Sequence record: MG488277 | Length of the DNA: 39,919 nucleotides | Reading direction: 5' to 3' (one strand) | DNA from: Escherichia phage EG1 | Shown here: positions 1 through 39,919 of the stretch, piece by piece | Layout: each line of letters begins with the position of its first letter | Position numbering within the stretch: position 1 is the stretch's first letter | Notes under the pieces: model-generated | Told to the model about the DNA's origin: nothing | Databases searched by the model: none | The model's input: the letters and a program-made list of their open reading frames with translations, nothing else | Position numbers and translations under genes: made by a program

Positions 1-150
1 TCTCACAGTGTAAGCGCCCAAGGTTCCCCCCATAGGGGTACCCAAAGTCACTCCTTTGGAGTGCCGGACCTTGAGGAGGCCTTGAGGATGGCCCAGAGAG
101 ACCTTGAAGAGGGTCCTAATGTTACCGTGGGAGTGCCTCCTTGTCCCTAT
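1..150. repeat. Left direct terminal repeat (terminal redundancy)
   Basis: Bases 1-150 are identical to 39770-39919; the right copy is cut by the window end, so the true repeat may be ~160 bp as in T7. Confidence 0.9.
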
Positions 151-160
151 CTGTTCAGTC

Positions 161-212
161 TCCTAAAGTATCCTCCTAAAGTATCCTCCTAAAGTCACCT
201 CCTAAAGTTCAC
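161..212. repeat. Tandem array of four ~13-bp CCTAAAGT-containing repeats
   Basis: tcctaaagtatcc, tcctaaagtatcc, tcctaaagtcacc, tcctaaagttcacc read directly; T7 left end has similar CCTAAAG repeats. Confidence 0.8.
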
Positions 213-278
213 CATCAAGCCAACACCAACAGAATAACCTCAAAGACTCACCAAGTCAATCCCTATCTTAAAGATAAT

Positions 279-317
279 CCTAACGACCATCCTAACGACC
301 ATCCTAACGACCATCCT
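279..317. repeat. Tandem 12-bp repeat CCTAACGACCAT x3 plus partial copy
   Basis: cctaacgaccat three times followed by cctgatgatgcc. Confidence 0.85.
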
Positions 318-380
318 GATGATGCCTCGTTGTTACTTATAAAGAGATAACCAACAATCATTGTCTTTAATCACTCCCAT

Positions 381-403
381 TAATTCGACTCACTATAGAG
401 AGA
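381..403 (+). promoter_or_regulatory. phiOL: T7-RNAP promoter phiOL-like (variant core, GA-repeat start region)
   Basis: taattcgactcactataG then (ga)n; matches T7 consensus TAATACGACTCACTATAG except -13/-12. Confidence 0.7.
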
Positions 404-470
404 GAGAGAGATAAGACCACTTAAAGAGGACCAAAGAGAGAGATTAATCAAAATAATTTAAAAAAGAGTA

Positions 471-506
471 TTGACTTAAAGAGGACCAAGGCCTATTATT
501 CATCTC
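471..506 (+). promoter_or_regulatory. A1: sigma70 early promoter A1
   Basis: TTGACT, 17-bp spacer, TATTAT; context aaaaagagtattgacttaaag as in T7 A1. Confidence 0.85.
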
Positions 507-598
507 GTCAACGGGACAACGGCCTAAAAGCCACTCCCTGAGATACCGGGGTCAACCGGATAAGTAGACAGCCTGATAAGTCATACGAAAACCAGGCA

Positions 599-635
599 TT
601 GACAACACGAAGTAACATGCAGTAAGATACACAGC
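599..635 (+). promoter_or_regulatory. A2: sigma70 early promoter A2
   Basis: TTGACA, 18-bp spacer, TAAGAT; context matches T7 A2. Confidence 0.8.
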
Positions 636-706
636 GTCAACACGGTAGCACGGTGTCTTCTAGGTGACTTAAGCGCACCACGGCACACAAAGGTGAAACA
701 AAGCGG

Positions 707-742
707 TTGACAACATGCAGTAAACACGGTACGATGTACCGC
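707..742 (+). promoter_or_regulatory. A3: sigma70 early promoter A3
   Basis: TTGACA, 17-bp spacer, TACGAT; context ggttgacaacatg...gtaaacacggtacgatgtacc as in T7 A3. Confidence 0.85.
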
Positions 743-853
743 AAGCAGTAAGGGTGTAGGGATAGGAACCGAGAAACCTGCCCGTGACCCGCCAAGGATA
801 AGGCACTAGCCATGAGTCGAATTCGGTCACTCATCGCACAAAAGAATAATAGG

Positions 854-889
854 TTGACAGCCTCCTTTAAAAGCTGTAAGATGTACCCA
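854..889 (+). promoter_or_regulatory. Additional sigma70 consensus promoter upstream of ocr
   Basis: TTGACA, 17-bp spacer gcctcctttaaaagctg, TAAGAT. Confidence 0.6.
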
Positions 890-1002
890 CGAAATGACGG
901 AACAGTGAGTCACCACACTGAAAGGTGATGCGGTCTAACGAAACCTGACCAAAGACGCTCTTTAACAATCTGGTAAACGGCTCTTGAGTGTACACACGTA
1001 GC

Positions 1003-1050
1003 GGATAGCTCAAGGGTATCGAAAGGTGCCCTTTATGATATCCACTAACA
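1003..1050 (+). promoter_or_regulatory. R0.3: RNase III processing hairpin (R0.3-like)
   Basis: gatagctcaagggtatcgaaaggtgccctttatgat; paralogous to the downstream CTCAAGG...GGCCTTTATGAT hairpins. Confidence 0.6.
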
Positions 1051-1070
1051 ACACTATGAGGTAACACACA

Positions 1071-1433
1071 ATGGCTATGTCTAACATGACTTATAACAAC
1101 GTTTTCGATCACGCTTACGAAATGCTGAAAGAAAACATCCGTTATGATGACATCCGTGACGCTGATGGCCTGCATGATGCAGTGCATATGGCGGCTGATG
1201 CTGCTGTTCCGCACTATTACAGCGACATTTTCAGCGTAATGGCAAGCGAGGGCATTGACCTTGAGTTCGAAGACTCTGGTCTGATGCCGGACACCAAGGA
1301 CGTAATCCGTATCCTGCAAGCGCGTATCTATGAGCAATTAACGATTGACCTTTGGGAGGACGCTGAAGACTTGCTGAACGAGTATCTTGAGGAAGTCGAA
1401 GAGTCTGAAGAGTACGAAGAGGATGGAGAGTAA
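1071..1433 (+). CDS. ocr: Ocr, DNA-mimic anti-restriction protein (gene 0.3)
   Basis: 120 aa; [22 protein letters not shown]... with acidic C-terminus, recognisably T7 gp0.3; SD gagg upstream. Confidence 0.95.
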
Positions 1434-1588
1434 TGGCTAATAACACCACGCAATACGGTCTGACCGCTCAAACTGTACTGTTTTATAGTGACATGGTACG
1501 CTGTGGCTTTGATTGGTCGCTCGCAATGGAACACCTTAAGGAACTGTACGAAAACAACAAGGCAATAGCCTTGGAGTCTGCTGAGTGA
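1433..1588 (+). CDS. 0.4: gp0.4-like small protein (FtsZ inhibitor in T7)
   Basis: 51 aa [51 protein letters not shown]; start overlaps ocr stop (TAATG); below ORF-track cutoff. Confidence 0.85.
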   Translation: MANNTTQYGLTAQTVLFYSDMVRCGFDWSLAMEHLKELYENNKAIALESAE

Positions 1589-1590
1589 TA

Positions 1591-1640
1591 GGCTCAAGGT
1601 CGCTCAATATGAGTGGCCTTTATGATTATCACTTTAACCA
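1591..1640 (+). promoter_or_regulatory. RNase III processing hairpin, copy a
   Basis: ggctcaaggtcgctcaatatgagtggcctttatgattatcactttaac. Confidence 0.7.
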
Positions 1641-1656
1641 ATGAGGGAAGCACACA

Positions 1657-1941
1657 ATGCGCTTAAGTAAAGACACAGCGGTGGCACTACGCTCAGCAAT
1701 TGAATCCAAAGCTGCACACAACGTGGGAGGCCTTGCGGATATTGCACGGGCTTATGAGGAGAAAGGTCTAACATTCCGTCGATTTATGTGGGACTGTTAC
1801 CACGCAGTAGGCTTTCAAGAAACGACACGAATAATCTCTGAGCACAACACGGTGACGTTAATCGGTGGACACCTAACAGACGTGACTGATGCGCACATCG
1901 AAACAATACTCAAGGTTGCGCTTAAAGATTTGCAATACTAG
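1657..1941 (+). CDS. Hypothetical early protein, 94 aa, no T7 counterpart recognised
   Basis: ORF track; SD gaggga 8 nt upstream; sits between two RNase III hairpins in the class I region. Confidence 0.7.
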   Translation: MRLSKDTAVALRSAIESKAAHNVGGLADIARAYEEKGLTFRRFMWDCYHAVGFQETTRIISEHNTVTLIGGHLTDVTDAHIETILKVALKDLQY

Positions 1942-1995
1942 TGATAAACTCAAGGTCGCTCCTAGCGAGTGGCCTTTATGATTATCATTTAACAT
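1941..1995 (+). promoter_or_regulatory. RNase III processing hairpin, copy b
   Basis: gtgataaactcaaggtcgctcctagcgagtggcctttatgattatcatttaac. Confidence 0.7.
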
Positions 1996-2012
1996 GCAAT
2001 AGGACTAATATC

Positions 2013-2213
2013 ATGAGTAAACTTCTGGCAACATCTAAAATCAAAGGCCAACACACTGTAACTCTGCGTGAGTACGAGCACGGGAAAATGGGGAGCACTT
2101 ACGTTGTGCGGTACGGTAAACAAGTAACGCATTGGGTGAACGAGGTTTTGGCGCAAGAAGAATACCAAGCCTGCGTGATACACCAAGCAACCTGCGCTGG
2201 CTGGAATGACTGA
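2013..2213 (+). CDS. Hypothetical early protein, 66 aa (ATG-started version of ORF 1941..2213)
   Basis: ATG at 2013 with agga upstream; the longer track ORF starts at a GTG inside the hairpin, so the internal ATG is preferred. Confidence 0.6.
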   Translation: MSKLLATSKIKGQHTVTLREYEHGKMGSTYVVRYGKQVTHWVNEVLAQEEYQACVIHQATCAGWND

Positions 2214-2233
2214 TACCGCGATTTGTAATACTA

Positions 2234-2290
2234 GCGATAAACTCAAGGTCGCTCCATGCGAGTGGCCTTTATGATTATCACTTTACTTAC
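2234..2290 (+). promoter_or_regulatory. R0.5: RNase III processing hairpin, copy c (R0.5 position)
   Basis: gataaactcaaggtcgctccatgcgagtggcctttatgattatcactttac. Confidence 0.7.
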
Positions 2291-2303
2291 GGGAGTAATA
2301 TAT

Positions 2304-2432
2304 ATGCTTACTATCGGTCTGCTCACCGCTCTGGGTCTAGCTGTAGGCGCATCCTTTGGGAAGTCTTTGGGTGTAGCTGTAGGCTCTTACTTGGTCGCTT
2401 GTATCATCACGGGAGCACTGCGCAAATGCTGA
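2304..2432 (+). CDS. 0.5: Small hydrophobic protein, gene 0.5 position
   Basis: 42 aa MLTIGLLTALGLAVGASFGKSLGVAVGSYLVACIITGALRKC; SD gggag; single predicted TM-like segment; below ORF-track cutoff. Confidence 0.6.
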   Translation: MLTIGLLTALGLAVGASFGKSLGVAVGSYLVACIITGALRKC

Positions 2433-2563
2433 AATACTACGTTATGCCTATCCACACCAAGAACGGCGCTACAGTTTGCACACCTGATGGCTTCGCAATG
2501 AAACAACGAATCGAACGCCTTAAGCGTGAACTGCGCACCAATCGCAAGCTCAACAACATCTAA
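2426..2563 (+). CDS. 0.6: gp0.6-like protein
   Basis: MLKYYVMPIHTKNGATVCTPDGFAMKQRIERLKRELRTNRKLNNI resembles T7 gp0.6 N-terminal part; alternative start at 2444. Confidence 0.7.
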   Translation: MLKYYVMPIHTKNGATVCTPDGFAMKQRIERLKRELRTNRKLNNI

Positions 2564-2582
2564 TTACATTTGACACTGGAGA

Positions 2583-3671
2583 ATGCACAAAGTGAACGCT
2601 ATCGACATCATGAACGCTATCAACGCAATCAAAGCACTGCCAATCTGTGAACTTGATAAGCGTCAAAGTATGCTCATTGATTTGCTGGTCGAGATGGTCA
2701 ACAACGAAACGTGTGACGGTGAAATCACCAAGCTGGATAAGCCGCTTGAATATCAGGACTGGTGGACTACCTTAAGAGGTCTCACTACTGACGCTGGCTT
2801 CACGATGCTCGGTAATGGTCACTTCTCTGCTGCATATAGTCACCCACTGCTGCCTAACAGAGTGATTAAGGTGGGCTTTAAGAAAGAGGATTCAGGCGCT
2901 GCGTATATCGCATTCTGCCGCATGTATCAGGGCCGCGCTGGTATCCCTAACGTCTACGACGTTCAGCGTCATTCTGGCTGCTATACGGTGGTTCTTGATG
3001 CTCTGAATGAATGTGAGCGAGAGGATAACTATGAGCACGACAAATACGCTGAGATTGCAAGCGACATCATTGACTGCAACTCTGATATGCACGATTGGCG
3101 TGGCGGATGGGTTGGGGAGTTCGTCGAAACTTGCAAACTAATCCGCAAGTTCTTTGAGGGCATCGCTTCGTTTGACATGCACAGCGGTAACATCATGTTC
3201 GACGATAATGACGTACCGTACATTACCGACCCGGTGTCATTCTCACAGAAGAAAGACGGTGGCGCTTTCAGCATGGACCCTGAGGAACTCATCAAGGAAG
3301 TCGAGGAAGTCGCACGACAGAAAGAAATTGACCGCGCCAAGGAGCGTAAAGCACGCCATGTAGCACGCTTAGAGGTGCGCAGAATCAAACGCCGTAGACG
3401 CAAGGCACGTAAAGCACACATAGCTAAGCGTGAACGAATGGCGGCCCAGTGGCGCATGAACGAGCGTCGAGAACGTCGTAACCATGAGGTAGCTGTAGAT
3501 GTACTAGGAAGAACCAATAACGCTATGCTCTGGGCGCACATGTTCGCGGGGGACTTTAAGGCGCTTGAGGAACGAATCGCAGCGCACTGGTTCCAAGCTG
3601 ACCGCATGGCCATAGCTAATGGTCTTCAGCTCAACATTGATAAGAAACTGGACGCAATGCTAATGGGATGA
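2583..3671 (+). CDS. 0.7: Ser/Thr protein kinase and host-shutoff protein (gene 0.7)
   Basis: 362 aa; ...[21 protein letters not shown]...[32 protein letters not shown]... matches T7 gp0.7; exact start uncertain. Confidence 0.9.
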
Positions 3672-3741
3672 TAGTCTTATCTTACAGGTCATCTGCGGGT
3701 GGCCTGAAATAGATACGATTACTGACCGAAAGAGGTACAAA

Positions 3742-6393
3742 ATGAGCACGATTAACATCGCTAAGAACGATTTCTCTGACATCGAACTGGCTGCTATCCC
3801 GTTCAACACTCTGGCTGACCACTATGGTGAGCGTCTAGCTCGCGAGCAGTTGGCCCTTGAGCATGAGTCTTACGAGATGGGCGAGGCACGTTTCCGCAAG
3901 ATGTTTGAGCGTCAACTTAAGGCCGGTGAGGTTGCAGACAATGCGGCTGCTAAACCACTGATTACTACTCTGCTGCCTAAGATGGTTGCACGCATCAACG
4001 ACTGGTTTGAGGAAGTGAAGGCCAAGCGTGGCAAACGTCCAACCGCTTTCCAGTTTCTGCAAGGAATCAAGCCGGAATCTGTAGCATATATCACCATCAA
4101 GACTACTCTTGCTTGTCTGACGAGCGTGGACAATACAACCGTTCAGGCTGTAGCAAGCGCCATCGGACGGGCTATCGAGGAAGAGGCTCGCTTCGGTCGA
4201 ATCCGTGACCTAGAAGCTAAGCACTTCAAGAAAAACGTTGAGGAACAACTAAACAAGCGCGTAGGGCACGTCTATAAGAAGGCATTCATGCAGGTAGTCG
4301 AGGCCGATATGCTCTCTAAGGGTCTACTCGGTGGCGAGGCGTGGTCTTCGTGGCACAAGGAAGACTCCATTCACGTAGGGGTGCGCTGCATTGAGATGCT
4401 CATTGAGTCAACCGGAATGGTTAGCCTTCACCGCCAAAACGCTGGCGTAGTGGGACAAGACTCTGAGACTATCGAGCTGGCACACGAATACGCTGAGGCT
4501 ATCGCAACACGGGCTGGGGCACTGGCTGGTATCTCTCCGATGTATCAGCCTTGCATAGTACCGCCTAAACCTTGGACTGGTGTAACTGGTGGCGGATACT
4601 GGGCTAACGGTCGCCGTCCGCTGGTACTGGTACGCACCCACAGCAAGAAGGCACTGATGCGCTACGAAGATGTTTACATGCCTGAGGTATACAAGGCGAT
4701 CAACATTGCGCAAAACACCGCTTGGAAAATCAACAAGAAAGTCCTAGCGGTCGCCAACGTGATAACCAAGTGGAAGCACTGCCCGGTCGAGGACATCCCA
4801 GCGATTGAGCGCGAAGAACTCCCGATGAAACCGGAAGACATCGACACGAATCCAGAGGCGCTGACCGCTTGGAAACGTGCTGCTGCCGCTGTGTACCGTA
4901 AAGACAAGGCCCGTAAGTCTCGCCGCATAAGCCTTGAGTTCATGCTTGAGCAAGCCAACAAGTTTGCTAACCGTAAGGCCATCTGGTTCCCTTACAACAT
5001 GGACTGGCGCGGTCGTGTGTACGCTGTGTCAATGTTCAATCCGCAAGGTAACGACATGACAAAAGGTCTGCTGACACTGGCTAAGGGTAAGCCAATCGGC
5101 AAGGAAGGATTCTACTGGCTGAAAATTCACGGTGCTAACTGCGCGGGGGTCGATAAGGTTCCATTCCCTGAGCGCATCAAGTTTATTGAGGACAACCACG
5201 ATAACATCATGGCTTGTGCTAAGTCCCCACTGGAGCACACTTGGTGGGCTGAGCAAGATTCTCCGTTCTGTTTCCTCGCGTTCTGCTTTGAGTACGCTGG
5301 GGTACAGCACCACGGACTGAGCTACAACTGCTCGCTGCCACTGGCGTTCGATGGGTCTTGCTCTGGCATCCAGCACTTCTCCGCAATGCTCCGCGATGAA
5401 GTAGGCGGTCGTGCTGTTAACCTGCTGCCTAGCGAAACCGTTCAGGACATCTACGGGATTGTTGCTAAGAAAGTAAACGAGATTCTGCAAGCTGATGTAA
5501 TCAACGGGACCGATAACGAAGTAGTTACCGTGACCGATGAGAACACTGGGGAAATCTCTGAGAAAATCAAGCTGGGTACTAAAGCACTGGCTGGTCAATG
5601 GTTGGCCTACGGTGTGACCCGTAGCGTCACTAAGCGTTCAGTCATGACGCTGGCCTATGGCTCCAAAGAGTTCGGCTTCCGTCAACAAGTCCTTGAGGAC
5701 ACCATACAGCCAGCTATTGATTCAGGCAAAGGTCTGATGTTTACCCAACCTAATCAGGCCGCTGGGTATATGGCTAAGCTGATCTGGGAGTCAGTGAGCG
5801 TTACCGTAGTGGCTGCTGTAGAGGCTATGAACTGGCTTAAGTCTGCTGCGAAGCTGCTGGCTGCTGAGGTCAAAGACAAGAAGACTGGTGAGATTCTCCG
5901 TAAACGCTGTGCGGTGTATTGGGTAACTCCTGATGGCTTCCCTGTGTGGCAAGAATACAAGAAGCCAATTCAGACTCGCTTGAACTTGATGTTCCTCGGT
6001 CAGTTCCGCTTACAGCCGACCATCAACACCAACAAGGACAGCGAGATTGATGCTCATAAGCAGGAATCTGGTATAGCTCCTAACTTTGTACACAGCCAAG
6101 ACGGTAGCCACCTACGTAAGACTGTAGTGTGGGCGCACGAGAAGTACGGCATCGAATCTTTTGCACTGATTCATGACTCCTTCGGGACCATTCCGGCTGA
6201 TGCTGCCAACCTATTCAAGGCTGTTCGTGAGACTATGGTTGACACCTACGAGTCCTGCGATGTGCTTGCTGACTTCTACAACCAGTTCGCTGACCAGTTA
6301 CATGAGTCTCAATTGGATAAAATGCCAGCACTCCCAGCTAAAGGTAACTTGAATTTACGAGACATCTTAGAGTCAGACTTCGCGTTTGCGTAA
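3742..6393 (+). CDS. 1: Single-subunit DNA-dependent RNA polymerase (gene 1)
   Basis: 883 aa, near-identical to T7 RNAP as I recall it (same length, ...ILESDFAFA C-terminus). Confidence 0.98.
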   Translation: MSTINIAKNDFSDIELAAIPFNTLADHYGERLAREQLALEHESYEMGEARFRKMFERQLKAGEVADNAAAKPLITTLLPKMVARINDWFEEVKAKRGKRPTAFQFLQGIKPESVAYITIKTTLACLTSVDNTTVQAVASAIGRAIEEEARFGRIRDLEAKHFKKNVEEQLNKRVGHVYKKAFMQVVEADMLSKGLLGGEAWSSWHKEDSIHVGVRCIEMLIESTGMVSLHRQNAGVVGQDSETIELAHEYAEAIATRAGALAGISPMYQPCIVPPKPWTGVTGGGYWANGRRPLVLVRTHSKKALMRYEDVYMPEVYKAINIAQNTAWKINKKVLAVANVITKWKHCPVEDIPAIEREELPMKPEDIDTNPEALTAWKRAAAAVYRKDKARKSRRISLEFMLEQANKFANRKAIWFPYNMDWRGRVYAVSMFNPQGNDMTKGLLTLAKGKPIGKEGFYWLKIHGANCAGVDKVPFPERIKFIEDNHDNIMACAKSPLEHTWWAEQDSPFCFLAFCFEYAGVQHHGLSYNCSLPLAFDGSCSGIQHFSAMLRDEVGGRAVNLLPSETVQDIYGIVAKKVNEILQADVINGTDNEVVTVTDENTGEISEKIKLGTKALAGQWLAYGVTRSVTKRSVMTLAYGSKEFGFRQQVLEDTIQPAIDSGKGLMFTQPNQAAGYMAKLIWESVSVTVVAAVEAMNWLKSAAKLLAAEVKDKKTGEILRKRCAVYWVTPDGFPVWQEYKKPIQTRLNLMFLGQFRLQPTINTNKDSEIDAHKQESGIAPNFVHSQDGSHLRKTVVWAHEKYGIESFALIHDSFGTIPADAANLFKAVRETMVDTYESCDVLADFYNQFADQLHESQLDKMPALPAKGNLNLRDILESDFAFA

Positions 6394-6401
6394 CGTCAAA
6401 T

Positions 6402-6424
6402 TAATACGACTCACTATAGAGGGA
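6402..6424 (+). promoter_or_regulatory. phi1.1A: T7-RNAP promoter phi1.1A
   Basis: taatacgactcactataGAGGGAC. Confidence 0.9.
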
Positions 6425-6470
6425 CAAACTCAAGGTCACTTAATGAGTGGCCTTTATGATTGACCTTCTT
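6425..6470 (+). promoter_or_regulatory. R1.1: RNase III site R1.1
   Basis: acaaactcaaggtcacttaatgagtggcctttatgattgacc. Confidence 0.75.
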
Positions 6471-6475
6471 CCGGT

Positions 6476-6498
6476 TAATACGACTCACTATAGGGAAG
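6476..6498 (+). promoter_or_regulatory. phi1.1B: T7-RNAP promoter phi1.1B
   Basis: taatacgactcactataGGGAAG. Confidence 0.9.
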
Positions 6499-6576
6499 AC
6501 CTTAAGGTTTAACTTTAAGACCCTTAAGTGTTAATTAAAGATTTAAATTAAAGACTACTAAGAGAGGACTTTAAGT
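6499..6576. other. AT-rich region downstream of phi1.1A/B, probable primary replication origin
   Basis: ttaaggtttaactttaagacccttaagtgttaattaaagatttaaattaaag; in T7 the primary origin is the AT-rich segment after these promoters. Confidence 0.55.
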
Positions 6577-6705
6577 ATGCGTAACTTCGAAAAGATGACC
6601 AAACGTTCTAACCGTAACGCTTATAACTTCGAGGAAACCAAAGGTCGCAAATTTAATAAACCATTACGAACCCGTGCACATAAACGCTGCTGGGAGGGTC
6701 AGTAA
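6577..6705 (+). CDS. 1.1: gp1.1-like small basic protein
   Basis: 42 aa MRNFEKMTKRSNRNAYNFEETKGRKFNKPLRTRAHKRCWEGQ; below ORF-track cutoff. Confidence 0.85.
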   Translation: MRNFEKMTKRSNRNAYNFEETKGRKFNKPLRTRAHKRCWEGQ

Positions 6706-6706
6706 G

Positions 6707-6973
6707 ATGGGACGTTTATACAGTGGGAACCTGAATGATTTTAAGGACGCTTGCAACAGGCTCTACCAGTTGGACCTTGCTGTTATAGCCGTTGAGCAGG
6801 AAGGTTCACCAAACATAAAGGTAACCATGTACCTTCGGATTGAAGACCGTACTGGTCGCATAGTTGCTCAGGAAGAGATTCACCACTGCGACGAAGACGT
6901 CCTGTACTCTATGGCAACCGCTTGGTTGAACTTTATGTACTACCAGTTGAAGGACTGGAAGGAGGCACTCTAA
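6707..6973 (+). CDS. 1.2: gp1.2-like protein (host dGTPase inhibitor in T7), copy 1
   Basis: 88 aa from ATG 6707: MGRLYSGNLNDFKDA...DEDVLYSMATAWLNFMYYQLKDWKEAL. Confidence 0.8.
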   Translation: MGRLYSGNLNDFKDACNRLYQLDLAVIAVEQEGSPNIKVTMYLRIEDRTGRIVAQEEIHHCDEDVLYSMATAWLNFMYYQLKDWKEAL

Positions 6974-7245
6974 TGGGACGCTTATACAGTGGTAACTTAA
7001 TAGCATACAAAGACGCTATCGAACGACTTAAAGAAGACCACGATGCAAATGTGGTCGTTGAGACTTATCGCTATGAGGACTTCGCACAGCGACGGATGGT
7101 TGCCGGTGAGACACTTCGAGTGATATTGCGGGATGGCTTAATGCTGACCGCTAAGTGTTTCGAGCAGTCAGATGAAGACGTTCGCTGTAATGCACAGACC
7201 GAATGGCTCCGTAAGGTACACAGTGACCTACAGCACTGGAAGTAA
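6973..7245 (+). CDS. gp1.2 paralogue, copy 2 (diverged tandem duplicate)
   Basis: 90 aa from ATG 6973 (TAATG overlap): MGRLYSGNLIAYKDA...DEDVRCNAQTEWLRKVHSDLQHWK; shares N- and C-terminal motifs with copy 1. Confidence 0.75.
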   Translation: MGRLYSGNLIAYKDAIERLKEDHDANVVVETYRYEDFAQRRMVAGETLRVILRDGLMLTAKCFEQSDEDVRCNAQTEWLRKVHSDLQHWK

Positions 7246-7265
7246 TACGACTCACTAAAGGGACA
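7243..7265 (+). promoter_or_regulatory. phi1.3: T7-RNAP promoter phi1.3
   Basis: taatacgactcactaaaGGGACA; first 3 nt are the stop codon of the preceding gene. Confidence 0.85.
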
Positions 7266-7310
7266 ATGCTTAAGGTCGCTCCAACTGAGTGGCCTTAGTC
7301 GTTTAACCGA
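7264..7310 (+). promoter_or_regulatory. R1.3: RNase III site R1.3
   Basis: caatgcttaaggtcgctccaactgagtggccttagtcg. Confidence 0.6.
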
Positions 7311-7325
7311 TAGGAGATACTAATC

Positions 7326-8399
7326 ATGATGAACATTAAGACCAACCCATTTAAAGCAACGTCTTTCGTAGAGTCTGCCATTAAGAAAGCTCTGGACAAC
7401 GCTGGGTATCTTATTGCTGACGTTAAATACGATGGTGTACGTGGTAACATCTGCGTAGACAATACTGCTAACAGTTGCTGGCTCTCTCGTGTATCTAAAA
7501 CGATTCCGGCACTGGAGCACCTAAACGGCTTCGATGTGCGCTGGAAGCGTCTTCTGAATGATGACCGTTGCTTCTACAAAGACGGCTTTATGTTGGATGG
7601 GGAACTCATGGTCAAGGGAGTAGACTTCAACACTGGGTCCGGCCTACTGCGTACCAAGTGGCTCAACAAGAAGAACTTTGAGTTCGACGTTGGCGGTGTG
7701 CCACCACTCAAGGGGTCCAAGGTTGAGTTCGCGTTGGACACCAAACGTCTGAGTGTCAAACTGTATGCTATCCTACCGCTGCACATCGTAGAGTCTGGGG
7801 AAGACTGCGACATCATGACGCTGCTCATGCAGGAACACGTTAAGAACATGCTTCCTCTGCTACAGGAATACTTTCCTGAAATCGAATGGCAAGCGGCTGA
7901 GTCTTACGAGGTTTACGACATGGTAGAACTACAGCAACTGTACGAGAAGAAGCGTGAAGAAGGGCATGAAGGTCTCATTGTGAAAGACCCCATGGGAATC
8001 TACAAGCGCGGCAAGAAGTCCGGCTGGTGGAAAATGAAGCCTGAGAACGAGGCTGACGGTATTATCCAAGGTCTTGTATGGGGTACTCAAGGTCTGGCTA
8101 ACGAAGGTAAAGTGATTGGCTTTGAGGTGCTTCTTGAGAGTGGTCGTGTAGTAAACGCCACAAACATCTCTCGCGCCTTAATGGACGAGTTCACAGACGC
8201 AGTAAAAGAGGCCACCTTGAAACAGTGGGGATTCTTTAGCCCATATGGTATTGGTGACAACGATGCTTGCACATTAAATCCCTACAATGGATGGGCCTGC
8301 CAGATTAGCTATATGGAGGAAACACCAGACGGCTCTCTGCGTCACCCATCGTTCGTAATGTTCCGTGGCACCGAGGACAACCCTCAAGAGAAAATGTAA
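7326..8399 (+). CDS. 1.3: ATP-dependent DNA ligase (gene 1.3)
   Basis: 357 aa MMNIKTNPFKA...IADVKYDGVRG (KxDG adenylation motif). Confidence 0.95.
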   Translation: MMNIKTNPFKATSFVESAIKKALDNAGYLIADVKYDGVRGNICVDNTANSCWLSRVSKTIPALEHLNGFDVRWKRLLNDDRCFYKDGFMLDGELMVKGVDFNTGSGLLRTKWLNKKNFEFDVGGVPPLKGSKVEFALDTKRLSVKLYAILPLHIVESGEDCDIMTLLMQEHVKNMLPLLQEYFPEIEWQAAESYEVYDMVELQQLYEKKREEGHEGLIVKDPMGIYKRGKKSGWWKMKPENEADGIIQGLVWGTQGLANEGKVIGFEVLLESGRVVNATNISRALMDEFTDAVKEATLKQWGFFSPYGIGDNDACTLNPYNGWACQISYMEETPDGSLRHPSFVMFRGTEDNPQEKM

Positions 8400-8403
8400 C
8401 CAC

Positions 8404-8437
8404 ACTGGCTCACCGAAAGGTGGGCCTTTCTGCGTTT
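8404..8437 (+). terminator. TE: Early rho-independent terminator TE
   Basis: ctggctcaccgaaaggtgggcc hairpin followed by tttctgcgttt, directly after ligase. Confidence 0.8.
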
Positions 8438-8452
8438 ATAAGGAGACACTAT

Positions 8453-8608
8453 ATGCTTAAGAAAGTTGGTAAGTTCATTGCGGCTTGGGTAGCTATCCTG
8501 ACGTTTGCATATCTTCTGGCGGTACATCCTCAAGCAGCACTCGTAGTAGTCGGTGCTTGTTGCCTAGCGGCAGCCTGTGCTTGCGTGTGGTGCTTCGTCA
8601 ACTGTTAA
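8453..8608 (+). CDS. 1.4: gp1.4-like small membrane protein
   Basis: 51 aa MLKKVGKFIAAWVAILTFAYLLAVHP...; SD aaggag. Confidence 0.75.
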   Translation: MLKKVGKFIAAWVAILTFAYLLAVHPQAALVVVGACCLAAACACVWCFVNC

Positions 8609-8628
8609 TACGACTCACTAAAGGAGAT
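8606..8628 (+). promoter_or_regulatory. phi1.5: T7-RNAP promoter phi1.5
   Basis: taatacgactcactaaaGGAGAT. Confidence 0.85.
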
Positions 8629-8635
8629 ACACACC

Positions 8636-8725
8636 ATGATGTACTTAATGCCATTACTCATTGTCATCATAGGATGCCTTGCGCTCCACTGTAGCGATGA
8701 CGATATGCCCGATGGTCACGCTTAA
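8636..8725 (+). CDS. 1.5: gp1.5-like small protein
   Basis: 29 aa MMYLMPLLIVIIGCLALHCSDDDMPDGHA; promoter start region doubles as SD; below ORF-track cutoff. Confidence 0.6.
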   Translation: MMYLMPLLIVIIGCLALHCSDDDMPDGHA

Positions 8726-8745
8726 TACGACTCACTAAAGGAGAC
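8723..8745 (+). promoter_or_regulatory. phi1.6: T7-RNAP promoter phi1.6
   Basis: taatacgactcactaaaGGAGAC. Confidence 0.85.
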
Positions 8746-8750
8746 ACTAT

Positions 8751-9011
8751 ATGTTCCGACTTCACTTCAACAAAAGCCTTAAGAATTTCACGGTTCGTCG
8801 TGCTGACCGTTCAATCGTATGTGCGAGCGAACGCCGAGCTAAGTTACCTATTATTGGTGACACAGTTCCTTTGGCACCGAGCGTCCACATCATTATCACA
8901 CGTGGTGACTTTGAGAAAGCAATAGACAAGAAACGTCCGGTTCTTAACGTGGCAGTGACCCGCTTCCCGTTCGTCCGTCTGTTACTCAAACGAATCAAGG
9001 AGGTGTTCTGA
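8751..9011 (+). CDS. 1.6: gp1.6-like protein
   Basis: 86 aa ORF at the T7 gene 1.6 position. Confidence 0.75.
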
Positions 9012-9553
9012 TGTCTGGTTGCATAGCTTGCTTAGAGAAAGACGACCGTTATCCACACACCTGTAATAAAGGAGCTAACGATATGACCGAACGTGAACAA
9101 GAGATGATCATTAAGTTGATAGACAATAACGAAGGTCGTTCTGGTGACACGTATGGTTGCGGCCTGTTCTGCGCTGGAGTACCTTGTGGCGAGTGCCCCG
9201 TAACAAACGATGAGAACATTACCTTAGGTGAAATCCGAGCGATGGACCCACGTAAGTCTAAGCAGGAGAAACCAGAGGTAACTCCTACAGATGACCAACC
9301 TTCCACCGAGTCAATCGAAGGTGTCACGAAGCCATCTCATTATATGTTGTTCGACGACATTGAGGCTATCGAAGTGATTGCCCGTTCGATGACCCGTGAG
9401 CAGTTCAAAGGGTATTGCTTAGGGAACATCCTTAAGTACCGCCTACGTGCTGGTAAGAAGTCCGAACTGGCTTACTTAGAGAAAGACATGGCGAAAGCTG
9501 GCTTCTACGGTGAACTGTACGAGAAACATAAGGACAAGTGCTATGACGCTTAA
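9011..9553 (+). CDS. 1.7: gp1.7-like protein (nucleotide kinase in T7)
   Basis: 180 aa, SD aaggagg, Cys-rich N-terminus; position as T7 1.7. Confidence 0.8.
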   Translation: MSGCIACLEKDDRYPHTCNKGANDMTEREQEMIIKLIDNNEGRSGDTYGCGLFCAGVPCGECPVTNDENITLGEIRAMDPRKSKQEKPEVTPTDDQPSTESIEGVTKPSHYMLFDDIEAIEVIARSMTREQFKGYCLGNILKYRLRAGKKSELAYLEKDMAKAGFYGELYEKHKDKCYDA

Positions 9554-9650
9554 CGATGTTCTGTACTTCGGATTAATTTGTGCTGGTGTAGGTGCATTAC
9601 TTCGCTTAATGTATTGGGCCATAGAGGTGGAATATGGAAAAGCCAAGTGA
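9543..9650 (+). CDS. Small ORF at gene 1.8 position
   Basis: 35 aa MTLNDVLYFGLICAGVGALLRLMYWAIEVEYGKAK, overlaps end of 1.7; below ORF-track cutoff. Confidence 0.45.
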   Translation: MTLNDVLYFGLICAGVGALLRLMYWAIEVEYGKAK

Positions 9651-9663
9651 ATGGTGCCACAAA

Positions 9664-9946
<283 letters not shown>

Positions 9947-9949
<3 letters not shown>

Positions 9950-9969
9950 TACGACTCACTATAGGGAAG
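9947..9969 (+). promoter_or_regulatory. phi2.5: T7-RNAP promoter phi2.5
   Basis: taatacgactcactataGGGAAG. Confidence 0.9.
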
Positions 9970-10013
9970 ACTCCCTCTGAGAAACTAAACGAAACCTAAA
10001 GGAGATTAACATT

Positions 10014-10721
10014 ATGGCTAAGAAGATTTTCACCTCTGCGCTGGGTACTGCTGAGCCTTACGCGTACATCGCTAAGCCAGACTACGGTAACGAAGAGCGT
10101 GGCTTTGGGAACCCGCGTGGCATCTTTAAAGTTGACCTGACCATTCCCAACAAAGACCCGCGTTGTCAACGTATGGTCGATGAAATCGTGAAGTGTCACG
10201 AAGAGGCTTATGCTGCTGCCGTTGAGGAATATGAGGCCAACCCACCGGTAGTAGCTCGTGGTAAGAAGAAACCTATTGAACCTTATGAGGGAGACATGCC
10301 GTTCATTGATAATGGTGACGGTACTACGACCTTTAAGTTCAAGTGCTACGCTTCCTTCCAAGACAAGAAGACCAAAGAGACCAAGCACATCAATCTGGTT
10401 GTGGTTGACTCCAAAGGTAAGAAGATGGAAGACGTGCCGATCATTGGTGGCGGCTCCAAGCTGAAAGTCAAGTATTCGCTGGTCCCGTACAAGTGGAACA
10501 ACGCTGTAGGTGCAAGCGTTAAGCTGCAACTGGAATCCGTTATGTTGGTCGAACTGGCTACCTTTGGTGGCGGTGAGGACGATTGGGCTGATGAAGTTGA
10601 AGAGAACGGCTATGTTGCCTCTGGTTCTGCCAAAGCGAGCAAACCACGCGACGAAGAAAGCTGGGACGAAGACGACAGTGAGTCCTACGAAGAAGACGAA
10701 GACGAAGACGGAGACTTCTAA
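10014..10721 (+). CDS. 2.5: Single-stranded DNA-binding protein (gene 2.5)
   Basis: 235 aa with acidic C-terminal tail ending in F, as in T7 gp2.5. Confidence 0.95.
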   Translation: MAKKIFTSALGTAEPYAYIAKPDYGNEERGFGNPRGIFKVDLTIPNKDPRCQRMVDEIVKCHEEAYAAAVEEYEANPPVVARGKKKPIEPYEGDMPFIDNGDGTTTFKFKCYASFQDKKTKETKHINLVVVDSKGKKMEDVPIIGGGSKLKVKYSLVPYKWNNAVGASVKLQLESVMLVELATFGGGEDDWADEVEENGYVASGSAKASKPRDEESWDEDDSESYEEDEDEDGDF

Positions 10722-11177
10722 GTGGCTGGCGCATACGCTGCGCGTGGAATCAGAAAGGTCGGGACATTTCGTTCCGGCCTAGAAGATAAAGTCTCTAAGC
10801 AGCTAGAGGGTAAGGGCATTAAGTTCGACTATGAACTGTGGAAAATCCCTTACGTTGTCCCTGCGAGTAACCATGTCTACACTCCAGACTTCCTGCTGCC
10901 TAACGGAATCTTTATTGAAACCAAAGGTTTATGGGAGAGTGACGACCGAAAGAAACACTTACTGATTCGCGAACAGTTTCCCGAACTGGACATCCGTCTG
11001 GTATTCTCAAGCTCACGCACAAAGCTGTATAAAGGGTCTCCGACCAGTTACGGTGAGTGGTGCGAGAAGCACGGCATACTGTTTGCTGACAAATTAATTC
11101 CGGTAGAATGGCTCAAAGAACCTAAAAAGGAGGTGCCATTTGACAAGTTAAAGCAATCTAAGGGAGGAAAGAAATAA
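10722..11177 (+). CDS. 3: Endonuclease I, Holliday-junction resolvase (gene 3)
   Basis: 151 aa ...GIRKVGTFRSGLEDKVSKQLEGKGIKF...PDFLLPNGIFIETKGLW...; apparent GTG start directly after gene 2.5 stop. Confidence 0.9.
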   Translation: MAGAYAARGIRKVGTFRSGLEDKVSKQLEGKGIKFDYELWKIPYVVPASNHVYTPDFLLPNGIFIETKGLWESDDRKKHLLIREQFPELDIRLVFSSSRTKLYKGSPTSYGEWCEKHGILFADKLIPVEWLKEPKKEVPFDKLKQSKGGKK

Positions 11178-11632
11178 TGGCTCGTGTACAGTTTAAACCG
11201 CGTGAATCTACTGACGCAATCTTTGTCCACTGCTCAGCAACTAAACCTAACCAGAACGTAGGTGTCCGTGAGATTCGCCAGTGGCATAAAGAGCAGGGTT
11301 GGCTCGATGTCGGGTATCACTTTATCATCAAGCGCGATGGTACTGTAGAGGAAGGCCGAGACGAGATGGCTGTAGGTTCTCACGTTAAGGGCCACAACCA
11401 CAACTCAATCGGTGTCTGCCTTGTTGGTGGTATTGACGATAAAGGTAAGTTCGAAGCTAACTTTACGCCAGCACAAATGCAATCCCTCCGCTCACTGCTT
11501 GTCACACTACTGGCTAAGTATAAAGGCGCTGTTCTTCGAGCGCATCACGATGTGGCTCCGAAGGCTTGCCCTTCGTTCGACCTTAAGCGTTGGTGGGAGA
11601 CGAACGAACTGGTCACTTCTGACCGTGGCTAA
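11177..11632 (+). CDS. 3.5: N-acetylmuramoyl-L-alanine amidase / RNAP inhibitor lysozyme (gene 3.5)
   Basis: 151 aa MARVQFKPRESTDAIFVHCSATKPNQNVGVREIRQWH... Confidence 0.95.
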   Translation: MARVQFKPRESTDAIFVHCSATKPNQNVGVREIRQWHKEQGWLDVGYHFIIKRDGTVEEGRDEMAVGSHVKGHNHNSIGVCLVGGIDDKGKFEANFTPAQMQSLRSLLVTLLAKYKGAVLRAHHDVAPKACPSFDLKRWWETNELVTSDRG

Positions 11633-11633
11633 T

Positions 11634-11656
11634 TAATTGAACTCACTATAGGGAGA
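11634..11656 (+). promoter_or_regulatory. T7-RNAP promoter (phi3.8-type variant) directly upstream of gene 4
   Basis: taattgaactcactataGGGAGACCACAACGGTTTCCC. Confidence 0.8.
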
Positions 11657-11688
11657 CCACAACGGTTTCCCTTTGTTCGCAACGTTGA

Positions 11689-13404
<1,716 letters not shown>

Positions 13405-13422
13405 CAGGATTCTTGATGATTT

Positions 13423-13445
13423 TAATACGACTCACTAAAGGAGAC
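13423..13445 (+). promoter_or_regulatory. phi4.3: T7-RNAP promoter phi4.3
   Basis: taatacgactcactaaaGGAGAC. Confidence 0.85.
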
Positions 13446-13450
13446 ACACC

Positions 13451-13663
13451 ATGTTTAAACTGATTAAGAAGTTGGGTAAGCTACTTGTTCGTTTGTATAA
13501 CGTAGAAGCTAAGCGCCTGAATGATGAGGCCCGTAATGAGGCAACACAATCACGCGCTCTGGCTATCCGTTCTAACGAACTGGCTGACAGCGCATCAAAT
13601 AAAGTTACCGAGGCAGCTCGCGTAGCTAACCAAGCTCAACAACTTTCCAAATTCTTTGAGTAA
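13451..13663 (+). CDS. 4.3: gp4.3-like protein
   Basis: 70 aa ORF at T7 4.3 position. Confidence 0.8.
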   Translation: MFKLIKKLGKLLVRLYNVEAKRLNDEARNEATQSRALAIRSNELADSASNKVTEAARVANQAQQLSKFFE

Positions 13664-13682
13664 TTAAACAGGAGAAACTACC

Positions 13683-13952
13683 ATGTCACAAGTAGCTGAA
13701 ACTATCCGTCTATCCGATACCGCCGACCAATGGAACCGCCGAGTTCACATCAACGTTCGTAACGGAAAGGCTACTATGGTTTACCGTTGGAAGGACTCTA
13801 AGTCCTCTAAGAATCACACTCAGCGTATGACGTTGACAGATGAGCAAGCACTGCGTCTGGTCAATGCGCTTACCAAAGCTGCCGTGACTGCAATTCATGA
13901 AGCTGGTCGCGTGGATGAAGCTATGGCTATCCTCGACAAGATTGATAGCTAA
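13683..13952 (+). CDS. 4.5: gp4.5-like protein
   Basis: 89 aa, SD caggag. Confidence 0.8.
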   Translation: MSQVAETIRLSDTADQWNRRVHINVRNGKATMVYRWKDSKSSKNHTQRMTLTDEQALRLVNALTKAAVTAIHEAGRVDEAMAILDKIDS

Positions 13953-13954
13953 GA

Positions 13955-13995
13955 GTGGTATACTCAAGGTCGCCCAAGTGGTGGCCTTCATGAAT
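13955..13995 (+). promoter_or_regulatory. RNase III site upstream of phi4.7
   Basis: gtatactcaaggtcgcccaagtggtggccttcatgaat. Confidence 0.6.
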
Positions 13996-13996
13996 A

Positions 13997-14019
13997 CTAT
14001 TCGACTCACTATAGGAGAT
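13997..14019 (+). promoter_or_regulatory. phi4.7: T7-RNAP promoter phi4.7 (variant)
   Basis: ctattcgactcactataGGAGAT. Confidence 0.75.
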
Positions 14020-14025
14020 ATTACC

Positions 14026-14433
14026 ATGCGTGACCCTAAAGTTATCCGAGCAGAAATCGCTAAACTGGAAGCTGAACTCGAAGACGTTAAGTACCATGAA
14101 GCCAAGACTCGCTCCGCTGTTCACATTTTGAAGAACTTAGGGTGGACTTGGACACGACAGGCTGGCTGGAAGAAGCCGGAAGTTTACAAGCTGAGCCACA
14201 AGGTGTTCGATAAGGACACTATGACCCACATCAAGGCTGGTGATTGGGTTAAGGTTGACATGGGAGTTGTTGGTGGATATGGCTATGTCCGCTCAGTGAG
14301 TGGCAAATATGCACAAGTGTCATACATCACAGGTGTTACTCCACGAGGAGCAATCGTTGCCGACAAGACCAACATGATTCACACAGGCTTCTTAACGGTT
14401 GTCTCGTATGAAGAGATTGTTAAGTCGCGATAA
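14026..14433 (+). CDS. 4.7: gp4.7-like protein
   Basis: 135 aa from ATG 14026 (MRDPKVIRAEIAKLEAELEDVKYHEAK...). Confidence 0.8.
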   Translation: MRDPKVIRAEIAKLEAELEDVKYHEAKTRSAVHILKNLGWTWTRQAGWKKPEVYKLSHKVFDKDTMTHIKAGDWVKVDMGVVGGYGYVRSVSGKYAQVSYITGVTPRGAIVADKTNMIHTGFLTVVSYEEIVKSR

Positions 14434-14451
14434 TCAATAGGAGAAATCAAT

Positions 14452-16608
14452 ATGATCGTTTCTGACATCGAAGCTAACGCCCTCTTAGAGAGCGTCACTA
14501 AGTTCCACTGCGGGGTTATCTACGACTACTCCACCGCTGAGTACGTAAGCTACCGTCCGAGTGACTTCGGTGCGTATCTGGATGCGCTGGAAGCCGAGGT
14601 TGCACGAGGCGGTCTTATTGTGTTTCACAACGGCCACAAGTATGACGTTCCTGCATTGACCAAACTGGCAAAGTTGCAATTGAACCGAGAGTTCCACCTT
14701 CCTCGTGAGAACTGTATCGACACACTTGTGTTGTCACGCTTGATTCACTCCAACCTGAAAGACACCGATATGGGTCTTCTGCGTTCCGGTAAGTTGCCCG
14801 GTAAACGCTTTGGGTCTCACGCTTTGGAGGCGTGGGGCTATCGCTTAGGTGAAATGAAGGGTGAATACAAGGATGACTTTAAGCGTATGCTTGAAGAGCA
14901 AGGTGAAGAATACGTTGACGGAATGGAATGGTGGAACTTCAACGAAGAGATGATGACCTATAACGTTCAGGACGTTGTGGTCACTAAGGCTCTCCTTGAG
15001 AAGCTGCTCTCTGACAAACATTACTTCCCTCCTGAGATTGACTTTACGGACGTAGGATACACTACGTTCTGGTCAGAATCCCTTGAGGCCGTTGACGTTG
15101 AACATCGCGCTGCGTGGCTACTCGCTAAGCAAGAGCGCAATGGATTCCCGTTTGACACGAAAGCAATCGAAGAGTTGTACGTAGAGTTAGCTGCTCGTCG
15201 CTCAGAGTTGCTGCGTAAGCTGACCGAAACGTTCGGCTCGTGGTATCAGCCTAAAGGTGGCACCGAAATGTTCTGCCATCCGAGGACTGGTAAGCCACTG
15301 CCTAAATACCCTCGCATTAAGACACCTAAAGTTGGTGGTATCTTTAAGAAGCCTAAGAACAAGGCACAACGAGAAGGCCGTGAGCCTTGCGAACTGGATA
15401 CCCGCGAGTACGTTGCTGGTGCCCCCTATACTCCGGTAGAGCACGTAGTGTTTAACCCTTCGTCTCGTGACCACATCCAGAAGAAACTCCAAGAGGCTGG
15501 ATGGGTCCCCACGAAGTACACCGATAAGGGTGCGCCTGTGGTGGACGATGAGGTCCTAGAGGGAGTAAAAGTAGATGACCCTGAGAAGCAAGCCGCTATC
15601 GATCTTATTAAAGAATACTTGATGATTCAGAAGCGAATCGGACAGTCTGCTGAGGGAGACAAGGCGTGGCTTCGTTACGTTGCTGAGGATGGTAAAATTC
15701 ATGGTTCTGTTAATCCCAACGGCGCTGTTACTGGGCGCGCTACTCACGCTTTCCCTAACCTTGCACAGATACCCGGTGTCCGCTCTCCTTATGGTGATCG
15801 GTGCCGCTCTGCTTTTGGCGCTGAACATCACCTAGACGGACTTACAGGTAAGCCTTGGGTTCAAGCTGGTATAGACGCCTCTGGTCTGGAGCTGCGATGC
15901 TTGGCCCACTTCATGGCTCGCTTTGACAACGGTGAGTATGCTCACGAGATTCTAAACGGTGACATCCACTGGAAGAACGCAATTGCTGCTGACTTAGCAC
16001 CAAACATTGCTCGTGATAAGCATAATAAGGAACACGACCTAATGCGTGATAACGCCAAGACGTTTATCTATGGGTTCCTCTATGGTGCTGGCGATGAGAA
16101 GACTGGTCAGATTGTAGGTGCTGGTAAAGAACGTGGTAAGGAACTCAAGAAGAAATTCCTTGAGAACACCCCAGCTATTGCTGCACTACGAGAGTCTATC
16201 CAACAGACACTTGTTGAGTCCTCTCAGTGGGTAGCTGGTGAACAGCAAGTCAAGTGGAAACGTCGCTGGATTAAAGGTCTGGATGGTCGTAAGGTACACG
16301 TCCGTAGTCCTCACGCTGCCCTGAATACCCTGCTGCAATCTGCTGGTGCTCTAATCTGCAAACTGTGGATTATCAAGACAGAAGAGATGCTCGTGGAGAA
16401 AGGCTTGAAGCATGGTTGGGATGGGGACTTTGCGTACATGGCATGGGTCCACGATGAGATTCAGGTAGGTTGTCGTACCGAAGAGATTGCTCAGGTGGTC
16501 ATTGAGACTGCACAGGAAGCGATGCGCTGGGTAGGAGACCACTGGAACTTCCGGTGTCTTCTGGATACCGAAGGTAAGATTGGTCCTAATTGGGCCGTAT
16601 GTCACTAA
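14452..16608 (+). CDS. 5: DNA polymerase (gene 5), family A with 3'-5' exonuclease and thioredoxin-binding loop
   Basis: 718 aa; [27 protein letters not shown]...; near-identical to T7 gp5 except a ~14-aa insertion before the O-helix. Confidence 0.97.
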
Positions 16609-16627
16609 TTCTAACAGGAGCCACTTT

Positions 16628-16855
16628 ATGGCATGGCGATATAGGATTCGAGAAGTCAGAATGACTACAGGTGAGACCTTATACTACCCACAGTTCCGTC
16701 ATGTGTGGCTCCCATTCTGGTGCCACTTTAGGGACTACCTAGAAGAACGTAAGGTGTCATTCACCTATTATTCTGATGCGCTTGAATTCGTTAATGAATG
16801 TAAATCAAATGATGAACCAGAAGTAAAGCAGGTTGTAAGAAACCACTATCTTTAA
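16628..16855 (+). CDS. Hypothetical protein at gene 5.3 position
   Basis: 75 aa from ATG 16628 (MAWRYRIREVRMTTGETLYYPQFRHVW...), SD caggag; shorter than T7 gp5.3. Confidence 0.55.
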   Translation: MAWRYRIREVRMTTGETLYYPQFRHVWLPFWCHFRDYLEERKVSFTYYSDALEFVNECKSNDEPEVKQVVRNHYL

Positions 16856-16867
16856 GGAGAAATTATT

Positions 16868-17167
16868 ATGGCTATGACCAAGAAATTTAAAGTGTCCTTC
16901 GACGTTACCGCTAAGATGACATCTGACGTTCAGGCAATCTTAGAGAAAGATATGCTGCACCTGTGTAAGCAGGTTGGCTCCGGTGCTATTGTTCCTAACG
17001 GCAAGCAGAAAGAGATGATTGTTCAGTTCCTGACCCATGGTATGGAAGGAGTGATGGCCTTCATTGTGCGAACGTCTTTCCGCGAGGCTATCAAGGAAAT
17101 GCACGAAGAGTATGCCGATAAGGACTCCTTCAAGCTATCTCCTGCAACTGTACGGGAGGTGTTCTAA
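16868..17167 (+). CDS. 5.5: gp5.5 (H-NS-binding protein in T7)
   Basis: 99 aa MAMTKKFKVSFDVTAKMTSDVQAILEKDMLH... Confidence 0.9.
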   Translation: MAMTKKFKVSFDVTAKMTSDVQAILEKDMLHLCKQVGSGAIVPNGKQKEMIVQFLTHGMEGVMAFIVRTSFREAIKEMHEEYADKDSFKLSPATVREVF

Positions 17168-17376
17168 TGTCAGACTATCTGAAAGTGCTGCAAGCAATCA
17201 AAAGTTGCCCTAAGACTTTCCAGTCCAACTATGTACGGAACAATGCGAGCCTCGTAGCGGAGGCCGCTTCCCGTGGTCACATCTCATGTCTGACCACAAG
17301 TGGACGAAACGGTGGCGCTTGGGAAATCACTGCTTCTGGTACTCGCTTTCTGAAACGAATGGGAGGATGTGTCTAA
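17167..17376 (+). CDS. 5.7: gp5.7-like protein
   Basis: 69 aa, ATG overlaps preceding stop. Confidence 0.85.
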   Translation: MSDYLKVLQAIKSCPKTFQSNYVRNNASLVAEAASRGHISCLTTSGRNGGAWEITASGTRFLKRMGGCV

Positions 17377-17534
17377 TGGTGCGTGACACTGTAACAATTC
17401 CTCGTGATGCGTGGAACGATATGCAGGGTTATATTGCTTCTCTGGAACGTGAGAACGATAGCCTTAAGAACCAACTTATGGAAGCTGACGAATACGTGGC
17501 TGAACTAGAGGAGAAACTTAATGGCGCTTCTTGA
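17376..17534 (+). CDS. 5.9: gp5.9 (RecBCD inhibitor in T7)
   Basis: 52 aa MVRDTVTIPRDAWNDMQGYIASLERENDSLKNQLMEADEYVAELEEKLNGAS. Confidence 0.85.
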   Translation: MVRDTVTIPRDAWNDMQGYIASLERENDSLKNQLMEADEYVAELEEKLNGAS

Positions 17535-18423
17535 CCTTAAACAGTTCTATGAGTTACGTGAAGGTTGTAACGACAAAGGTATCCTTGTGATGGACGGTGA
17601 CTGGCTGGTATTCCAAGCTATGAGTGCTGCCGAGTTTGATGCCTCTTGGGAGGAAGAGATTTGGCACCGATGCTGTGACCACGCTAAGGCACGTAAGATT
17701 CTGGAGGATTCCATCAAGTCCTATGAGACCCGTAAGAAGGCTTGGGTAGGTGCCCCGATTGTCCTTGCGTTCACAGATAGTGTCAACTGGCGTAAAGAAC
17801 TGGTAGACCCTAACTACAAGGCTAACCGTAAGGCCACGAAGAAACCTGTAGGTTACTTTGAGTTCCTTGAGGCTCTCTTTGAGCGCGAAGAGTTCTACTG
17901 CATTCGTGAGCCGATGCTTGAGGGTGATGACGTTATGGGAGTGATTGCTTCCAATCCGTCTGCCTTCGGTGCCCGTAAAGCTGTAATTATCTCGTGCGAT
18001 AAGGACTTTAAGACCATCCCTAACTGTGATTTCCTGTGGTGTACCACTGGTAACATCCTGACTCAGACCGAAGAGTCCGCTGACTGGTGGCACCTCTTCC
18101 AGACAATCAAGGGTGACATTACCGATGGTTACTCAGGTATTGCCGGATGGGGCGATACTGCCGAGGACTTCCTGAATAACCCGTTCATTACCGAGCCTAA
18201 AACGTCTGTGCTTAAGTCTGGTAAGAACAAAGGCCAAGAGGTTACTAAGTGGGTTAAGCGCGACCCTGAGCCACATGAGACGCTATGGGACTGTATTAAG
18301 TCCATTGGCGCTAAGGCTGGTATGACCGAAGAGGATGTTATCAAGCAGGGCCAGATGGCTCGCATCCTGCGGTTCAACGAGTACAACTTTATTGACAAGG
18401 AGATTTACCTGTGGAGACCGTAG
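17521..18423 (+). CDS. 6: 5'-3' exonuclease (gene 6)
   Basis: 300 aa MALLDLKQFYELREGCNDKGILVMDGDWLVFQAMSA... Confidence 0.95.
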   Translation: MALLDLKQFYELREGCNDKGILVMDGDWLVFQAMSAAEFDASWEEEIWHRCCDHAKARKILEDSIKSYETRKKAWVGAPIVLAFTDSVNWRKELVDPNYKANRKATKKPVGYFEFLEALFEREEFYCIREPMLEGDDVMGVIASNPSAFGARKAVIISCDKDFKTIPNCDFLWCTTGNILTQTEESADWWHLFQTIKGDITDGYSGIAGWGDTAEDFLNNPFITEPKTSVLKSGKNKGQEVTKWVKRDPEPHETLWDCIKSIGAKAGMTEEDVIKQGQMARILRFNEYNFIDKEIYLWRP

Positions 18424-18524
18424 CATATATTGGCATTGGTCTTTGTGTTCTCGGAATGGGCCTCATTGCGTGGGGCCTTTGGGACTTAGCCCAAATAATC
18501 AAGAAGATACACGACTATAAGTGA
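18411..18524 (+). CDS. 6.3: gp6.3-like small protein (GTG start)
   Basis: 37 aa, aaggag 8 nt upstream of GTG; same length and position as T7 gp6.3; below ORF-track cutoff. Confidence 0.5.
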   Translation: METVAYIGIGLCVLGMGLIAWGLWDLAQIIKKIHDYK

Positions 18525-18590
18525 TAAACTCAAGGTCCCTAAATTAATACGACTCACTATAGGGAGATAGGGGCCTTTATGATTATTACT
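18521..18590 (+). promoter_or_regulatory. R6.5: RNase III site R6.5 with embedded promoter
   Basis: gtgataaactcaaggtccc...ggggcctttatgattattac flanking the phi6.5 promoter, as in T7. Confidence 0.7.
18545..18567 (+). promoter_or_regulatory. phi6.5: T7-RNAP class III promoter phi6.5
   Basis: taatacgactcactataGGGAGA. Confidence 0.95.
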
Positions 18591-18621
18591 TTAAGATTTA
18601 ACTCTAAGAGGAATCTTTATT

Positions 18622-18876
18622 ATGCTAACACCTATTAACCATTTACTTAAGAACCCTAACGATATTCCAGACGTGCCTCGTGCAACCGCTGAGTATCTAC
18701 AGGTTCGATTCAACCATGCGTACCTCGAAGCGTCTGGTCATATAGGATTTATGCGTGCTAGTGGTTGTAGTGAAGCCCACATCTTGGGTTTCATTCAGGG
18801 CCTACAGTATGCCTCTAACATCATTGACGAGATTGAGATGCGCAAGGAACAACTAAGAGAGGATGGGGAGGATTGA
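18622..18876 (+). CDS. 6.5: gp6.5-like protein
   Basis: 84 aa. Confidence 0.85.
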
Positions 18877-18880
18877 CCTT

Positions 18881-19147
18881 ATGTGTTTCTCACCGAAAGT
18901 TAAAGTTCCGAAGATGAATACCAATCAGGTTCGAGCCGTTGAACCAGCACCTCTGACCCAAGAAGTCTCAGGCGTAGAATTCGGTGGGTCTTCTGATGAG
19001 ACGGATACCGAGGGCACCGAAGTGTCTGGACGCAAAGACCTCAAGGTCGAACGCGACGATTCCGTAGCGAAGTCTAAAGCCGCTGGTTCTGGCTCTGCTC
19101 GTATGAAGTCTTCAATCCGTAAGTCTGCATTCGGAGGTAAGAAGTAA
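18881..19147 (+). CDS. 6.7: gp6.7 virion protein
   Basis: 88 aa from MCFSPKVKVPKMNTNQVRAVEPAPL... Confidence 0.8.
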   Translation: MCFSPKVKVPKMNTNQVRAVEPAPLTQEVSGVEFGGSSDETDTEGTEVSGRKDLKVERDDSVAKSKAAGSGSARMKSSIRKSAFGGKK

Positions 19148-19548
19148 TGTCTGAGTTCACATGTGTGGAAGCCAAAAGTCGCTTCCGTGCAATCCAATGG
19201 GCTGTAGAGCACCTTGGGTTGCCTAAGGGATTCGAAGGACACTTTATTGGTTACAGTCTCTACGTTGATGAAGTTATGGACATGTCTGGTTGTCGTGAGG
19301 AGTACATTCTTGACTCTACAGGAAAACATGTAGCGTACTTCGCGTGGTGCGTAAGCTGTGACATTCACCACAAAGGTGACATTCTGGATGTAACGTCCGT
19401 TGTTATTAATCCTGAGGAGGACTCTAAGGGATTACAGCGATTCCTAGCGAAACGCTTTAAGTGCCTTGCAGAACTCAATGATTGCGACTGGGTGTCTCGT
19501 TGTAAGCATGAAGGCGAGACAATGCGTGTATACTTTAAGGAGGTATAA
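19147..19548 (+). CDS. 7: gp7-like protein
   Basis: 133 aa. Confidence 0.85.
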   Translation: MSEFTCVEAKSRFRAIQWAVEHLGLPKGFEGHFIGYSLYVDEVMDMSGCREEYILDSTGKHVAYFAWCVSCDIHHKGDILDVTSVVINPEEDSKGLQRFLAKRFKCLAELNDCDWVSRCKHEGETMRVYFKEV

Positions 19549-19551
19549 GTT

Positions 19552-19869
19552 ATGGGTAAGAAAATTAAGAAGGCCGTGAAGAGAGTCACTAAGTCAGTTA
19601 AGAAAGCCGTGAAGAAAGTTACCAAGGAAGTGACCCGTCCGGTTAAACAGATTGCTGGTGGTCTGGCTGGTGGCGCTGGTGAAGCGCAGGTAGTTGAAGT
19701 TCCACAGGCAGCTGCTGCAACTCCTGCTGCACAGATTGTTGACGTACCTGAGAAAGAGGTCTCCACTGAGGACGAAGCACAGACCGAAAGCGGACGTAAG
19801 AAAGCCCGTGCTGGCGGTAAGAAGTCCTTAAGTGTGGCTCGTAGCTCCGGTGGCGGCATAAATATTTAA
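19552..19869 (+). CDS. 7.3: gp7.3 tail/adsorption protein
   Basis: 105 aa, Lys/Ala/Val-rich. Confidence 0.85.
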   Translation: MGKKIKKAVKRVTKSVKKAVKKVTKEVTRPVKQIAGGLAGGAGEAQVVEVPQAAAATPAAQIVDVPEKEVSTEDEAQTESGRKKARAGGKKSLSVARSSGGGINI

Positions 19870-19883
19870 ACAGGAGGTGACAC

Positions 19884-21494
19884 ATGGCTGAGAAGCGCAC
19901 AGGTCTAGCCGAGGAAGGAGCAAAGTCGGTCTATGAGCGATTGAAGAACGACCGTGCTCCATATGAGACTCGCGCCCAAAACTGCGCTCAGTACACCATT
20001 CCGTCCCTCTTCCCTAAGGACTCCGACAACGCATCTACAGACTACACAACTCCGTGGCAAGCTGTAGGTGCTCGCGGTCTCAATAACTTGGCCTCTAAGC
20101 TCATGCTGGCTCTCTTCCCGATGCAAACGTGGATGAAACTGACCATCTCTGAGTTTGAGGCCAAACAGTTACTGGATGACCCCGATGGACTCGCTAAGGT
20201 TGATGAGGGCCTCTCAATGGTAGAGCGTATCATCATGAACTACATTGAGTCTAACAGCTACCGAGTGACCCTCTTTGAGGCGCTCAAGCAGTTAGTCGTT
20301 GCTGGTAACGTCCTACTGTATCTACCGGAACCGGAAGGCTCTAACTACAACCCCATGAAGCTGTACCGATTGTCTTCTTATGTGGTCCAACGAGACGCAT
20401 TCGGCAACGTTCTGCAAATGGTGACTCGCGACCAGATAGCTTTCGGGGCACTCCCTGAGGACATACGTAATGCTGTAGAAGGTCAAGGTGGTGAGAAGAA
20501 ACCTGATGAGACCATCGACGTGTACACCCACATCTATCTGGATGAGGACTCAGGTGAATACCTCCGATACGAAGAGGTAGAGGGTATGGAAGTACAAGGC
20601 TCCGATGGGTCTTACCCTAAAGAGGCTTGTCCGTACATCCCGATTCGAATGGTTCGACTAGATGGTGAATCCTACGGTCGTTCGTACATTGAGGAATACC
20701 TCGGTGACTTACGGTCCCTTGAGAATCTCCAAGAAGCTATCGTTAAGATGTCCATGATTAGCTCTAAGGTTATCGGCTTAGTGAATCCTGCTGGTATTAC
20801 CCAGCCACGCCGACTTACTAAAGCTCAGACTGGTGACTTCGTTACCGGTCGTCCAGAAGACATCTCATTCCTACAGCTGGAGAAGCAAGCAGACTTCACT
20901 GTGGCTAAGGCCGTCAGTGACGCTATCGAGGCTCGACTTTCGTTTGCCTTCATGTTGAACTCTGCGGTTCAGCGCACTGGTGAACGTGTGACCGCCGAAG
21001 AGATTCGGTACGTTGCGTCAGAACTTGAAGATACTTTAGGTGGTGTCTACTCTATCCTTTCTCAAGAATTACAATTGCCTCTGGTACGAGTGCTATTGAA
21101 GCAACTACAAGCCACGCAACAGATTCCTGAGTTACCTAAGGAAGCAGTAGAGCCAACTATTAGTACAGGTCTGGAAGCAATCGGTCGTGGTCAAGACCTT
21201 GATAAACTGGAACGCTGTGTCTCTGCATGGGCTGCTCTGGCCCCTATGCGTGATGACCCAGATATTAACCTTGCGATGATTAAGTTACGCATTGCTAACG
21301 CTATCGGCATTGACACTTCTGGTATCCTTCTTACAGAAGAGCAGAAGCAACAGAAGATGGCTCAACAGTCTGTGCAAATGGGTATGGATAATGGTGCTGC
21401 TGCGCTTGGGCAAGGTATGGCTGCACAGGCTACAGCTTCACCTGAGGCTATGGCTGCTGCCGCTGATTCCGTGGGTTTACAGCCGGGAATTTAA
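19884..21494 (+). CDS. 8: Head-tail connector (portal) protein (gene 8)
   Basis: 536 aa, same length as T7 gp8. Confidence 0.95.
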   Translation: MAEKRTGLAEEGAKSVYERLKNDRAPYETRAQNCAQYTIPSLFPKDSDNASTDYTTPWQAVGARGLNNLASKLMLALFPMQTWMKLTISEFEAKQLLDDPDGLAKVDEGLSMVERIIMNYIESNSYRVTLFEALKQLVVAGNVLLYLPEPEGSNYNPMKLYRLSSYVVQRDAFGNVLQMVTRDQIAFGALPEDIRNAVEGQGGEKKPDETIDVYTHIYLDEDSGEYLRYEEVEGMEVQGSDGSYPKEACPYIPIRMVRLDGESYGRSYIEEYLGDLRSLENLQEAIVKMSMISSKVIGLVNPAGITQPRRLTKAQTGDFVTGRPEDISFLQLEKQADFTVAKAVSDAIEARLSFAFMLNSAVQRTGERVTAEEIRYVASELEDTLGGVYSILSQELQLPLVRVLLKQLQATQQIPELPKEAVEPTISTGLEAIGRGQDLDKLERCVSAWAALAPMRDDPDINLAMIKLRIANAIGIDTSGILLTEEQKQQKMAQQSVQMGMDNGAAALGQGMAAQATASPEAMAAAADSVGLQPGI

Positions 21495-21514
21495 TACGAC
21501 TCACTATAGGGAGA
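21492..21514 (+). promoter_or_regulatory. phi9: T7-RNAP class III promoter phi9
   Basis: taatacgactcactataGGGAGA. Confidence 0.95.
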
Positions 21515-21599
21515 CCATCCAGATTGAGTGAGGTCTGGTCTCAAGGTTCGAGTCCTTGGGTGTCCCTTAGTTCTTTAAATTGGAATGGAGATAACAATA

Positions 21600-22514
21600 A
21601 TGGCTGAATCTAATGCTGATGTATATGCGTCCTTCGGCGTAAACTCCGCTGTGATGTCTGGTGGTTCCGTTGAGGAACATGAACAGAATATGCTGGCTCT
21701 TGATGTTGCTGCCCGTGATGGCGATGATGCAATCGAGTTAGCGTCCGACGAAGAGGAAACTGAACGTGACCTGTATGACAACTCTGACCCATTCGGTCAA
21801 GAGGATGATGAGGGACGCATTCAGGTTCGCATTGGTGATGGTTCTGAGCCGACTGATGTGGACACTGGGGAAGACGATTTTGAGGGCACAGAGGAGTTTA
21901 CCCCGCTGGGAGAGACTCCAGAAGAACTGGTAGCCGCCTCTGAGCAACTTGGTGAGCACGAAGAGGGCTTCCAAGAGATGATTAACATTGCTGCCGAGCG
22001 TGGCATGAGTGCTGAGACCATTGAGGCAATCCAGCGTGAGTACGAGGAGAACGAAGAGTTATCCGATGCGTCATACGCTAAGCTGGCTGAAATTGGTTAC
22101 ACCAAGGCTTTCATTGACTCATACATCCGTGGTCAAGAAGCTCTGGTTGAGCAGTACGTAAACAGTGTGATTGAGTATGCTGGTGGTCGTGAGCGTTTTG
22201 ATGTACTGTACAGTCACCTTGAGACTCACAACCCTGAGGCTGCACAATCGCTGGACAATGCGCTGACCAATCGCGACTTAGCGACCGTTAAGGCTATCAT
22301 CAACTTGGCTGGAGAGTCTCGTGCTAAGGCGTTCGGTCGTAAGCCGACTCGTAGTGTAACCAGTCGAGCTATTCCGGCTAAACCCCAAGCGACTAAGCGT
22401 GAGGGCTTTGCTGACCGTAGCGAGATGATTAAGGCTATGAGTGACCCTCGGTATCGCACCGATGCAAACTATCGTCGTCAAGTCGAACAGAAAGTGATCG
22501 ATTCGAACTTCTGA
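21600..22514 (+). CDS. 9: Capsid assembly (scaffolding) protein (gene 9)
   Basis: 304 aa from MAESNADVYASFG..., acidic. Confidence 0.9.
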   Translation: MAESNADVYASFGVNSAVMSGGSVEEHEQNMLALDVAARDGDDAIELASDEEETERDLYDNSDPFGQEDDEGRIQVRIGDGSEPTDVDTGEDDFEGTEEFTPLGETPEELVAASEQLGEHEEGFQEMINIAAERGMSAETIEAIQREYEENEELSDASYAKLAEIGYTKAFIDSYIRGQEALVEQYVNSVIEYAGGRERFDVLYSHLETHNPEAAQSLDNALTNRDLATVKAIINLAGESRAKAFGRKPTRSVTSRAIPAKPQATKREGFADRSEMIKAMSDPRYRTDANYRRQVEQKVIDSNF

Positions 22515-22526
22515 TAGACGCTAAAT

Positions 22527-22549
22527 TAATACGACTCACTATAGGGAGA
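22527..22549 (+). promoter_or_regulatory. phi10: T7-RNAP class III promoter phi10
   Basis: taatacgactcactataGGGAGACCACAACGGTTTCCCTCTAGAAA...AAGGAG. Confidence 0.95.
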
Positions 22550-22607
22550 CCACAACGGTTTCCCTCTAGAAATCATTCTTGTGTAACTTTAAGAAGGAGA
22601 CATACAT

Positions 22608-23639
22608 ATGGCTAATATGACTGGTGGACAGCAACTGGGTACTAACCAAGGTAAAGGTGCAAGTGCTACTGATAAACTGGCGTTGTTCTTGAAGGTATTT
22701 GGTGGTGAAGTTCTGACTGCATTCGCTCGCACCTCTGTGACCACTTCCCGCCACATGGTTCGTTCAATCTCCAGTGGTAAATCCGCTCAGTTCCCTGTAC
22801 TGGGCCGTACTCAGGCAGCGTATCTGGCTCCGGGTGAGAACCTCGACGATAAACGTAAAGACATCAAACACACCGAGAAGGTAATCACCATTGACGGTCT
22901 CCTGACGGCTGACGTTCTGATTTACGATATTGAGGATGCGATGAACCACTACGACGTTCGCTCCGAGTACACCTCTCAGTTAGGTGAATCTCTGGCGATG
23001 GCTGCTGATGGTGCAGTTCTGGCTGAGATTGCAGGCTTGTGTAACTTGTCGAGCACCTCTGATGAGAACATTACAGGTCTAGGCTCTGCCACTGTGATTG
23101 AGACCACTCAGGCCAAGTCTGTAATCACCGACCAAGTTGCTCTGGGTAAGGAGATTATTGCGGCTCTGACCAAGGCTCGCGCTGCTCTAACCAAGAACTA
23201 TGTTCCGGCTGCTGACCGTGTGTTCTACTGCGACCCTGATAGCTACTCTGCGATTCTGGCAGCACTGATGCCTAACGCGGCAAACTACGCTGCTCTGATT
23301 GACCCTGAGAAGGGTTCTATCCGCAACGTCATGGGCTTTGAGGTTGTAGAGGTCCCGCACCTCACCGCTGGTGGCGCTGGTACTACTCGTGAGGATGCTA
23401 CGGGCCAGAAGCACGCCTTCCCAGCCACTGCGAGTGGTGACGACAAGGTTGCTAAGGACAACGTTATCGGCCTGTTCATGCACCGCTCTGCGGTAGGTAC
23501 TGTTAAATTGCGTGACTTGGCTCTGGAGCGCGCTCGCCGTGCTAACTTCCAAGCTGACCAGATTATCGCTAAGTACGCTATGGGCCACGGTGGTCTACGC
23601 CCAGAAGCTGCTGGTGCGGTGGTTTTCGCGGCGGAGTAA
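22608..23639 (+). CDS. 10A: Major capsid protein 10A
   Basis: 343 aa MANMTGGQQLGTNQGKGASATDKLALFLKVFGGEVLTAFARTSV... Confidence 0.97.
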   Translation: MANMTGGQQLGTNQGKGASATDKLALFLKVFGGEVLTAFARTSVTTSRHMVRSISSGKSAQFPVLGRTQAAYLAPGENLDDKRKDIKHTEKVITIDGLLTADVLIYDIEDAMNHYDVRSEYTSQLGESLAMAADGAVLAEIAGLCNLSSTSDENITGLGSATVIETTQAKSVITDQVALGKEIIAALTKARAALTKNYVPAADRVFYCDPDSYSAILAALMPNAANYAALIDPEKGSIRNVMGFEVVEVPHLTAGGAGTTREDATGQKHAFPATASGDDKVAKDNVIGLFMHRSAVGTVKLRDLALERARRANFQADQIIAKYAMGHGGLRPEAAGAVVFAAE

Positions 23640-23797
23640 TGCTGGAAGTGGCCTCAACGGTCGCTGCTAGTCCCGAAGAGGTGAGTGTTACTTCAACCGA
23701 AGAAACCTTAACGCCAGCACAGAAGGCCGCACGCACACGCGCTGCCAACAAAGCCCGAAAGGAAGCCGAGTTGGCTGCTGCTACCGCTGCTGAGTAA
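22608..23797 (+). CDS. 10B: Minor capsid protein 10B via -1 frameshift near the end of 10A
   Basis: GGTTTTC slippery run at 23621-23627; the -1 frame stays open to TAA at 23795-23797. Confidence 0.7.
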
Positions 23798-23800
23798 TAA

Positions 23801-23848
23801 CTAGCATAACCCCTTGGGGCCTCTAAACGGGTCTTGAGGGGTTTTTTG
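23801..23848 (+). terminator. Tphi: Late terminator Tphi
   Basis: ctagcataaccccttggggcctctaaacgggtcttgaggggttttttg. Confidence 0.95.
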
Positions 23849-23865
23849 CTTAAAGGAGGAACTAT

Positions 23866-24456
23866 ATGCGCTCATACGATATGAACGTTGAGACTGCCGC
23901 TGAGTTATCCGCTGTGAACGACATTCTGGCATCTATCGGTGAACCTCCGGTATCAACGCTGGAAGGTGACTCTAACGCAGACGTAGCGAACGCTCGTCGT
24001 ATTCTCAATAAGATTAACAGACAGATTCAGTCACGCGGGTGGACGTTCAATATTGAGGAAGGCATAACGCTATTACCTGATGTTTACTCCAACCTGATTG
24101 TATACAGTGATGATTATTTGTCCCTAATGGCTACTTCCGGTCAATCCGTCTACGTTAACCGAGGTGGCTATGTGTATGACCGAACGAGCCAGACAGACCG
24201 CTTTGACTCTGGCATTACAGTGAACATTATTCGCCTTCGGGACTACGATGAGATGCCTGAGTGCTTCCGCTACTGGATTGTCACTAAGGCTTCCCGTCAG
24301 TTCAACAACCGATTCTTCGGGGCACCAGAAGTAGAAGGTGTACTCCAAGAAGAGGAAGATGAGGCTCGACGGCTCTGCATGGAGTACGAAGTTGACTACG
24401 GTGGGTACAACATGCTGGATGGTGATGCGTTCACTTCTGGTCTACTGACTCGCTAA
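23866..24456 (+). CDS. 11: Tail tubular protein A (gene 11)
   Basis: 196 aa. Confidence 0.95.
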
Positions 24457-24477
24457 TTAATAAATAAGGAGGCTCTA

Positions 24478-26862
24478 ATGGCGCTCATTAGCCAATCAAT
24501 CAAGAACTTGAAGGGTGGTATCAGCCAACAGCCTGACATCCTTCGCTATCCAGACCAAGGGTCACGCCAAGTTAACGGTTGGTCTTCGGAGACCGAGGGC
24601 CTCCAAAAGCGTCCACCAATGGTTTTCATTAAGACACTTGGAGACAGAGGTGCGTTAGGTCAAGCTCCGTACATCCATCTGATTAACCGTGATGAGAACG
24701 AACAGTATTACGCTGTGTTCACTGGTAATGGAATCCGTGTGTTTGACCTTGCTGGTAATGAGAAGCAAGTTAGGTATCCTAACGGCTCCGACTACATCAA
24801 GACCTCTAATCCACGTAACGACCTGCGAATGGTTACTGTAGCAGACTACACGTTCGTCGTTAACCGTAACGTTGCTGTACAGAAGAACACAACGTCTGTA
24901 AACTTACCGAATTACAACCCTAAGCGAGACGGATTGATTAACGTCCGTGGTGGTCAATACGGCAGGGAACTAATTGTACACATTAACGGTAAAGATGTTG
25001 CGAAGTATAAAATCCCAGATGGTAGTCAACCGGCACACGTAAACAATACGGATGCCCAATGGTTAGCCGAAGAGTTAGCCAAGCAAATGCGCACTAACTT
25101 GTCTGGTTGGGCTGTAAATGTGGGGCAAGGGTTCATACATGTGGCAGCGCCTAGCGGTCAACAGATTGACTCCTTCACGACTAAAGATGGCTACGCAGAC
25201 CAGTTGATTAACCCTGTGACCCACTACGCTCAGTCGTTCTCTAAGTTGCCACCTAATGCTCCTAACGGCTACATGGTGAAAGTCGTAGGGGACGCATCTA
25301 GGTCTGCCGACCAGTATTATGTTCGGTATGACGCTGAGCGGAAAGTTTGGGTTGAGACTTTGGGTTGGAACACTGAGAACCAAGTACGATGGGAAACAAT
25401 GCCACACGCTCTTGTGCGAGCCGCTGACGGTAATTTCGACTTCAAGTGGCTTGAGTGGTCTCCTAAGTCTTGTGGTGACATTGACACCAACCCTTGGCCT
25501 TCTTTTGTTGGTTCAAGCATTAACGATGTGTTCTTCTTCCGTAACCGCTTAGGATTCCTTAGTGGTGAGAACATCATATTGAGCCGTACAGCCAAATACT
25601 TCAACTTCTACCCTGCGTCCGTTGCGAACCTTAGCGATGACGACCCTATAGATGTAGCTGTGAGTACCAACCGAATATCAGTCCTTAAGTACGCCGTTCC
25701 GTTCTCAGAAGAGTTACTAATCTGGTCCGATGAAGCACAATTCGTCCTGACAGCTTCTGGCACTCTCACGTCGAAGTCGGTTGAGTTGAACCTAACGACT
25801 CAGTTTGACGTACAGGACCGAGCGAGACCTTATGGTATTGGGCGTAATGTCTACTTTGCTAGTCCGAGGTCCAGCTACACGTCCATCCACAGGTACTACG
25901 CTGTGCAGGACGTAAGTTCCGTTAAGAACGCGGAGGACATTACAGCACACGTTCCTAACTACATCCCTAATGGTGTGTTCAGCATTTGCGGTAGTGGCAC
26001 TGAAAACTTCTGTTCGGTACTATCTCATGGGGACCCAAGCAAAATCTTCATGTACAAATTCCTGTACCTGAACGAAGAGCTAAGACAACAGTCATGGTCT
26101 CACTGGGACTTTGGGGCAAACGTGCAGGTTCTAGCTTGTCAGAGTATCAGCTCAGATATGTATGTTATCCTTCGTAATGAGTTCAATACGTTCCTAACTA
26201 AAATCTCTTTTACTAAGAACGCCATTGACTTACAAGGAGAACCTTACCGTGCCTTTATGGACATGAAGATTCGCTATACAATTCCTAGTGGAACATACAA
26301 CGATGACACCTATAATACCTCGATTCACCTACCAACAATCTACGGTGCAAACTTCGGGAGGGGTAGAATCACGGTACTGGAGCCTGACGGTAAGATAACT
26401 GTGTTTGAGCAACCTACGGCTGGGTGGAAAAGCGACCCTTGGTTGAGACTCGACGGTAACTTAGAGGGACGAATGGTGTACATTGGGTTCAACATCGACT
26501 TCGTATACGAGTTCTCTAAGTTCCTCATCAAGCAAACTGCCGACGATGGGTCTTCCTCCACGGAAGACATTGGGCGCTTGCAGTTACGCCGAGCGTGGGT
26601 GAACTATGAGAACTCTGGGGCGTTCGACATTTATGTTGAGAACCAATCGTCCAACTGGAAGTATTCAATGGCTGGTGCTCGCTTAGGCTCTAACACTCTG
26701 AGGGCTGGGCGATTGAACTTAGGGACAGGACAATACCGATTCCCTGTGGTTGGTAACGCCAAGTTCAATACCGTGTCTATCTTGTCAGATGAGACTACCC
26801 CGCTGAACATCATTGGTTGTGGCTGGGAAGGTAACTACTTACGGAGAAGTTCCGGTATTTAA
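24478..26862 (+). CDS. 12: Tail tubular protein B (gene 12)
   Basis: 794 aa. Confidence 0.95.
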   Translation: MALISQSIKNLKGGISQQPDILRYPDQGSRQVNGWSSETEGLQKRPPMVFIKTLGDRGALGQAPYIHLINRDENEQYYAVFTGNGIRVFDLAGNEKQVRYPNGSDYIKTSNPRNDLRMVTVADYTFVVNRNVAVQKNTTSVNLPNYNPKRDGLINVRGGQYGRELIVHINGKDVAKYKIPDGSQPAHVNNTDAQWLAEELAKQMRTNLSGWAVNVGQGFIHVAAPSGQQIDSFTTKDGYADQLINPVTHYAQSFSKLPPNAPNGYMVKVVGDASRSADQYYVRYDAERKVWVETLGWNTENQVRWETMPHALVRAADGNFDFKWLEWSPKSCGDIDTNPWPSFVGSSINDVFFFRNRLGFLSGENIILSRTAKYFNFYPASVANLSDDDPIDVAVSTNRISVLKYAVPFSEELLIWSDEAQFVLTASGTLTSKSVELNLTTQFDVQDRARPYGIGRNVYFASPRSSYTSIHRYYAVQDVSSVKNAEDITAHVPNYIPNGVFSICGSGTENFCSVLSHGDPSKIFMYKFLYLNEELRQQSWSHWDFGANVQVLACQSISSDMYVILRNEFNTFLTKISFTKNAIDLQGEPYRAFMDMKIRYTIPSGTYNDDTYNTSIHLPTIYGANFGRGRITVLEPDGKITVFEQPTAGWKSDPWLRLDGNLEGRMVYIGFNIDFVYEFSKFLIKQTADDGSSSTEDIGRLQLRRAWVNYENSGAFDIYVENQSSNWKYSMAGARLGSNTLRAGRLNLGTGQYRFPVVGNAKFNTVSILSDETTPLNIIGCGWEGNYLRRSSGI

Positions 26863-26892
26863 TTAAACGTTCTCCCTGTGGTGGCTCGAAAT

Positions 26893-26915
26893 TAATACGA
26901 CTCACTATAGGGAGA
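26893..26915 (+). promoter_or_regulatory. phi13: T7-RNAP class III promoter phi13
   Basis: taatacgactcactataGGGAGA. Confidence 0.95.
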
Positions 26916-26942
26916 ACAATACGACTACGGGAGGGTTTTCTT

Positions 26943-27359
26943 ATGATGATTATAAGACCTACTAAAAGTACAGACTTTGAGGTATTCACTCCGGCTCACC
27001 ATGACATTCTTGAAGCTAAGGCTGCTGGTATTGAGCCGAGTTTCCCTGATGCTTCCGAGTGTGTCACGTTGAGCCTCTATGGGTTCCCTCTAGCCATTGG
27101 TGGTAATTGTAGGGACCAGTGCTGGTTCGTTACGAGTGACCAAGTGTGGCGACTTAGTGGAAAAGCTAAGCGAGAGTTCCGTAAGTTAATCATGGAGTAT
27201 CGCGATAAGATGCTTGAGAAGTATGATACGCTTTGGAATTACGTATGGGTAGGCAATACGTCCCACATTCGTTTCCTCAAGACTATCGGTGCGGTATTTC
27301 ATGAAGAGTACACACGAGATGGTAAATTTCAATTATTTACAATAACGAAAGGAGAATAA
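26943..27359 (+). CDS. 13: Internal virion protein gp13
   Basis: 138 aa. Confidence 0.9.
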   Translation: MMIIRPTKSTDFEVFTPAHHDILEAKAAGIEPSFPDASECVTLSLYGFPLAIGGNCRDQCWFVTSDQVWRLSGKAKREFRKLIMEYRDKMLEKYDTLWNYVWVGNTSHIRFLKTIGAVFHEEYTRDGKFQLFTITKGE

Positions 27360-27363
27360 CCAT

Positions 27364-27954
27364 ATGTGTTGGGCAGCCGCAATTCCTATCGCTATAGCTG
27401 GCGCTCAGGCTATCAGTGGTCAGAACGCTCAGGCCAAAATGATTGCCGCTCAGACCGCTGCTGGTCGTCGTCAAGCTATGGAAATCATGAAGCAGACGAA
27501 CATTCAGAATGCTGACCTATCGCTGCAAGCTCGAAGTAAACTTGAGGAAGCGTCCTCTGAGTTGACCTCACAGAACATGCAGAAAGTCCAAGCTCTTGGG
27601 TCTATCCGAGCGGCTATCGGAGAGAGTATGCTTGAAGGTTCCTCAATGGACCGCATTAAGCGAGTCTCAGAAGGTCAGTTCATTCGGGAAGCCAATATGG
27701 TCACGGAGAACTACCGTAGAGACTACCAAGCAATATTCGCACAGCAACTTGGTGGTACTCAAAGTGCTGCAAGTCAGATTGACGAAATCTACAAGGGAGA
27801 ACAGAAACAGAAGAGTAAGCTACAGATGGTTCTTGACCCACTTGCTATCATGGGGTCATCTGCTGCTAGTGCTTACGCGTCTGGGGCGTTCGACTCTAAG
27901 CCAACCACTAAGGCACCTATTGTTGCCGCCAAAGGAACTAAGACGGGGAGGTAA
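27364..27954 (+). CDS. 14: Internal core protein gp14
   Basis: 196 aa. Confidence 0.9.
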   Translation: MCWAAAIPIAIAGAQAISGQNAQAKMIAAQTAAGRRQAMEIMKQTNIQNADLSLQARSKLEEASSELTSQNMQKVQALGSIRAAIGESMLEGSSMDRIKRVSEGQFIREANMVTENYRRDYQAIFAQQLGGTQSAASQIDEIYKGEQKQKSKLQMVLDPLAIMGSSAASAYASGAFDSKPTTKAPIVAAKGTKTGR

Positions 27955-27960
27955 TATTGT

Positions 27961-30222
27961 ATGAGTAAGATTGAATCTGCCCTTCAAGCAGCACAACCGG
28001 GACTCTCTCGGTTACGTAGTGGTGCTGGTGGTATGGGCTATCGTGCAGCAACCACTCAGGCTGAACAGCCAAGGTCAAGCCTATTGGACTCCATTGGTCG
28101 ATTCGCTAAGGCTGGTGCCGATATGTATACCGCTAAGGAGCAACGTGCTCGTGATTTAGCTGATGAACGCTCTAACGAGATTATTCGTAAGTTGACTCCT
28201 GAGCAACGCCGAGAGGCTCTCAACAACGGGACCCTTCTGTATCAGGATGACCCATACGCTATGGAAGCACTTCGAGTCAAGACTGGTCGTAACGCTGCGT
28301 ACCTAGTCGATGATGACGTTATGCAGAAGGTCAAAGAGGGTGTCTTCCGTACTCGTGAAGAGATGGAACAGTATCGCCATAGTCGTCTTCAAGAGGGCGC
28401 TAAGGCATACGCTGAGCAGTTCGGGATTGACCCTGAGGATGCTGATTATCAGCGTGGTTTCAATGGAGACATCACCGAGCGTAACATCTCACTATATGGC
28501 GCACACGATAGCTTCCTGAGCCAGCAAGCTCAGAAGGGCGCTGTGATAAACAGTAGGGTTGAACTTAATGGTGTCCTTCAAGACCCTGACATGCTTCGTC
28601 GTCCAGACTCTGCTGACTTCTTTGAGAGCTATATCTCAAACGGATTAGTTACAGGGTCGATACCAAGCGACGCTCAGGCTACACAGTTAATCAGCCAAGC
28701 GTTCAGCGATGCGTCTAATCGCGCTGGTGGTGCTGACTTCTTGATGCGTGTTGGCGACAAGAAGGTAACACTCAACGGAGCCACTACGACCTATAAGGAA
28801 CTAATGGGTGAGGAGCAGTGGAATGCTCTTATGGTGACAGCACAGAGAGCACAATATGACAACGATGCAAAACTGAACGAGAAGTTTCAGCTTGACGTTA
28901 ACTCTGCGTTGTTCGTGGATGACCCTCGTGTTGGCTGGGAGAAGCTCCAAGGCATCAAGGCCGAGCTAGATAAATACCAGCCGGGCGAGCAAATGACCCC
29001 TCAACGCGCAACGCTTATAGAGGCACAGAAGCAACTCAGAGCCAAGATGGTTGAGTGGACTAAGAATGAGGCCAAAGCACTTGATGAGGCTCAGAAGGCT
29101 GATAATAAGTTTAGGGTTATTGATGCTCAGTACCAGAAGCGAATCAATGGAGAGTGGGTCTCTACAGACTTTAAGGACCTACCAACTAACGAGAACACTG
29201 GTGAGTTCAAGCATAGTGATATTGTGAACTACGCTAACAAAAAGCTGGCTGACATCGACGCTATGGACATCCCAGATGGGGCCAAAGATAGACTCAAACT
29301 ACAGTACCTACAATCAGACTCTAAGGACGGGCCTTTCAGGACTGCAATAGGAACGATGGTTCAGGATGCGGCTCAGGAGTGGTCTTCTTCTGTGATGAAT
29401 GGCAAGTTATCGGATAAGACTCCAGCGATGGATGCCTTACGTAGAATCCGCAACGCAGACCCATACCTCATAGCATCACTGTACCCTGAGCAAGCTGAGC
29501 TATTCTTGACAATGGACTTAGCTGACCGACAGGGTGTTGATGTTCAGGAGTTGATTGATGCCGATCGTCAGATTGCCACACGTTCTAAGGAGCAACGATT
29601 CGAAGATGATATAGCCTTTGAGAAATCACTCAATGACTCTAAAGTTCCAGAAATCGTTAACATGCCTACAGAACTTAGGGGACTTGCTCGTAAGATTTAT
29701 GACTCGGTTAAGTATCGGACTAATAACGTCAACATGGCTATGACGGAAATGCAGAAGTTCCTTAAGGAGTCCACTACGACATTTACTGACGATAGCTCAG
29801 ACAGTGATGAAGTCATTGGGGTAATTCCGAGGAACTACCTACAGGTAACTGATGACCCTAAATCTTGGGAGAAAGGTAAGGAGATTATCGACGCTGCCAT
29901 AAAAGGAATCATAGCGGCTAACCCGAGCATGGCTGCTGATAAGATGACCGTCTCGGTAATCGGGAAGTCTATCTATATCATGCCAACTACAGGGACTGGC
30001 CCACGGGTTCGTTATGACAAGGAGATGTTGTCCAAGGTCTGGAAGGACACACAAGAGCGTCTCGCAGTGGAAGCAGTCGAGAAGGCCCGTGATAAAGCTA
30101 TTAAAGATGCAACCAAGCGAGCACCTATAGTTGCCGCTACGAAAGCTCGCGAAGCTGCTGCTAAACGAGTGCGAGAGAAACGTAAACAGACTCCTAAGTT
30201 CATCTACGGACGCAAGGAGTAA
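27961..30222 (+). CDS. 15: Internal core protein gp15
   Basis: 753 aa. Confidence 0.9.
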   Translation: MSKIESALQAAQPGLSRLRSGAGGMGYRAATTQAEQPRSSLLDSIGRFAKAGADMYTAKEQRARDLADERSNEIIRKLTPEQRREALNNGTLLYQDDPYAMEALRVKTGRNAAYLVDDDVMQKVKEGVFRTREEMEQYRHSRLQEGAKAYAEQFGIDPEDADYQRGFNGDITERNISLYGAHDSFLSQQAQKGAVINSRVELNGVLQDPDMLRRPDSADFFESYISNGLVTGSIPSDAQATQLISQAFSDASNRAGGADFLMRVGDKKVTLNGATTTYKELMGEEQWNALMVTAQRAQYDNDAKLNEKFQLDVNSALFVDDPRVGWEKLQGIKAELDKYQPGEQMTPQRATLIEAQKQLRAKMVEWTKNEAKALDEAQKADNKFRVIDAQYQKRINGEWVSTDFKDLPTNENTGEFKHSDIVNYANKKLADIDAMDIPDGAKDRLKLQYLQSDSKDGPFRTAIGTMVQDAAQEWSSSVMNGKLSDKTPAMDALRRIRNADPYLIASLYPEQAELFLTMDLADRQGVDVQELIDADRQIATRSKEQRFEDDIAFEKSLNDSKVPEIVNMPTELRGLARKIYDSVKYRTNNVNMAMTEMQKFLKESTTTFTDDSSDSDEVIGVIPRNYLQVTDDPKSWEKGKEIIDAAIKGIIAANPSMAADKMTVSVIGKSIYIMPTTGTGPRVRYDKEMLSKVWKDTQERLAVEAVEKARDKAIKDATKRAPIVAATKAREAAAKRVREKRKQTPKFIYGRKE

Positions 30223-30248
30223 CTAAAGGCTACATAAGGAGGCCCTAA

Positions 30249-33200
30249 ATGGATAAGTACGATAAGAACGTACCAAGTGATTATGACGGTCTGTTCCAGA
30301 AGGCGGCTGATGCCAACGGGGTCTCTTATGACCTTTTACGTAAAGTCGCTTGGACAGAATCACGTTTTCAGCCTACAGCTAAGTCTAAGACTGGCCCTCT
30401 AGGAATGATGCAGTTCACAAAAGCTACAGCCAAAGCGATGGGACTTAATGTCACCGATGGTCCTGATGATGACCGACTGGTTCCAGAGTTGTCTATCAAT
30501 GCTGCTGCCAAACATCTTGCTGAGTTGGTGAATAAATTCGACGGAGATGAACTTAAGGCTGCACTTGCATATAACCAAGGTGAGGGGAGACTAGGTGCTC
30601 CCCAGCTTGAGGCATACACGAAAGGTGACTTCTCAGCCATATCCGAAGAGGGACGTAACTACATGCGCAACCTTATGGATGTGGCTAGGTCGCCCATGAG
30701 TGGTCAGTTGGAAGCATTCGGAGGCATTACCCCAAAGGGTAAAGGTATCCCTTCTGATGTGGGTTTAGGAGACATTAAGGTCGAAGGGAAGCGTAAAGTA
30801 ACGGATGTGCTGCCAGAGTCTACTGGATTGAACATTAAAGGAATCGAACAGGAGGCCCCAGCGAAATCATTCGCTACTGACTTTTGGGACCATCATAAAC
30901 AGGAACTATCAGAGTATGACGCACGCTCAACCTTCTTCGGATTCAAAAAAGATGTTGACGCTGAAATCCACAACTCAGTCCTCGGAATGGCTTTCCGTGC
31001 TGGTCGTCTCGATAATAGTTTTGATGTGTTTAAAGATGTTATTACGCCTACGCGTTGGAACTCTTATGTACCCACTCAAGAGGATTTGGAGAAACTTCGC
31101 AACTCAGGACTCCCGCCGAGCTACTATGGTGTAGTCACTGGTGGAGACGCTGAGACTTGGGATGACCTAATCAAACTAGCCAAAGAGAACTATGAGAAGG
31201 ACCTACAGAGAGCCGATTCAGGTATAGGAGCACAGCTTGCAGCTGGTGTTATTGGTGCGGCTTTCGACCCTCTCTCATATGTTCCGTTGGTCGGTGTAAC
31301 AGGTAAGGGCTTTAAGTTAATCAATAAGGCTCTTGTGGTGGGCGCTCAGAGTGCTGCAATAAACGCAGCCTCCGAAGGATTGCGGACATCTATAGTCGGT
31401 GGGGAGGCTCACTACACAGGGGCCATACTTGGTGGCCTTATGTTCGGGGCCGGTATGTCAGCTATAAGTGATGCAGTCTCCTCTGCCATTAGACGTGGTA
31501 AACCAGAAGCTGAGTTCAACAATGAGTTCGTTGGGCCGTTAATGCGAATGGAAGCTCGCGAGACTGCCTTTAACGCTAACTCTGAGGACTTGTCTAAGAT
31601 GAACACAGACGGCATCAAATTCGACCGAGAGTACGGTGGGGTTAGCTACGCACCACTGGATACCGAGCCGGGTGCAGTCGTACTACCTCAAGGTCAAATC
31701 CTTAGCGACACGAACCCACTGAACCCACAGACCCTCAGTGAGTTTGAGGCGATAAATCCTGAGCGCGCAGCCAGAGGTATCTCCTTAGGTGGGTTCACTG
31801 AGATTGGCTATAAGACACATCGCTCTGATAACGCAACTGTTCGCTCCATTGCAAGTGACTTAGTACGCTCTCCGACCGGTATGGAATCAGGTTCTAATGG
31901 TAAGTTTGGCTCGACAGCTGATGACATCCACAGTAGGCTATCATCTAACGATAACCGAGACTGGAACTTATATTATGACAAAATGATGGAAGTCATGAAG
32001 GACCCTGAGTTCACAGTGGGTGCTCCCAAGATGAGCAAAGCAGAGGCCGTTGAGTTCATCGACCGTAAAATTGCTCTTGCTATCGAGCATCCTGAAATGC
32101 AGGCCAACTTGTCTCCTAAAGAGCTAGACCTGATGCGCCACGTTAAGGGTCACTACGATCTCAAGCGTGAGCTTATGGAAAACCCTGCTGTGTTTGGTAA
32201 TCCAAAGGCGGTTAGCATCTTCCCTGGAAGTCGCAACAAAGGTACATACATTCCACGAGTGTATGACACCCAATCAAAGAATTTATATATTCAGCGTTTG
32301 GGGAGTCGCGAGGCTCTACAGGAGGCTATAGCTGAAAGTTCCCTTGCGTCCTACTATCTGCGTCCAGAAGTTAAGGCGCGTATCGACGAGCACCTGATGG
32401 AAGTTAACGGACTTAAGTCAGCTAAAGATGTAACACATGAAATGGTCCGAAAGTATGCTATGGACAAGGCATATGGTATCTCCCATACAGACCAGTTCTC
32501 AGCGTCTTCTATTGTTGATGAAAATATCACAGGTCTTGTTGGTATTGAGAATAATAACTTTTTGGAATCACGTAACCTCTTTGATACTGACGTACCAACT
32601 ACACTGCCTGATGGCTCTAGTTTCTCCGTAGATGACATTCGAGTGTTCAGCCAGCGTATCCTTATGCCAGCATATGACCGTCGTGTGAATGGTGATATTG
32701 CTATCATGGGTAGCTCTGGTAAAACTACCAAGGAACTCAAGGATGAAATTATGGAACTAAGTAAGCAGGCAGAAGGTAATGGGCAGCTGAAGGGTGAAGT
32801 AGAAGCTCTTAAGGATACCGTGAAGATTCTAACTGGTCGCGCTCGTCGCAGCCCAGAAGGTGCTTTAGAGACAGCTTTACGTTCTCTGAACGACCTGACG
32901 TTCTTCGCCAAGAACTTCTACATGCCCCTCCAGAACTTCACGGAGATAGGCGCTATGTTGATCAAAGGTAATGTCTCTGCGGTGACTCATGGAATCCCTA
33001 TGATTAACGACTGGGTTAACCGTAGGAAACCAATGCGAGCCTCTGAGATTAAAGAACTCCACAGTATGGTGTTCGGGAAGGAACTCGACCAGTTAATGCG
33101 CCCTAGTCGTGAAGATCACATTCGCAGACTTCGGGAGTCTACAGACACCAACGCTGTGTTGGCTAATGTAGTTGGTACTCTTCGTTTCGGTACTCAGGAG

Positions 33201-34223
33201 TTAGCGGCTCGCTCCCCGTGGACGGTTATGCTAAATGGCACCACTAACTACATCATTGACGCTGCCCGTCAAGGTGTCCTTGGGGATATTGCAAGTGCAG
33301 TATTATCAGGGACTGGTGCTAAGTTTGGTAAGGCAAATTATCTTAAGTCTGCATCAATAAGTCCTGAGCAGTGGAATGGTATCAAGCAACTATTTCGAGA
33401 CCACGCCACTCGTGATTCTAGCGGTAAGTTCACAATCAGGGACAAAAGAGCGTTCACCTATGACCCTCGCACAATGGACCTGTGGAGACTTGCTGACAAA
33501 GTTGCAGGTGAGACAATCATGCGGCCGCACAAGATTTCCTCACAGGACTCAGTTGCGTATGGGGCAGGTGTTAAGATGGTGATGCAGTTTAAGAACTTTG
33601 TCATTAAGTCTCTTAACGCCAGATTCGTGCGTAGCTTCTATGAGGCCACGAAGAACAACCGTGCGTTAGACCAAGCGTTAACTCACATTGTTTCCTGTGG
33701 TCTAGCTGGCGGCTACTTCGTTGGGCAAGCACACCTAAAGGCAGCATCCTTACAGGAGGACAAACGTAAGGAGTACCTTAAGATCGCTCTTGACCCGAAG
33801 ATGATTGCTCATGCGGCTATCTCTCGTAGCTCGCATTTAGGTTCGCCACTTAGCATCTACGATATGATCGCTGGGGTGTTTGGTGATGACACCTATAAGT
33901 ACACACGCTCAACGGTACTGCCTAAGCAGCCAGAAGAACGCGATCGCACAAAAGCGGTCACAGGTCGACAGGTGACTGGTATGATTAGTGGTGCTTTAGG
34001 TGATCAGATTCCTGCTTTGGGGTTCGCAGGGCAGGTCGGTGGTACGGCGCTTAATGCTGTGTCACTATTGAAGGCCCCAAACAAGGCTACCGAGATGGAG
34101 TTCCGTACAGGAATGTTTAATACCATGCGTGAGATTGTCCCAAACGACCCTATCACGCAGCAACTCATTATGAAAATTTATGAGGCCAATGGTATATACG
34201 TTCGGGAGACGCCTAGGAAATAA
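30249..34223 (+). CDS. 16: Internal core protein gp16 with N-terminal lytic transglycosylase domain
   Basis: 1324 aa; N-terminus ...AWTESRFQPTAKSKTGPLGMMQF... typical SLT motif. Confidence 0.95.
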   Translation: MDKYDKNVPSDYDGLFQKAADANGVSYDLLRKVAWTESRFQPTAKSKTGPLGMMQFTKATAKAMGLNVTDGPDDDRLVPELSINAAAKHLAELVNKFDGDELKAALAYNQGEGRLGAPQLEAYTKGDFSAISEEGRNYMRNLMDVARSPMSGQLEAFGGITPKGKGIPSDVGLGDIKVEGKRKVTDVLPESTGLNIKGIEQEAPAKSFATDFWDHHKQELSEYDARSTFFGFKKDVDAEIHNSVLGMAFRAGRLDNSFDVFKDVITPTRWNSYVPTQEDLEKLRNSGLPPSYYGVVTGGDAETWDDLIKLAKENYEKDLQRADSGIGAQLAAGVIGAAFDPLSYVPLVGVTGKGFKLINKALVVGAQSAAINAASEGLRTSIVGGEAHYTGAILGGLMFGAGMSAISDAVSSAIRRGKPEAEFNNEFVGPLMRMEARETAFNANSEDLSKMNTDGIKFDREYGGVSYAPLDTEPGAVVLPQGQILSDTNPLNPQTLSEFEAINPERAARGISLGGFTEIGYKTHRSDNATVRSIASDLVRSPTGMESGSNGKFGSTADDIHSRLSSNDNRDWNLYYDKMMEVMKDPEFTVGAPKMSKAEAVEFIDRKIALAIEHPEMQANLSPKELDLMRHVKGHYDLKRELMENPAVFGNPKAVSIFPGSRNKGTYIPRVYDTQSKNLYIQRLGSREALQEAIAESSLASYYLRPEVKARIDEHLMEVNGLKSAKDVTHEMVRKYAMDKAYGISHTDQFSASSIVDENITGLVGIENNNFLESRNLFDTDVPTTLPDGSSFSVDDIRVFSQRILMPAYDRRVNGDIAIMGSSGKTTKELKDEIMELSKQAEGNGQLKGEVEALKDTVKILTGRARRSPEGALETALRSLNDLTFFAKNFYMPLQNFTEIGAMLIKGNVSAVTHGIPMINDWVNRRKPMRASEIKELHSMVFGKELDQLMRPSREDHIRRLRESTDTNAVLANVVGTLRFGTQELAARSPWTVMLNGTTNYIIDAARQGVLGDIASAVLSGTGAKFGKANYLKSASISPEQWNGIKQLFRDHATRDSSGKFTIRDKRAFTYDPRTMDLWRLADKVAGETIMRPHKISSQDSVAYGAGVKMVMQFKNFVIKSLNARFVRSFYEATKNNRALDQALTHIVSCGLAGGYFVGQAHLKAASLQEDKRKEYLKIALDPKMIAHAAISRSSHLGSPLSIYDMIAGVFGDDTYKYTRSTVLPKQPEERDRTKAVTGRQVTGMISGALGDQIPALGFAGQVGGTALNAVSLLKAPNKATEMEFRTGMFNTMREIVPNDPITQQLIMKIYEANGIYVRETPRK

Positions 34224-34243
34224 TACGACTCACTATAGGGAGA
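34221..34243 (+). promoter_or_regulatory. phi17: T7-RNAP class III promoter phi17
   Basis: taatacgactcactataGGGAGA. Confidence 0.95.
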
Positions 34244-34298
34244 GGTGAAAGAATCTTCTCCCTTTAGTAGTCTCTTAGATTTACTTTAAGGAGGTCAA

Positions 34299-36287
34299 AT
34301 GGCTAACGTAATTAAAACCGTTTTGACTTACCCGTTAGATGGCTCAAATCGTGATTTTAATATTCCGTTTGAGTATCTAGCCCGTAAGTTCGTAGTGGTA
34401 ACTCTTATTGGTGTTGACCGTAAGGTCCTTACACTCAATACAGATTATCGCTTTGCTACGCGCACTACTATCTCGCTGACAAAATCTTGGGGTACAGCTG
34501 ATGGCTACACGACCATCGAGTTACGCCGAGTAACCTCCACGACCGACCGCTTGGTTGACTTTACGGACGGCTCAATCCTCCGTGCGTATGACCTTAACGT
34601 TGCTCAGATTCAAACGATGCACGTAGCGGAGGAGGCGCGTGACCTGACTGCTGATACAATCGGTGTCAATAATAACGGTCACTTGGATGCCCGTGGTCGT
34701 AAGATTGTTAACTTGGCGTATGCCACAGGTGACTATGATGCCGTCCCTTTAAAGCAGGTTAAAGAGCGTGAAACCTCTGCGTGGAATGCCGCAACAAAAG
34801 CTAACGAACACGCTGACCGTTCTAATAGGGAAGCAAACCGTTCCCGTGATGAGGCCAACCGCGCTCAACGTGAAGCTGACCGCTCAACGCAACAGGCAGA
34901 TGTCTCTAAGCAACAGGCAGTTGAGTCCAAGAAGCAAGCTGACCGCTCAGACGCTGAGGCTGACAGAGCTAAAGGTTATGCTGATAGCATGATCGCAAGT
35001 GTCGCTGAGGCCGAGAAGCAAGCTGACCGTGCCGACTCTGAGGCAAATCGTGCCCGTGATGAGGCCAATCGTGCTGCCGGAGAAGTGACTAAAGCTGCTG
35101 CTGAGGTTGCCAAGGCTGCTGCACATGTTGAGACCGCTAAGGGACATGCTGATAGGGCTAACACTGAGGCAAACCGCTCCAAAGGTGAGGCTGACCGTGC
35201 TAAGTCTGAGGCAGACAAGCTGGGGAATATGAACAGCTTAGCTGGGGCCATTGACAGGGTTGAGGATAGTGATGTTTACTTTAAAGGCAAGGTAGGCTCT
35301 CGTGTTTTAACGCTCCACAATGATGCTAAAGGCGCTGACACACAACCAGTTGATTTAGTATGGAATCAGTGGCGTGGACAGAACGCTAAGGATACCGTAT
35401 GGGAACAGTGGATTCAGGCTGGTACAAAACGCATGGACTTCTATGTGTTCAACAATACAGACCCTGCCACATGGCCTGAAGGACGCTCTAATGGTCATGG
35501 TCGTCATGACTTCTATGGAGGATTCCACTCTCACCATGACTCCAGATTCTACCAGAACGTCTCTATGGATGGGTACCTTCGAGTCTCTAAGTATATTAGG
35601 ACTGACGAGAGATTCTACACTGAGTCAACTTATGGGTCAGGAGCGTTCGCAAACCAATTGAACAATAATGCCCCTTACTCTCAAAGCCTCCCTGGAAATC
35701 AGGACGGTAACGTATACTACCCTATGATTAAACAATATGGTAGACGCTCGAATGGTTATCCGGCGGCATTCTCCATCGGTATGGTATCAAAGGGCAACAA
35801 CAACTTCCACGAGGGTATTATCCAACTCAAAGGGGATGGTACGAATGAACATGCCCTTACAATTACCATTCATGGCCAATTGTCGAGCAATAAGGGTTGG
35901 TTTATTCCACCAGATGGCAACCTGTACATCAACAAGTACAACTCGTATATTGATGCGTGGGTCAACAAACGCCTTGATGAACATATCTATAACAAAAGTA
36001 CCGCCGATGGTCGTTATATTCGCAAGAATGCTGGGTGGAGTGAAGTGTGGAAGGGGACCGCTGGTGGTGGGGTATCCGTATCTCTATCTCAAGATGTTCG
36101 TTGGAGAACCATCTGGATTCAGACCAACGGTCGCTGGAACCCTGTAGAGATTGGGGACGATGGTGCCTACTATATTTCCTCTATGGGTGGGTGGCTGACA
36201 TTCACTATCTCCAACGGCGGTCGAACCTTCAAGAATGACAGAGATGAGAGATCTGTACCAACTCGCATTCTGGTGCGTAACAACTAA
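34299..36287 (+). CDS. 17: Tail fibre protein (gene 17)
   Basis: 662 aa; N-terminal ~150 aa and C-terminal tip match T7 gp17, middle coiled coil and distal domain diverge. Confidence 0.95.
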   Translation: MANVIKTVLTYPLDGSNRDFNIPFEYLARKFVVVTLIGVDRKVLTLNTDYRFATRTTISLTKSWGTADGYTTIELRRVTSTTDRLVDFTDGSILRAYDLNVAQIQTMHVAEEARDLTADTIGVNNNGHLDARGRKIVNLAYATGDYDAVPLKQVKERETSAWNAATKANEHADRSNREANRSRDEANRAQREADRSTQQADVSKQQAVESKKQADRSDAEADRAKGYADSMIASVAEAEKQADRADSEANRARDEANRAAGEVTKAAAEVAKAAAHVETAKGHADRANTEANRSKGEADRAKSEADKLGNMNSLAGAIDRVEDSDVYFKGKVGSRVLTLHNDAKGADTQPVDLVWNQWRGQNAKDTVWEQWIQAGTKRMDFYVFNNTDPATWPEGRSNGHGRHDFYGGFHSHHDSRFYQNVSMDGYLRVSKYIRTDERFYTESTYGSGAFANQLNNNAPYSQSLPGNQDGNVYYPMIKQYGRRSNGYPAAFSIGMVSKGNNNFHEGIIQLKGDGTNEHALTITIHGQLSSNKGWFIPPDGNLYINKYNSYIDAWVNKRLDEHIYNKSTADGRYIRKNAGWSEVWKGTAGGGVSVSLSQDVRWRTIWIQTNGRWNPVEIGDDGAYYISSMGGWLTFTISNGGRTFKNDRDERSVPTRILVRNN

Positions 36288-36334
36288 TTGATTACCAATA
36301 GTCCACGGATGGACTCTTTGAGGGAGGACGCTAT

Positions 36335-36538
36335 ATGTTGTCTTTAGATTTTAATAATGAGTTAGTCAAGGCCGCACCTATTGTTGGCACTGGTGTGGCT
36401 GATGGCGCTGCGAGGCTTTTCTTCGGTCTGAGTCTTAATGAGTGGTTCTACGTTGCCGCTATCGCCTACACAGTGGTTCAGATTGGTGCCAAGGTAGTCG
36501 ATACGATGATTGACTGGAAGAAAGCCAATAAGGAGTAA
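36335..36538 (+). CDS. 17.5: Class II holin (gene 17.5)
   Basis: 67 aa MLSLDFNNELVKAAPIVGTGVADGAARLFFGLSLNEWFYVAAIAYTVVQIGAKVVD... Confidence 0.9.
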   Translation: MLSLDFNNELVKAAPIVGTGVADGAARLFFGLSLNEWFYVAAIAYTVVQIGAKVVDTMIDWKKANKE

Positions 36539-36543
36539 TATGT

Positions 36544-36813
36544 ATGGAAAAAGATAAGAGCCTCATTACGTTCTTAGAGATGTTGGACACTGCGATGGCT
36601 CAACGTATGCTTGCGGACCTTTCGGACCCTGAGCGTCGTTCTCCGCAACTCTACAACGCCATCAATAAACTGTTAGACCGCCACAAGTTCCAGATTGGTA
36701 AGTTGCAGCCGGATGTTCACATCTTGGGCGGCCTTGCTGGTGCTCTTGAAGAGTACAAAGAGAAAGTCGGTGACAACGGTCTTACGGATGACGATATTTA
36801 CACATTACAGTGA
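36544..36813 (+). CDS. 18: Terminase small subunit (gene 18)
   Basis: 89 aa. Confidence 0.9.
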   Translation: MEKDKSLITFLEMLDTAMAQRMLADLSDPERRSPQLYNAINKLLDRHKFQIGKLQPDVHILGGLAGALEEYKEKVGDNGLTDDDIYTLQ

Positions 36814-36860
36814 TATACTCAAGGCCACTACCTATAGTGGTCTTTATGGATGTCATTGTC
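36810..36860 (+). promoter_or_regulatory. R18.5: RNase III site R18.5
   Basis: gtgatatactcaaggccactacctatagtggtctttatggatgtcattg. Confidence 0.65.
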
Positions 36861-36907
36861 TATACGAGATGCTCCTACGTGAAATCTGAAATTTAACGGG
36901 AGGCATT

Positions 36908-37354
36908 ATGCTGCAATTTTTACGTAATCTAATCCCTTGGGTTCTCGCTGGGATGCTATTCGGATGGGGATGGCACCTTGGGGCGGACTCAATGGACGCC
37001 AAGTGGAAACAGGAGGTACAGAATGAGTACGTTAAGAGAGTTGAGGCTACAGCGAGCACTCAAAGAGCGCTCAATGAAATATCGGCTAAGTATCAGGAAG
37101 ACCTTGCCGCGTTGGAAGGGAGCACTGATAGGATTATTTCTGATTTGCGTAGCGACAATAAGCGGTTGCGCGTCAGAGTCAAAACTACCGGAACCTCCGA
37201 TGGTAAGTGTGGATTCGAGCCTGATGGTCGAGCCGAACTTGACGACCGAGATGCTAAAAGTATTCTCGCAGTGACCCAACGGGGTGACGCTTGGATTCGT
37301 GCCCTACAGGACACTATACGAGAACTACAACATAAGCAGGAGGTTAAACAATGA
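36908..37354 (+). CDS. 18.5: Rz-like i-spanin (gene 18.5)
   Basis: 148 aa, N-terminal TM segment then coiled-coil region. Confidence 0.9.
37023..37274 (+). CDS. 18.7: Rz1-like o-spanin lipoprotein embedded in 18.5 (gene 18.7)
   Basis: 83 aa from MSTLRELRL...; lipobox [10 protein letters not shown] then Pro-rich mature part. Confidence 0.75.
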   Translation: MSTLRELRLQRALKERSMKYRLSIRKTLPRWKGALIGLFLICVATISGCASESKLPEPPMVSVDSSLMVEPNLTTEMLKVFSQ

Positions 37355-39123
37355 GGAAAGGTACATCCGCTCAGTCCAATCGTAATGCGCTCGTTGTGGC
37401 GCAACTAAAGGGCGACTTCGTGGCGTTCCTGTTCGTCTTATGGAAGGCGTTAAATCTACCAGTGCCCACTAAGTGCCAAATAGACATGGCTAAGGTGCTG
37501 GCGAATGGGGACAACAAGAAGTTCATCCTACAGGCTTTCCGTGGTATCGGTAAGTCATTCATCACCTGTGCGTTCGTTGTGTGGTCATTATGGAGAGACC
37601 CTCAGTTGAAGATACTTATCGTATCAGCCTCTAAGGAACGTGCAGACGCTAACTCCATATTCATCAAGAACATCATTGACCTACTGCCGTTTCTCAGTGA
37701 GTTGAAGCCGAGACCCGGACAGCGTGACTCTGTGATTAGTTTTGATGTTGGTCCTGCTAGTCCTGACCACTCGCCTAGTGTGAAATCAGTGGGTATCACC
37801 GGCCAGTTAACTGGTAGCCGTGCTGATATTATCATTGCGGATGACGTTGAGATTCCGTCTAACAGTGCGACTATGGGTGCCCGTGAGAAGCTATGGACTC
37901 TCGTTCAGGAGTTCGCTGCATTACTTAAACCACTGCCTTCTTCTCGTGTTATCTATCTTGGTACACCTCAAACTGAGATGACTCTCTATAAGGAACTTGA
38001 AGATAACCGTGGGTACACCACTATCATCTGGCCTGCTCTATACCCAAGGACTCGTGAGGAGAACCTCTACTACTCTCAGCGTCTGGCCCCAATGCTCCGT
38101 GCGGAGTACGAGGAGAATCCTGAGGCGCTGGCTGGTACTCCTACAGACCCTGTTCGATTCGACAGAGACGACCTACGTGAGCGTGAGTTGGAATACGGTA
38201 AGGCTGGCTTTACGTTACAGTTCATGCTTAACCCGAACCTGAGTGATGCCGAGAAGTACCCTCTGAGGCTCCGTGACGCTATCGTAGCGGCCTTAGACTT
38301 AGAGAAAGCACCAATGCATTACCAGTGGCTTCCGAACCGTCAGAACATCATTGAGGACCTTCCTAACGTGGGTCTTAAGGGTGATGACCTGCATACATAC
38401 CATGAGTGCTCAAATAACTCTGGTCAGTATCAGCAGAAGATTCTGGTCATTGACCCCAGTGGTCGCGGTAAGGACGAAACAGGTTACGCTGTGCTGTATA
38501 CCCTCAACGGTTACATCTACCTCATGGAAGCTGGTGGTTTCCGTGATGGTTACTCCGATAAGACCCTTGAGCTACTCGCTAAGAAAGCTAAGCAATGGGG
38601 AGTCCAGACGGTTGTCTATGAGAGTAACTTCGGTGACGGTATGTTTGGTAAGGTATTCAGTCCTATCCTGCTAAAACACCACAACTGTGCTATGGAAGAG
38701 ATTCGTGCTCGTGGTATGAAGGAGATGCGCATTTGTGATACCCTTGAGCCAGTCATGCAGACTCACCGCCTTGTCATTCGCGATGAGGTCATTCGGGCAG
38801 ACTATCAGTCCGCTCGCGATGTAGACGGTAAGCATGACGTTAAGTATTCACTATTCTACCAGATGACTCGTATCACTCGTGAGAAAGGCGCTCTGGCACA
38901 CGATGACCGATTGGATGCCCTTGCGTTAGGCATTGAGTATCTCCGTGAGTCCATGCAGTTGGATTCCGTTAAGGTCGAAGGTGAAGTGCTTGCTGACTTC
39001 CTTGAAGAACACATGATGCGTCCTACGGTCTCTGCTACGCATATCATTGAGATGTCTGTAGGAGGAGTTGATGTGTACTCTGAGGACGATGAGGGATACG
39101 GTACATCTTTCATTGAGTGGTGA
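37351..39123 (+). CDS. 19: Terminase large subunit (gene 19)
   Basis: 590 aa. Confidence 0.95.
37997..38242 (+). CDS. Embedded alternative-frame ORF at the T7 gene 19.2 position
   Basis: 81-aa ORF whose start sits at the T7 19.2 start after applying the local offset; no independent support. Confidence 0.25.
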
Positions 39124-39204
39124 TTTATGCAGTAAGATTGCATAGGGATGCACTATAGACCACGGATGGTCAGTTCTTTAAGTTACTGAAAAGACACGAT
39201 AAAT

Positions 39205-39227
39205 TAATACGACTCACTATAGGGAGA
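39205..39227 (+). promoter_or_regulatory. phiOR: T7-RNAP promoter phiOR
   Basis: taatacgactcactataGGGAGAGGAGGG. Confidence 0.9.
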
Positions 39228-39381
39228 GGAGGGACGAAAGGTTACTATATAGATACTGAATGAATACTTATAGAGTGCATAAAGTATGCATAGTAGTGCA
39301 CCTAAAGTGACCTCTAAGAATGGTGATTATATTGTATTAATATCACCTTAACTTAAAGTCCAACATAAAGGGAGGAGACTC

Positions 39382-39531
39382 ATGTTCCGCTTATTGTTGA
39401 ACCTACTGCGGCATAGAGTCACCTACCGATTTCTTGTGGTACTTTGTGCTGCCCTTGGGTACGCATCGCTTAACGGAGACCTCAGTTCACTGGAGTCTAC
39501 CGTTTGCTCTTTACTCACTTGTAGTGATTAA
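39382..39531 (+). CDS. 19.5: gp19.5-like small protein
   Basis: 49 aa MFRLLLNLLRHRVTYRFLVVLCAALGYASLNGDLSSLESTVCSLLTCSD; SD gggaggag; below ORF-track cutoff. Confidence 0.8.
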   Translation: MFRLLLNLLRHRVTYRFLVVLCAALGYASLNGDLSSLESTVCSLLTCSD

Positions 39532-39769
39532 GGTCTTCCTGACCGACTGACGGCTCACCGAGGGATTCAGCGGTATGATTGCATCACACCACTTCATCCC
39601 TATAGAGTCAAGTCCTAAGGTATACCCATAAAGAGCCTCTAATGGTCTATCCTAAGGTCTATACCTAAAGATAGGCCATCCTACCAGTGTCACCTAAAGA
39701 GTTGCTTAGAGAGGGCCTAAGGAGTCCCTAGAGGGTCCTTTAAAATATACCATAAAAATCTGAGTGACT

Positions 39770-39919
39770 ATCTCACAGTGTAAGCGCCCAAGGTTCCCCC
39801 CATAGGGGTACCCAAAGTCACTCCTTTGGAGTGCCGGACCTTGAGGAGGCCTTGAGGATGGCCCAGAGAGACCTTGAAGAGGGTCCTAATGTTACCGTGG
39901 GAGTGCCTCCTTGTCCCTA
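39770..39919. repeat. Right direct terminal repeat (truncated by window end)
   Basis: Identical to bases 1-150. Confidence 0.9.

Follow-up and report, generated by a model that had tools for sequence, protein, structure and literature searches.

Organization of the early region

The window analysed here is the whole 39,919-nt sequence of Escherichia phage EG1 (record MG488277). Its early region and the hairpin that follows gene 1 comprise the following features.

471..882, + strand: four predicted early promoters of the sigma-70 type, each matching the consensus at 10/12 positions (first hexamers: 471, 599, 707 and 854)
997..1051, + strand: R0.3-type hairpin before ocr, close to T7 R0.3 (57.6 bits; -21.5 kcal/mol, z -4.5)
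1071..1433, + strand: gene 0.3 (ocr, DNA-mimic anti-restriction protein; PF08684, E 9e-62; phrog_2568)
1433..1588, + strand: gene 0.4 (phrog_7202, E 1e-33; 84% amino acid identity to T7 gp0.4)
1581..1638, + strand: hairpin A, R0.5-type, apical block AATAT (74 bits; -24.6 kcal/mol, z -4.5)
1657..1941, + strand: ORF94 (phrog_9817, E 4.9e-40, residues 1-94 of 94)
1937..1994, + strand: hairpin B, R0.5-type, at the position called 'R0.45' in phiYeO3-12 (76 bits)
2013..2213, + strand: ORF66, gene 0.45 (phrog_6500, E 4.5e-44, residues 1-66 of 66)
2220..2234, + strand: remnant of the last 15 nt of ORF94, GATTTGTAATACTAG, 3' of gene 0.45
2230..2287, + strand: hairpin C, R0.5-type, before gene 0.5, apical block CATGC (75.1 bits)
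2304..2432, + strand: gene 0.5 homologue (phrog_16572, E 1.6e-26; 82% amino acid identity to T7 gp0.5)
2426..2563, + strand: gene 0.6A homologue (phrog_8393, E 1e-26; 86% identity to T7)
6417..6472, + strand: R1.1-type hairpin after gene 1 (63.5 bits), outside the interval 1003-2290

Two of the lower stems include a stop codon: in hairpin A, that of gene 0.4 (TGA, 1586-1588), within the 5' arm; in hairpin B, that of ORF94 (TAG, 1939-1941). The ORF94 remnant downstream of gene 0.45 belongs to a 67-nt direct repeat (1927-1993 and 2220-2286; family D1, 91% identity). Compared with T7, the region contains 649 bp of extra DNA (1593 to 2242), namely two hairpin and gene units, ORF94 and 0.45, between genes 0.4 and 0.5, in agreement with the original prediction of two such units adding about 650 bp. 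The premise on which this prediction relied, that T7 has only R0.3 and a single R0.5 in this interval, proved correct on comparison with T7, which is devoid of both extra genes. A repeat-induced assembly artefact was ruled out, as an independently assembled genome, that of the Yersinia phage vB_YenP_WW2 (WW2), shows the same layout with three hairpins.

Positions 414-743 and 852-1075 of the window align to T7 positions 410-750 and 712-929, respectively, so that the T7 A3 promoter is matched twice. The four early promoters should drive a polycistronic early transcript; they form the context of the repeats and are not part of them. A scan of the region 1500-2400 revealed neither a promoter-like site nor a + strand terminator-like site.

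Sequence and fold of the hairpins

On the + strand, exact matches to CTCAAGG-N(10-30)-GGCCTTTATGAT are found at four positions (1593, 1949, 2242 and 6429), as compared to 0 matches expected from shuffled sequences. Thus, of the four sites between 1003 and 2290 at which the CTCAAGG motif had been noticed, three carry it exactly, while the pre-ocr copy (1009-1039, GCCCTTTATGAT) matches it only loosely (repeat D3, 76-81% over 21 nt). Loose regular-expression scans returned many false positives, phage promoters among them, and were replaced by a covariance model trained on 51 related hairpins. The model found eight strong matches in the window, all on the + strand and all intercistronic: the four early copies and the R1.1-type hairpin, scored as listed above, and three others starting at 13951 (54.7 bits), 18517 (57 bits) and 36806 (49.5 bits). 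The number of four copies, as initially proposed, therefore applies to the early interval (997-1051, 1581-1638, 1937-1994 and 2230-2287), and the family has at least eight strong members genome-wide.

From CTCAAGG to TATCA, hairpins A, B and C differ only in a 5-nt apical block (AATAT, CTAGC and CATGC, respectively); their near-identity had been recognized, with the differing loop given as 4 nt. Each early copy is followed by a ribosome-binding site and a start codon, as was also foreseen. The Shine-Dalgarno sequence starts 16-19 nt past the end of the motif:

Pre-ocr copy: motif end 1039, Shine-Dalgarno 1058, ATG 1071
Hairpin A: motif end 1626, Shine-Dalgarno 1643, ATG 1657
Hairpin B: motif end 1982, Shine-Dalgarno 2001, ATG 2013
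Hairpin C: motif end 2275, Shine-Dalgarno 2291, ATG 2304

The start context reported to be shared by ocr and the ORF at 1657 (ORF94) corresponds to CACACAATG, which is common to both leaders (repeat D5).

When aligned and folded, the four early copies took the same T7-like two-stem shape, which was common to all five hairpins folded, including R1.1 at 6429. In it, a lower stem of 5-9 bp is separated from an upper stem of 9-11 bp by an asymmetric internal loop, CUCA / UAUGA (4/5 nt); energies are -18 to -25 kcal/mol and z scores -2.2 to -4.5. Hairpin C has the weakest fold of the set (-18.1 kcal/mol, z -2.2), only marginally more stable than shuffled sequences. The minimum-free-energy folds agree with the consensus structures over 51 and over 99 hairpins. 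RNAalifold analysis of the 51 unique hairpins gave 17 pairs, and compensatory changes were present in 10 of these. In the alignment of 99 hairpins (82 distinct), which was fitted to the model and hence somewhat favours the structure, 95.4% of cells were paired and double changes were present in 13 of the 17 pairs; since part of the loci were retrieved by the exact hairpin motif, the invariance of the motif columns in these loci is by construction. None of 500 shuffles reached the observed level of covariation, and slid controls gave 33-51%.

Similarity to RNase III processing sites of T7

R0.3, R0.5 and R1.1 of T7 are classical, mapped RNase III substrates. Their positions in the T7 feature table, nt 890 (R0.3), nt 1468 (R0.5) and nt 5887 (R1.1), all fall in the T7 record on the same U of UAU|GAU. 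Like the hairpins described here, the T7 sites are intercistronic, lie on the same strand and have two stems with an asymmetric internal loop and CUCAAGG / CCUUUAUGAU boxes. The 34-nt core of hairpin B (1949 copy) is identical to that of T7 R0.5 (34/34), including the whole stem; hairpins A and C differ from this core only in the apical block, beside the loop. The 5' flank of hairpin A is that of T7 R0.5, and the 3' leader of hairpin C is the T7 R0.5 leader. The copy at 997 and T7 R0.3 are distinguished by about 2 nt. In place of the single R0.5 that separates genes 0.4 and 0.5 in T7, EG1 has three paralogous copies that bracket two genes absent from T7. Homologous elements of phage phiYeO3-12 are annotated as RNase III sites R0.3, R0.45 and R4.7. 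In RNase III substrates, of which T7 R1.1 is a model, antideterminant base pairs are absent from the proximal and distal boxes (PMC1540722). On this point hairpin B would have the status of T7 R0.5, with which it shares the whole stem.

The early hairpins of EG1 match T7-type sites in their two-stem fold, homology, compensatory pairs, and intercistronic, + strand position with a Shine-Dalgarno leader. The identity of the hairpin B core with T7 R0.5 and the covariation among 82 distinct members support the assignment, by homology, of all four as putative T7-type RNase III processing sites.

Accessory genes ORF94 and 0.45

Full-length tblastn matches of ORF94 (at least 80% coverage) were found in 60 phage records, and gene 0.45 is present in 147, including the annotated gp0.45 of phiYeO3-12, phiSG-JL2 and 13a. 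The product of ORF66 is 84.8% identical to phiYeO3-12 gp0.45 and 89.4% identical to that of phiSG-JL2. As their dN/dS values are low (0.05-0.17 for ORF94 and 0.04-0.14 for gene 0.45; 0.04-0.17 overall), both are, by this measure, real accessory early genes under purifying selection. The extra units are not novel as such: gene 0.45 and a 'putative RNase III site R0.45' have already been annotated in phiYeO3-12, and ORF94 belongs to a known PHROG family.

Searches with ORF94 and gp0.45 identified no Pfam family and no sequence relative in PDB for either protein. A single-sequence AlphaFold2 model of ORF94 was poor (pLDDT 53.6); with a shallow alignment of 27 sequences, one of five models reached pLDDT 80. 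Foldseek detected nothing similar in PDB (best E 3.4), and only ORF94's own family in BFVD. A related-locus search from the single ORF94 protein returned only two loci, both distant. The base composition of the cassettes gave no sign of foreign origin.

Early regions of related phages and hybrid hairpins

About 35 related genomes were surveyed; they were picked by similarity, and the survey does not amount to a statistical test across the Studiervirinae as a whole. Representative arrangements (H, hairpin) are as follows.

T7, ESh6: 0.4-H-0.5
CICC 80001, 04922B: 0.4-H-0.45-H-0.5
WX1, PGX1: 0.4-H-ORF94-H-...
EG1 window, WW2: 0.4-H-ORF94-H-0.45-H-0.5
EFA-2: H-0.45-H-ORF94-H-0.5
13a: H-0.45-H-ocr
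L029: H-ORF94-H-ocr
L035: H-SAMase-H-ocr
L005: ocr-H-SAMase
SALSA: H-SAMase-H-ORF94-H

All four combinations of presence and absence of ORF94 and 0.45 occur. The order of the two genes is reversed in EFA-2, and either can precede ocr (0.45 in 13a, ORF94 in L029). The variable number, order and position of the units among relatives make it probable that the hairpins also act as crossover points for gene units. Gene-by-gene spacing of hairpins makes unit boundaries coincide with them to some extent under any mechanism, and selection on RNA alone could be sufficient to keep the cores identical.

The junctions between units lie in or beside a hairpin, that of 0.45 with hairpin C in EG1 being outside the hairpin itself; the 0.45-0.5 junction of Yep_9 is devoid of a hairpin. 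Flank sequences show a characteristic linkage, in which the 5' arm of a hairpin tracks the upstream gene and the leader tracks the downstream gene. Several hairpins are hybrids of two others. In the only such hairpin of ESh6 between 0.4 and 0.5, the 5' flank and the loop are those of hairpin A and the leader is that of hairpin C. In CICC 80001 an A-type loop is kept before 0.45, and in Yep_9 a B-type loop stands behind a 0.4 flank; on sequence grounds, these hairpins represent two different crossover points. Between 0.45 and ocr, 13a has a hairpin whose lower stem is of the R0.5 type and whose upper stem is of the R0.3 type, and the WX1 hairpin located 3' of ORF94 carries a 0.4-type arm. Additionally, concerted change is seen within genomes: CCTTTCATGAT is found in each of the three R0.5-type copies of WW2, which share one 1-nt insertion, and CCTTTATGAT in each of the three copies of the window.

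The right-hand junction of the 0.45 unit in EG1 lies in a 10-nt microhomology just upstream of hairpin C, not within the hairpin. It is here that the native 0.45 flank, as known from 04922B (…CCGCGATTTGCAATCACTGG…), meets the ORF94 tail. The 5' arm ACTAGCGATAAA was found elsewhere only after ORF94 (in EFA-2 and PGX1). This junction and that of Yep_9 indicate that events outside the hairpin evidently occur as well.

A proposed double role of the hairpins

We consider it quite likely that the hairpins are both RNase III processing sites and portable recombination homology; cleavage and crossovers are deduced here from sequence comparisons. Each early hairpin would be cut once, on the 3' side of the internal loop (UAU|GAU), that is, after 1036, 1623, 1979 and 2272. 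The upstream mRNA would retain the stem-loop as a cap protecting its 3' end, and the cut would release a 31-34-nt leader with the Shine-Dalgarno sequence for the next gene (33 nt for ORF94, 33 nt for 0.45 and 31 nt for 0.5). The resulting mRNAs would be 0.3-0.4, ORF94 (356 nt), 0.45 (293 nt) and 0.5 onward.

The core of about 55 bp, AGTGATARR-CTCAAGG...GGCCTTTATGAT-TATCAC, is the sole sequence common to otherwise unrelated intergenic junctions. As portable homology, it would allow hairpin-by-hairpin recombination, in mixed infections or between misaligned sister genomes, to insert, delete and reorder units across Studiervirinae. In the EG1 lineage, 0.45 would have been inserted into an ORF94-hairpin-0.5 context, with the left crossover in the hairpin and the right one within 10 nt of microhomology, GATTTGCAAT, located where ORF94 ends; the right crossover would have duplicated the ORF94 tail and the hairpin. 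A literature search found no relevant report that recombination in T7-like phages uses RNase III sites as junctions; descriptions in subscription journals are possible. Studier and colleagues reportedly described, in about 1979-1983, T7 early-region deletion mutants with end points in short repeats.

Direction of change and alternative mechanisms

The same mechanism may also have worked in the opposite direction, the multi-cassette layout being ancestral and those of T7 and ESh6 having arisen by hairpin-to-hairpin deletion. The hairpin of ESh6, with its left part of A and right part of C, is exactly the expected product of a 649-bp deletion between A and C, in a phage whose ocr-0.4 segment is 97.2% identical to that of the window; Yep_9, with flanks 93.7-96.8% identical to the window, is devoid of ORF94 and carries an A/B hybrid hairpin. 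Direct repeats of about 55 bp are, moreover, classic deletion substrates. However, insertion via hairpin crossovers would leave the same hybrid junctions, and the occurrence of both genes at different positions in different genera requires insertions somewhere. Deletion from a simple ancestor could not account for the duplicated ORF94 tail after 0.45, which speaks for insertion of 0.45. Loss is thus a serious alternative, which we nevertheless regard as the less probable one. The presence after 0.45 of a second ORF94-type arm, along with a repeat of the final 15 nt of ORF94, indicates that 0.45 was gained in the EG1 lineage rather than lost in T7, and such an indication exists for 0.45 only. 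The original prediction of cassette gain by recombination between repeated processing sites is therefore supported as to recombination, given the gene orders and hybrid hairpins, and as to gain in the case of 0.45 alone.

Alternatively, the hairpins could be passengers, kept as mRNA processing sites, while the cassettes spread by homologous recombination in the flanking genes 0.4, 0.5 and 0.7. These genes are 83-97% identical among relatives and offer homology far longer than 55 bp, and the covariation reflects strong purifying selection on RNA. Exchange of larger blocks does occur, as the closest relative of the window is ESh6 in ocr-0.4 and WW2 in the cassettes. Still, recombination confined to flanks cannot alter gene order, and it leaves unexplained the two orders of 0.45 and ORF94, the presence of either ahead of ocr, and the location of SAMase on either side of ocr. 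Nor does it account for the chimeric hairpins of 13a, ESh6, Yep_9, CICC 80001 and WX1, or for the 1-nt insertion common to the three WW2 copies. We find this explanation unlikely.

It is very improbable that the cassettes are moved by homing endonucleases, with HNH or endonuclease VII-like enzymes cutting near the hairpins and double-strand-break repair co-converting the cassettes: although an HNH or 'endonuclease VII' ORF stands directly 3' of an R0.5-type hairpin in WX1, L041 and L014, no such gene is present in the early region of EG1 or of most cassette-bearing relatives, and the HNH genes look like further cargo in the same positions. That the repeats are not RNase III sites at all, being instead terminators or attenuators or binding sites of a phage or host protein, is hardly credible: they have no independent Rfam model match (a gathering-threshold scan of the whole window gave none, and no Rfam family covers such sites), but their cores are identical or near-identical to T7 R0.5, R0.3 and R1.1, the phiYeO3-12 elements are annotated as RNase III sites, no U-tract follows the stems, and the + strand terminator scan was empty there.

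Comparison with other systems

The 0.45 unit of phiYeO3-12 is preceded, as in EG1, by a hairpin of the same family (69.9 bits vs. 76 bits in EG1). In phiYeO3-12, however, the unit follows SAMase and runs straight into 0.6 with no hairpin after it, while in EG1 its neighbours are ORF94 and 0.5, the early region is of the ocr type (T7-like), and hairpins stand on both sides of the unit.

The favoured reading, of processing sites that double as recombination homology, has a parallel in the promoter-early stem-loop (PeSL) of T4-type phages, a regulatory motif repeated between small genes, in which the boundaries of indels and replacements between close relatives are located and which has been proposed to serve as recombination homology (PMC2839356, PMC4122927). 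In both cases a conserved motif flanks small genes and boundaries fall in the motif, as judged here from the architectures and hybrid junctions in about 35 genomes. However, PeSL is a promoter with a terminator-like stem-loop, while the EG1 motif is a putative processing hairpin with no promoter-like site at or beside hairpins A-C (scan of 1500-2400); the phage family and recombination machinery differ as well. The comparison is a working analogy and does not imply membership.

Morons of lambdoid phages, which have their own promoter and terminator, are likewise small accessory genes added between conserved genes. The EG1 units differ in having neither, the region 1500-2400 containing no promoter-like and no + strand terminator-like site, and would depend on read-through from the early promoters and on processing.

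Significance

The early region of T7-like phages encodes host-takeover and anti-defence functions, such as ocr, SAMase, gp0.4 and the gp0.7 kinase. Since RNase III sites and the 0.45/R0.45 pair are already known, what is gained here is an evolutionary pattern and not a new kind of system. We would give an even chance to the broader proposition that the hairpin is the junction of a cassette-exchange system spanning several genera, by which Studiervirinae trade takeover and anti-defence genes as hairpin-bounded units, in a manner resembling that proposed for T4-type phages and PeSLs. On this view, a single unit of about 55 bp would combine the upstream stop codon (TGA or TAG in the lower stem), a 3' stabiliser, a processing site and the start of a leader, and a small gene placed between two such units would immediately be expressed as its own early mRNA. 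A role of the processing hairpins as crossover points would explain the fast turnover of early genes between genomes that are otherwise 95% identical and would predict new accessory genes between any two model-defined hairpins. Such a role would also offer phage engineers ready-made insertion sites that give expression and mRNA stability. ORF94 and gp0.45, as apparently mobile and conserved early genes, would be worth screening.

Early-region layout

The window is the genome of a T7-like podophage. Of the records in the phage collection, that of Yersinia phage vB_YenP_WW2 (WW2) is nearest, with ~94-96% identity and the same layout of the early region. Within this layout, two genes absent from T7, ORF94 and ORF66, are each placed 3' of a hairpin.

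Features of the early region of the window
471-882, four sigma-70-type promoters, left end, upstream of the first hairpin
1071-1433, ocr, 3' of a hairpin (997-1051, R0.3-type)
1433-1588, gene 0.4, after ocr
1657-1941, + strand, ORF94, 3' of hairpin A (1581-1638, R0.5-type)
2013-2213, + strand, ORF66, 3' of hairpin B (1937-1994, R0.5-type)
2304-2432, gene 0.5, 3' of hairpin C (2230-2287, R0.5-type)
2426-2563, gene 0.6, after gene 0.5
2583-3671, gene 0.7, after gene 0.6
3742-6393, RNA polymerase gene, after gene 0.7

The strong sigma-70-type early promoters number four (471, 599, 707, and 854) vs. three in T7. The T7 promoter A3 aligns twice in the window region 414-1075, at 707-743 and 852-887, with about 110 bp of unmatched sequence (744-851) in between; therefore, a regulatory element upstream of R0.3 has been duplicated as well. 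Within 150-330 and 383-420, the left end has short tandem repeats (four CCTCCTAAAGT-like and three CATCCTAACGAC) and a T7-type phage promoter, TAATTCGACTCACTATAG, with a (GA)n run 3' of it. The region is mosaic: the ocr-0.4 segment (1000-1600) is nearest to that of Shigella phage ESh6 (97.2%), which has neither cassette, while both cassettes (1627-2213) are 98.7% identical to those of WW2, the ocr-0.4 segment of which is just 93.5-95% identical.

Cargo genes

By its sequence, ORF66 is gene 0.45: its match to phrog_6500 is full-length, and the 147 tblastn matches include annotated gp0.45 of phages phiYeO3-12, phiSG-JL2, and 13a. The phiYeO3-12 record also annotates a 'putative RNase III site R0.45' ahead of this gene. 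ORF94, a member of phrog_9817, was found in 60 phage records; T7- and T3-like phages have it at 73-99% identity, Kayfunavirus and Przondovirus at about 50%. Purifying selection acts on ORF94 and gene 0.45 alike (dN/dS 0.04-0.17). No Pfam family or PDB relative was found for either, and a fold search with an ORF94 structure model of uncertain quality gave no informative match. Judged by early-gene position only, their products are most likely host-takeover or anti-defence factors.

Hairpin family and predicted processing

The exact motif CTCAAGG-N(10-30)-GGCCTTTATGAT has four matches in the window (1593, 1949, 2242, and 6429, the last at the site after gene 1) vs. none in 100 shuffles; the copy preceding ocr carries GCCCTTTATGAT and is a looser relative. 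The four early copies and R1.1 share one fold, in which an asymmetric internal loop (CUCA 5', UAUGA 3') parts a lower stem from an upper stem of 9-11 bp; energies are -18 to -25 kcal/mol (weakest in copy C, z -2.2). The original prediction counted four copies, which holds for the interval 1003-2290; for the whole genome, a covariance model trained on 51 distinct hairpins from related phages gives eight strong matches, on the + strand only (997, 1581, 1937, 2230, 6417, 13951, 18517, and 36806). Its other particulars were borne out: the three downstream copies are the same from CTCAAGG to TATCA apart from a 5-nt apical block, the Shine-Dalgarno sequence lies 16-19 nt from the motif, the start context CACACAATG is shared, the extra DNA amounts to 649 bp (~650 bp predicted), and the same interval of T7 holds only R0.3 and a single R0.5 hairpin.

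Covariation supports the predicted fold. Among 99 model matches (82 distinct) from 32 sources, pairing holds in 95.4% of cells, and 13 of 17 pairs have changes on both sides; this was reached by none of 500 shuffles, and sliding the 3' partner by 1-3 columns reduces pairing to 33-51%. The invariance of CTCAAGG and of the CCTTTATGAT box is partly by construction, as many loci were retrieved via that motif; variation in the lower stem and distal upper stem is free of this effect.

Over its 34-nt core, copy B agrees in every position with the T7 hairpin that separates gene 0.4 from gene 0.5; the 5' flank of that T7 hairpin (the end of gene 0.4) is present in copy A, and its 3' leader into gene 0.5 in copy C. 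The T7 feature table places the RNase III sites R0.3, R0.5, and R1.1 at nt 890, 1468, and 5887, respectively; in the T7 record, each of the three is the U before G in UAU|GAU. This agreement supports both these positions and the cuts predicted in the window, after 1036, 1623, 1979, and 2272. Internal loops of RNase III substrates limit cleavage to one phosphodiester and leave a protective 3' hairpin (PMC1540722). In our scans, promoter-like sites were absent from the stretch that holds the hairpins, and none of the hairpins coincides with a U-tract or a + strand terminator-like site; as far as sequence can tell, the units must therefore be transcribed from upstream promoters and would be parted by RNase III processing.

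The stop codons of gene 0.4 (TGA, 1586-1588) and ORF94 (TAG, 1939-1941) lie within the lower-stem 5' arm (AGTGATA) of the next hairpin, as does that of gene 0.45 in phage 13a (around 1130 of its locus). In effect, the upstream gene takes its stop codon from the hairpin.

Cassette order in related phages

The comparison took in about 35 early regions of related phages, drawn from GenBank records and IMG/VR contigs. All combinations of presence and absence of the two genes occur among close relatives.

Combinations of gene 0.45 and ORF94
Neither: T7, ESh6
0.45 without ORF94: CICC 80001, 04922B, Yep_9
ORF94 without 0.45: WX1, PGX1
Both: window, WW2

The order varies too: 0.45 precedes ORF94 in EFA-2, gene 0.45 comes first, ahead of ocr, in 13a, and ORF94 is ahead of ocr in locus L029 and Kayfunavirus Peacock. 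The SAMase gene precedes ocr in L035 and follows it in L005, and the order in SALSA is SAMase-ORF94-0.45. In almost all these genomes, the units are flanked on both sides by model-defined hairpins.

An HNH/'endonuclease VII' ORF directly 3' of an R0.5-type hairpin occupies the position of gene 0.5 of the window in WX1 (1591-2253), L041 (1530-1970), and L014 (6264-6464). A third small gene (50 aa, MKRYAIIIPGW...) lies between ORF94 and 0.45 in phiCFP-1 (1242-1468) and L036 (1622-1844); a divergent hairpin, CTACAGGTCGTTAGCTCGTAGCGGCCTGAATGAT, scoring 39-43 bits, precedes this gene, which overlaps the 0.45 start without an intervening hairpin. In vB_Yep_9 (1266-1302), a close relative of the window, 0.45 is joined to 0.5 with 36 nt between them and no hairpin, and thus an early gene can lose its processing site.

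Hybrid hairpins

Hairpins share a core of ~55 nt, which lies between a sequence 5' of the hairpin that tracks the upstream gene (CTGAGTGATAGR after 0.4, ACTAGYGATAAA after ORF94, and CCMAGTGATARR after 0.45) and a 3' leader that tracks the downstream gene. Hybrid hairpins are common. In ESh6 (97.2% identical to the window over ocr-0.4), the single hairpin joins the 5' flank of A and its AATAT loop to the C leader, just as an A x C product would. This junction and that of Yep_9 can equally well be read as deletions. The hairpin before 0.45 keeps the A loop in CICC 80001 and has a B-type loop in Yep_9; judged by these loops, the two are products of different crossover points in one element. In 13a, the hairpin that parts 0.45 from ocr is R0.5-type in its lower stem and R0.3-type in its upper stem, and WX1 has a 0.4-type arm on the hairpin after ORF94.

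All three R0.5-type hairpins of WW2 (904-938, 1261-1295, and 1555-1589 of its locus) carry a 1-nt internal-loop insertion, CCTTTCATGAT, which adjoins the predicted cleavage site and is absent from all three window copies; at R1.1, WW2 reads CCTTTTATGAT. The common insertion suggests conversion between copies. Exchange via the long flanking genes alone cannot explain the variable order and position of the units, the hybrid hairpins, or this insertion common to three copies.

Direction of change

A direct repeat of 67 nt (1927-1993 and 2220-2286, 91% identity) reaches 13 nt past the lower stem on the upstream side and takes in the last 15 nt of ORF94, so that a remnant of the ORF94 tail is present after gene 0.45. 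In 04922B and CICC 80001, which have 0.45 without ORF94, the 0.45 flank is longer (...CCGCGATTTGCAATCACTGG...), while in the window it extends up to GATTTG and is followed by AATACTAGCGATAAA, the ORF94 tail and arm, in the form found after ORF94 in EFA-2 and PGX1. In the simplest history, 0.45 would have been inserted into an ORF94-hairpin-0.5 genome by one crossover within the hairpin and another within a 10-nt microhomology, which would have duplicated the tail and hairpin. The comparison supports a gain of 0.45 in the lineage of the window; for ORF94, gain and loss are both possible. The original prediction is thus confirmed in what it observed, and cassette gain by hairpin recombination, its interpretation, is supported with caveats on direction and novelty.

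Relation to known systems and significance

The hairpins of the window, predicted RNase III substrates, agree with the T7 RNase III site family in fold, homology to mapped sites, compensatory base changes, and intercistronic position. As for the proximal and distal boxes, copy B shares its whole stem with T7 R0.5, and A and C depart from it only beside the loop. The 0.45 unit with its hairpin had been annotated in phiYeO3-12. In evolutionary behaviour, the hairpins come closest to the PeSLs of T4-type phages, a system whose repeated promoter/stem-loop motif lies on either side of small genes and has been proposed to mediate modular shuffling (PMC2839356, PMC4122927). The window elements lack the PeSL promoter and so act as analogues of PeSLs, not as PeSLs themselves. 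The units also differ from morons in having no promoter or terminator of their own. In the library searched, no paper was found that describes RNase III sites as exchange junctions of T7-like phages; an earlier description may exist elsewhere, as in the classical T7 literature.

The hairpins and both cargo genes belong to families already known. What our analysis adds is the comparative pattern of permuting hairpin-bounded units with hybrid hairpins at their junctions, which a T7 specialist would find coherent and not surprising. Whether processing hairpins play this cassette-exchange role throughout Studiervirinae is, in our estimate, about an even bet.

Follow-up and report, generated by a model that had tools for sequence, protein, structure and literature searches.

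orf94 of Escherichia phage EG1, a hairpin-bounded early accessory gene of T7-like phages and a candidate for host interference or anti-defence

To our knowledge, almost every characterised pre-early gene of T7-like phages disarms or rewires the host, as with Ocr, SAM lyase, gp0.4, gp0.6 and gp0.7. Escherichia phage EG1 carries a further gene in this region, here called orf94, for which no counterpart was found in T7, and the question is what its product does. The window analysed (39,919 nt; record MG488277) is a complete T7-like phage genome. Over positions 1000-4000 its closest record in the phage collection searched is that of Yersinia phage vB_YenP_WW2 (94.7% DNA identity). An earlier note on this DNA had described orf94 as a novel early protein without a T7 counterpart and, by its position, as a possible anti-defence or host-takeover factor. 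The features of the early region are listed in Table 1.

Table 1. Features of the early region of the EG1 genome (positions in the window)
Feature	Position	Strand	Remarks
Sigma-70 promoter matches, four strong	471-499, 599-628, 707-735, 854-882	+	10 of 12 consensus positions each
ocr	1071-1433		PF08684 match at 9.2e-62
Gene 0.4 homologue	1433-1588		
Upstream R0.5-type hairpin	1585-1632	+	-22.4 kcal/mol, z = -5.24; repeat family D1
Shine-Dalgarno sequence GAGGG	1643-1647	+	9 nt before the orf94 ATG
orf94	1657-1941	+	94-aa protein, predicted soluble and all-alpha; EG1 gp03; member of PHROG 9817
Downstream R0.5-type hairpin	1941-1988	+	Fold z = -4.2; repeat family D1
orf66 (66-aa accessory cassette gene)	2013-2213	+	PHROG 6500, a family without assigned function; absent from T7
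Third R0.5-type hairpin copy	2233-2282	+	z = -3.5; precedes the true 0.5 homologue
Gene 0.5 homologue	2304-2432		82% identity to T7 gp0.5
Gene 0.6A homologue	2426-2563		Matches T7 gp0.6A
Gene 0.7 homologue	2583-3671		
Gene 1	3742-6393		

The reading frame is as clean as had been claimed and has a good ribosome-binding site. It opens with the ATG at 1657, the first start codon past an in-frame stop and without an alternative upstream, and closes with the TAG at 1939-1941. Its leader, GGAAGCACACAATG, is similar to that of ocr, GGTAACACACAATG (repeat D10). Since antisense ORFs of 156-194 aa occur nearby, ORF length alone is no evidence of coding. Pairwise dN/dS against six homologues is 0.10-0.18, and the differences from these homologues fall 628 times at the third codon position, 228 times at the first and 126 times at the second. 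On the basis of dN/dS and this third-position bias, orf94 is a true protein-coding gene, and it is under strong purifying selection. Its homologues also share a near-invariant N-terminal start, M-R/K-L.

The sequence has already been catalogued. The product is 100% identical to ATW57711.1 / YP_009795799.1, the hypothetical protein gp03 of Escherichia phage EG1, and residues 1-94 match positions 1-93 of the 94-position profile of PHROG 9817 (E = 4.9e-40), a family that carries no functional assignment and has neither a Pfam model nor a solved structure. The word 'novel' must therefore be dropped: the analysis improves the context of an already annotated hypothetical protein rather than making a discovery, and orf94 is a member of the known early accessory class of the T7 group.

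The promoter arrangement upstream of orf94 resembles that of T7 with one addition. The four sigma-70 matches are, judging by alignment, the counterparts of T7 A1, A2 and A3 together with a duplicated A3-like promoter. The A3 promoter region of T7 (712-750) aligns both to 705-743 and to 852-890 of the window, so that there are seemingly four strong early promoters as compared with three in T7; about 108 nt between the two A3-like copies (window 705-890) do not align to T7. Between 403 and 6402 there is neither a plus-strand terminator nor a phage promoter, phage promoter sites being confined to 381 (phiOL) and to 6402 and beyond. Thus orf94 lies between the A promoters and gene 1 and shares their strand, and its earlier assignment to the takeover region that host RNA polymerase would transcribe is upheld by position. 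A (GA)n run directly follows the phiOL promoter, and short tandem repeats occur near the left end at 160-330 (CCTAAAGTATCCTC-type) and 395-415 (CATCCTAACGAC, three copies), as is typical of the ends of T7-like genomes.

The immediate surroundings of the gene differ from those that had been described. orf94 had been placed between gene 0.4 and the 0.5 homologue, and its right-hand neighbour, the 66-aa ORF, has no similarity to T7 gp0.5, which is small and hydrophobic. This ORF was considered as a candidate for gene 0.5 and rejected: it belongs to PHROG 6500, and T7 gp0.5 (MYMLTIGLLTALGLAVGASFGK..., MYMLTIGLLTALGLAVG...) matches the window further downstream. With the true 0.5 homologue located there, two extra cassettes lie between 0.4 and 0.5 relative to T7. 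The 66-aa product gives a weak match (E = 0.12) to a PHROG annotated 'Kil septation inhibitor'. Its gene often accompanies orf94 (WW2, phiYe-F10, AP10, IMGVR_3300045988 and, distantly, KL01).

Both cassettes are bounded by hairpins of one type. The first, which lies between 0.4 and orf94 and would separate their mRNAs, consists of a lower stem (GTGATAG/TTATCAC), an internal loop and an upper stem of 10-11 bp. The core of the second (1949-1982) is identical at 34 of 34 positions to T7 1438-1471, which we take to be the RNase III site mapped as R0.5 by Dunn and Studier. The second hairpin includes in its base the orf94 stop codon (TAGTGATAA, three consecutive stops), an overlap that is kept in ECA2, 2050H2 and yong1. 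In an alignment of 21 copies from 11 phages, 98.6% of the cells are paired and compensatory changes occur in 8 of the 17 pairs, a degree of covariation matched by none of 500 shuffles and not approached by slid registers. Rfam holds no family for these hairpins. In sequence and in secondary structure (lower stem, internal loop and upper stem) they are thus equivalent to R0.5, and the bracketing of orf94 by putative RNase III sites, as proposed earlier, is well founded. The window departs from T7 in number: T7 has one such site, whereas here three tandem copies are found, each closing a gene cassette and each putatively cleaved.

Two of the hairpins also belong to a longer repeat. The segment 1927-1993 recurs at 2220-2286 (67 nt, 91% identical), and within it GATTTGTAATACTAG at 2220-2234, past the stop of the 66-aa ORF and before the third hairpin, is identical at 14 of 15 positions to the last 15 nt of orf94 (1927-1941). 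This short repeat looks like a scar of recombination or gene conversion at the hairpin. At the same point, CICC 80001 has ~30 extra nt.

Comparison of related genomes suggests that the cassettes move independently. Both are absent from T7 and pO111; CICC 80001 and Yep_9 carry orf66 alone, ECA2 carries orf94 alone, and the pair is found in the window, WW2, phiYe-F10 and AP10. All four combinations therefore occur, as recombination between hairpin repeats of 50-67 nt would produce. Judged by its absence from T7, pO111, CICC 80001 and Yep_9, orf94 is a conserved accessory gene that appears to be dispensable.

The position of orf94 varies within narrow limits. It follows ocr and 0.4 in the window, WW2, ECA2, phiYe-F10 and AP10, directly follows the SAM lyase gene in 2050H2, directly precedes it in Oda, PGT2 and the T7-like MAG contig JAWEYN, and directly precedes ocr in yong1, Peacock and IMGVR_3300045988. 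It never leaves the pre-early region, and Ocr or SAM lyase is never more than two genes away. It lies immediately upstream of one of them in Przondovirus, Kayfunavirus, Ermolevavirus and one Teseptimavirus-like contig, and in the first two of these genera no sizeable gene enters the cell ahead of it. This adjacency is weak evidence of a shared function because the early region holds only 5-8 genes. A metagenomic protein of 104 aa, P0036, fits the adjacency to SAM lyase. In this natural chimera, residues 1-66 come from the orf94 family and residues 69-103 correspond to the SAM lyase C-terminus (PF23780 at 8.5e-4; PHROG 2226); it presumably arose in a Przondovirus-like phage by a deletion that fused two adjacent genes. 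The SAM lyase Pfam match was rejected as a trait of the family, being confined to the C-terminus of this chimera.

The family is phage-borne and more widespread than its T7-like members. orf94 was found in ~60 of 50,697 phage records, all labelled hypothetical (tblastn gave 61 at E <= 0.01 and 63 at E <= 10, ~60 of the latter being full-length family members), and PHROG 9817 is carried by ~60 Autographiviridae genomes. Homologues of EG1 gp03 include those of ECA2, 2050H2, phiYe-F10, AP10, Oda, yong1, Peacock and PGT2. They fall into an upper tier of 73-99% identity, in Teseptimavirus- and Teetrevirus-like phages, and a lower tier of ~46-52%, in Przondovirus, Kayfunavirus, Ermolevavirus and KL01. 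Plasmids gave no match, and among 185,579 species genomes the only five loci were on MAG contigs 9-51 kb long; orf94 is restricted to phage or phage-like contigs.

Several records carry odd annotations. The phiYe-F10 genome (KT008108.1) encodes at 1578-1859 an intact homologue, 82% identical, that is unannotated in both GenBank and RefSeq, and one T7-like genome, whose orf94 is 94.7% identical, has been deposited under the name 'Enterococcus phage EFA-2'. In vB_EcoM_SHAK7854 the homologue is labelled 'similar to N4-like RNA polymerase', and that of yong1 carries a 'CNP C-terminal domain' note; our searches support none of these three labels. The oddly labelled records are MT350293.1, OR594182.1 and MK610268.1.

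Beyond the T7-like phages, a profile search of 1.84 billion representative proteins matched 13 clusters, and iterated searches recovered stand-alone proteins of 74-107 aa with 22-35% identity on phage-sized metagenomic contigs. These divergent relatives match PHROG 9817 alone among PHROGs. They sit within arrays of small uncharacterised genes on unrelated phage contigs, where no conserved partner gene was found beside them. Apart from one N-terminally truncated fragment of 146 aa, members stand alone at 74-107 aa and no domain fusions were seen. Three large proteins matched by the profile (P0038, P0041 and P0044) were discarded as low-complexity or repeat artefacts. One distant member, P0063 (Logan SRR17165187 contig, 1-2291), lies ~2.7 kb from a phage NAD-salvage set, a divergently oriented group of genes for NAPRTase, an isochorismatase/nicotinamidase and a CTP_transf_like nucleotidyltransferase.

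Conservation is concentrated in a few motifs, which in the EG1 protein are GLTFRRFMWDC (residues 37-47), IGGH (69-72) and DAHIETILKVALKD (78-91). Across family identities of 22-99%, W45, D78, T83 and L85 are invariant and R42, D46, H80 and I81 nearly so. The signature of the wider family (74-107 aa) reads RxxWD … DSHI[E/D]TAL, with [K/N/D]DSHI[E/D]TAL[K/R] as the C-terminal motif of the divergent branch. A conserved Cys/His metal site was considered and rejected, as conservation of C47 and H49 does not extend beyond the T7-like group.

The product is probably a small, neutral and soluble five-helix protein. It has a pI of 6.5, a net charge of -1.1 and a maximum 19-residue hydropathy of 0.57, in agreement with the earlier statement that it has no long hydrophobic segment; it is thus not a membrane protein, unlike gp0.5. 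A first AlphaFold run, on an alignment of just 27 close homologues, was not relied on because only one of its five models was confident. In a second run, with 47 sequences including distant members, four of the five models reached pLDDT 93-94 and pTM 0.82. These models have predicted helices at residues 5-19, 25-35, 40-51, 53-63 and 78-88 and a small β-hairpin at 68-73, and an independent BFVD model of the yong1 homologue superposes on them at a TM score of 0.91.

Neither the sequence nor this predicted fold leads to a known function. Scans of Pfam, NCBIfam and PADLOC with the orf94 protein and ~25 divergent relatives gave no consistent match, bearing out the earlier view that it has no obvious domain, and no catalytic-domain or helix-turn-helix match was found. 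Sequence searches of the PDB with the single sequence and two profiles returned noise only (E >= 0.07), and fold searches of the PDB, among them a Foldseek search from the first AlphaFold run, came back empty. The profile and structure-prediction searches proposed in the earlier note thus yield no homologue of known function and no structural analogue, and the predicted fold of the family with the RxxWD … [K/N/D]DSHI[E/D]TAL[K/R] signature appears to have no solved counterpart. In the literature we found no publication on the protein or its family, and the family's peptide motifs are absent from the supplements of papers on accessory-gene screens. One entry, JSS1_004, is the gp0.7 kinase and hence irrelevant to orf94. 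A helix-turn-helix regulator was rejected for want of such a match and because of the neutral pI, and an Ocr-like DNA mimic because the protein, in contrast to Ocr, has no PF08684 match and is not acidic.

Compared with the T7 class I proteins (Ocr/gp0.3, gp0.4, gp0.5, gp0.6 and gp0.7), orf94 would share their transcription unit, timing, small size, dispensability and putatively RNase III-processed mRNA architecture, whereas no resemblance of its product to them was found in sequence or fold. It likewise resembles the small anti-defence proteins of phages (~60-130 aa) in size, predicted solubility, accessory distribution and probable early expression, and its gene, like theirs, clusters with counter-defence genes (Ocr and SAM lyase). 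However, it shows no homology, by sequence or by fold, to any characterised anti-defence or defence-associated family in the PDB, Pfam or the annotated PHROGs. Judged from the sequence, the genomic context somewhat strengthens the earlier proposal of an anti-defence or host-takeover factor, and nothing that was found contradicts it.

We propose that orf94 is an accessory gene of class I (pre-early) that the phage can do without and that moves between T7-like genomes, and that it acts as follows. The gene forms a cassette flanked by R0.5-type hairpins, and host RNA polymerase would read it as part of the segment behind the A promoters. In T7, hairpins of this type are cut by RNase III; cutting here would release a mainly monocistronic orf94 mRNA whose 3' stem-loop would shield it against exonucleases. 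Recombination between the hairpin repeats would move, add or delete cassettes. The product would be made in the first minutes of infection and most likely works as a non-catalytic binder that neutralises a host protein. As its gene travels with Ocr or SAM lyase, often ahead of them on the entering DNA, the likeliest target is a defence component, perhaps part of a DNA-targeting or other early-acting defence system common in Enterobacterales. We therefore tentatively favour a stoichiometric inhibitor of a host defence component (probability roughly 0.4), on account of this persistent association and the frequent position ahead of the two genes. Several points tell against a role in defence. Selection on orf94 is purifying, whereas interfaces shaped by an arms race often diversify; the conserved residues R42, W45, D46, D78, H80, E82 and T83 are polar or aromatic and could mark a ligand or catalytic site; and other T7 early proteins, gp0.4 and gp0.6, target host physiology rather than defence.

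The last of these points leads to the strongest alternative, in which the product binds a housekeeping factor, for example of cell division, the cytoskeleton, transcription or proteolysis, and raises phage yield in some conditions. Such targets are familiar in T7, where gp0.4 acts on FtsZ, gp0.6 on MreB, and gp2 and gp5.7 on RNA polymerase. orf94 shares its genomic compartment, size class and accessory status with gp0.4 and gp0.6, and a conserved housekeeping target would fit both the strong purifying selection and the 73-99% identity retained across phages of Escherichia, Yersinia, Serratia, Klebsiella, Citrobacter and Pantoea. However, the protein has no similarity to gp0.4, gp0.6, gp2 or gp5.7, and the repeated placement of its gene directly before Ocr or SAM lyase, first to enter, better fits immediate protection. 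We regard this alternative as possible, if somewhat unlikely; were orf94 a dispensable modulator of host physiology, the result would be an ordinary one.

It is distinctly improbable that the product is directed at the phage itself or at other phages, for example as a helper or regulator of early functions, in genome entry, or in the exclusion of competing phages or mobile elements. The occurrence of distant members in long arrays of small genes without a conserved partner is compatible with this, as it is with many roles, whereas the patchy presence of orf94 among near-identical T7-like genomes argues against a part in the core programme, and the protein has a charge near neutral and no detected DNA-binding domain. 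Less probable again is a small-molecule binder or mini-enzyme, for example a sponge for an immune signalling nucleotide or a metal-dependent hydrolase using R42/W45/D46 and D78/H80/E82/T83. Known sponges are similarly small phage proteins, and apart from L85 the invariant residues are polar or aromatic (W45, D78 and T83), with R42, D46, H80 and I81 nearly invariant. The conserved residues could alternatively be a helix-capping and core motif, and S-x-x-E, also conserved, perhaps does no more than cap a helix. That orf94 is spurious, a non-coding spacer or leader between RNase III sites, is refuted for practical purposes: ORFs of equal length do arise by chance here, as the antisense frames show, but the codon-level selection, the ribosome-binding site, full-length homologues with conserved motifs down to ~22% identity and the confident, independently reproduced structure prediction all speak against it.

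A broader form of the defence-inhibitor reading extends to the whole family. orf94 might be the T7-group representative of an unrecognised, phage-wide family of small helical proteins forming a new class of counter-defence, deployed before Ocr or SAM lyase in several genera against defences that act on the first-entering DNA. We offer this as a speculative proposal that is rather more likely to fail than to hold.

For T7-like phages, the hairpin-bounded cassettes illustrate how early accessory genes may be shuffled at RNase III sites. Because it is conserved, horizontally exchanged and found with Ocr or SAM lyase in at least five genera, and because its confidently predicted fold has no solved analogue, orf94 is a well-defined candidate for a new host-interference or anti-defence activity.

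What the first reader, a model, noticed from the sequence alone, without database searches (positions are those of the whole stretch)
6707..7245. Tandem diverged duplication of gene 1.2
Two adjacent ORFs (6707-6973 and 6973-7245, joined by a TAATG overlap) both begin MGRLYSGNL and keep shared motifs (KDA, RL, DEDV, WL, L-x-x-W-K near the C-terminus), but differ through most of the middle. T7 has a single gene 1.2 as I recall. In T7, gp1.2 inhibits host dGTP triphosphohydrolase and is one of the determinants of F-plasmid PifA exclusion. Two diverged paralogues could mean broader target range or decoy/escape evolution. The stop of copy 2 is the first three bases of promoter phi1.3, so the insertion is precisely fitted.
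Basis: partly seen in the sequence, partly recalled or inferred. Interest (0 to 1): 0.7.

Follow-up and report, generated by a model that had tools for sequence, protein, structure and literature searches.

The report
Two different gp1.2 alleles joined in tandem
This T7-like phage carries two intact copies of the small gene that blocks the host's dGTP-destroying enzyme, but they are two old variants from different phage genera spliced together by recombination, not a local duplication, so the finding is real but a modest variation on a known theme.

Summary
ORFs 6707-6973 (88 aa) and 6973-7245 (90 aa) overlap in TAATG, and both are full-length gp1.2 (Pfam PF10922) proteins with the T7 gp1.2 fold.

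The interpretation as a "diverged duplication" is not supported. The copies are 34% identical to each other. Each has a 93-98% identical relative that sits alone in another phage. Copy 1 is a Teseptimavirus (T7-type) allele. Copy 2 is a Berlinvirus/T3-type allele.

Copy 2 arrived as a 281-nt insert (6962-7242). The insert still carries the last 11 nt of a Berlinvirus gene 1.1. It is bounded by an 8-nt repeat, ACTGGAAG. The right-hand join lies in the shared 1.2-end/phi1.3 promoter core, so the stop/promoter overlap is the normal T7 arrangement.

The identical junction occurs in three metagenome contigs with a different copy-1 allele, so it is not an assembly error. The only other dual carrier found, phage P694, has a different architecture.

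Both genes lie in one transcription unit and keep the Dgt-inserting N-terminus. They are probably both expressed dGTPase inhibitors. Whether the pair is adaptive or a transient step in allele replacement is untested. The adaptive options are a wider dGTPase range and protection against PifA.

The window is probably the published phage EG1.

The parts
6402..6424 (+). T7-type promoter (position of phi1.1A)
   Evidence: Matches TAATACGACTCACTATAGGGAGA with 2 mismatches.
6476..6498 (+). T7-type promoter (position of phi1.1B). It is the last phage promoter upstream of both gp1.2 copies.
   Evidence: There is no further promoter match until 7243.
6577..6705 (+). Gene 1.1 (42 aa), Teseptimavirus type, ending ...CWEGQ*
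   Evidence: Pfam PF08200, E 1.4e-11. Alignment with PHB19 and Yep_9.
6707..6973 (+). Copy 1: a T7-type (Teseptimavirus) gp1.2 allele of 85 aa plus a 3-residue tail, EAL. The tail is read from the imported 3' end of a Berlinvirus gene 1.1.
   Evidence: PF10922, 98.5 bits. 96.5% identical to Yep_9 and 56.5% to T7. E 1.8e-24 to PDB 2MDP. AF2 model pLDDT 84.8; Foldseek top hit 7U66_G, TM 0.86.
6707..6726 (+). First arm of a 20-nt direct repeat (19 of 20 identical) formed by the conserved 5' ends of the two genes. It encodes MGRLYSG. It is a possible substrate for deletion of copy 1.
   Evidence: ATGGGACGTTTATACAGTGG versus ATGGGACGCTTATACAGTGG.
6954..6961 (+). Left junction microhomology, ACTGGAAG. 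It is shared by the 3' end of T7-type gene 1.2 and the 3' end of Berlinvirus gene 1.1.
   Evidence: T7-type homology ends at 6961. Berlinvirus homology starts at 6954/6955.
6962..7242 (+). 281-nt segment of Berlinvirus origin: the last 11 nt of gene 1.1 (with the Shine-Dalgarno sequence AGGAGG completed at 6960-6965) followed by the whole of gene 1.2. The related phage HZ2R8 lacks exactly this segment.
   Evidence: The gap in the alignment with HZ2R8, HZP2 and Yep_9 spans this segment. 94.9% nt identity to Shigella phage A7 over 6954-7245.
6973..7245 (+). Copy 2: a Berlinvirus/T3-type gp1.2 allele (90 aa). Its start overlaps the stop of copy 1 (TAATG).
   Evidence: PF10922, 46 bits. 97.8% identical to PHB19, 93% to P694, 55.6% to T3. 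E 2.1e-9 to 2MDP. AF2 model pLDDT 86.7; Foldseek top hit 7U66_G, TM 0.84. The exact protein is named 'dGTP triphosphohydrolase inhibitor [Escherichia phage EG1]'.
6973..6992 (+). Second arm of the 20-nt direct repeat.
7235..7242 (+). Second copy of ACTGGAAG, 281 nt after the first. It begins the 23-nt stretch ACTGGAAGTAATACGACTCACTA that donor and recipient share, where the right-hand crossover must lie.
7243..7265 (+). Promoter phi1.3 (Teseptimavirus type, ...CACTAAAGGGACA). Its first three bases are the stop codon of copy 2.
   Evidence: Downstream sequence is identical to HZ2R8 and PHB19 and differs from Berlinviruses after CACTA.
7326..8399 (+). Gene 1.3, DNA ligase. This is the downstream neighbour, as in T7.
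   Evidence: ORF list. Annotated as ligase in all related records.

Best explanation
WHAT IT IS (shown). Two intact genes of the gp1.2 dGTPase-inhibitor family lie head to tail. They belong to two long-separated allelic lineages. Copy 1 is the resident Teseptimavirus (T7-type) allele. Copy 2 is a Berlinvirus/T3-type allele.

HOW IT AROSE (read from the sequence; the mechanism itself is inferred). A Berlinvirus-like genome donated 281 nt to a Teseptimavirus, probably during a mixed infection.
- The left join is an illegitimate crossover at the 8-nt microhomology ACTGGAAG. This octamer ends the T7-type gene 1.2 (..D W K) and, by chance, also sits near the end of the Berlinvirus gene 1.1 (..N W K E A L).
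- As a result copy 1 gained the tail EAL, and copy 2 kept its native Shine-Dalgarno sequence and TAATG stop/start overlap.
- The right join is homologous, within the shared ACTGGAAG-TAATACGACTCACTA stretch (1.2 end plus promoter core).

HOW IT WORKS (inferred).
- Both genes lie on the same transcripts from the two promoters at 6402 and 6476. No promoter or convincing terminator lies between them.
- Copy 2 is probably translationally coupled to copy 1.
- Both products keep the invariant N-terminus G2-R3-L-Y5-S6-G7. In T7 gp1.2 this segment enters the Dgt active site and locks (d)GTP in a non-catalytic pose.
- Both products are predicted to have the helix / three-strand sheet / helix fold of T7 gp1.2.
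- Both should therefore inhibit Dgt-type dGTPases and protect the dGTP pool. They differ over most of the rest of the surface, so they probably differ in which enzyme variants they bind.
- They probably also differ in how they interact with the F-plasmid PifA system, which distinguishes the two allele types.

The tandem state also looks like the starting point for the common single-copy form, a Berlinvirus-type allele in a Teseptimavirus backbone (PHB19-like). That form can arise by deletion between the 20-nt repeats at the two gene starts.
For: Identity and family:
- Full-length Pfam and PHROG matches for both copies.
- Full-length phmmer hits to T7 gp1.2 structures 2MDP and 7U65.
- AF2 models with pLDDT 85 and 87 and secondary structure H-E-E-E-H.
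- Foldseek top hits are Dgt-bound gp1.2 (7U66_G), TM 0.86 and 0.84, rmsd 1.6 and 1.9 A.

Two lineages:
- Copy 1 is 96.5% identical to Yep_9, 93% to HZ2R8 and 56% to T7.
- Copy 2 is 98% identical to PHB19, 93-96% to P694 and A7, 80% to JeanTinguely and 56% to T3.
- The copies are 34-36% identical to each other.

Junction:
- The homology tracts overlap only in ACTGGAAG.
- The three-way sequence comparison shows window = HZ2R8 up to ..GGACTGGAAG and = A7 from ACTGGAAGGAGGCACTCTAATG onward.
- On the right, the window equals both A7 and HZ2R8 through the shared ACTGGAAGTAATACGACTCACTA. After that it equals HZ2R8 and PHB19 (AAGGGACAATGC...), not A7 (TTGCGAG...).

Reality:
- The same 28-nt junction is present in three ENA metagenome contigs from three samples, with coverage 5-57x.
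- In those contigs copy 1 is a different (HZP2-like) allele while copy 2 is 99-100% identical.

Constraint: dN/dS against relatives not selected by protein identity is 0.07-0.34 for copy 1 and 0.08-0.17 for copy 2. Between two tandem-bearing contigs copy 1 gives 0.15.

Expression context:
- Promoters lie at 6402, 6476 and 7243 only.
- No convincing terminator lies between the copies.
- AGGAGG lies 7 nt before the ATG of copy 2.

Mechanism of the family: the Dgt contacts of T7 gp1.2 are G2, R3, Y5, S6, G7, A10, F12, K13, Y28 and V65 (PMC9478638). G2-G7, K13 and V65 are kept in both copies.

Direction of evolution:
- Single-copy PHB19-like contigs differ from copy 2 by 2-8 nt of 270. Berlinvirus copies differ by 15-19 nt.
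- The single-copy forms lack the GAGGCACTCTA tail.
- The single form can therefore derive from the tandem, but not the reverse.
Against: - No expression or activity data exist for either copy.
- Several Dgt contact positions differ from T7 in both copies. A10 is N in copy 1 and I in copy 2. Y28 is A in copy 1 and V in copy 2. F12 is Y in copy 2.
- The effect of the EAL tail on copy 1 is unknown.
- The tandem is rare. No record among 50,697 phage records covers 80% or more of 6707-7245. There were no hits in IMG/VR, JGI metagenomes or GTDB genomes, although only 26 IMG/VR contigs match the gp1.2 start motif at all.
- Single-copy derivatives are much more common. 7 of the 9 places shown (10 contigs read) with the exact copy-2 protein are single-copy, as are several isolates. 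This fits a transient state as well as an adaptive one.
- The three supporting contigs come from one accession series and may share an environment.
- The dN/dS counts are small (3-12 differences). They partly reflect divergence before the genes were joined.
- L011 and L012 differ at 10 sites in copy 1 but only 2 in copy 2. This points to recombination rather than long co-residence.
Confidence: 0.65

Rival explanations
1. Neutral, short-lived recombination intermediate. The pair has the same origin as above, but the second inhibitor adds nothing. One copy is redundant and the arrangement is simply caught before deletion between the repeated 5' ends removes copy 1. It would be allele replacement by addition followed by deletion.
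For: - Single-copy Teseptimaviruses carrying a nearly identical Berlinvirus-type allele are far more frequent than the tandem.
- Their 5' ends carry mixtures of the wobble bases of copy 1 and copy 2. This is expected from crossovers inside the 20-nt repeat.
- The tandem is very rare in public data.
- If the copy-2 module spreads by homologous recombination using the 3' end of copy 1 as its left arm, copy 1 is retained automatically, without selection.
Against: - The tandem is present in four genotypes with two different copy-1 alleles. All have both reading frames intact.
- An independent event produced the same pairing of one T3-type and one T7-type allele in Berlinvirus P694, by a different route.
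- Neither copy shows any frameshift or stop.
Confidence: 0.3
2. Division of labour against the F-plasmid PifA abortive-infection system. The T3/Berlinvirus-type copy 2 acts as a dominant protector against PifA. The T7-type copy 1, possibly itself a PifA trigger, remains the main Dgt inhibitor.
For: - PifA sensitivity tracks the gp1.2 allele type. T7 and JacobBurckhardt are sensitive.
- The Teseptimavirus JeanTinguely, whose Berlinvirus-like allele is 80% identical to copy 2, is resistant (PMC8594841 and PMC11990801).
- Lin et al. 2012, citing Schmitt and Molineux 1991, state that T7 gp1.2 or gp10 is needed for exclusion whereas T3 gp1.2 can prevent it (PMC3276506).
- A dominant protector would explain why adding an allele, rather than replacing one, could be favoured.
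Against: - Copy 1 is only 56-60% identical to the tested sensitive alleles, so whether it triggers PifA is unknown.
- The BASEL authors note that PifA sensitivity is more complex than two alleles at one locus.
- The primary paper could not be read here.
- Single-copy derivatives that dropped copy 1 are common. This suggests copy 2 alone is sufficient.
Confidence: 0.2
3. In-place tandem duplication of the resident gene 1.2 followed by rapid divergence of the two paralogues.
For: The genes are adjacent, in the same orientation, of similar length and homologous over their full length.
Against: - Each copy has 93-98% identical single-copy relatives in other phages, while the copies are 34% identical to each other.
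- The stretch between them is the 3' end of a foreign gene 1.1.
- Relatives with identical flanks lack exactly the 281-nt insert.
Confidence: 0.03
4. Assembly chimera of two co-isolated phages, one with each allele.
For: Both allele types circulate in closely related phages that could contaminate one another.
Against: - The join is an 8-nt microhomology, and the longest exact repeat between the copies is 11 nt. Both are far below assembler k-mer sizes.
- The join keeps reading frame, Shine-Dalgarno sequence and stop/start overlap.
- The identical junction was assembled independently in three metagenome samples at up to 57x coverage.
Confidence: 0.02

Closest known systems
Bacteriophage T7 gp1.2, inhibitor of E. 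coli dGTPase Dgt (PDB 2MDP, 7U65-7U67; Pfam PF10922)
   Same: - Same family, same predicted fold, same length class.
- Same position between gene 1.1 and promoter phi1.3/ligase.
- Identical N-terminal MGRLYSGNL segment, which enters the Dgt active site.
   Different: - T7 has one copy. This window has two.
- Copy 1 is 56% identical to T7 gp1.2 and copy 2 is 36-38% identical.
- Contact residues A10 and Y28 differ in both copies.
- Copy 1 has three extra C-terminal residues.
T3 / Berlinvirus-type gp1.2 alleles (T3, Shigella phage A7, BA14, 285P), and the same allele type transplanted into Teseptimaviruses (JeanTinguely Bas64, PHB19)
   Same: - Copy 2 is this allele type. It is 93-96% identical to Berlinvirus copies, 98% to PHB19, 80% to JeanTinguely and 56% to T3.
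- Transfer of this allele type into a Teseptimavirus is already described for JeanTinguely (PMC8594841).
   Different: - In those phages the allele replaces the T7-type gene. The join lies inside the conserved first 20 nt of gene 1.2.
- Here the allele is added behind the T7-type gene, and a piece of Berlinvirus gene 1.1 came with it.
Escherichia phage P694 (Berlinvirus, NC_028863): two gene 1.1-1.2 cassettes
   Same: This was the only other public phage record found with two gp1.2 genes. It also has one T3-type and one T7-type allele, and both are annotated as dGTPase inhibitor.
   Different: - The backbone is Berlinvirus and the order is reversed (T3-type first).
- Each copy has its own promoter and its own gene 1.1, and the gene starts are 492 nt apart.
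- The joins lie at the repeated promoters, not at a microhomology inside coding sequence.

Membership tests
gp1.2 dGTPase inhibitor family (Pfam PF10922 / PHROG 2949) | Full-length profile match above the curated threshold | tested here: met
   Copy 1 scores 98.5 bits and copy 2 scores 46 bits against a cutoff of 22. Both cover profile positions 1-85. Both match PHROG 2949 at about 1e-35.
gp1.2 dGTPase inhibitor family (Pfam PF10922 / PHROG 2949) | Fold of T7 gp1.2: a three-stranded antiparallel sheet packed against two helices | tested here: met
   This rests on prediction only. The AF2 models have secondary structure H-E-E-E-H with pLDDT 84.8 and 86.7. The best PDB match is 7U66 chain G, TM 0.86 and 0.84.
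gp1.2 dGTPase inhibitor family (Pfam PF10922 / PHROG 2949) | N-terminal G2-R3 and Y5-S6-G7, which insert into and contact the Dgt active site | tested here: met
   Both copies start MGRLYSGNL, identical to T7. The contact list comes from PMC9478638.
gp1.2 dGTPase inhibitor family (Pfam PF10922 / PHROG 2949) | Remaining Dgt contact residues of T7 gp1.2 (A10, F12, K13, Y28, V65) | tested here: inconclusive
   Copy 1 has N10, F12, K13, A28, V65. Copy 2 has I10, Y12, K13, V28 and V at the DEDV motif. Position 28 is also variable across the T7-type family.
gp1.2 dGTPase inhibitor family (Pfam PF10922 / PHROG 2949) | Location in the class II region between gene 1.1 and promoter phi1.3/ligase | tested here: met
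gp1.2 dGTPase inhibitor family (Pfam PF10922 / PHROG 2949) | Inhibits host dGTPase, and is needed for growth on Dgt-overproducing (optA1) hosts | not testable with these tools
   Requires enzyme assays or plating.
Target or modulator of F-plasmid PifA exclusion | Expression is lethal in F+ cells (T7 type), or protects from exclusion (T3 type) | not testable with these tools
   Only allele-type correlations from the literature are available.
In-place tandem gene duplication | The two copies are each other's closest relatives, or at least derive from one resident gene | tested here: not met
   The copies are 34% identical to each other, against 93-98% to single-copy genes in other phages. A foreign gene 1.1 remnant lies between them.
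Gene addition by inter-genus recombination (mosaicism of T7-like phages) | Identifiable donor and recipient sequence on either side of a defined breakpoint | tested here: met
   The breakpoints are ACTGGAAG at 6954-6961 and the shared 23 nt at 7235-7257. The recipient type is HZ2R8/Yep_9 and the donor type is Berlinvirus A7/P694.

The most novel reading that the evidence does not exclude
The pair is a functional two-component counter-defence module.
- The imported T3/Berlinvirus-type gp1.2 would act as a dominant antidote to PifA-type abortive infection, or would inhibit a second, defence-island dGTPase.
- The resident T7-type gp1.2 would keep inhibiting housekeeping Dgt.
- The module would spread between Teseptimaviruses by recombination, possibly helped by the HNH homing endonucleases found next to this locus in relatives.

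This would be a natural case of an anti-defence protein family splitting into inhibitor and anti-Abi roles within one genome.
Probability: 0.2. Interest if true: 0.65.

Novelty: new variant of a known kind. Interest (0 to 1): 0.42.

Why it matters
gp1.2 sits at the crossing of two phage-host conflicts. One is nucleotide depletion by dGTPases, now recognised as a widespread defence. The other is F-plasmid PifA exclusion, whose trigger logic is still unclear.

A natural phage that expresses one allele of each major type from one operon is a ready-made test system. Single and double deletions would show three things:
- whether the two allele types differ in dGTPase range;
- whether the T3-type allele is dominant over a T7-type trigger;
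- whether allele replacement in T7-like phages proceeds through an add-then-delete intermediate.

The junction is also a clean natural example of an 8-nt microhomology join that preserves translation signals.

There is a practical point for annotation. The copy-1 product is not on record in the large protein collection, whereas copy 2 is named there. Copy 1 may therefore be unannotated in the public genome.

Tried and rejected
- Exact 28-nt junction in IMG/VR: 0 hits.
- Gapped pattern for directly abutting gp1.2 genes: 0 hits each in IMG/VR, JGI metagenomes and GTDB genomes. The denominator is small, because only 26 IMG/VR contigs match the gp1.2 start motif.
- Gapped pattern for the P694-type spacing: only P694 itself in IMG/VR and nothing in JGI metagenomes.
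- The phage record TH16 also showed two gp1.2 places. They lie at the two ends of the record (402-656 and 40346-40600), so this is redundant assembly ends and was rejected.
- Rfam scan of 6000-8000: no RNA family.
- Sigma-70 promoter and terminator scan: nothing between the copies except a 5-bp stem inside conserved coding sequence, at chance level.
- Exact look-ups of copy 1 as 88 aa and as the 99-aa GTG-start form: not on record.
- Sampling contexts of other alleles (P0143, P0164, P0151, P0008; 16 contigs): all single-copy.
- The zero non-synonymous differences among contigs retrieved by exact protein identity are true by construction. They were not used as evidence of selection.
- Literature searches found no description of a double gp1.2 in EG1 or any other phage.
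- The EG1 paper and Schmitt and Molineux 1991 are not held.
Full report
OBSERVATION.

The window reads ATG at 6707 to TAA at 6971-6973 (88 codons), and ATG at 6973 to TAA at 7243-7245 (90 codons). The two ORFs overlap as TAATG. Both products begin MGRLYSGNL.

BLASTP of one against the other gives 34% identity across the whole length, E 1e-12. Both match Pfam PF10922 ("Bacteriophage T7-like, gene 1.2") from the first to the last profile position, at 98.5 and 46 bits against a cutoff of 22. The ORF upstream (6577-6705) is gene 1.1, PF08200. Both copies also fall in PHROG 2949.

WHAT THE WINDOW IS.

The window is a complete T7-like genome.
- It has an exact 149-bp direct terminal repeat.
- It has twelve T7-type promoter matches.
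- It is 90-94% identical to several Teseptimaviruses over 25 kb.

The exact copy-2 protein is on record as "dGTP triphosphohydrolase inhibitor [Escherichia phage EG1]" (ATW57719.1 / YP_009795807.1). The longest contig recorded for it is 39,919 bp, which is the window's length. The window is therefore very probably phage vB_EcoP-EG1, although that record was not among the search results. The copy-1 product is not on record in the same collection, either as 88 aa or as the 99-aa GTG-start form. It may be unannotated in the public record. I could not check this.

TWO LINEAGES, NOT A DUPLICATION.

tblastn against 50,697 phage records gives the following.
- Copy 1 is 96.5% identical to the gp1.2 ORF of Yersinia phage vB_Yep_9, about 88% to Salmonella phage 3A_8767 and 56.5% to T7. 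It is only 30-40% identical to the T3/Klebsiella-type genes.
- Copy 2 is 97.8% identical to PHB19, 93-94% to P694 and vB_STy-RN5i1, and 55.6% to T3. It is only 33-38% identical to T7-type genes.
- A local comparison adds Berlinvirus A7 (96%) and JeanTinguely (80%) for copy 2, and HZ2R8 (93%) for copy 1.

Each copy thus has near-identical relatives that are the sole gp1.2 of their genome, while the two copies are as far apart as T7 and T3. The BASEL papers already describe these as allelic variants of one locus. They note that the Teseptimavirus JeanTinguely carries a Berlinvirus-like allele (PMC8594841; PMC11990801).

THE JUNCTION.

In a blastn search with 6707-7245, T7-type records align to query positions 1-255 (window 6707-6961). 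Berlinvirus records align from query position 248 or 249 (window 6954/6955) to the end. The two homology tracts overlap only in ACTGGAAG.

Laid side by side, the left junction reads:
- window: ..TTGAAGGACTGGAAG|GAGGCACTCTAATGGGACGC..
- HZ2R8, a single T7-type gene: ..TTGAAGGACTGGAAG|TAATACGACTC..
- Berlinvirus A7, end of gene 1.1 and start of 1.2: ..CGTAACTGGAAG|GAGGCACTCTAATGGGTCGC..

Copy 1 therefore ends ..DWK-EAL, with the last three codons and the stop taken from a Berlinvirus gene 1.1 (..NWKEAL*). Copy 2 retains its native ribosome-binding site (AGGAGG, 7 nt before the ATG) and its native TAATG overlap.

On the right, the window follows copy 2 through ..CACTGGAAGTAATACGACTCACTA. It then continues as HZ2R8 and PHB19 do (AAGGGACAATGC..), not as Berlinviruses do (TTGCGAG.. 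or TTGGGGAG..).

The imported piece is 281 nt (6962-7242). It is flanked by ACTGGAAG at 6954 and at 7235. The alignment with HZ2R8, HZP2 and Yep_9 shows a gap of exactly that segment, with 93-100% identical flanks. It is simply where the right-hand homology lay.

IS IT REAL?

An 8-nt microhomology cannot mislead an assembler, and the longest exact match between the copies is 11 nt.

Looking up contigs that encode the exact copy-2 protein returned two ENA metagenome contigs with the same gene 1.1 / gp1.2 / gp1.2 layout: L011 (ERZ24991165) and L012 (ERZ24991166). A 99%-identical variant of copy 2 led to a third, L018 (ERZ24991168, 57x coverage). All three carry the identical 28-nt junction AAGGACTGGAAGGAGGCACTCTAATGGG.

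Their copy 1 is a different T7-type allele (HZP2-like, 82 + 3 residues, about 66-69% identical to the window's copy 1). The sequence from 6900 to 7270 is almost identical to the window.
- L011 differs from L012 and L018 at 12-13 positions.
- Ten of those positions are in copy 1 and two are in the first 15 nt of copy 2.

The tandem therefore exists in at least four genotypes. The junction-plus-copy-2 module sits behind two different copy-1 alleles. This points to spread or shuffling by homologous recombination rather than long undisturbed co-residence.

HOW COMMON?

- No record among 50,697 phage records covers 80% or more of 6707-7245.
- The only record with two genuine gp1.2 places is Berlinvirus P694. 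It has promoter / 1.1 / 1.2 (T3-type) / promoter / 1.1' / 1.2' (T7-type, 67-68% to T7 and JacobBurckhardt) / promoter / ligase. This is the same pairing in the opposite order, with joins at the repeated promoters.
- A second candidate, TH16, is merely a record with redundant ends.
- Gapped-pattern scans found no direct tandem in IMG/VR, JGI metagenomes or GTDB genomes, and only P694 for the wider spacing. The IMG/VR denominator is just 26 contigs.
- Sixteen further metagenome contigs sampled through other alleles were all single-copy.

RELATION TO THE SINGLE-COPY FORMS.

Seven of the nine places shown (ten contigs were read) for the exact copy-2 protein have it as the only gp1.2. In those contigs it sits directly after a Teseptimavirus-type gene 1.1 (..GGGAGGGTCA[G/A]TAAGATGGG). 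The same is true of PHB19.

These single-copy genes differ from the window's copy 2 by 2-8 nt of 270. Berlinvirus copies differ by 15-19 nt. The single-copy forms lack the GAGGCACTCTA remnant.
- A single-copy form can be derived from the tandem by deletion between the 20-nt repeats at the two gene starts (19 of 20 identical).
- The tandem cannot be derived from the single-copy form.
- The mixed wobble bases in the first 20 nt of the single-copy genes fit crossovers at different points in that repeat.

This is suggestive, not proof. Direct homologous exchange with an unsampled donor would look the same.

ARE BOTH LIKELY TO WORK?

Structure and sequence:
- Both copies align end to end with T7 gp1.2 structures, with E 1.8e-24 and 2.1e-9 to 2MDP and 7U65.
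- AlphaFold2 models built on family alignments have pLDDT 84.8 and 86.7 and the helix / three strands / helix order.
- Foldseek's best PDB hits are the Dgt-bound gp1.2 chains, TM 0.86 and 0.84, rmsd 1.6 and 1.9 A.

Contact residues:
- Klemm et al. show that the gp1.2 N-terminus (G2, R3) enters the Dgt active site and that Y5, S6, G7, A10, F12, K13, Y28 and V65 make the contacts (PMC9478638).
- G2 to G7, K13 and V65 are kept in both copies.
- Residue 12 is F in copy 1 and Y in copy 2. Residue 10 is N and I. Residue 28 is A and V.
The variable remainder is the docking surface.

Constraint and expression:
- dN/dS against relatives not chosen by protein identity is 0.07 and 0.34 for copy 1 and 0.08-0.17 for copy 2. 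Between tandem-bearing L011 and L012 copy 1 gives 0.15. The counts are small.
- Both genes lie between the promoters at 6402/6476 and the one at 7243, with no promoter between them. No convincing terminator and no Rfam element lie there either.

WHAT THE PAIR MIGHT DO.

Three readings remain.

(a) Both are dGTPase inhibitors with different enzyme ranges. This is plausible because defence dGTPases can block T7 despite its gp1.2 (PMC13519002).

(b) Copy 2 supplies protection against PifA.
- PifA sensitivity tracks allele type.
- From my own recollection, not checked here, T3 gene 1.2 mutants become subject to F exclusion (Molineux and Spence 1984, cited in the BASEL papers).
- A dominant protector would make addition as good as replacement.

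(c) The tandem is a neutral intermediate on the way to replacement.

The abundance of single-copy derivatives favours (c), or shows that copy 2 alone suffices. The independent P694 event and the intact state of both genes in four genotypes argue mildly for retention. Nothing computable here decides between the three.

VERDICT.

This is a real and correctly located feature. It is a known protein family in an unusual arrangement. I found no description of it in the searchable literature. It is of moderate interest as a natural test case for gp1.2 allele function and for how allele replacement proceeds in T7-like phages.

Noticed in passing
window 1-149 and 39771-39919: There is an exact 149-bp direct terminal repeat, so the window is a complete T7-like genome. 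Its length equals the longest contig recorded for the exact copy-2 protein, which NCBI names as from Escherichia phage EG1.
   Followed up: partly
window 6707-6973: The copy-1 product is not on record in the 15-billion-protein collection, either as 88 aa or as the 99-aa GTG-start form. Copy 2 is on record with NCBI names. Copy 1 may be unannotated in the public genome record.
   Followed up: partly
L001 (NC_028863 P694) 1280-2260: Berlinvirus P694 carries two complete promoter / gene 1.1 / gene 1.2 cassettes, T3-type then T7-type. This is an independent second way of ending up with one allele of each kind.
   Followed up: yes
L006 3299-3418, L008 2137-2460, L010 2135-2254, L013 724-843; L004 1794-2216: In several relatives an ORF starts about 25 nt after gene 1.2. 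In L008 it matches HNH_3 (E 1.4e-5, just above the cutoff), and in Yep_9 the record annotates an HNH endonuclease at the equivalent position. The ORFs in L006, L010 and L013 occupy the same place but were not scanned. The window has no such gene. Homing-nuclease cuts here could drive the frequent allele exchange at this locus.
   Followed up: partly
L003 (PHB19) 1480-1530; L005-L010, L013: Single-copy Teseptimaviruses with a copy-2-type gene have hybrid first 20 nt, mixing CGT/CGC, TAC/TAT and GGC/GGT. They lack the Berlinvirus gene 1.1 remnant. This is consistent with deletion derivatives of a tandem ancestor.
   Followed up: partly
L048 (MT446393 TH16) 402-656 and 40346-40600: The same gp1.2 gene appears at both ends of this UNVERIFIED record. 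The cause is redundant assembly ends, not a biological duplication.
   Followed up: yes
L004 (PV596790 Yep_9) 1501-1758; L015 (MG832642 HZ2R8) 617-958: Two annotation slips occur in relatives. In Yep_9 the gp1.2 ORF is present but not annotated. In HZ2R8 gp1.2 is annotated as 113 aa from an upstream start that runs over an unannotated gene 1.1.
   Followed up: no
L011 versus L012, tandem region: The two tandem-bearing metagenome genotypes differ at 10 sites in copy 1 but at only 2 in copy 2. The window carries yet another copy-1 allele. The copy-2 module therefore looks younger than its backgrounds, or is moving between them.
   Followed up: partly

Follow-up and report, generated by a model that had tools for sequence, protein, structure and literature searches.

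An unoccupied gene 2.5/gene 3 junction in Escherichia phage EG1 and a probably coupled GTG start for endonuclease I

In Escherichia phage EG1 (MG488277), the gene for endonuclease I, gene 3, begins at a GTG codon directly behind the stop codon of gene 2.5, at the place where bacteriophage T7 carries gene 2.8. Analysis of the whole 39,919-nt stretch of DNA from this phage (the window) and of its relatives leads us to an explanation that is very probably correct as a whole: the junction would be unoccupied, GUG would be the only start codon of endonuclease I, output of the enzyme would be low and coupled to gene 2.5, and T7 would present the derived state. The window is a T7-group phage genome of the genus Teseptimavirus, and the record nearest to it is that of Yersinia phage vB_YenP_WW2, at 93.6% identity across 95% of the first 25 kb; the collection searched contains none above the 90–95% identity band. 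The features of the junction and its surroundings are collected in Table 1.

Table 1. Features at and around the gene 2.5/gene 3 junction of the window
Feature	Position	Strand	Evidence and remarks
Phage promoter phi2.5, T7-type	9947..9965	+	Perfect match to TAATACGACTCACTATAGG; position as annotated in 13a and T7
Gene 2.5, single-stranded DNA-binding protein, 235 aa	10014..10721	+	Pfam SBB_T7 PF21265, 3e-86
GGAG, Shine-Dalgarno-like	10710..10713	+	Inside the Asp-Gly-Asp-Phe codons of gene 2.5; 8-nt spacer to GTG
Empty insertion site of gene 2.8-family HNH homing endonucleases, TAA GTG GCTGGCGCATACGCTGCGCGTGG	10719..10747	+	Comparative; extent inferred
Gene 3, endonuclease I (Holliday-junction resolvase), 151 aa	10722..11177	+	PF05367, 6.7e-82; 2PFJ, 8.4e-87
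Gene 3.5 (amidase/lysozyme)	11177..11632	+	ATG overlaps the gene 3 stop as TAATG
Next phage promoter, phi3.8 equivalent	11634..11652	+	3 mismatches; same relative place in the annotation of 13a and T7

The list of open reading frames (ORFs) places the start of gene 2.5 at ATG 10014 and its stop at TAA 10719–10721. Its product scores 287.7 bits in a profile search with PF21265, against a cut-off of 27, and is 94% identical with gp2.5 of phage 13a. It ends in an acidic C-terminal tail with a terminal Phe (...EDEDEDGDF; ...SYEEDEDEDGDF), as is characteristic of single-stranded DNA-binding proteins of the T7 gp2.5 type. The first codon after the stop, GTG 10722, opens gene 3, which closes at TAA 11175–11177. 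The spacer between the two genes is 0 nt (TAA/GTG, the stroke marking the gene boundary), and the letters around 10700–10730 read GAC GGA GAC TTC TAA GTG GCT GGC GCA. The two genes share one frame, with 10014, 10719 and 10722 in the same codon phase, and a single TAA divides them. A sequence-only reading of this DNA had pointed out that gene 2.8 is missing and that the GTG of gene 3 abuts the gene 2.5 TAA, as the coordinates in the sequence and the ORF list bear out. Its placing of GGAG about 10 nt upstream of the GTG is acceptable for an actual spacer of 8 nt. The GGAG is a weak Shine-Dalgarno (SD) sequence, at −6.6 kcal/mol with the anti-SD; the SD of gene 3.5, AAGGGAGG, is strong at −11.3 kcal/mol.

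Comparison with other phages reveals that this arrangement is already known, being the annotated norm in T7 relatives, and that it represents no new kind of element. In 13a (EU734174), phiA1122 (NC_004777) and WW2 (OP161219), the annotated gene 3 is 456 nt long and its first nucleotide directly follows the gene 2.5 stop; the junction has the same sequence, TAAGTGGCTGGC. All 16 close loci, these three and 13 from IMG/VR, have an identical TAA/GTG junction, and we conclude that it is no feature of chance or of assembly. A 651-nt query spanning the junction matched 245 phage records, and the alignment crosses the junction in one piece in all 60 of the records listed. It is these 60 one-piece matches that constitute the GenBank evidence; the 84 records at a coverage of at least 80% could include joined two-piece matches to T7. 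Within IMG/VR, the exact pattern of the empty T7-group junction, TTCTAAGTGGCTGGCRCATAYGC (TAAGTGGCTGG...), occurs in 14 contigs and that of the T3-type TAATG junction in 7, while that of the T7 2.5/2.8 junction occurs in 1, T7 itself. Among 80 IMG/VR loci with relatives of gp3, the closest 13 (L005–L017) all have TAA/GTG and L018 has TAA/ATG; an overlap of one base, TAATG, is found in the T3-like group and several others, and a few loci have 2-nt spacers.

On these comparisons, the junction of the window is the ordinary unoccupied 2.5/3 form of T7-group phages, to which T7 is the exception. One of the two origins entertained in the sequence-only reading, an ancestral state lacking 2.8, is thereby supported, as the relatives show the same arrangement as the common state (13a, phiA1122 and WW2; 60 of 60 listed GenBank records; 14 contigs against 1 in IMG/VR; T3-like phages without 2.8). 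The empty junction is common and, by parsimony from this distribution, probably ancestral. The lineage of the window could once have held an endonuclease gene and then have had the empty allele restored through recombination with a phage lacking such a gene.

The layout that had been given for T7, with a gene 2.8 of ~420 bp between genes 2.5 and 3 and the start of gene 3 inside it, matches the annotation of NC_001604. There, gene 2.5 spans 9158–9856, gene 2.8 9857–10276 (420 bp) and gene 3 10257–10706, gene 3 beginning 20 nt inside gene 2.8. In T7, the GTG that opens gene 2.8 immediately adjoins the TAA of gene 2.5, and the letters before it are identical to those of the window: GACGAAGACGGAGACTTCTAA GTG G... 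Since T7 starts gene 2.8 at this shared GTG, behind the shared TAA, it represents the insertion state, and since both the GTG and the GGAG are shared by T7 and the window, both belong to the junction and are used in T7 by the inserted gene. That gene 2.8 shares the junction GTG had been missed earlier. T7 gp2.8 matches HNH_3 (PF13392) and a zinc-binding loop homing-endonuclease family, and is His-Me homing-endonuclease-like; proteins at least 95% identical to it are confined to 112 records, and the ones listed are all from T7. For its gene 3, T7 has a new SD, AAGGGAGG (−11.3 kcal/mol), and an ATG, both situated within the 3′ end of gene 2.8.

Inserts of 395–427 nt, encoding a gp2.8 homologue (37–73% identical), are found at the same place in loci L026, L036, L037 and L041, where the flanking gp3 proteins are 70–90% identical. 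Compared with the genes on either side, the insert is far more diverged and patchier in distribution, which fits a mobile homing-endonuclease gene. Its start follows the local junction style, with TAA/ATG in L026, TAATG in L036 and L037 and a TTGA overlap in L041, and each of the four inserts supplies a strong SD and an ATG for gene 3. All five occupied genomes have another version of the ~7 codons at the head of gene 3, one codon shorter (MAGYGAKG...), and in T7 and L041 these altered codons overlap the end of the endonuclease ORF. We conclude from the altered 5′ end that the cassette replaces the native 5′ end of gene 3. A further locus, L040, has 45 nt between genes 2.5 and 3, encoding the endonuclease C-terminal ...SQSTISNIKGGK together with a AAGGGAGG SD and an ATG; judged by what it encodes, this is a genuine remnant of an endonuclease gene. 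In the window, a tblastn search with T7 gp2.8 found no gp2.8-like sequence (best E 0.53), and neither a displaced copy of gene 2.8 nor any other T7-group homing endonuclease was found. An HNH_3-type ORF between genes 2.5 and 3 is absent, and the window presents an empty site with no member of the gene 2.8 family. gp2.8 is absent from a proteomics paper on T7 (PMC5592923), where it was sought as a proxy for initiation at the same GTG, and a search of the literature on gene 2.8/gp2.8, phiA1122 and Teseptimavirus HNH proteins found nothing on the gp2.8 cleavage site or on gene 3 coupling.

The identity of the gene 3 product is clear. The PF05367 match scores 272.9 bits against a cut-off of 29.1 and places residues 1–149 on positions 1–148 of the 149 in the profile, and the T7 endonuclease I structure 2PFJ is matched over residues 4–151. 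The protein is identical to 13a gp3 at 151 of 151 residues, and the 13a annotation likewise begins the gene at this GTG. We take the catalytic residues of T7 endonuclease I to be Glu20, Asp55, Glu65 and Lys67 (T7 numbering). They are retained in gp3 of the window, in which each of the motifs GLEDK, TPDF and ETKG is conserved; the 2PFJ chain has Ala at the Lys position. A scan of the whole gene 3 ORF revealed no in-frame ATG, and its in-frame ATG/GTG/TTG codons are just GTG 10722 and GTG 11133 (codon 138). The proposal that gene 3 starts at GTG was thus checked against a downstream in-frame ATG, and because none exists, GTG 10722 is the only usable start. At the aligned position, all the T7-like phages have GTG, and T3-like phages and L018 have ATG. 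In several GenBank records, the gene 3 ORF is labelled 'hypothetical' or left unannotated; in such genomes, the annotation should be corrected and gene 3 called from the GTG.

Matches to the T7 promoter consensus number 16 in the window, against 0.01 expected by chance. Between the promoters at 9947 and 11634, no further promoter (σ70 included) or terminator stands above shuffled expectation. Genes 2.5, 3 and 3.5 are predicted to lie on one phi2.5-driven transcript, the end of which would be marked by the 11634 promoter. Genes 2.5 and 3 have the geometry of a coupled pair, being co-oriented on the same predicted transcript with a stop-start distance within the range of −4 to a few nt. The fold of 120 nt around the junction is no different from that of shuffled sequences (z = −1.0, MFE frequency 1%), giving no sign of a structured ribosome-binding site (RBS) there; coupling by unmasking or unfolding of a structured RBS was dropped on this ground.

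The other origin entertained for the junction is a precise deletion scar, in which a T7-like ancestor with gene 2.8 lost exactly the ~400-bp gene. T7 and the window are identical up to and including TAAGTGG, and the 400-bp difference is bounded by GTGG/ATGG, in principle allowing a short-homology deletion. Moreover, T7 without three homing endonucleases is viable and is told from the wild type by PCR across the gp2.8 region (bioRxiv 10.1101/2025.09.07.674715). Excision from a T7-type genome would, however, leave the T7 gene 3 5′ end, GCAGGTTACGGCGCTAAAGG, one codon shorter, whereas the 5′ end in the window, GCTGGCGCATACGCTGCGCGTGG, is identical to that of T3-like phages, which never show 2.8. 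The empty junction is also the majority form in both collections. We reject the scar because the T7-type 5′ end of gene 3 is missing, because the window has nothing like the L040 remnant with its 45 nt, strong SD and ATG, and because gp2.8-like sequence is found nowhere in the window; an origin by such a deletion is very unlikely. It is less probable still, to the point of being negligible, that the true start of gene 3 lies further downstream and that the GTG is fortuitous. Nothing speaks for this except the general rarity of GTG starts, which account for 5 of 55 CDS in 13a and for 3 among the mapped orthologues of the window (genes 3, 6.3 and 19.2). Against it, there is no in-frame ATG, the next in-frame GTG/TTG comes only at codon 138, the Pfam model and 2PFJ align from residues 1–4 on, and the aligned codon in relatives is itself a start, ATG or GTG.

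As to how the GUG is reached by ribosomes, the comparisons incline us towards translational coupling to gene 2.5 as a substantial contributor to gene 3 expression. For termination-reinitiation to couple two genes, they must overlap or lie very close together, and an SD is not indispensable (PMC10666635, PMC12548453). Where gene 3 has an RBS of its own, the SD strength is −9 to −11.3 kcal/mol, versus −6.6 kcal/mol in the window. Relatives with the same adjacency (L025, L027, L028, L031 and L038) have essentially no SD, at 0.3 to −1.9 kcal/mol, so that gene 3 of these TAATG phages would hardly be initiated except by ribosomes coming from gene 2.5. Taken together, the lack of any spacer, the weakness of the SD, the single predicted transcription unit and these SD-less relatives make coupling plausible. 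Free 30S subunits might instead bind GGAG...GUG de novo, with the adjacency reflecting genome compaction only. The GGAG with its 8-nt spacer is a usable though weak SD in a region without predicted structure, and GGA, a minority codon that makes up 13% of Gly codons in 14 large genes and 2 of 20 in gene 2.5, is retained at the SD position in the window, in T7 and in 15 of 16 close relatives, a hint that the SD matters. This conservation is among close kin, however, and may be plain inheritance; a weak SD with GUG is a poor site for de novo initiation, the SD-less relatives must nevertheless express gene 3, and zero spacing is the geometry of the most efficient reinitiation (PMC10666635). We therefore regard independent initiation as somewhat unlikely to be the explanation, while noting that it and coupling are not mutually exclusive. 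The frame shared by genes 2.5 and 3, conserved in all TAAGTG-type genomes, would also be compatible with read-through of the stop codon to give a gp2.5-gp3 fusion as the functional form. The shared frame is not conserved beyond these genomes, the TAATG relatives (T3-like and other) having different frames and others 2-nt spacers, and a fusion would bury the conserved Phe with which gp2.5 ends in all relatives. Little read-through is expected at UAA-G in E. coli, and we consider a functional fusion to be scarcely credible.

Returning to the coupled start at an unoccupied junction, we envisage the following. Translation of gene 3 in the window would begin at a single start, GUG 10722, directly behind the gene 2.5 UAA, with the GGAG lying in the acidic-tail codons 8 nt upstream. 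Some of the ribosomes finishing gp2.5 most likely reinitiate at the adjacent GUG, helped by the GGAG, and the result would be little endonuclease I, made in proportion to the synthesis of gp2.5. The T7 state would be derived from this one by insertion of a free-standing HNH homing-endonuclease gene of ~400 bp, gene 2.8, just after the start codon. The inserted gene would have appropriated the GTG and GGAG already present and used them for its own translation. Gene 3, in turn, would have received from the 3′ end of the insert a strong SD, an ATG and new codons in place of its first ~7. More tentatively, TAA GTG GCTGGCGCATACGCTGCGCGTGG may be the homing site of the gene 2.8 family, a possibility in which the cassette hijacks the coupled start and SD and installs a strong SD and ATG for gene 3. 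If so, gain of the endonuclease gene would also rewire the dosage of a toxic resolvase, and in a mixed infection with T7 the phage of the window would act as recipient and suffer marker exclusion in the gene 3 region. T7-like and T3-like phages are identical in the first 22 nt of gene 3. This was considered as a mark of a conserved target site and rejected as evidence, the whole gene being ~90% conserved.

As a discovery, the junction carries little weight, since among T7 relatives only the textbook phage T7 deviates. What it offers is one resolvase gene found in nature under two kinds of start, a GUG that is weak and probably coupled, and a strong, independent ATG supplied by a selfish endonuclease gene. 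Such a contrast could help to show how nearby genes change in expression when a homing-endonuclease gene inserts.

Among the named relatives, 13a and phiA1122 resemble the window in having TAA/GTG, a 456-nt gene 3, the same GGAG and no gene 2.8. Unlike the window, they harbour further genes for homing endonucleases, namely 3.8, 7.7, one lying inside gene 5 and, between genes 3 and 3.5, an HNH gene. The acidic tail of gp2.5 is longer in the window than in 13a or WW2, with one extra GAAGAC (Glu-Asp) unit relative to WW2. T7 has the gene 2.5 tail, GGAG, TAA/GTG, flanking genes and promoters in common with the window, but there the GTG opens a 139-aa HNH gene, 2.8, the ATG of gene 3 lies 400 nt further on, and gp3 begins MAGYGAKG rather than MAGAYAARG. 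T3 (NC_003298), like the window, lacks 2.8 and has genes 2.5 and 3 adjacent (8888–9586 and 9586–10044), and T3-like gene 3 shares the first codons GCTGGCGCATACGCTGCGCG with the window. The T3 junction is nevertheless a TAATG 1-nt overlap with an ATG start in a different frame, compared with which the TAAGTG of the window has one extra base.

Beyond the T7 group, the junction may be set beside gene pairs for which coupling was shown experimentally, namely trpE/trpD at −1 nt and galT/galK and rplK/rplA at +3 nt (PMC12548453). As in the window, these pairs are co-oriented on one mRNA, with stop and start within a few nt and the downstream RBS in the upstream CDS; in the window, the coupling is predicted and the start codon is GUG. 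The occupied relatives recall free-standing homing-endonuclease genes that spread by intronless homing, with a patchy HNH homologue at one exact site and an altered flank in the occupied alleles; of such a pair of alleles, the window represents the empty one.

No homologue of any of seven homing-endonuclease genes carried by close relatives of the phage could be detected by tblastn in the whole window (best E-value 0.03), and this genome looks unusually free of such genes. The queries were T7 gene 2.8, three HNH genes of phiA1122 and, from phage 13a, genes 3.8 and 7.7 together with the endonuclease inside gene 5. The absence applies to the window as a whole and, by name, to the 71-nt gap between genes 3.5 and 4 (11632-11704), the gap of about 35 nt between genes 7.3 and 8 (19848-19884) and 14452-16608. 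Genes 3 and 3.5 overlap at TAATG, with the strong SD AAGGGAGG, and the spacing is thus 0 or -1 nt throughout the three-gene phi2.5 unit.

Table. Features of the window
Feature	Window position	Location	Basis
Acidic tail of gp2.5, GAAGAC (Glu-Asp) repeats	10683-10709		
10-bp predicted hairpin, AGGUCGGGAC-AUUUC-GUUCCGGCCU	10756-10780	inside gene 3, codons 12-20	RNA fold
TAATG overlap	11173-11179	gene 3/gene 3.5	
91-aa ORF, TTG start	16580-16855	between gene 5 and gene 5.5	

A true deletion remnant is found in the IMG/VR locus L040, where genes 2.5 and 3 are separated by a spacer of 45 nt (1956-2000). Of a 2.8-family endonuclease gene this spacer preserves the motif coding for the C-terminus (..SQSTISNIKGGK) along with the strong SD and ATG, the gene itself being missing. 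This is the same kind of scar that the sequence-only reading had suspected for the window. The spacer of four more distant relatives (L044 and L046-L048, at about 1925-1976) opens with TAAGTGACACCAATGGCTGGCC, which looks like a vestige of a former adjacent gene 3 start; there follow a terminator-like GGCTGGCC-TTCG-GGCTGGCC hairpin with a U-run and then a new AAGGAGG SD and ATG. In the 44,911-bp contig IMGVR_UViG_2974600192_000001, the source of loci L019, L096 and L103, the T7-type TAAGTGGCTGG and T3-type TAATGGCTGG sequences occur together and therefore place two 2.5/3 junctions on one contig; its assembly is probably chimeric or concatenated.

The hairpin predicted within gene 3 is present in the MFE fold and in the centroid fold alike. 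When 23 different gene 3 sequences of relatives are compared, pairing is kept in 84.8% of cells, compared with 31-55% when the partners are slid, and both-sided changes occur at four pairs. Because the modelled structure was taken from the window sequence itself and the site consists of conserved codons, the hairpin could be a by-product of coding.

The start codon of gene 19 must lie elsewhere in the window than in the 13a annotation, since the GTG annotated there aligns with ACA at 37363. The acidic tail of gp2.5 has one GAAGAC unit more than that of WW2, which accounts for the 6-nt length differences among the BLAST matches (645 versus 651 nt); the protein comprises 235 residues, compared with 232 in T7 and 13a. 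The position of the 91-aa ORF matches that occupied in T7 by gene 5.3.

Follow-up and report, generated by a model that had tools for sequence, protein, structure and literature searches.

The extra residues ahead of the O-helix in the DNA polymerase of Escherichia phage EG1 are a long variant of a fingers connector that is exchanged among T7-like phages

Gene 5 of Escherichia phage EG1 encodes a DNA polymerase of 718 aa, against 704 aa for gp5 of phage T7. A preliminary description of the locus ascribed this difference to a discrete insertion of 14 residues in the fingers subdomain, just upstream of the O-helix. The locus raises the questions of what these residues are, whether they were gained by EG1 or lost by T7, and what they may do so close to the nucleotide-binding residues of the enzyme. 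We analysed a window of 39,919 nucleotides of EG1 (sequence record MG488277), and positions below refer to this window unless gene, protein or T7 coordinates are indicated.

The two lengths were confirmed by the open reading frame listing and by an end-to-end alignment, in which residues 1-718 of the EG1 product aligned on residues 1-704 of T7 gp5 (6n7w_H/2ajq_A; 1611 bits) in a phmmer search of PDB chain sequences. Pfam family PF00476 matched aa 333-715 with 161.9 bits (cut-off, 34.3), and PF13482 was also matched. Polymerase motif A (D475), motif B (R532/K536/Y540/Y544-G545) and motif C (H667-D668-E669) were all present, and their residues occupied nearly invariant columns in an alignment of 149 sequences; the columns of R532, K536, Y540 and Y544 were almost without variation. 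All the catalytic residues of this long-form polymerase are intact. Residues 262-338, which correspond to the thioredoxin-binding insertion of the thumb, were essentially identical to T7 in the phmmer alignment. Outside a short patch around the additional residues, the protein showed about 98% identity to T7 gp5 and most of the remaining DNA differences were silent, in line with the earlier remark that the rest of the protein is almost unchanged. An AlphaFold2 (AF2) model of the protein matched T7 gp5 structures with TM scores of 0.85-0.93 (Foldseek). In the reclassification of family A polymerases by Czernecki et al. 2023, the T7-like PolA subfamily is cluster #5 (cd08643); that paper characterises it as replicative polymerases of phages with a Tyr at motif B position 3 and a thioredoxin-binding insertion in the thumb (PMC10201439). 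The Tyr at this position in EG1 is Y540, the counterpart of T7 Y526. Judged from its sequence, the 718-aa protein is a family A polymerase of the T7-like replicative PolA subfamily, and it is very likely to have polymerase activity given its 98% identity to the active T7 enzyme.

The only gap in the alignment with T7 gp5 was one of 14 residues, placed by phmmer between IAAELP and TRDNAK of T7, and the same result was obtained with the fingers fragment alone. The gap lies between T7 P516 and T517/R518, directly ahead of the O-helix. Comparison with the DNA of T7 gene 5 (NC_001604, 14353-16467) also revealed a single gap of 42 nt, with 92% identity elsewhere. Its exact position varies by a few bases with the method: HMMER assigned the extra residues to aa 517-530 (16000-16041), while MAFFT on DNA placed the gap at 15997-16038. 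Both placements fall inside the span of 15990-16050 originally proposed. The pairwise alignment thus bears out one gap at the expected place instead of small indels spread along the protein, and the possibility that the T7 reference contains the same segment is dismissed by its absence from T7 gp5. The site is indeed directly upstream of the O-helix Arg, Lys and Tyr, which are R518/K522/Y526 in T7 and R532/K536/Y540 in EG1. The length difference is read directly from the alignment and is no matter of chance. The segment is in frame and was found in several independently sequenced genomes, and its changes among close relatives were mostly synonymous.

Table 1 Features of the gene 5 region of EG1 (window positions)
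Feature	Position	Strand	Basis
Gene 5 homologue: T7-type (family A) DNA polymerase of 718 aa, including a 3'-5' exonuclease domain	14452..16608	+	ORF listing, T7 gp5 match, Pfam, AF2
42 extra nt (14 residues), both gap placements spanned	15997..16041	+	phmmer to T7 gp5, MAFFT DNA alignment
Core of long-form allele block, codons W507-M531	15970..16044	+	Fixed differences, five long vs five short Teseptimavirus gene 5
Sites of block core: T507W; Q510A; E514D; 42-nt indel; T517M	15970-15972 (T507W); 15979-15981 (Q510A); 16042-16044 (T517M)	+	
Two more linked sites: synonymous change in codon 547; T551 (T7 I537T) in loop after helix O	16092..16103	+	
Predicted helix N, aa 505-512, with H506 (15967-15969) and form-specific W507	15964..15987	+	DSSP on AF2 model, pLDDT 96-97
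Predicted ordered non-helical loop, aa 513-525, with R520-D521-K522 of W-type motif	15988..16026	+	AF2 pLDDT ~96; conservation in 36 W-type sequences
Predicted helix O, aa 526-543, beginning six residues (KEHDLM) ahead of R532	16027..16080	+	AF2 secondary structure
Helix O residues: conserved H527; catalytic R532, K536 and Y540	16045-16047 (R532); 16057-16059 (K536); 16069-16071 (Y540)	+	

The additional residues belong to the connector that leads from helix N into helix O. In T7-family polymerases this connector sits at the tip of the fingers, which are mobile, and the residues represent a long version of it. We call this version W-type and define it by 24-27 residues from the histidine of the DIH motif to the O-helix Arg, a Trp right after DIH, a mid-loop R-D(-K) pair and a His 4-5 residues before the O-helix Arg. 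The EG1 connector has 25 residues with W507, R520-D521-K522 and H527. The motif can be written DIH-W..N..A..L.P...RDK.N..H...R. Protein alignment of the long form across genera gave DIHW(K/V/T)NA(I/V)AADLAP(N/D)(I/V).RDK....H(D/E).(M/C)RDNAK, and the consensus of 36 aligned divergent W-type sequences was DIH-W-.N.-.A.GL.P..T.RDK.N..H...R, with W, R-D and H present in about 80-100% of them.

The long form proved to be widespread. A 63-aa probe was matched with 100% identity in Yersinia phage vB_Yep_9 (tblastn), and a 111-nt probe spanning the segment hit 127 phage records, 120 of them with at least 80% of the probe covered, including Klebsiella K5/KP32-type and P12 phages, Kayfunavirus/K1F, SRT7, NJ2 and phages of Pectobacterium, Citrobacter and Pseudomonas putida. 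The implication of the preliminary description that the insertion is distinctive of EG1 therefore fails, since the identical 63 aa occur in vB_Yep_9 and the long form in about 120 phage records. In megablast, the whole gene was matched without a break in CICC 80001, vB_Yep_9, Cedecea phage Yanou and "Enterococcus" phage EFA-2, and the match broke at the indel in most Teseptimavirus genomes. When 60 tblastn hits were evenly sampled from 1493 records, 16 had an ungapped long span (186-190 nt) and the others a short span (141-147 nt). In a pattern scan of the 120 nearest clusters at 90% identity, the DIH histidine and the O-helix Arg were separated by 11 residues in 115 clusters and by 25 in four. 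The one cluster that escaped the scan (P0013) was long by realignment, giving five long-form clusters.

At greater distances, we examined the best 150 representatives at 50% identity from a library of 1.8 billion proteins. The short form, with 10-11 residues (nearly all 11) and the motif T.NQ.AAGLPT, accounted for 85 of these 150. W-type connectors (24-27 residues, up to 36, with Trp first) accounted for 36, or about a quarter. Another long version, which we call S-type, has 24 residues with the motif S.N.RALG.DPK..Y...GK...G and was found in about 19 representatives; a few had intermediate lengths. The connector thus exists in two main forms, and three in all, which are discrete, conserved and ancient.

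These data bear directly on the reading implied earlier, namely a recent, lineage-specific and de novo insertion in the EG1 phage. Such an event would agree with the lack of the segment in T7 and in most of the closest relatives (115 of the 120 nearest clusters are short). However, the W-type motif recurs in distant genera and among metagenomic lineages of less than 50% identity, and an identical or near-identical segment occurs in four other sequenced Teseptimavirus-like genomes. Nor was a duplication source detected nearby: the only direct repeat close to the segment is one of 11 nt with 82% identity, probably due to chance, and an origin by local duplication was rejected for want of any other nearby source. 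A recent de novo insertion is hence refuted by the distribution data, and we give this explanation next to no weight.

The 14-residue difference does not come alone. It is linked to five substitutions that are fixed between long and short alleles, T507W, Q510A, E514D, T517M and I537T in T7 numbering, so that flanks with T507, Q510, E514 and P516-T517 in the short form are replaced by flanks with W507, A510, D514 and M531 in the long form. The link of T551 (T7 I537T) is not strict in other genera, where short-form P0023 and P0092 also have T at this position. The earlier view of a discrete insertion is consequently right for a discrete difference of 14 aa from T7, but the change is not a clean insertion, as the flanking residues co-vary with it as an allele block. 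These linked substitutions had been missed in the preliminary description.

Comparisons of gene 5 and of whole genomes revealed how narrow this block is. Gene 5 of EG1 is a mosaic relative to T7, with 73-79% identity at gene nt 1258-1437 and 1483-1617 and 90-100% elsewhere, while vB_Yep_9 and CICC 80001 showed 90-99% identity to EG1 gene 5 throughout the indel region. When gene 5 was compared between five Teseptimavirus genomes of the long form and five of the short form, fixed differences were confined to gene nt 1519-1593, 1641 and 1652, and the remaining polymorphisms of the gene were common to both groups. We then projected the ten whole genomes on the window. Of 8978 polymorphic sites that were fully covered, 46 were fixed between long and short genomes, and 44 of these 46 fell in 15970-16103; the segment therefore behaves as a small recombining allele block. 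The other two were singletons (18369 and 31712) and represent no excess, given that all 126 possible five-versus-five partitions had a median of three fixed sites outside the patch. No co-segregating site was found elsewhere among the ten genomes, including the helicase-primase and single-strand-binding-protein genes.

The two forms also occur on closely similar backgrounds. The overall closest genome to EG1, vB_YenP_WW2 (93.6% identical across 95% of the first 25 kb), has the short form, and the EG1 protein pairs with short-form T7 at 98.3% identity outside the patch. The long-form proteins P0003, P0004 (NJ2), P0011 and P0013 likewise have short-form nearest neighbours, with 97.0-97.6% identity outside the patch, making five long/short backgrounds in all. 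In every case the indel comes together with the co-varying substitutions, so that these are exchanges of alleles, not insertions that arose independently several times. We conclude that the long form in this lineage is an allele block of 75-135 nt inside an otherwise T7-like gene 5, and that the connector block is exchanged by homologous recombination among T7-like phages.

The direction of the original length change is a separate question. The connector has 11 residues in T7, 25 in EG1 and 19 in Bst Pol I, which was aligned by HMMER along the long form (DIHTKTAM--DIF-QVSEDEV---TPNMRRQAK) and has in common with the EG1 polymerase the Met-Arg junction that leads into helix O. As the Bst Pol I connector has 19 residues and follows the long form, the short form of T7 may equally be a deletion, and the sequences are compatible with a derivation of the 11-residue connector of T7 by loss. 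The word "insertion" thus remains valid as a description relative to T7, but it should not be taken to indicate which form came earlier. A specific deletion between two Asp-Leu codon pairs was considered and rejected, because it would remove 15 residues instead of 14 and leave the changes at 507 and 510 unexplained. On a neighbour-joining tree of the polymerase domain of 144 representatives, with the connector patch excluded, the forms were scattered and parsimony required 46 changes of form compared with 56.7 ± 2.2 for shuffled labels, the tree being too star-like for rooting.

We also considered whether the segment could be the footprint of a mobile element (an intein, a group I intron or a homing-endonuclease scar) or an embedded DNA or RNA signal. 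Gene 5 is interrupted by an HNH-containing element in some relatives, and motif B of one distant homologue contains an intein-like insertion. However, the interruption in the relatives lies at gene nt ~1983, about 440 nt downstream of the segment, which itself adds 14 residues in frame and bears a conserved protein motif. An intein would need an insertion of the size of a Hint domain (>130 aa) with splicing junctions, but only 14 residues and no additional Pfam domain are present. A group I intron or HNH insertion, as in WX2 at gene nt ~1983 (L002, about 2484-3072), is likewise excluded by the uninterrupted gene 5 of EG1. No inverted repeat or terminator-like site was found near the segment on either strand, and none of the 12 matches to T7-type promoters in the window was located in gene 5. 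The scanned region contains a single sigma-70-like match, located about 70-100 nt downstream of the segment on the minus strand, and such matches are expected at this frequency by chance. The probability of an element footprint or nucleic acid signal is accordingly negligible.

In the AF2 model, mean pLDDT was 93.9 and pTM was 0.90, with pLDDT values of 95-97 over aa 501-540, when 149 diverse sequences were supplied. With 33 close sequences, the mean pLDDT was 53.5. According to the model, the extra residues are predicted to form an ordered loop and about 1.5 added turns (six residues) at the N-terminal end of helix O, and the long connector is predicted to approach the length of that in bacterial Pol I. 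The closest Foldseek matches were the short-form T7 gp5 structures, followed by bacterial Pol I with TM scores of about 0.6; none of the solved structures near the 718-aa polymerase contained a W-type connector.

Several reports on T7 gp5 help to interpret this location. H506, R518, K522 and Y526 are hydrogen-bond donors that align the incoming dNTP, and H506 is a ligand of its phosphate (PMC5984650). A coumarin amino acid at position 514 reports closure of the fingers, in an enzyme that remains usable for kinetic work when labelled (PMC8715121). Since this bulky fluorescent reporter works at the edge of the indel, the site is on the moving part of the fingers and tolerates bulk. The connector would join two ligands of the dNTP phosphates, H506 and R532, and would ride on the part of the fingers that closes over the incoming nucleotide. 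From this link and this place on the closing fingers, the connector is most likely a structural variant that tunes closure. The long form may modestly tune the stability or kinetics of fingers closure and nucleotide binding, and the long and short forms would be functionally interchangeable with no new activity added. We therefore favour, with a probability of roughly 0.6, the interpretation that the W-type connector is a recombining structural variant at the tip of the fingers which adds no activity but tunes closure, a role that we infer from its position. A comparison of connector form with other polymerase positions in the diverse set singled out only the adjacent O-helix position R+2 (mutual information, 0.54); no convincing distant co-varying partner was found in the polymerase in that set, and form was not associated with the lengths of the thioredoxin-binding region, the exonuclease domain or the beta-hairpin.

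Other interpretations have to be weighed against this one. If the difference were a neutral variation in the length of a surface loop, spread by recombination without effect on the enzyme, the interchange of forms between backgrounds of 97-98% identity, with no compensating change elsewhere, would be readily understood, as would the tolerance of a bulky unnatural residue at the T7 site (PMC8715121). Neutral loops, however, do not retain both a motif (W, R-D-K, N, H) and a size of 24-27 residues among proteins that have diverged to below 50% identity. This conservation argues against a meaningless loop, and so do the ordered element predicted by AF2 (pLDDT ~96), the co-variation of the flanks 507, 510, 514 and 531 with the form and the mostly synonymous changes among close relatives, so that neutrality seems unlikely. 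The connector could instead be an interaction or recognition surface, with balancing or host-dependent selection keeping both forms. Its partner might be the adjacent helicase subunit or a different protein of the replisome, but also a factor of the host, such as a defence or inhibitor by which the phage polymerase is sensed or blocked. The persistence of both forms together in at least five pairs of nearly identical polymerase backgrounds from different genera would fit such a role, as would the conserved and charged motif residues and the very narrow, fully linked block with free recombination around it, as expected for an old selected polymorphism; the fingers are reported to touch a helicase subunit in one low-resolution replisome model (bioRxiv 10.64898/2026.05.20.726333). 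On the other hand, the lack of co-segregating sites in gp4, gp2.5 or elsewhere in the ten genomes argues against co-adaptation with a phage-encoded partner, and no host association is visible, as long and short Teseptimavirus phages both come from Escherichia, Yersinia and Cedecea hosts. The parts of gp5 reported to hold parental DNA or to contact gp4 are K545/K549/K553, the W579 hairpin, helix E* of the exonuclease domain and a front basic patch; the N-O connector loop is absent from the contact sites named in those papers, where the front basic patch is given without residues. A recognition surface is thus improbable in our assessment.

Two observations weigh against the favoured interpretation of a structural variant that tunes closure. 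The strong conservation of W507, R520-D521 and H527 in very divergent lineages could reflect a role more specific than passive structure, and balancing selection, not equivalence, might be the reason why the two forms have long coexisted in several genera. A more far-reaching proposal is that the dimorphism is an old balanced polymorphism in which the connector alters a selectable property and the alleles are kept across genera and passed on as a cassette of about 100 nt. We regard this proposal as rather doubtful; if it were true, the property in question could be nucleotide selectivity, performance under altered or depleted dNTP pools, or visibility to a host defence or inhibitor.

Compared with known systems, the EG1 polymerase is an ordinary T7-type enzyme, and its connector variant is already present in many deposited phage genomes. 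T7 gp5 (PDB 1T7P, 2AJQ, 6N7W) has the same exonuclease domain, thumb with thioredoxin-binding region, palm and fingers, and an identical O-helix. It differs in its connector of 11 residues (TKNQIAAELPT, between H506 and R518), in place of which EG1 has the 25-residue W-type connector together with W507, A510, D514, M531 and T551. The proteins of vB_Yep_9, CICC 80001 and Cedecea phage Yanou have the same 25-residue connector and motif and are 98.5-98.9% identical to that of EG1 over the whole length. Klebsiella KP32/K5/P12, Enterobacter NJ2 and Escherichia SRT7/K1F gp5 also have a 25-residue connector with the same motif, although the Klebsiella, Enterobacter and Foetvirus proteins show an overall identity of 76-86%, with other residues at about one third of the connector positions. 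The large fragments of bacterial Pol I (Bst BF, Klentaq, Klenow) show the same fold and a DIH...R..AK...(Y/F)G framework, with an overall identity to the EG1 polymerase of about 17% and a TM score of about 0.6. The W, R-D-K and H motif is missing from Bst Pol I, whose connector has six residues fewer than that of EG1. The connector of T7 is unusually short relative to Bst Pol I, and probably relative to bacterial Pol I generally. This corrects a T7-centred view of the locus, as in the comparison with Bst Pol I it is the T7 connector that is the short outlier. The passages of PMC10201439 retrieved by a term search describe insertions in the thumb, exonuclease and beta-hairpin and have no mention of the N-O connector dimorphism, and a full-text literature search for papers describing it returned only general T7 polymerase papers.

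For polymerase enzymologists, the repeated natural swaps between connectors of 11 and 25 residues in 97-98% identical backgrounds may be of modest value. The swap site includes T7 E514, where the fluorescent reporter of fingers closure has been placed, and a minimal pair of long and short forms would offer a ready test of the effect of the fingers tip on closure kinetics, fidelity and nucleotide selectivity. In composition, the 14 residues include three basic, three acidic and two His residues, and the G+C content of the segment is 42%, compared with 50% for gene 5.

Gene 5 of the window is a mosaic in more than its connector block. A second patch within the gene was 94-100% identical among the window, vB_Yep_9 and CICC 80001, and T7 and Yanou were just 77-79% identical to this group across it. 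This identity pattern shows that recombination breakpoints lie within the polymerase gene itself, independent of the block that holds the connector between helices N and O. In the comparison of five long-form with five short-form genomes, the only fixed differences beyond the connector block were at window positions 18369 and 31712. These are lone single positions, consistent with chance.

Coordinates of features in the window and in a related genome
Feature	Position	Strand	Remark
Matches to the consensus promoter of T7 RNA polymerase	381, 6402, 6476, 7243, 9947, 11634, 18545, 21492, 22527, 26893, 34221, 39205	+	
Second mosaic patch in gene 5	15709-15888		gene 5 nt 1258-1437
Site of the ~30-aa insertion of other polymerases	about 16112-16131		aligned to window aa ~555-560
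91-aa ORF	16580-16855	+	TTG start; overlaps the end of gene 5
Insertion in gene 5 of Yersinia phage vB_YenP_WX2 (L002)	about 2484-3072		

Other elements were observed in the polymerases of the T7 family. An insertion of ~30 aa between helices after helix O is common in polymerases with the long, W-type connector (representatives P0130-P0238). It was found in 20 of the 36 W-type representatives versus 10 of the 85 with the short form (Fisher's exact test: p = 1e-6), and is absent from the window and the other long forms of Studiervirinae. The W-type connector and this insertion, two elements of the fingers, may go together in other lineages. A third connector form of 24 residues, the S-type, was carried by about 19 of the 150 representatives (e.g. 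P0141, P0142, P0158, P0165 and P0190). Its consensus, S.N.RALG.DPK..Y...GK...G followed by RD.AKT, has no sequence relationship to the W-type. In P0247, a distant T7-like polymerase of 981 aa, an insertion of ~260 aa breaks the YG.GD motif inside motif B (Y-ACCTLD...VTGN-TIYGAGDEK). This insertion resembles an intein placed within the active-site motif of the polymerase.

Gene 5 of the window is uninterrupted. In some relatives, including vB_YenP_WX2, pO111, Bas103/Bas104 and HZP2, the gene is split at nt ~1983 by an insertion of ~600 bp annotated as an HNH endonuclease or a hypothetical protein. Group I introns with an HNH endonuclease are known in T7-like polymerase genes, and the insertion resembles these. 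Downstream, the 91-aa ORF, flanked by gene 5 and the gene 5.5 homologue, occupies the place that gene 5.3 has in T7; a Pfam search with this ORF gave no match.

The long connector is also present in 'Enterococcus phage EFA-2' (L018; MT350293), for which the recorded host is Enterococcus faecalis. Its genome is T7-like, with 87% identity to the window across 91% of its length. The host assignment seems doubtful. None of the 12 promoter matches of the window lies inside gene 5. Six are perfect, and the set fits a phage of T7-type promoter specificity.

Follow-up and report, generated by a model that had tools for sequence, protein, structure and literature searches.

The 75-codon open reading frame (ORF) between gene 5, which encodes the DNA polymerase, and gene 5.5 of Escherichia phage EG1 is, on comparative grounds, a genuine gene. 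Judged by its sequence context, it is an expressed-looking accessory gene of class II, the DNA-metabolism period, and its product carries no recognisable enzymatic motif. By alignment and profile comparison it is unrelated to gp5.3, the protein encoded at the same place in T7. The gene and its initiation region form a discrete cassette that is shared by several genera of T7-like phages. The product is tentatively predicted to be a small, non-enzymatic binder of a host macromolecule. Taken as a whole, with the gene, the cassette and the proposed function together, this explanation is held with moderate confidence, somewhat on the favourable side of even.

The window analysed here is the whole stretch of EG1 DNA, 39,919 nucleotides long (record MG488277) and read 5' to 3' on one strand; all the features located below lie on that (+) strand. 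The genome is T7-like (Teseptimavirus-type) and is at most about 94% identical to the records of the phage collection, the best of which is Yersinia phage vB_YenP_WW2. The ORF occupies positions 16628..16855 and consists of 75 codons and a stop, with the ATG at 16628 and the TAA at 16853-16855. AGGAG at 16616-16620, 7 nt 5' of the ATG, is the ribosome-binding site (RBS). The predicted product has a mass of 9.5 kDa and a pI of 6.8, and 20% of its residues are aromatic (7 Y, 5 F and 3 W). At 41.2%, the GC content of the ORF is below that of the genome (48.5%), and its GC3 of 0.41 is likewise lower than those of genes 5, 5.5 and 6 (0.52-0.58). Scans of the product against Pfam, NCBIfam and PADLOC gave no match. 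An earlier sequence-only reading had described an aromatic-rich ORF of 75 aa with a good RBS and no nuclease motif, and all of this is borne out, including the translation that it quoted.

The public annotation of EG1 contains a 64-aa "hypothetical protein" (P0089), which corresponds to residues 12-75 of the ORF. The apparent start in the RefSeq annotation is the internal ATG of Met12, at 16661..16663. Met12 is unlikely to be the true start, and the RefSeq start probably lies 11 codons too late, because a strong RBS precedes the ATG at 16628 and because residues 1-11 include Y5 and R6, which vary little or not at all among 72 family members.

The predicted protein is a member of PHROG 18049, a group labelled as of unknown function, and matches its profile of 75 positions from end to end (E 1.6e-52), residues 1-75 falling on positions 1-75. 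A tblastn search found full-length copies in no fewer than 29 phage records. In the protein databases there are ten related clusters of 74-75 aa, at 57-96% identity and with 21 invariant columns, and an identical protein is encoded in eight public metagenome contigs, in the same slot in every one. The dN/dS ratio, calculated by the Nei-Gojobori method, is 0.09-0.14 against ZCEA1, P483, Dev2 and phiKp_31; against BP12A pN is only 0.064, with the synonymous sites saturated (pS 0.84). Judged by these values, the gene is under strong purifying selection. The end-to-end profile match, the slot shared in at least 29 records and the low dN/dS are the reasons for regarding the ORF as a real gene.

The relatives of the protein extend well beyond the T7-like phages. 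A profile search of 1.8 billion representative proteins gave 23 proteins at E <= 1e-3, and iteration with the alignment enlarged the set to 71 clusters, here called the KYRI-YYPQ family. Nearly all its members are 52-93 aa long; two are larger, with 121 aa and 241 aa. In the family motif (K)YR[IV] is followed, after 6-12 residues, by YYPQ; beyond this lie an FW segment of aromatic character, a V-x-F strand and a helix of the form (E)A-x-x-[FY]-I. Across the superfamily R6, P21, Q22, W31 and A51 are invariant, and Y5 and Y20 are nearly so. The members are spread over seven PHROGs, all labelled as of unknown function, and the genes are carried by rV5-like, T4-like, marine and other large phages, where they lie among small early genes. 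A degenerate DNA pattern was found at six viral loci and in 3 of 185,579 prokaryotic species genomes, all three of them metagenome bins. On this sampling the family is essentially restricted to phages. By profile relationship, it is a superfamily of small phage proteins of 60-100 aa, in which PHROG 18049 represents the T7-like branch.

The genes found near the family members in large phages encode DnaB, a 5'-3' exonuclease, RNR, ThyX, dNMP kinase, an isochorismatase-like protein and NUDIX proteins. Four large-phage loci (L012, L013, L032 and, in part, L030) share a block with dNMP-kinase, isochorismatase-like and small genes, and proteins of about 72 aa and about 100 aa are also encoded in that block near the family copies. 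When 12 distant loci were compared for guilt by association, no neighbour was conserved in all contexts. Tandem or nearby paralogues occur in large phages, at 779-1169 of L012, at 3905-4132 and 5467-5712 of L032, and at 4574-4759 and 5001-5240 of L014. In the 241-aa member (P0020) the family domain is fused C-terminally to about 165 residues that resemble, by eye, the N-terminus of a baseplate-J-like protein; the fusion could be an artefact of gene calling or assembly, or an insertion into a structural gene.

The structure of the EG1 protein was predicted by AlphaFold2 from the 72-sequence alignment. The model is of moderate confidence (pLDDT 77, pTM 0.56) and contains a beta-hairpin (residues 4-11/17-24), short strand contacts in 32-45 and a helix (48-62); the pLDDT of the C-terminal tail is below 50. 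A Foldseek search of the PDB with this model gave nothing better than E 0.76, and a structure search of BFVD returned only uncharacterised phage proteins. The best match in a profile search of PDB sequences, AcrIIA13, has an E value of 0.6 and is not significant. These Foldseek and profile searches found no solved structural relative of the KYRI-YYPQ family, and a PADLOC scan of six relatives gave no match.

The slot occupied by the ORF is bounded by two conserved genes. On its left is gene 5 (14452..16608), encoding a DNA polymerase of 718 aa with 96% aa identity to T7 gp5, and on its right is the gene 5.5 homologue (16868..17167; PF11247, E 3.2e-65). The left junction, which contains the translation-initiation region of the cassette, occupies 16609..16627 and reads TTCTA followed by ACAGGAGCCACTTT, with the AGGAG inside it. 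Its first bases match the Teseptimavirus spacer (TAATTCTA...). The second part, ACAGGAGCCACTTTATG after TTCTA, is Berlinvirus-like: the stretch around the RBS resembles the corresponding sequences of Berlinvirus P483 and of CarlSpitteler (AGGAGGCCACTTATG, ACAGGAGGCCGCTTATG), and also the initiation region of T7 5.3 (ACAGGAGGCTACTCATG). These likenesses are short and only suggestive. Three variants of the left junction were seen, that of ZCEA1 with an initiation sequence of the gene 5.5 type, that of phiKp_31, which is a hybrid, and that of EG1.

At the right junction (16853..16872, TAAGGAGAAATTATTATGGC) the TAA of the ORF overlaps the RBS and start of gene 5.5. The stop codon lies within the gene 5.5 RBS (TAAGGAG...ATG) in EG1 and in most other copies; BP12A and CR8 are slightly different. 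Gene 5.5 would be translationally coupled to the ORF because of this overlap. The right junction also contains, at 16855-16872, one copy of an 18-nt repeat, AGGAGAAATTATTATGGC. In Erwinia phage ZCEA1 the ORF is bracketed by two perfect direct copies of this repeat, 240 nt apart, and phages with an empty slot have a single copy. The left copy in EG1, at 16616-16632, has diverged to AGGAGCCACTTTATGGC.

A scan for T7 promoters found 12 T7-type promoters in the genome, none of them (at up to 3 mismatches to the consensus) from about 11.6 kb to 18.5 kb, and the promoter and terminator scans of the slot gave nothing above chance. With no promoter in the slot, the 75-aa gene should therefore be co-transcribed with its class II neighbours, gene 5 and the 5.5-5.9 genes.

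Several minor variations were noted around the slot. In Cronobacter phage Dev2 gene 5 and the ORF are separated by 100 nt, and this spacer contains an unannotated, hydrophobic mini-ORF of 29 codons (MVYLWCLVPFVILWACTAFDNDGNDGYGN; Dev2 locus 598-700, read by eye), which overlaps the polymerase stop codon. One metagenome contig with the identical ORF has an extra ORF of 38 codons between genes 5.5 and 5.7 (3040-3156), a further micro-variation in the 5.5-5.7 gene block. The EG1 gene 5.9 homologue at 17286-17534 is listed as an ORF of 82 aa, of which only residues 31-82 are covered by the PHROG and Pfam matches; its true start is probably an internal ATG near 17376, which gives 52 aa as in T7. 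The EG1 polymerase differs from that of T7 by a 14-aa insertion and local divergence at about 15970-16045 (codons ~507-530; T7 HTKNQIAAELP--TRDNAKTF), a place that we take to be just N-terminal to the O-helix of T7 polymerase. The same allele is present in vB_Yep_9, 'Enterococcus' phage EFA-2, Cedecea phage Yanou and CICC 80001. A link between this insertion and the 75-aa ORF was considered and rejected: CICC 80001 has the insertion and an empty slot, and in metagenome contig L025 the ORF stands beside a polymerase of 704 aa.

The state of the slot in other phages was surveyed with the two flanks joined into a query of 784 nt. Most natural relatives have an empty slot, in which the matched span is about 785-789 nt (IME390, CICC 80001, YpsP-G, PVN09 and N30). 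The nearest relatives of EG1, namely WW2, IME390, CICC 80001 and YpsP-G, as well as most others, have flanks 90-98% identical to those of EG1 and an empty slot; in WW2 a spacer of 19 nt separates the stop codon of gene 5 from gene 5.5. The slot of wild-type T7 holds 5.3 (span 1152 nt), several laboratory T7 lines are without it (814 nt), and T7M has in the slot a gene labelled 'homing endonuclease'. The WX2-type phages have an empty slot and an HNH-containing insertion that leaves gene 5 split, about 47 codons short of its end. The same split was seen in Q5, pO111, JeanTinguely, MeretOppenheim and metagenome contig L026. The insertion, which carries an HNH-type ORF and looks intron-like, is absent from EG1. 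In Yersinia phage WX2 (677-1410) the split gene is annotated as three separate 'DNA polymerase' CDSs.

The ORF itself is found in the same slot in five genera of the Studiervirinae (Teseptimavirus, Berlinvirus, Kayfunavirus, Caroctavirus and Teetrevirus), and the gene 5 and gene 5.5 neighbours are kept in ZCEA1, BP12A, Dev2, CR8, P483, CarlSpitteler, K12P1.1, phiKp_31, CQ615 and NC-A. CQ615 and NC-A carry a divergent allele with 48-53% aa identity to the EG1 protein, depending on the alignment; the NC-A gene has no annotation at all. A still more distant homologue (P0029, with an alignment-dependent aa identity of about 28-37%) lies behind the polymerase gene in the same slot of another T7-like contig. 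The arrangement is already known, and the gene is catalogued as a hypothetical protein, with the names gp5.1 in Cronobacter phage Dev2 and 5.01 in Citrobacter phage CR8. Because the closest relatives of EG1 have an empty slot, the EG1 slot was shaped by gain or loss of the cassette, not by its exchange with 5.3.

The boundaries of the cassette were mapped by sliding-window nucleotide identity against P483, Dev2, CarlSpitteler, WW2 and CQ615. For the Berlinvirus and Kayfunavirus phages P483, Dev2 and CarlSpitteler the identity is 0.57-0.87 in the final ~600 nt of gene 5; in the ORF it is 0.90-0.93 for the first ~150 nt and 0.78-0.82 for the remainder; and in gene 5.5 it is 0.47-0.73. WW2 has no ORF, and its identity to EG1 is 0.82-1.0 in the last ~600 nt of gene 5 (0.88-1.0 up to the stop codon) and 0.92-1.0 in gene 5.5. 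CQ615 shows the opposite pattern to that of the first three phages, with 0.77-0.98 at the end of gene 5 (0.88-0.98 past the first window), 0.48-0.70 in the ORF and 0.87-1.0 in gene 5.5. Over whole segments, the ORF is 87% identical in nucleotides to those of P483 and Dev2, against 58-62% (and 23-43% in amino acids) for gene 5.5. In general, copies of the ORF in other genera are about 87-92% identical to that of EG1 but have flanks that reach only 50-75% identity, and the changes in identity are sharp at both ends of the ORF.

These profiles identify the ORF as a discrete mosaic cassette reaching from the gene 5 stop codon to the gene 5.5 RBS. Since the ORF is in some comparisons less and in others more divergent than its flanks, the pattern indicates lateral exchange of the cassette among the genera of the Studiervirinae. 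The family is long resident in the slot and has also been exchanged between lineages, and the EG1 feature is an instance of ordinary phage mosaicism. Gain of the cassette may have occurred by recombination in the conserved flanks or at microhomology in the initiation sequences. Loss would occur by deletion between the copies of AGGAGAAATTATTATGGC. This route is proposed because deletion between the ZCEA1 repeats, performed in silico, yields the empty-slot sequence of WW2 save two substitutions, and because T7 is classically known to lose sequence between short direct repeats.

For the function of the protein, a possible role, put forward tentatively, is that of a stoichiometric, non-enzymatic binder that would neutralise or redirect a host macromolecule, either in host take-over or in counter-defence. 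The host target would be bound through a small beta-sheet-plus-helix domain, and the gene would be dispensable on standard hosts. This role is favoured because the protein is small, has no catalytic motif and shares an operon with gp5.5, gp5.7 and gp5.9, which PHROG, Pfam and GenBank labels identify as small inhibitors of host proteins. It is also favoured because the gene, apparently dispensable and sporadic, is nevertheless under strong constraint and has recently passed between phages whose enterobacterial hosts differ. The existence of laboratory-evolved T7 lines without 5.3 was counted as a sign that the slot is dispensable. Two observations were counted against the role: the near-neutral pI of 6.8, which makes the protein no obvious DNA mimic, and the nucleotide-metabolism and replication genes around the large-phage members, which fit a function in phage DNA metabolism equally well. 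In the literature no functional study of the 75-aa family was found, and its sequence is absent from the supplements of a preprint on an accessory-gene screen. A more speculative extension, of low probability, is that the roughly 70 phage-restricted clusters, whose members often occur in several copies in large phages, represent a novel fold whose proteins inhibit a conserved bacterial factor or a defence system stoichiometrically. The T7-like branch would then be spreading laterally at present through the enterobacterial Studiervirinae by extending the host range.

The main rival to the host binder is a nucleic-acid-binding accessory factor that would assist phage replication, recombination or nucleotide metabolism and would not be directed at the host. 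The position of the gene directly behind that of the DNA polymerase, both in EG1 and beside P0029, is consistent with such a factor, as is the proximity of the large-phage members to the DnaB, 5'-3' exonuclease, RNR, ThyX, dNMP kinase and NUDIX genes. Arg, Tyr and Trp are abundant in the protein, and its hairpin bears the conserved residues Y5, R6, Y20 and Q22. The predicted fold has a weak likeness to nucleic-acid binders built of a beta-sheet and a helix, such as Pur-alpha, dsRBD and AP2, and to YegP. We regard this helper role as rather unlikely, though worth keeping in view beside the host binder.

A second alternative is that the ORF is a selfish passenger, of no use to the phage, that would spread by co-conversion as a homing endonuclease or intron, which sits in gene 5 about 47 codons from its end, invades further genomes. 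The intron site of WX2, JeanTinguely and pO111 is only about 150 nt upstream of the slot, and metagenome contig L026 has the identical ORF directly behind an intron-interrupted polymerase gene. However, gene 5 is uninterrupted in EG1 and in most carriers of the ORF, and the slot is empty in phages that carry the intron, WX2 among them. The rise in identity to the donor-like phages comes at the boundary of the ORF instead of within the final 150 nt of gene 5, and strong purifying selection is not expected of a passenger without function. Such an origin is improbable.

Homologues of the protein in ErnstBeyeler, CarlSpitteler, CQ615 and WW1 are labelled 'putative homing endonuclease' in GenBank (the labelled records are MZ501064, MZ501055, PQ010280 and OP161218), and UniRef carries the label 'Homing endonuclease'. 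The protein might accordingly be taken for such an enzyme or for the surviving DNA-binding module of one, all the more as the slot holds nuclease-like genes elsewhere (gp5.3 in T7, the 'homing endonuclease' of T7M) and as the cassette is low in GC, patchy in distribution and laterally transferred. The protein, however, has only 75 aa, and a Pfam scan of 26 relatives found an HNH, GIY-YIG, LAGLIDADG, PD-(D/E)XK or AP2 domain in none of them. Comparison by hhalign with the HNH ORF in the WX2 polymerase gene gave a probability of 0.5%, and the invariant R6, P21, Q22, W31 and A51 form no metal-binding or catalytic constellation. An endonuclease or its remnant is therefore very unlikely, and the labels appear to have been transferred by position.

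T7 does have, as the sequence-only reading stated, a gp5.3 of 118 aa between the DNA polymerase and gp5.5. This protein matches PF11645 (PD-(D/E)XK_5; E 1.1e-10, Pfam); in RefSeq it is labelled 'hypothetical protein' despite the match (T7 locus 2484-2840). The earlier reading had named alignment with a truncated gp5.3 as the outcome that would turn its proposed module replacement into a simple deletion. No such alignment was found: the sole BLASTP match, of 11 residues at E 0.06, is attributable to chance, and comparison of the profile of the 72 family sequences with gp5.3 by hhalign gave a probability of 4.9%. The shared slot and a local 'G-T-(V/L)-YYP' likeness over 11-21 residues are what a truncated or degenerate gene 5.3 has in its favour. 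Against it, the 75-aa protein matches no Pfam model, DNA similarity to T7 is gone across the entire slot (it stops at the gene 5 stop codon and restarts at AGGAGAAATTATTATG before gene 5.5), and the ORF belongs to a distinct family of 75-aa proteins that is under purifying selection, so that derivation from the PD-(D/E)XK protein by simple deletion is hardly credible and is already refuted at the level of sequence. The idea of a module replacement holds in so far as the two genes are unrelated and are, across genomes, alternative cargos of one slot; for EG1 it gives way to gain or loss, since the slot of the nearest relatives is empty. That the ORF is no gene at all has a negligible probability: ORFs of like length are common in the genome, with many spurious ones of 30-180 aa in the same region, and 75 codons is by itself within chance, but the comparative data (family, synteny and dN/dS) already refute this reading, and the good RBS and the lack of a competing ORF of at least 30 aa on the opposite strand also stand against it.

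The practical value of these findings is modest. What is new is the probable correction of the start codon in the public EG1 annotation by 11 codons, the lack of support for the 'putative homing endonuclease' label on several homologues, the cassette slot with its repeat-bounded junctions and the wider phage-only superfamily. The junction of genes 5 and 5.5 is a clean plug-in slot that can be empty or can hold gp5.3 or either of two divergent alleles of the 75-aa ORF; it is useful for T7 engineering and offers a small, well-bounded case of cassette exchange at translation-initiation sequences. The uncharacterised superfamily is a reasonable candidate for phage accessory-gene screens. If the protein were a factor of counter-defence or take-over, the T7 toolkit would gain a further small inhibitor, and the concepts would stay unchanged.

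Among known systems, the closest to the EG1 gene are the other members of PHROG 18049 (Dev2 gp5.1, CR8 5.01, BP12A_20A and P483_19, each a 'hypothetical protein'), which have 75 aa, 67-92% aa identity and the same position. The backbone around the EG1 copy is that of a Teseptimavirus, while the annotated copies belong mostly to Berlinvirus or Kayfunavirus; apart from this and its hybrid upstream initiation region, it has no substantive difference from them. Like the 75-aa ORF, T7 gene 5.3 occupies the slot between genes 5 and 5.5, but the two products have no similarity in sequence or profile and that of the ORF is without a nuclease domain. A similar upstream initiation sequence may be common to both genes. 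T7 gene 5.3 is reported to be non-essential and has been used as an insertion site (bioRxiv 10.1101/2024.11.17.624010); the 75-aa ORF is missing from most close relatives.

For the YegP/UPF0339 (DUF1508) proteins and the small PH-like beta-sheet-plus-helix domains the scores are below a convincing level; the Pfam scan of 26 family members gave no match, and Foldseek nothing significant. The deletions between short repeats seen in T7 are paralleled by the ZCEA1 cassette with its perfect 18-nt repeat, of which the empty-slot phages carry exactly one copy. Unlike that of ZCEA1, the left repeat of EG1 has decayed, and excision here is putative. The proposed mode of action is modelled on gp5.5, gp5.7 and gp5.9, which are directed at H-NS, sigma-S RNA polymerase and RecBCD, respectively. 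These proteins have no homology to the 75-aa protein and are nearly universal in the relatives, whereas the ORF is sporadic. They nevertheless belong to the same operon and expression class, have 52-99 aa and contain no enzymatic domain, and it is in this manner that the 75-aa protein may act.

Follow-up and report, generated by a model that had tools for sequence, protein, structure and literature searches.

A 22-heptad tail fibre shaft of Berlinvirus type in gene 17 of the T7-like Escherichia phage EG1

The 39,919-nt sequence of Escherichia phage EG1 analysed here (record MG488277, hereafter the window) represents a complete T7-like genome of 39.9 kb, which shares 92–94% nucleotide identity with the records of Teseptimavirus and related phages (IME390, PHB20, vB_YenP_WW2). 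An ORF located on the plus strand at 34299..36287 and coding for a protein of 662 aa is identified by its sequence as gene 17, i.e. the gene for the T7-type tail fibre protein gp17 of Autographiviridae: its product matches Pfam family PF03906 (E = 5.7e-63) as well as the PDB chains of T7 gp17 (E = 3e-122), and the homologous CDSs of phages PHB20, T7, Berlin, S523 and BA14 are annotated as tail fibre. Upstream of the gene lies a T7-type late promoter, phi17 (34221..34243, plus strand), an exact match to TAATACGACTCACTATAGGGAGA; 12 such promoter sites were found in the window versus 0 expected, and the equivalent site of BA14 is annotated as phi17. Gene 17 is preceded by an ORF of 1324 aa ending at 34223 and followed by an ORF of 67 aa at 36335, which, judging by synteny, probably encode the internal virion protein D (gene 16) and the 17.5 holin, respectively. 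The annotations of PHB20, T7, Berlin and BA14 show the same order, gene 16 – gene 17 – 17.5 holin. By homology to T7, gp17 of EG1 would be a homotrimer present as six fibres per virion.

The first 150 residues of gp17 (34299..34748, plus strand) correspond to the N-terminal tail-attachment domain. The PF03906 match extends over residues 1–155 (211.7 bits, cut-off 25.2), residues 1–165 are matched by PDB entries 8e4g and 8dsp, which contain T7 gp17 1–165 (E about 1e-87), and the nucleotide identity of this domain to T7 amounts to 90–97%. The subsequent shaft, composed of 22 unbroken heptads, occupies residues 165–318 (34791..35252, plus strand) and is delineated by the heptad table, the periodicity, the helices predicted by AlphaFold2 (AF2) and the conservation of heptad position a; the predicted helix starts at residue 151 (nt 34749), ahead of the heptad array itself. 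The shaft harbours three ADR blocks, all on the plus strand. The first of them, ADRSNRE ANRSRDE ANRAQRE ADRSTQQ (residues 172–199, 34812..34895), serves as the reference for the direct-repeat family D2 (57 nt), while the other two, ADRADSE ANRARDE ANRAAGE (residues 242–262, 35022..35084) and ADRANTE ANRSKGE ADRAKSE (residues 284–304, 35148..35210), contain D2 copies of 77% (at a spacing of 210 nt) and 70% nucleotide identity, respectively. The last two heptads of the third block are kept in almost all members of the family.

Where the shaft passes into the distal half of the fibre, i.e. at the junction that in T7 is the kink region, lies the family-wide shaft-end motif EADKLGNMNSLAGAID (residues 304–319, 35208..35255, plus strand), and this motif was used as the C-terminal anchor for the comparison of shaft lengths. 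In an alignment of 40 sequences, residues A298, D299, R300, A301, E304, A305, D306, K307, L308 and N312 turned out to be invariant or nearly so. The C-terminal tip domain (residues 556–661, 35964..36281, plus strand) is a homologue of the tip by which T7 gp17 binds its receptor, as it is matched by PDB entries 4a0t and 4a0u, which cover the tip region of the T7 protein, residues 371–553 (E about 3e-24), and it is modelled by AF2 with a pLDDT of 85–94. When the full-length gp17 was searched against Pfam, PF03906 was the only family that passed; neither the shaft nor the central part of the distal half was matched.

According to the original reading of the sequence, positions 34790–35215 (residues 164–306) carry a near-perfect array of about 20 heptads of the form A(D/N)Rxxx(E/Q). 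The array itself is real and somewhat longer, since residues 165–318 can be read in sevens as 22 consecutive heptads without a single register break, yet the full A[DN]Rxxx[EQ] pattern is present in only 11 of the 22, the remaining heptads retaining the a/d/g pattern alone. Position a is occupied by Ala or Val in 21 of the 22 heptads (A17, V4, N1) and position d by Ala or Ser in 20 (A13, S7), whereas position c is mostly Arg or Lys (R12, K4), position g mostly Glu or Gln (E11, Q4, H3), and Asp or Asn predominates at position b (D10, N5). All 12 A[DN]R motifs of gp17 fall into one register. At a period of 3.5 residues, the power of the hydrophobicity signal equals 18.5, a value reached in 0 of 5000 shuffles (maximum 8.6), and the periodicity scan of the shaft gave no hydrophobicity peak at 3.6 or 3.67 residues. 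In addition, the amino acid self-identity of the shaft rises above 0.22 at no lags other than multiples of 7, and a register tracker moved along residues 151–318 returned the same register in all 28-residue windows except for one tie (start at residue 193).

The expectation that this segment would differ in sequence from its T7 equivalent and exceed it in length was borne out: the two share only 45–50% nucleotide identity, and the shaft of EG1 is 154 residues long versus 112 in T7, a difference of exactly 42 residues, or 6 heptads. The proximal rod of T7 gp17 (residues about 151–276) likewise lies between PF03906 and the distal half and has an alanine core; moreover, both rods share the end motif ADRAERE ADKLENY NGLAGAI and the same heptad phase between the anchors. 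However, the rod of T7 comprises 16 heptads instead of 22, and its first half is built of FRNEAET-type heptads with an aromatic residue at d, the Ala/Ser heptads resembling those of EG1 being confined to the second half. In T7 the register shifts near residues 207–214, whereas a single register is kept throughout the EG1 shaft.

Much closer counterparts of the shaft were found elsewhere. The gp17 proteins of PHB20 and IME390 (Teseptimavirus IME390) have the same 22 heptads and differ from EG1 at 2 of the 154 shaft residues. In gp17 of the Berlinviruses Berlin, Yep-phi, BA14, S523, 285P and FE44, the same 154-residue shaft is present without indels at 71–90% protein identity, and these proteins share with EG1 the terminal EADKLGNMN motif as well as the residue pattern at heptad positions a, c, d and g. 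The N-terminal domains of these proteins, in contrast, exhibit only 57–71% nucleotide identity to EG1 over the first 270 nt, and their distal domains differ as well, the gp17 of phage Berlin, for example, being 569 aa long.

The mosaic structure of gene 17 was assessed by sliding nucleotide identity. From nt 1 to about 400 the gene is closest to that of T7 (90–97%). In the region of the shaft (nt ∼430–900), the identity is 99–100% to PHB20 and 90–97% to the Berlinviruses S523 and BA14, and that to T7 drops to the low values mentioned above. The middle of the distal half (nt ∼1170–1620, residues about 390–540) is S523-like (80–93%) and only 51–58% identical to PHB20, although the N-terminal domain and the C-terminal tip of PHB20 are 90–99% identical to those of EG1 (90–93% in the case of the tip). 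This pattern of identity along the gene indicates that the long shaft was acquired as a module whose junction coincides with the border of the N-terminal domain and the shaft.

The 22-heptad shaft is an already known and widely distributed tail fibre module. A tblastn search retrieved it at a coverage of at least 80% from 72 GenBank phage records, including Berlin, Yep-phi-like Yersinia phages, BA14, FE44, S523 and CarlSpitteler; the matching genes are tail fibre genes wherever annotated, and most of the matches listed are ungapped and span 495 nt. The search of 1.84 billion representatives with the shaft sequence yielded 46 clusters at E ≤ 1e-3, almost all of which are gp17-like fibres, with no unexpected relatives among them. 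Two candidate relatives, P0127 and P0130, were discarded as unrelated repeat proteins giving compositional matches. Anchor-to-anchor distances measured in 132 cluster representatives fall into 13 classes, ranging from 134 to 205 residues, of which the common ones correspond to the length of T7 (95 representatives) and to that length plus 7 (15), 14 (2) or 42 residues (5). A strict quantisation of shaft length in heptads throughout the family was nevertheless rejected: although 117 of the 132 representatives conform to it, only 4 of the 13 classes do, and the other 9 deviate from multiples of seven relative to T7. Gains of whole heptads or heptad blocks by repeat-driven growth do occur in some distant members of the wider family: one of them (P0004) carries a heptad in duplicate (ETNAKTS ETNAKTS), another (P0128) tandem blocks of 28 residues.

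Matching short repeats at the DNA level had also been pointed out, and both of those quoted are indeed present, namely GCAACAGGCAG at 34889 and 34910 and CGTGATGAGGCCAA at 34845 and 35055. The longest exact repeats of the shaft DNA are two 16-nt pairs on the plus strand: AGAAGCAAGCTGACCG at 34930..34945, with the second copy at 35014–35029 (84 nt, or 4 heptads, away), and CCCGTGATGAGGCCAA at 34843..34858, repeated at 35053–35068 (210 nt, or 10 heptads). Such an arrangement raises the question of whether slippage or unequal recombination continues to alter the length of the shaft, the array then being a tandem DNA repeat of recent origin. Within the direct-repeat families, the distance from the start of one copy to that of another is always divisible by 21 nt, recombination between the exact pairs would remove 4 or 10 heptads without disturbing the reading frame, and both the steps of 7, 14 and 42 residues between the common length classes and the duplications seen in P0004 and P0128 count in favour of such a process. 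Tandem Repeats Finder, however, failed to detect the repeat (0 rows in 34600–35400 with the minimum score set to 30), which is too degenerate in its nucleotide sequence; no two heptads agree in more than 19 of 21 nt, and for most pairs the number is 16 or lower. At in-register positions occupied by the same amino acid, identical codons were counted in 210 of 480 pairs versus 203 ± 11 after permutation of synonymous codons, with 507 of 2000 permutations reaching the observed number. Lags of 70 and 84 aa gave p values of about 0.05, which is not significant over the eight lags tested. Since the synonymous sites show no excess of identity, the DNA repeats are a by-product of the protein motif. 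The number of repeats, which was to be compared among related phages, does not vary within this shaft type either: 11 of 11 such shafts, spanning identities of 70–100%, are 154 residues long and free of indels. Taken together with the fact that the shaft differs from that of T7 through a module swap and that most length classes of the wider family are not heptad multiples, these data make recent or ongoing expansion of the array very unlikely. Hence, the originally suggested repeat-driven change of fibre length does not hold for the shaft of EG1, while it remains plausible family-wide; the EG1 shaft is a Berlinvirus-type module recombined onto a T7-type N-terminal domain and not a recently expanded DNA repeat.

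With respect to the fold, the AF2 monomer model of gp17 contains two helices in the shaft region, residues 151–244 and 249–317, predicted with moderate confidence (pLDDT 60–73) and separated by a non-helical break at residues 245–248 (pLDDT about 51). The model being that of a monomer, and of low confidence outside the tip, it is uninformative on the oligomeric state. The pattern of conservation is that of a coiled coil: among 11 homologues with the same shaft, the column entropy is lowest at position a (0.07), followed by g (0.24), c (0.27) and d (0.34), and rises to about 0.66 at e and f, with position a being invariant in 19 of its 22 columns. In the 40-sequence alignment, which includes fibres of the T7 type, the invariant or nearly invariant residues of the shaft are likewise mostly alanines at a (A179, A186, A221, A235, A291, A298, A305). 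The strict heptad periodicity, the predicted helix and this conservation thus agree with the long, regular coiled coil proposed originally, the oligomeric state and packing of which are inferred.

The core of this putative coiled coil is atypical. Instead of Leu, Ile and Val, the a and d positions are filled with small and partly polar residues (Ala/Val and Ala/Ser, respectively), and large hydrophobic residues account for only 13 of the 154 positions of the shaft. A core of the alanine-zipper type is known from the Lpp-56 trimer, and that of the shaft is compatible with such a type; given its small and polar character, canonical knobs-into-holes packing can be assumed only. Pairs of opposite charge are about twofold enriched, numbering 23 at i+3 and 20 at i+4 versus 10.8 ± 2.8 in shuffled sequences, an excess consistent with a ladder of the type Glu(g)-Arg(c)-Glu(g) running along each helix.

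Searched alone against the PDB, the shaft matched only T7 gp17 and gp53 of Pseudomonas phage DEV, apart from noise (dynein, portal protein), and the coiled-coil parts of both proteins are unresolved in these entries, which is why they provide no experimental template. DEV is an N4-like phage, and its long tail fibre protein gp53 differs in its N-terminal barrel and carries an esterase domain. Nevertheless, the coiled-coil domain of gp53 (residues 115–250, PDB 9COD chain) contains EVTKAQAEVTKAA and ANRAKTEADRSKSEADRA heptads, the EG1-like run ANRAKTE ADRSKSE ADRA lying within the predicted coiled coil; these heptads align with residues about 228–309 of EG1 gp17 (E = 9e-5), a weak and partly compositional similarity. 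The coiled coil of gp53 is predicted by AF2 to be trimeric and is unresolved experimentally (PMC11445570). The proximal segment of the T7 fibre has been described as a triple-helical coiled coil on the grounds of AlphaFold, MD and AFM, and as "not yet structurally resolved" (PMC13485008). When the full-text literature was searched for a heptad analysis of gp17 shafts, no paper uniting "heptad" with gp17 and T7-like was retrieved.

The enrichment of opposite charges at i+3 and i+4, combined with the scarcity of large hydrophobic residues, is also what would be expected if the three chains of the fibre formed nearly independent, charge-stabilised single alpha-helices (SAH-like) joined only by the terminal domains, and it has been observed by AFM that the proximal triple helix of the T7 fibre can unwind completely (PMC13485008). 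In the same images, however, the wound triple helix is the starting state (PMC13485008). Furthermore, while the dense opposite-charge pattern typical of such helices is present in the shaft, so is the conserved apolar seam that they should lack, in the form of Ala/Val stripes at a and Ala/Ser stripes at d: the alanines at a are the most conserved residues, followed by g, c and d, which outlines a contact seam needless for an isolated helix, and the period is exactly 3.5 rather than 3.6 residues. Independent helices are therefore considered unlikely. The break at residues 245–248 of the AF2 monomer is the sole point in favour of an antiparallel helical hairpin into which the shaft would fold back. 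This tetrapeptide sits within the regular heptad ADRADSE, with neither Gly or Pro nor a change of register, and monomer predictions of homotrimeric coiled coils often fold back, so the break is most likely an artefact of monomer modelling. [quoted passage not shown]

It is thus concluded that residues 165–318 of EG1 gp17, a Berlinvirus-type module joined to a T7-type N-terminal domain, constitute the proximal part of the fibre, very probably in the form of a rod in which a parallel three-stranded alpha-helical coiled coil would act as a spacer. According to this model, three parallel alpha-helices, one from each gp17 chain, would be wound around each other from residue 151 or 165 to residue 318, their seam being formed, as in an alanine zipper, by small residues (Ala or Val at a, Ala or Ser at d), and an intrahelical ladder of Glu(g)-Arg(c)-Glu(g) salt bridges at i+3 and i+4 would stiffen each helix. 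The domains flanking the shaft match the solved trimeric domains of T7 gp17, and the ends of the rod would be held together by the trimeric tail-binding N-terminal domain on one side and by the trimeric distal receptor-binding half on the other. The canonical rise of a coiled coil is about 0.148 nm per residue; at this rise, 154 residues would span about 23 nm and the 112 residues of T7 about 16.6 nm. A length of 24.0 ± 2.8 nm has been measured for the proximal section of the T7 fibre (PMC13485008). Provided that the shaft indeed forms a geometrically regular trimeric coiled coil, the 6 additional heptads would make the arm that is presumed to set the reach of the receptor-binding tip roughly 6 nm longer than that of T7.

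The functional meaning of these additional heptads is a matter of conjecture. A tentative and, on balance, rather doubtful proposal is that the E-A-(D/N)-R-(S/A) heptad defines a distinct subclass of trimeric coiled coils of phage fibres, in which the length, counted in whole heptads, is under selection as a ruler that fixes how far the receptor-binding tip extends through different LPS or capsule layers. Were this true, the Ala/Ser-zipper core and the Glu-Arg-Glu ladder would give a straight, torsionally soft and reversibly unwinding rod with lengths of 16, 17, 18 or 22 and more heptads, and the shaft of EG1 would be the cleanest natural example without stutters.

Taken alone, the presence of a long Berlinvirus-type fibre shaft in a T7-like phage is a finding of little consequence. 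It confirms that tail fibre genes are mosaics with junctions at domain boundaries. The indel-free rod of 22 heptads, together with the motifs at its ends (starting around ...DAVP and ending with EADKLGNMN), may offer natural splice points for the construction of chimeric fibres, and the shafts of T7 and EG1 may be viewed as a natural experiment on the relationship between shaft length and adsorption. The residual interest is structural, as a stutter-free, Ala/Ser-cored shaft of 22 heptads would be a clean subject for solving the structure of the gp17 shaft.

Gene 17 of phage EG1 (window 34299-36287, + strand), which codes for the tail fibre protein gp17, is, by sequence comparison, a mosaic of four pieces. 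The piece encoding the N-terminal domain is closest to T7 (90-97% nucleotide identity), while the shaft piece resembles those of the Berlinviruses and of Escherichia phage vB_EcoP_PHB20 (PHB20). The middle of the distal half (gene nucleotides about 1170-1620) resembles that of the Berlinvirus S523 (80-93% identity) and shares only 51-58% with PHB20. The tip piece resembles that of PHB20 (90-93%). Within the distal half, the proximal section (gp17 residues about 335-470, window 35300-35700) gave no match in the Pfam search and has AF2 pLDDT values below 50; part of its length is common to P0004, a distant gp17 relative, and PHB20, e.g. WNQWRGQ...WEQWIQAG.

In the shaft of T7 gp17, the heptad register changes at residues about 200-215 by a stutter-like +4 shift, which falls between a first half with an aromatic core and a second half with an Ala/Ser core. 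In gp17 of EG1, by contrast, the equivalent ambiguity is limited to residues about 161-168, where A161, A164, A165 and A168 are compatible with both registers. Duplications of heptad blocks are clear in the distant gp17 relatives examined (proteins P0128, P0004 and P0124): the repeat unit of P0128 reads ADRATSQ ANSATSQ AGIAxxQ AGIAKSE, and ETNAKTS is present twice in P0004. Among distant relatives, the distance between the conserved anchor points flanking the shaft reaches 205 residues, and some shafts contain ANLATxNGAAQV elements, with the heptad phase broken by +1.

Three ORFs of 66-91 aa lie across the shaft in other frames or on the opposite strand (window 34768-34992, +; 34947-35147, -; 34976-35251, -). 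Their products are rich in Ala, Ser and Leu and mirror the heptad codons; most likely these ORFs are by-products of the repeat and not genes.

The window contains 12 matches to T7-type promoters, all on the + strand (positions 381, 6402, 6476, 7243, 9947, 11634, 18545, 21492, 22527, 26893, 34221 and 39205), against none expected by chance, and six of them carry the exact 23-nt consensus. EG1 therefore uses promoters of T7 specificity, even though it carries a Berlinvirus-type fibre shaft.

Heptads like those of the EG1 shaft were also found at residues about 130-250 of gp53, the long tail fibre of the N4-like Pseudomonas phage DEV (PDB 9COD chain sequence), where EVTKAxAEV and ANRAKTEADRSKSEADRA resemble the EG1 repeats (E 9e-5). 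This likeness at the sequence level suggests that the heptad motif, or the module, also occurs in phages outside the Autographiviridae.

Follow-up and report, generated by a model that had tools for sequence, protein, structure and literature searches.

Transcription-primed DNA replication has a reference system in bacteriophage T7, and the replisome of mitochondria is related to that of the phage. In the classical description a T7 origin is made up of a promoter and an A+T-rich region, with no inverted repeat required, and the role of these A+T-rich regions has so far been described in general terms only. Lagging-strand priming in T7 is carried out by the gene 4 primase at GTC-containing sites. 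At the mitochondrial OriL a stem-loop forms in displaced single-stranded DNA, and on the T-rich loop of this structure the T7-like mitochondrial RNA polymerase starts the primer. Hairpins of other kinds are familiar from phage and bacterial transcripts: those of the T7 φ10 leader and of E. coli ompA are stabilisers with small loops that lie at the 5' end or within a few nucleotides of it, the T7 RNase III sites (R0.3 ... R18.5) are irregular helices at least about 20 bp long, and in Tφ a U-run follows a G+C-rich stem. In chloroplast non-coding DNA, minute inversions of hairpin loops have been described. Among the T7 origins, φ1.1A/φ1.1B is the primary one and φOR and φ6.5 are secondary (PMC8373140), and a φOR fragment alone can serve as a plasmid's origin, probably via an R-loop (PMC8373140, citing Rabkin & Richardson 1988).

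Here we report that the leader between φOR and gene 19.5 of Escherichia phage EG1 (MG488277) harbours a stem-loop, hairpin B, which on comparative evidence is a genuine conserved structure kept by compensatory changes across at least ten genera, and a selected element. As far as could be established it is uncurated anywhere, while the origin function of the region that hosts it is already known. The window (the whole stretch of DNA analysed, 39,919 nt) is a complete T7-like genome, the first 149 nt of which are repeated exactly at 39771–39919 as the terminal repeat. Over 39100–39600 it is 96.0% identical to T7 and 98.0% identical to Yersinia phage vB_YenP_WW2, and the φOR-to-19.5 stretch shares 99.5% identity with phage PHB19. 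Gene 19 (large terminase) ends at 39123, and the following features lie downstream of it:

39126–39154, no strand assigned: upstream TGCATA-type cluster between the gene 19 stop and φOR, TATGCAGT-AAG-ATTGCATA and then GATGCAC; a small hairpin in the fold of the read-through RNA
39205–39227, plus strand: φOR, a perfect 23-nt T7 class III promoter consensus (TAATACGACTCACTATAGGGAGA), identified by consensus match; the homologous T7 position is annotated 'T7 promoter phiOR'
39260–39291, no strand assigned: alternative inverted repeat A', ATGAATACTT (39260–39269) and AAGTATGCAT (39282–39291), from a repeat finder; 9 of 10 positions complementary, 12-nt loop with GTGCATA
39276–39290, no strand assigned: palindrome A, TGCATA-AAG-TATGCA, with perfect 6-bp arms and a 3-nt loop; belongs to a TGCATA/TATGCA motif cluster and, as a hairpin, is at chance level
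39313–39359, no strand assigned: A+T-rich trough with the loop of B at its centre; 30-nt GC falls to 0.17
39322–39347, no strand assigned: hairpin B, arms GGTGAT (39322–39327) and ATCACC (39342–39347) around the 14-nt loop TATATTGTATTAAT (39328–39341)
39371–39531, plus strand: Shine-Dalgarno sequence GGAGGAG and gene 19.5 (ATG at 39382, 49 aa)

Transcription from φOR starts at the +1 G, 39222, giving a leader of 160 nt before gene 19.5, the length stated in an earlier sequence-only reading of this DNA. Within the φOR transcript A starts at +55 and B at +101, and in the window the 3' end of B is 34 nt from the 19.5 ATG. The earlier reading also had the region bordering the packaging and concatemer junction, a placement we do not retain because the right terminal repeat, which starts at 39771, is 480 nt from A and 424 nt from B, with gene 19.5 and about 240 nt lying in between. 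The inverted repeat at 39561–39601, perhaps the processing hairpin, is missing from viable T7 clones.

The palindrome first noticed at B, written as gtgattatat...taatatcac, is present in the leader and is not complementary throughout; its perfect arms are only GGTGAT and ATCACC. For comparison, φOR–19.5 regions were gathered from GenBank phages, IMG/VR contigs and metagenomes, and a B-type hairpin was defined as at least 6 perfect bp, including at least 3 G/C pairs, around a 10–20-nt loop with at least 70% A+T. A strict hairpin of this type is found wholly within 80 nt of the 19.5 ATG in 76 of the 87 distinct leaders, the background, measured on 73.5 kb of flanking coding DNA from relatives, being 0.12 per kb, and looser criteria also bring in MmP1, Kaz2018, L022, and Pseudomonas-type and environmental relatives. 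At least 13 different complementary stems occupy this position. GGTGAT/ATCACC is the stem of T7, T3, Erwinia L1 and the Pseudomonas T7-like phages and the inner repeat of KP32-like phages, 13a and Tarrare have GGTTGT/ACAACC, and Ebrios and PZL-Ah1 have GGTGGTG/CACCACC; the others include GGGATG/CATCCC, GGATGG/CCATCC, GGATGA/TCATCC, GGATGGT/ACCATCC, GGTGTT/AACACC, GAGGGTG/CACCCTC, AGAGGGT/ACCCTCT, GAGGGT/ACCCTC, GGAGGG/CCCTCC and GTGGTA/TACCAC. The 5' arm is always G-rich (56 G and 0 C across the distinct stems), which does not tell the strand, because in an inverted repeat the same is true of both. Two controls gave a different picture: among Autographiviridae of about 50% identity there were 3 B-type matches in 33 segments of 450 nt, and in 76 distinct genomes the first 260 nt past gene 1 yielded only the invariant φ1.1B hairpin of the T7 group and two singletons.

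In an unanchored, unbiased MAFFT alignment of seven whole leaders, RNAalifold predicted B as the sole consensus helix. This run is also the unfitted check on our covariation analysis, for which the 19 distinct arm pairs were anchored on the loop-closing pair (plain MAFFT left them out of structural register). With this anchoring, which is biased toward pairing, essentially all arm pairs have their six inner positions paired, 46 cells are changed on both sides, and the covariation score is 0.78, compared with 0.22 +/- 0.04 in shuffles (0 of 500 reach 0.78) and at most 0.33 when the partners are slid. Taken together, the comparative evidence makes B clearly non-random. Wobble variants were considered as a guide to the strand that folds and were set aside, as the only two informative ones point in opposite directions: one leader (L116) has a U·G pair, and another (L086, 2 loci) has an A·C on the plus strand that is a G·T only on the minus strand.

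The position of B is fixed more closely at one end than at the other. Its gap to the 19.5 ATG is narrow (19–55 nt), and φOR can be as near as about 64 nt, in 13a, or more than 200 nt away, in Yep-phi, where 11 tandem 13-nt repeats lie between. A 19.5 homologue that directly follows another open reading frame without a leader (L246/L247) has no hairpin. Loops are at least 70% A+T in every lineage and 12–19 nt long, and their sequence is free; T7 differs from the window in B at one loop base. In KP32-like phages with the AGAGGGT stem, 3 of 21 distinct leaders carry the majority loop in reverse-complement form (14 of 15 positions identical). This flipped loop between identical arms resembles the minute inversions of chloroplast DNA, a mutational phenomenon and not a function, and it indicates that the arms of B pair in DNA at least occasionally and that either loop orientation is tolerated. 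Extrusion of B as a cruciform from the duplex was considered and rejected: arms of 6–7 bp are too short for loops this long, and the predicted stabilities are small.

In the window itself B folds only marginally better than shuffled sequences (RNA -6.9 kcal/mol, z -1.9; DNA -4.2 kcal/mol, z -2.2), and it belongs to both the minimum free energy (MFE) structure and the centroid of the φOR transcript. There are only four B-type hairpins in the genome, B included; another, CTTAAGG-N14-CCTTAAG (6501–6528), directly follows φ1.1B, and one more overlaps φ6.5. A search of 38900–39919 against Rfam 15 at E<=10 returned no credible family match, and a terminator scan found nothing terminator-like in 39222–39381, its sole match being at 39158–39171, upstream of φOR. 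Like Tφ and the RNase III sites, B is an intergenic hairpin of a T7-type transcript; unlike them, it has a stem of 6 bp and no U-run. We therefore reject an intrinsic terminator, since the U-run is absent and the scan is empty over the leader (this applies to A as well), and an RNase III site, since the 6-bp stems of A and B are far too short; neither is known as one of the ten named T7 RNase III sites. With the φ10 and ompA stabilisers B shares a stem-loop in an untranslated leader, here that of an abundant late phage mRNA, and it differs from them in its 14-nt loop and its start at +101. Because the 5' end is some 100 nt away from that start (and A begins at +55), a 5'-terminal mRNA stabiliser is also rejected. 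The suggestion that both palindromes are RNA structure and stability elements is upheld for B as regards a conserved predicted structure; a stability role fits poorly with its internal position, its 6-bp stem, the missing U-run and a loop that is an A+T patch of the origin type.

The A+T content around B sets it among very few places in the genome. The four lowest 30-nt GC troughs (GC <=0.17; 0.1% of positions) lie 14–104 nt after φOL, φ1.1A/B, φ6.5 and φOR, the last of them reaching 0.17 at +104, and the trough minima of the remaining promoters are 0.23–0.27, none below 0.23. φOR and its trough thus present both sequence features of a T7-type origin, a promoter directed into the element and an A+T-rich stretch downstream. 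What B shares with the described T7 origins is the perfect promoter and, at φOR, an extreme A+T patch about 100 nt later; what sets it apart is that the φOR patch is clamped by a 6–7-bp stem that covaries across genera. A general origin architecture of a promoter followed by a clamped A+T hairpin was considered and rejected, because the φ1.1B hairpin does not vary and is limited to close relatives of T7, and because the A+T patches of φOL and φ6.5 have no clamping stem like that of B. After gene 1, KP32-like and Berlin-like phages have no B-type hairpin, and T3-like phages have only a stem with a shorter loop.

Viable genome-reduced T7 clones bear on the same question. In T7_30S and T7_230L, recombination between two ATAGAGTCA repeats has removed most of gene 19.5, and T7_230L also lacks the 19.5 Shine-Dalgarno sequence and ATG; φOR, A and B are retained in both. 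No T7 record in the phage collection is without the φOR–19.5 stretch.

Based on these observations, we tentatively favour, with rather less than even confidence, the reading of B as the A+T-rich core of the φOR-associated replication origin, bracketed by a short inverted repeat that would be selected for complementarity. A T7-type RNA polymerase starting at φOR would melt the duplex and transcribe a purine-rich start (GGGAGAGGAGGGACGAAAGG) into the A+T patch about 100 nt on, where the RNA:DNA hybrid and the duplex would be weakest and the phage DNA polymerase could take over the 3' end of the transcript. The displaced non-template strand would then be open to the gene 4 helicase-primase. The G-rich and C-rich arms may let a single-stranded form (nascent RNA and/or displaced DNA) close the stem around a 12–19-nt A+T loop, and the closed stem would keep the duplex open or expose the loop as single strand. 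The origin reading is supported by the free sequence and orientation of the loop, by the trough at φOR, by the known origin status of φOR, by the B-type hairpins at φ1.1B and φ6.5 and by the retention of B in the 19.5-deleted clones. The stem is kept by compensatory change, the loop is held to a certain length and A+T content and is free in orientation, the patch is one of the four extreme troughs after origin-named promoters, and B is kept when 19.5 is destroyed; inferred are the selection of the stem by origin function, the identity of the folding strand or molecule, and the hand-over of the transcript. Counting against the origin are the limitation of the φ1.1B hairpin to T7 relatives, the fact that B tracks the start of 19.5 and not φOR, the small stabilities, and the PhageMaP result that intergenic insertions at the ends of the T7 genome mostly hit non-essential sites (PMC11482910).

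TGGTC, of the gene 4 primase site type (GGGTC/TGGTC/GTGTC), occurs on the minus strand 10 nt past B in T7 and most relatives (as GGACCA/AGACCA), the window having GTCCA there; it is also present on both strands within the hairpin upstream of φOR (39158–39171). The loop of B contains no GTC-containing primase site.

The nearest formal counterpart of B is OriL. Both have a short G/C stem and an A/T-rich loop, of roughly 12 nt in OriL, and the resemblance is one of form only. The machineries are related (a T7-like RNA polymerase, a gp4-like helicase and a family A polymerase), and loop orientation would be indifferent to function in duplex terms; the stem of B is 6–7 bp as against about 11 bp in OriL, and priming within the loop is a feature of OriL. 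A bolder proposal, which we consider unlikely, is that T7-like phages share an OriL-like module, a short G/C-clamped stem with a 12–19-nt A+T loop after φOR that would fold in the transcription-displaced strand as a site of replisome loading or priming, and that together with an orientation-independent TGCATA cluster would form a conserved right-end cis architecture coupling late transcription, replication and possibly concatemer processing.

A role in the mRNA leader is a close rival of the origin reading, and one we regard as possible. B would then be an RNA stem-loop of the φOR/19.5 leader, formed co-transcriptionally and acting as an A/U-rich loop upstream of the ribosome-binding site (a standby or S1-type enhancer), as an organiser of the initiation region or as a brake on RNase E entry. 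Its place in the predicted fold of the φOR transcript and as the only consensus helix agrees with this, as do a stem length of 6–7 bp that is normal for an RNA hairpin, the pairing still made through U·G in the L116 variant, and the absence of the hairpin from the leaderless 19.5 homologue. The narrow gap to the ATG, set beside a roughly 3-fold variable promoter distance, fits a link with translation or the mRNA better than it fits the origin, and among the late transcripts of wild-type T7 that of 19.5 is the most abundant (PMC6938266). On the other side, the loop can be inverted without any other change, and because it inverts so freely no loop sequence of B is likely to be read in RNA. Loops of 12–19 nt are also large for a stability element and would weaken it, B is internal and lacks a U-run, the plus-strand A·C of L086 is a G·T on the minus strand only, and B is retained in viable T7 clones that are unable to translate 19.5. 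By sequence inspection the 3' arm of B is not consistently complementary to the true Shine-Dalgarno sequence across lineages. An anti-Shine-Dalgarno switch between the two was accordingly rejected: the match is good only in Kaz2018 (CCTCC with GGAGG) and weak or absent in T7, KP32-like phages and Dev2. We also set aside an upstream small open reading frame starting from the ATG that overlaps the 5' arm (MVIILY* in T7, MVVIVITSPLSV* in Kvp1, MVIIVINTH... in pEp12-like phages); it has no properly spaced Shine-Dalgarno sequence, its lengths and stops vary, and an ATG is expected anyway in an arm made of A, G and T only.

Two further explanations of B would do without the origin or the leader. If B were a palindromic operator for a dimeric DNA-binding protein of phage or host, its arms would be half-sites and their covariation would reflect co-evolving specificity, which would account for the recurrence of GGTGAT/ATCACC in T7, T3, Erwinia L1 and Pseudomonas T7-like phages and as the inner repeat of KP32-like phages, and for 5' arms that are G-rich beyond what pairing alone explains. 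Very close relatives nevertheless differ in their arms (GGTGAT in T7, GGTTGT in 13a and Tarrare), T3 and T7, whose packaging specificities differ, share theirs, and a spacer of 10–19 nt is too variable for a rigid dimer; because of the differing arms of near-identical phages and the varying spacer we think an operator very improbable, and we know of no candidate dimeric protein. The other explanation is that B is functionless, a neutral inverted repeat kept by descent in an A+T-rich leader. The window alone, only marginally above shuffles, would allow this, and insertion sites in the intergenic DNA at the T7 genome ends proved mostly non-essential in PhageMaP (PMC11482910). Descent alone cannot yield paired changes, so neutrality is disfavoured by the at least 13 stems at the same place, their presence in 76 of 87 leaders against 0.12 per kb, and the 46 two-sided changes, and we regard it as scarcely credible. 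The origin reading stays our tentative preference beside that of an mRNA leader element. B would in either case repay mutation: as a concrete, mutable element for testing the conversion of a transcript into a replication start of the T7 type or, alternatively, as one whose mutants would expose a leader element that controls the late transcript of highest abundance. Plasmid origins and constructs for T7 packaging and transduction make use of φOR fragments, and their design can benefit from knowing which nucleotides are constrained.

Palindrome A is present at 39276–39290 with the perfect 6-bp arms first ascribed to it, and of two look-alike palindromes in one leader it is this 'perfect' one that proves uninformative, which calls for caution. 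Conservation and predicted structure, on which the sequence-only reading was to stand or fall, speak for B, the sole consensus helix with its compensatory changes, and not for A. Palindromes of the same class (at least 6 bp, loop 3–5) number 22 in the 39.9-kb genome, or about 0.09 expected per 160-nt leader, and 35% of dinucleotide shuffles equal the best perfect stem, of 6 bp, in the 100 nt from φOR to B. The MFE structure of the full φOR leader transcript does not include A, and RNAalifold gave no structure at A in the unbiased alignment of seven whole leaders. An independent function of A as a small RNA or DNA hairpin is, in our estimate, doubtful in the extreme, if a shade less so than an operator at B. 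As an isolated 23-mer it does beat shuffles (z -3.8 as RNA, -3.1 as DNA), and it is the same in T7, the window and Tarrare; in a 42-nt context its fold has a z of only -0.8. Inverted TGCATA/TATGCA pairs with 0–3-nt spacing recur in Kvp1, Yep-phi, LET1 and MmP1, and the similar TATGCAGT-AAG-ATTGCATA hairpin lies upstream of φOR. Against a hairpin function, A is broken in Ebrios/PZL-Ah1 (TGCATAAAGACCGNA), T3, Erwinia L1 and 13a. Two direct TATGCA copies replace the inverted A in T3, Dev2 and Kaz2018, and 13a, pEp12-like phages and PFP1 have none of its hexamers. A as a conserved hairpin is thus rejected on its chance-level frequency, the lack of a consensus helix and its disruption in most relatives.

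The pairing of A also competes with that of A', which overlaps it, the two being mutually exclusive. Elsewhere the counterparts of A' are long stems of 8–18 bp with the motif in the loop (10 bp in Erwinia L1, 11 bp in a pEp12-like phage, 12 bp in L024 and 8–18 bp in KP32-like phages), and long stems in this region have a combined shuffle p of 6e-5 across genera, as compared with 0.35 for the window alone. Judging from the relatives compared, A is one local arrangement of a conserved TGCATA/TATGCA cluster in which the hexamer is kept and the hairpin is not. The arms of A are swapped in Kvp1 and Yep-phi (TATGCA-aag/tag-TGCATA), and LET1 has the reverse complement. Five of the 17 TGCATA/TATGCA copies in the genome fall within 39126–39292, flanking φOR on both sides, and 14 of 19 lineages carry one to three copies on one strand or the other, at about +45 to +75. 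The strand of the TGCATAA motif differs between genera.

Hairpin B, the GGTGAT-N14-ATCACC stem with an A+T-rich loop at 39322-39347 in the leader between φOR and gene 19.5, varies among relatives in ways that leave a stem of this kind in place. When loop orientation was compared among KP32-like IMG/VR contigs (loci L113, L136 and L140 versus L105 and others), the 15-nt loop, located roughly 37 nt upstream of the gene 19.5 ATG, appeared in either orientation while the flanking AGAGGGT/ACCCTCT arms were identical; the reverse complement of the loop matched at 14 of 15 positions. The two orientations represent a minute inversion of the hairpin loop. In Yersinia phage Yep-phi (L065), 11 tandem 13-nt units (GTGACTACTCTTA) have been inserted between the cluster of TGCATA hexamers around φOR and hairpin B, and the distance from B to the 19.5 start is kept. 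In 13a-like, SM9-3Y and Yep-phi phages (L002, which is 13a; a subset of L007-L021; L063; L065), gene 19 and φOR are separated by an inserted HNH endonuclease gene. The φOR leader of the 13a-like phages measures just about 100 nt, is unrelated in sequence and is devoid of TGCATA motifs, but nonetheless ends in a B-type hairpin (GGTTGT..ACAACC). Over the gene 19.5 region, identity to the window exceeds 92% from 39360 on.

In many lineages an ATG overlapping or just ahead of the B 5' arm opens a short Ile/Val-rich frame (39321-39341 in the window, and homologous positions elsewhere): MVIILY* in T7, MVVILILIQP* in Tarrare, MVVIVITSPLSV* in Kvp1 and MYGGINIIITT* in MmP1. Because these frames lack a proper SD and their length is not conserved across lineages, they are probably a by-product of an arm composed only of A, G and T.

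Hairpin B falls within one of the four lowest-GC 30-nt troughs of the genome (GC 0.10-0.17), each of which follows φOL, φ1.1B, φ6.5 or φOR at a distance of no more than about 105 nt. These troughs, and a further B-type hairpin, are:
432-483, A+T trough downstream of φOL
6501-6528, B-type hairpin CTTAAGG-TTTAACTTTAAGAC-CCTTAAG immediately following φ1.1B, within the primary origin region
6520-6565, A+T trough downstream of φ1.1B
18574-18609, A+T trough downstream of φ6.5
39313-39359, A+T trough downstream of φOR

The φOL trough overlaps the stretch immediately upstream of a TTGACT hexamer, which is probably the -35 element of the A1 host promoter. The hairpin at 6501-6528 shows no variation among close T7 relatives and was not found after gene 1 in other genera. 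Inverted hexamers (TCCCTA ... TAGGGA, 18536-18565) flank the φ6.5 promoter; positions -2 to +4 of that promoter make up the 3' arm TAGGGA, and the apparent loop is the promoter itself.

Three further features surround φOR and gene 19.5:
39126-39154 and 39276-39300, TGCATA/TATGCA cluster on either side of φOR
39158-39171, a hairpin reported as terminator-like (GACCA-CGGA-TGGTC), located after gene 19 and ahead of φOR
39561-39601, AGGGATTCAGCGGTATGAT / ATCACACCACTTCATCCCT, an imperfect inverted repeat of 19 nt past the end of gene 19.5

The arms of the 39158-39171 hairpin covary among relatives, with counterparts GGCC..GGCC in Ebrios, PZL-Ah1 and 13a-like phages, GGGAC..GTCCC in Erwinia L1 and GCCAC..GTGGC in pEp12-like phages, while the loop remains ACGGA-like. 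In the T7 version, both strands carry the primase site TGGTC. GGTGAT spans the gene 19 stop (TGG TGA T, 39119-39124) and recurs as the B 5' arm (39322-39327), and in the fold of the window's read-through transcript (MFE -59.2, z -4.0) the gene 19-stop copy pairs with the B 3' arm.

Viable genome-reduced T7 clones (MZ375238, MZ375277) have lost the stretch homologous to the inverted repeat at 39561-39601, along with most of gene 19.5, by recombination between two ATAGAGTCA repeats; this inverted repeat is therefore dispensable.

Five of the 17 genome copies of TGCATA/TATGCA fall within 167 nt, flanking φOR on both sides; ATGCAT occurs only twice in the entire genome. Among related loci L001-L074, 14 of 19 Studiervirinae leaders contain the hexamers, which lie on one strand or the other and are often adjoined by a TGAATGA/TCATTCA motif. 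A direct repeat, TGCATAG-N3-TGCAC, has copies at 39139 and 39287.
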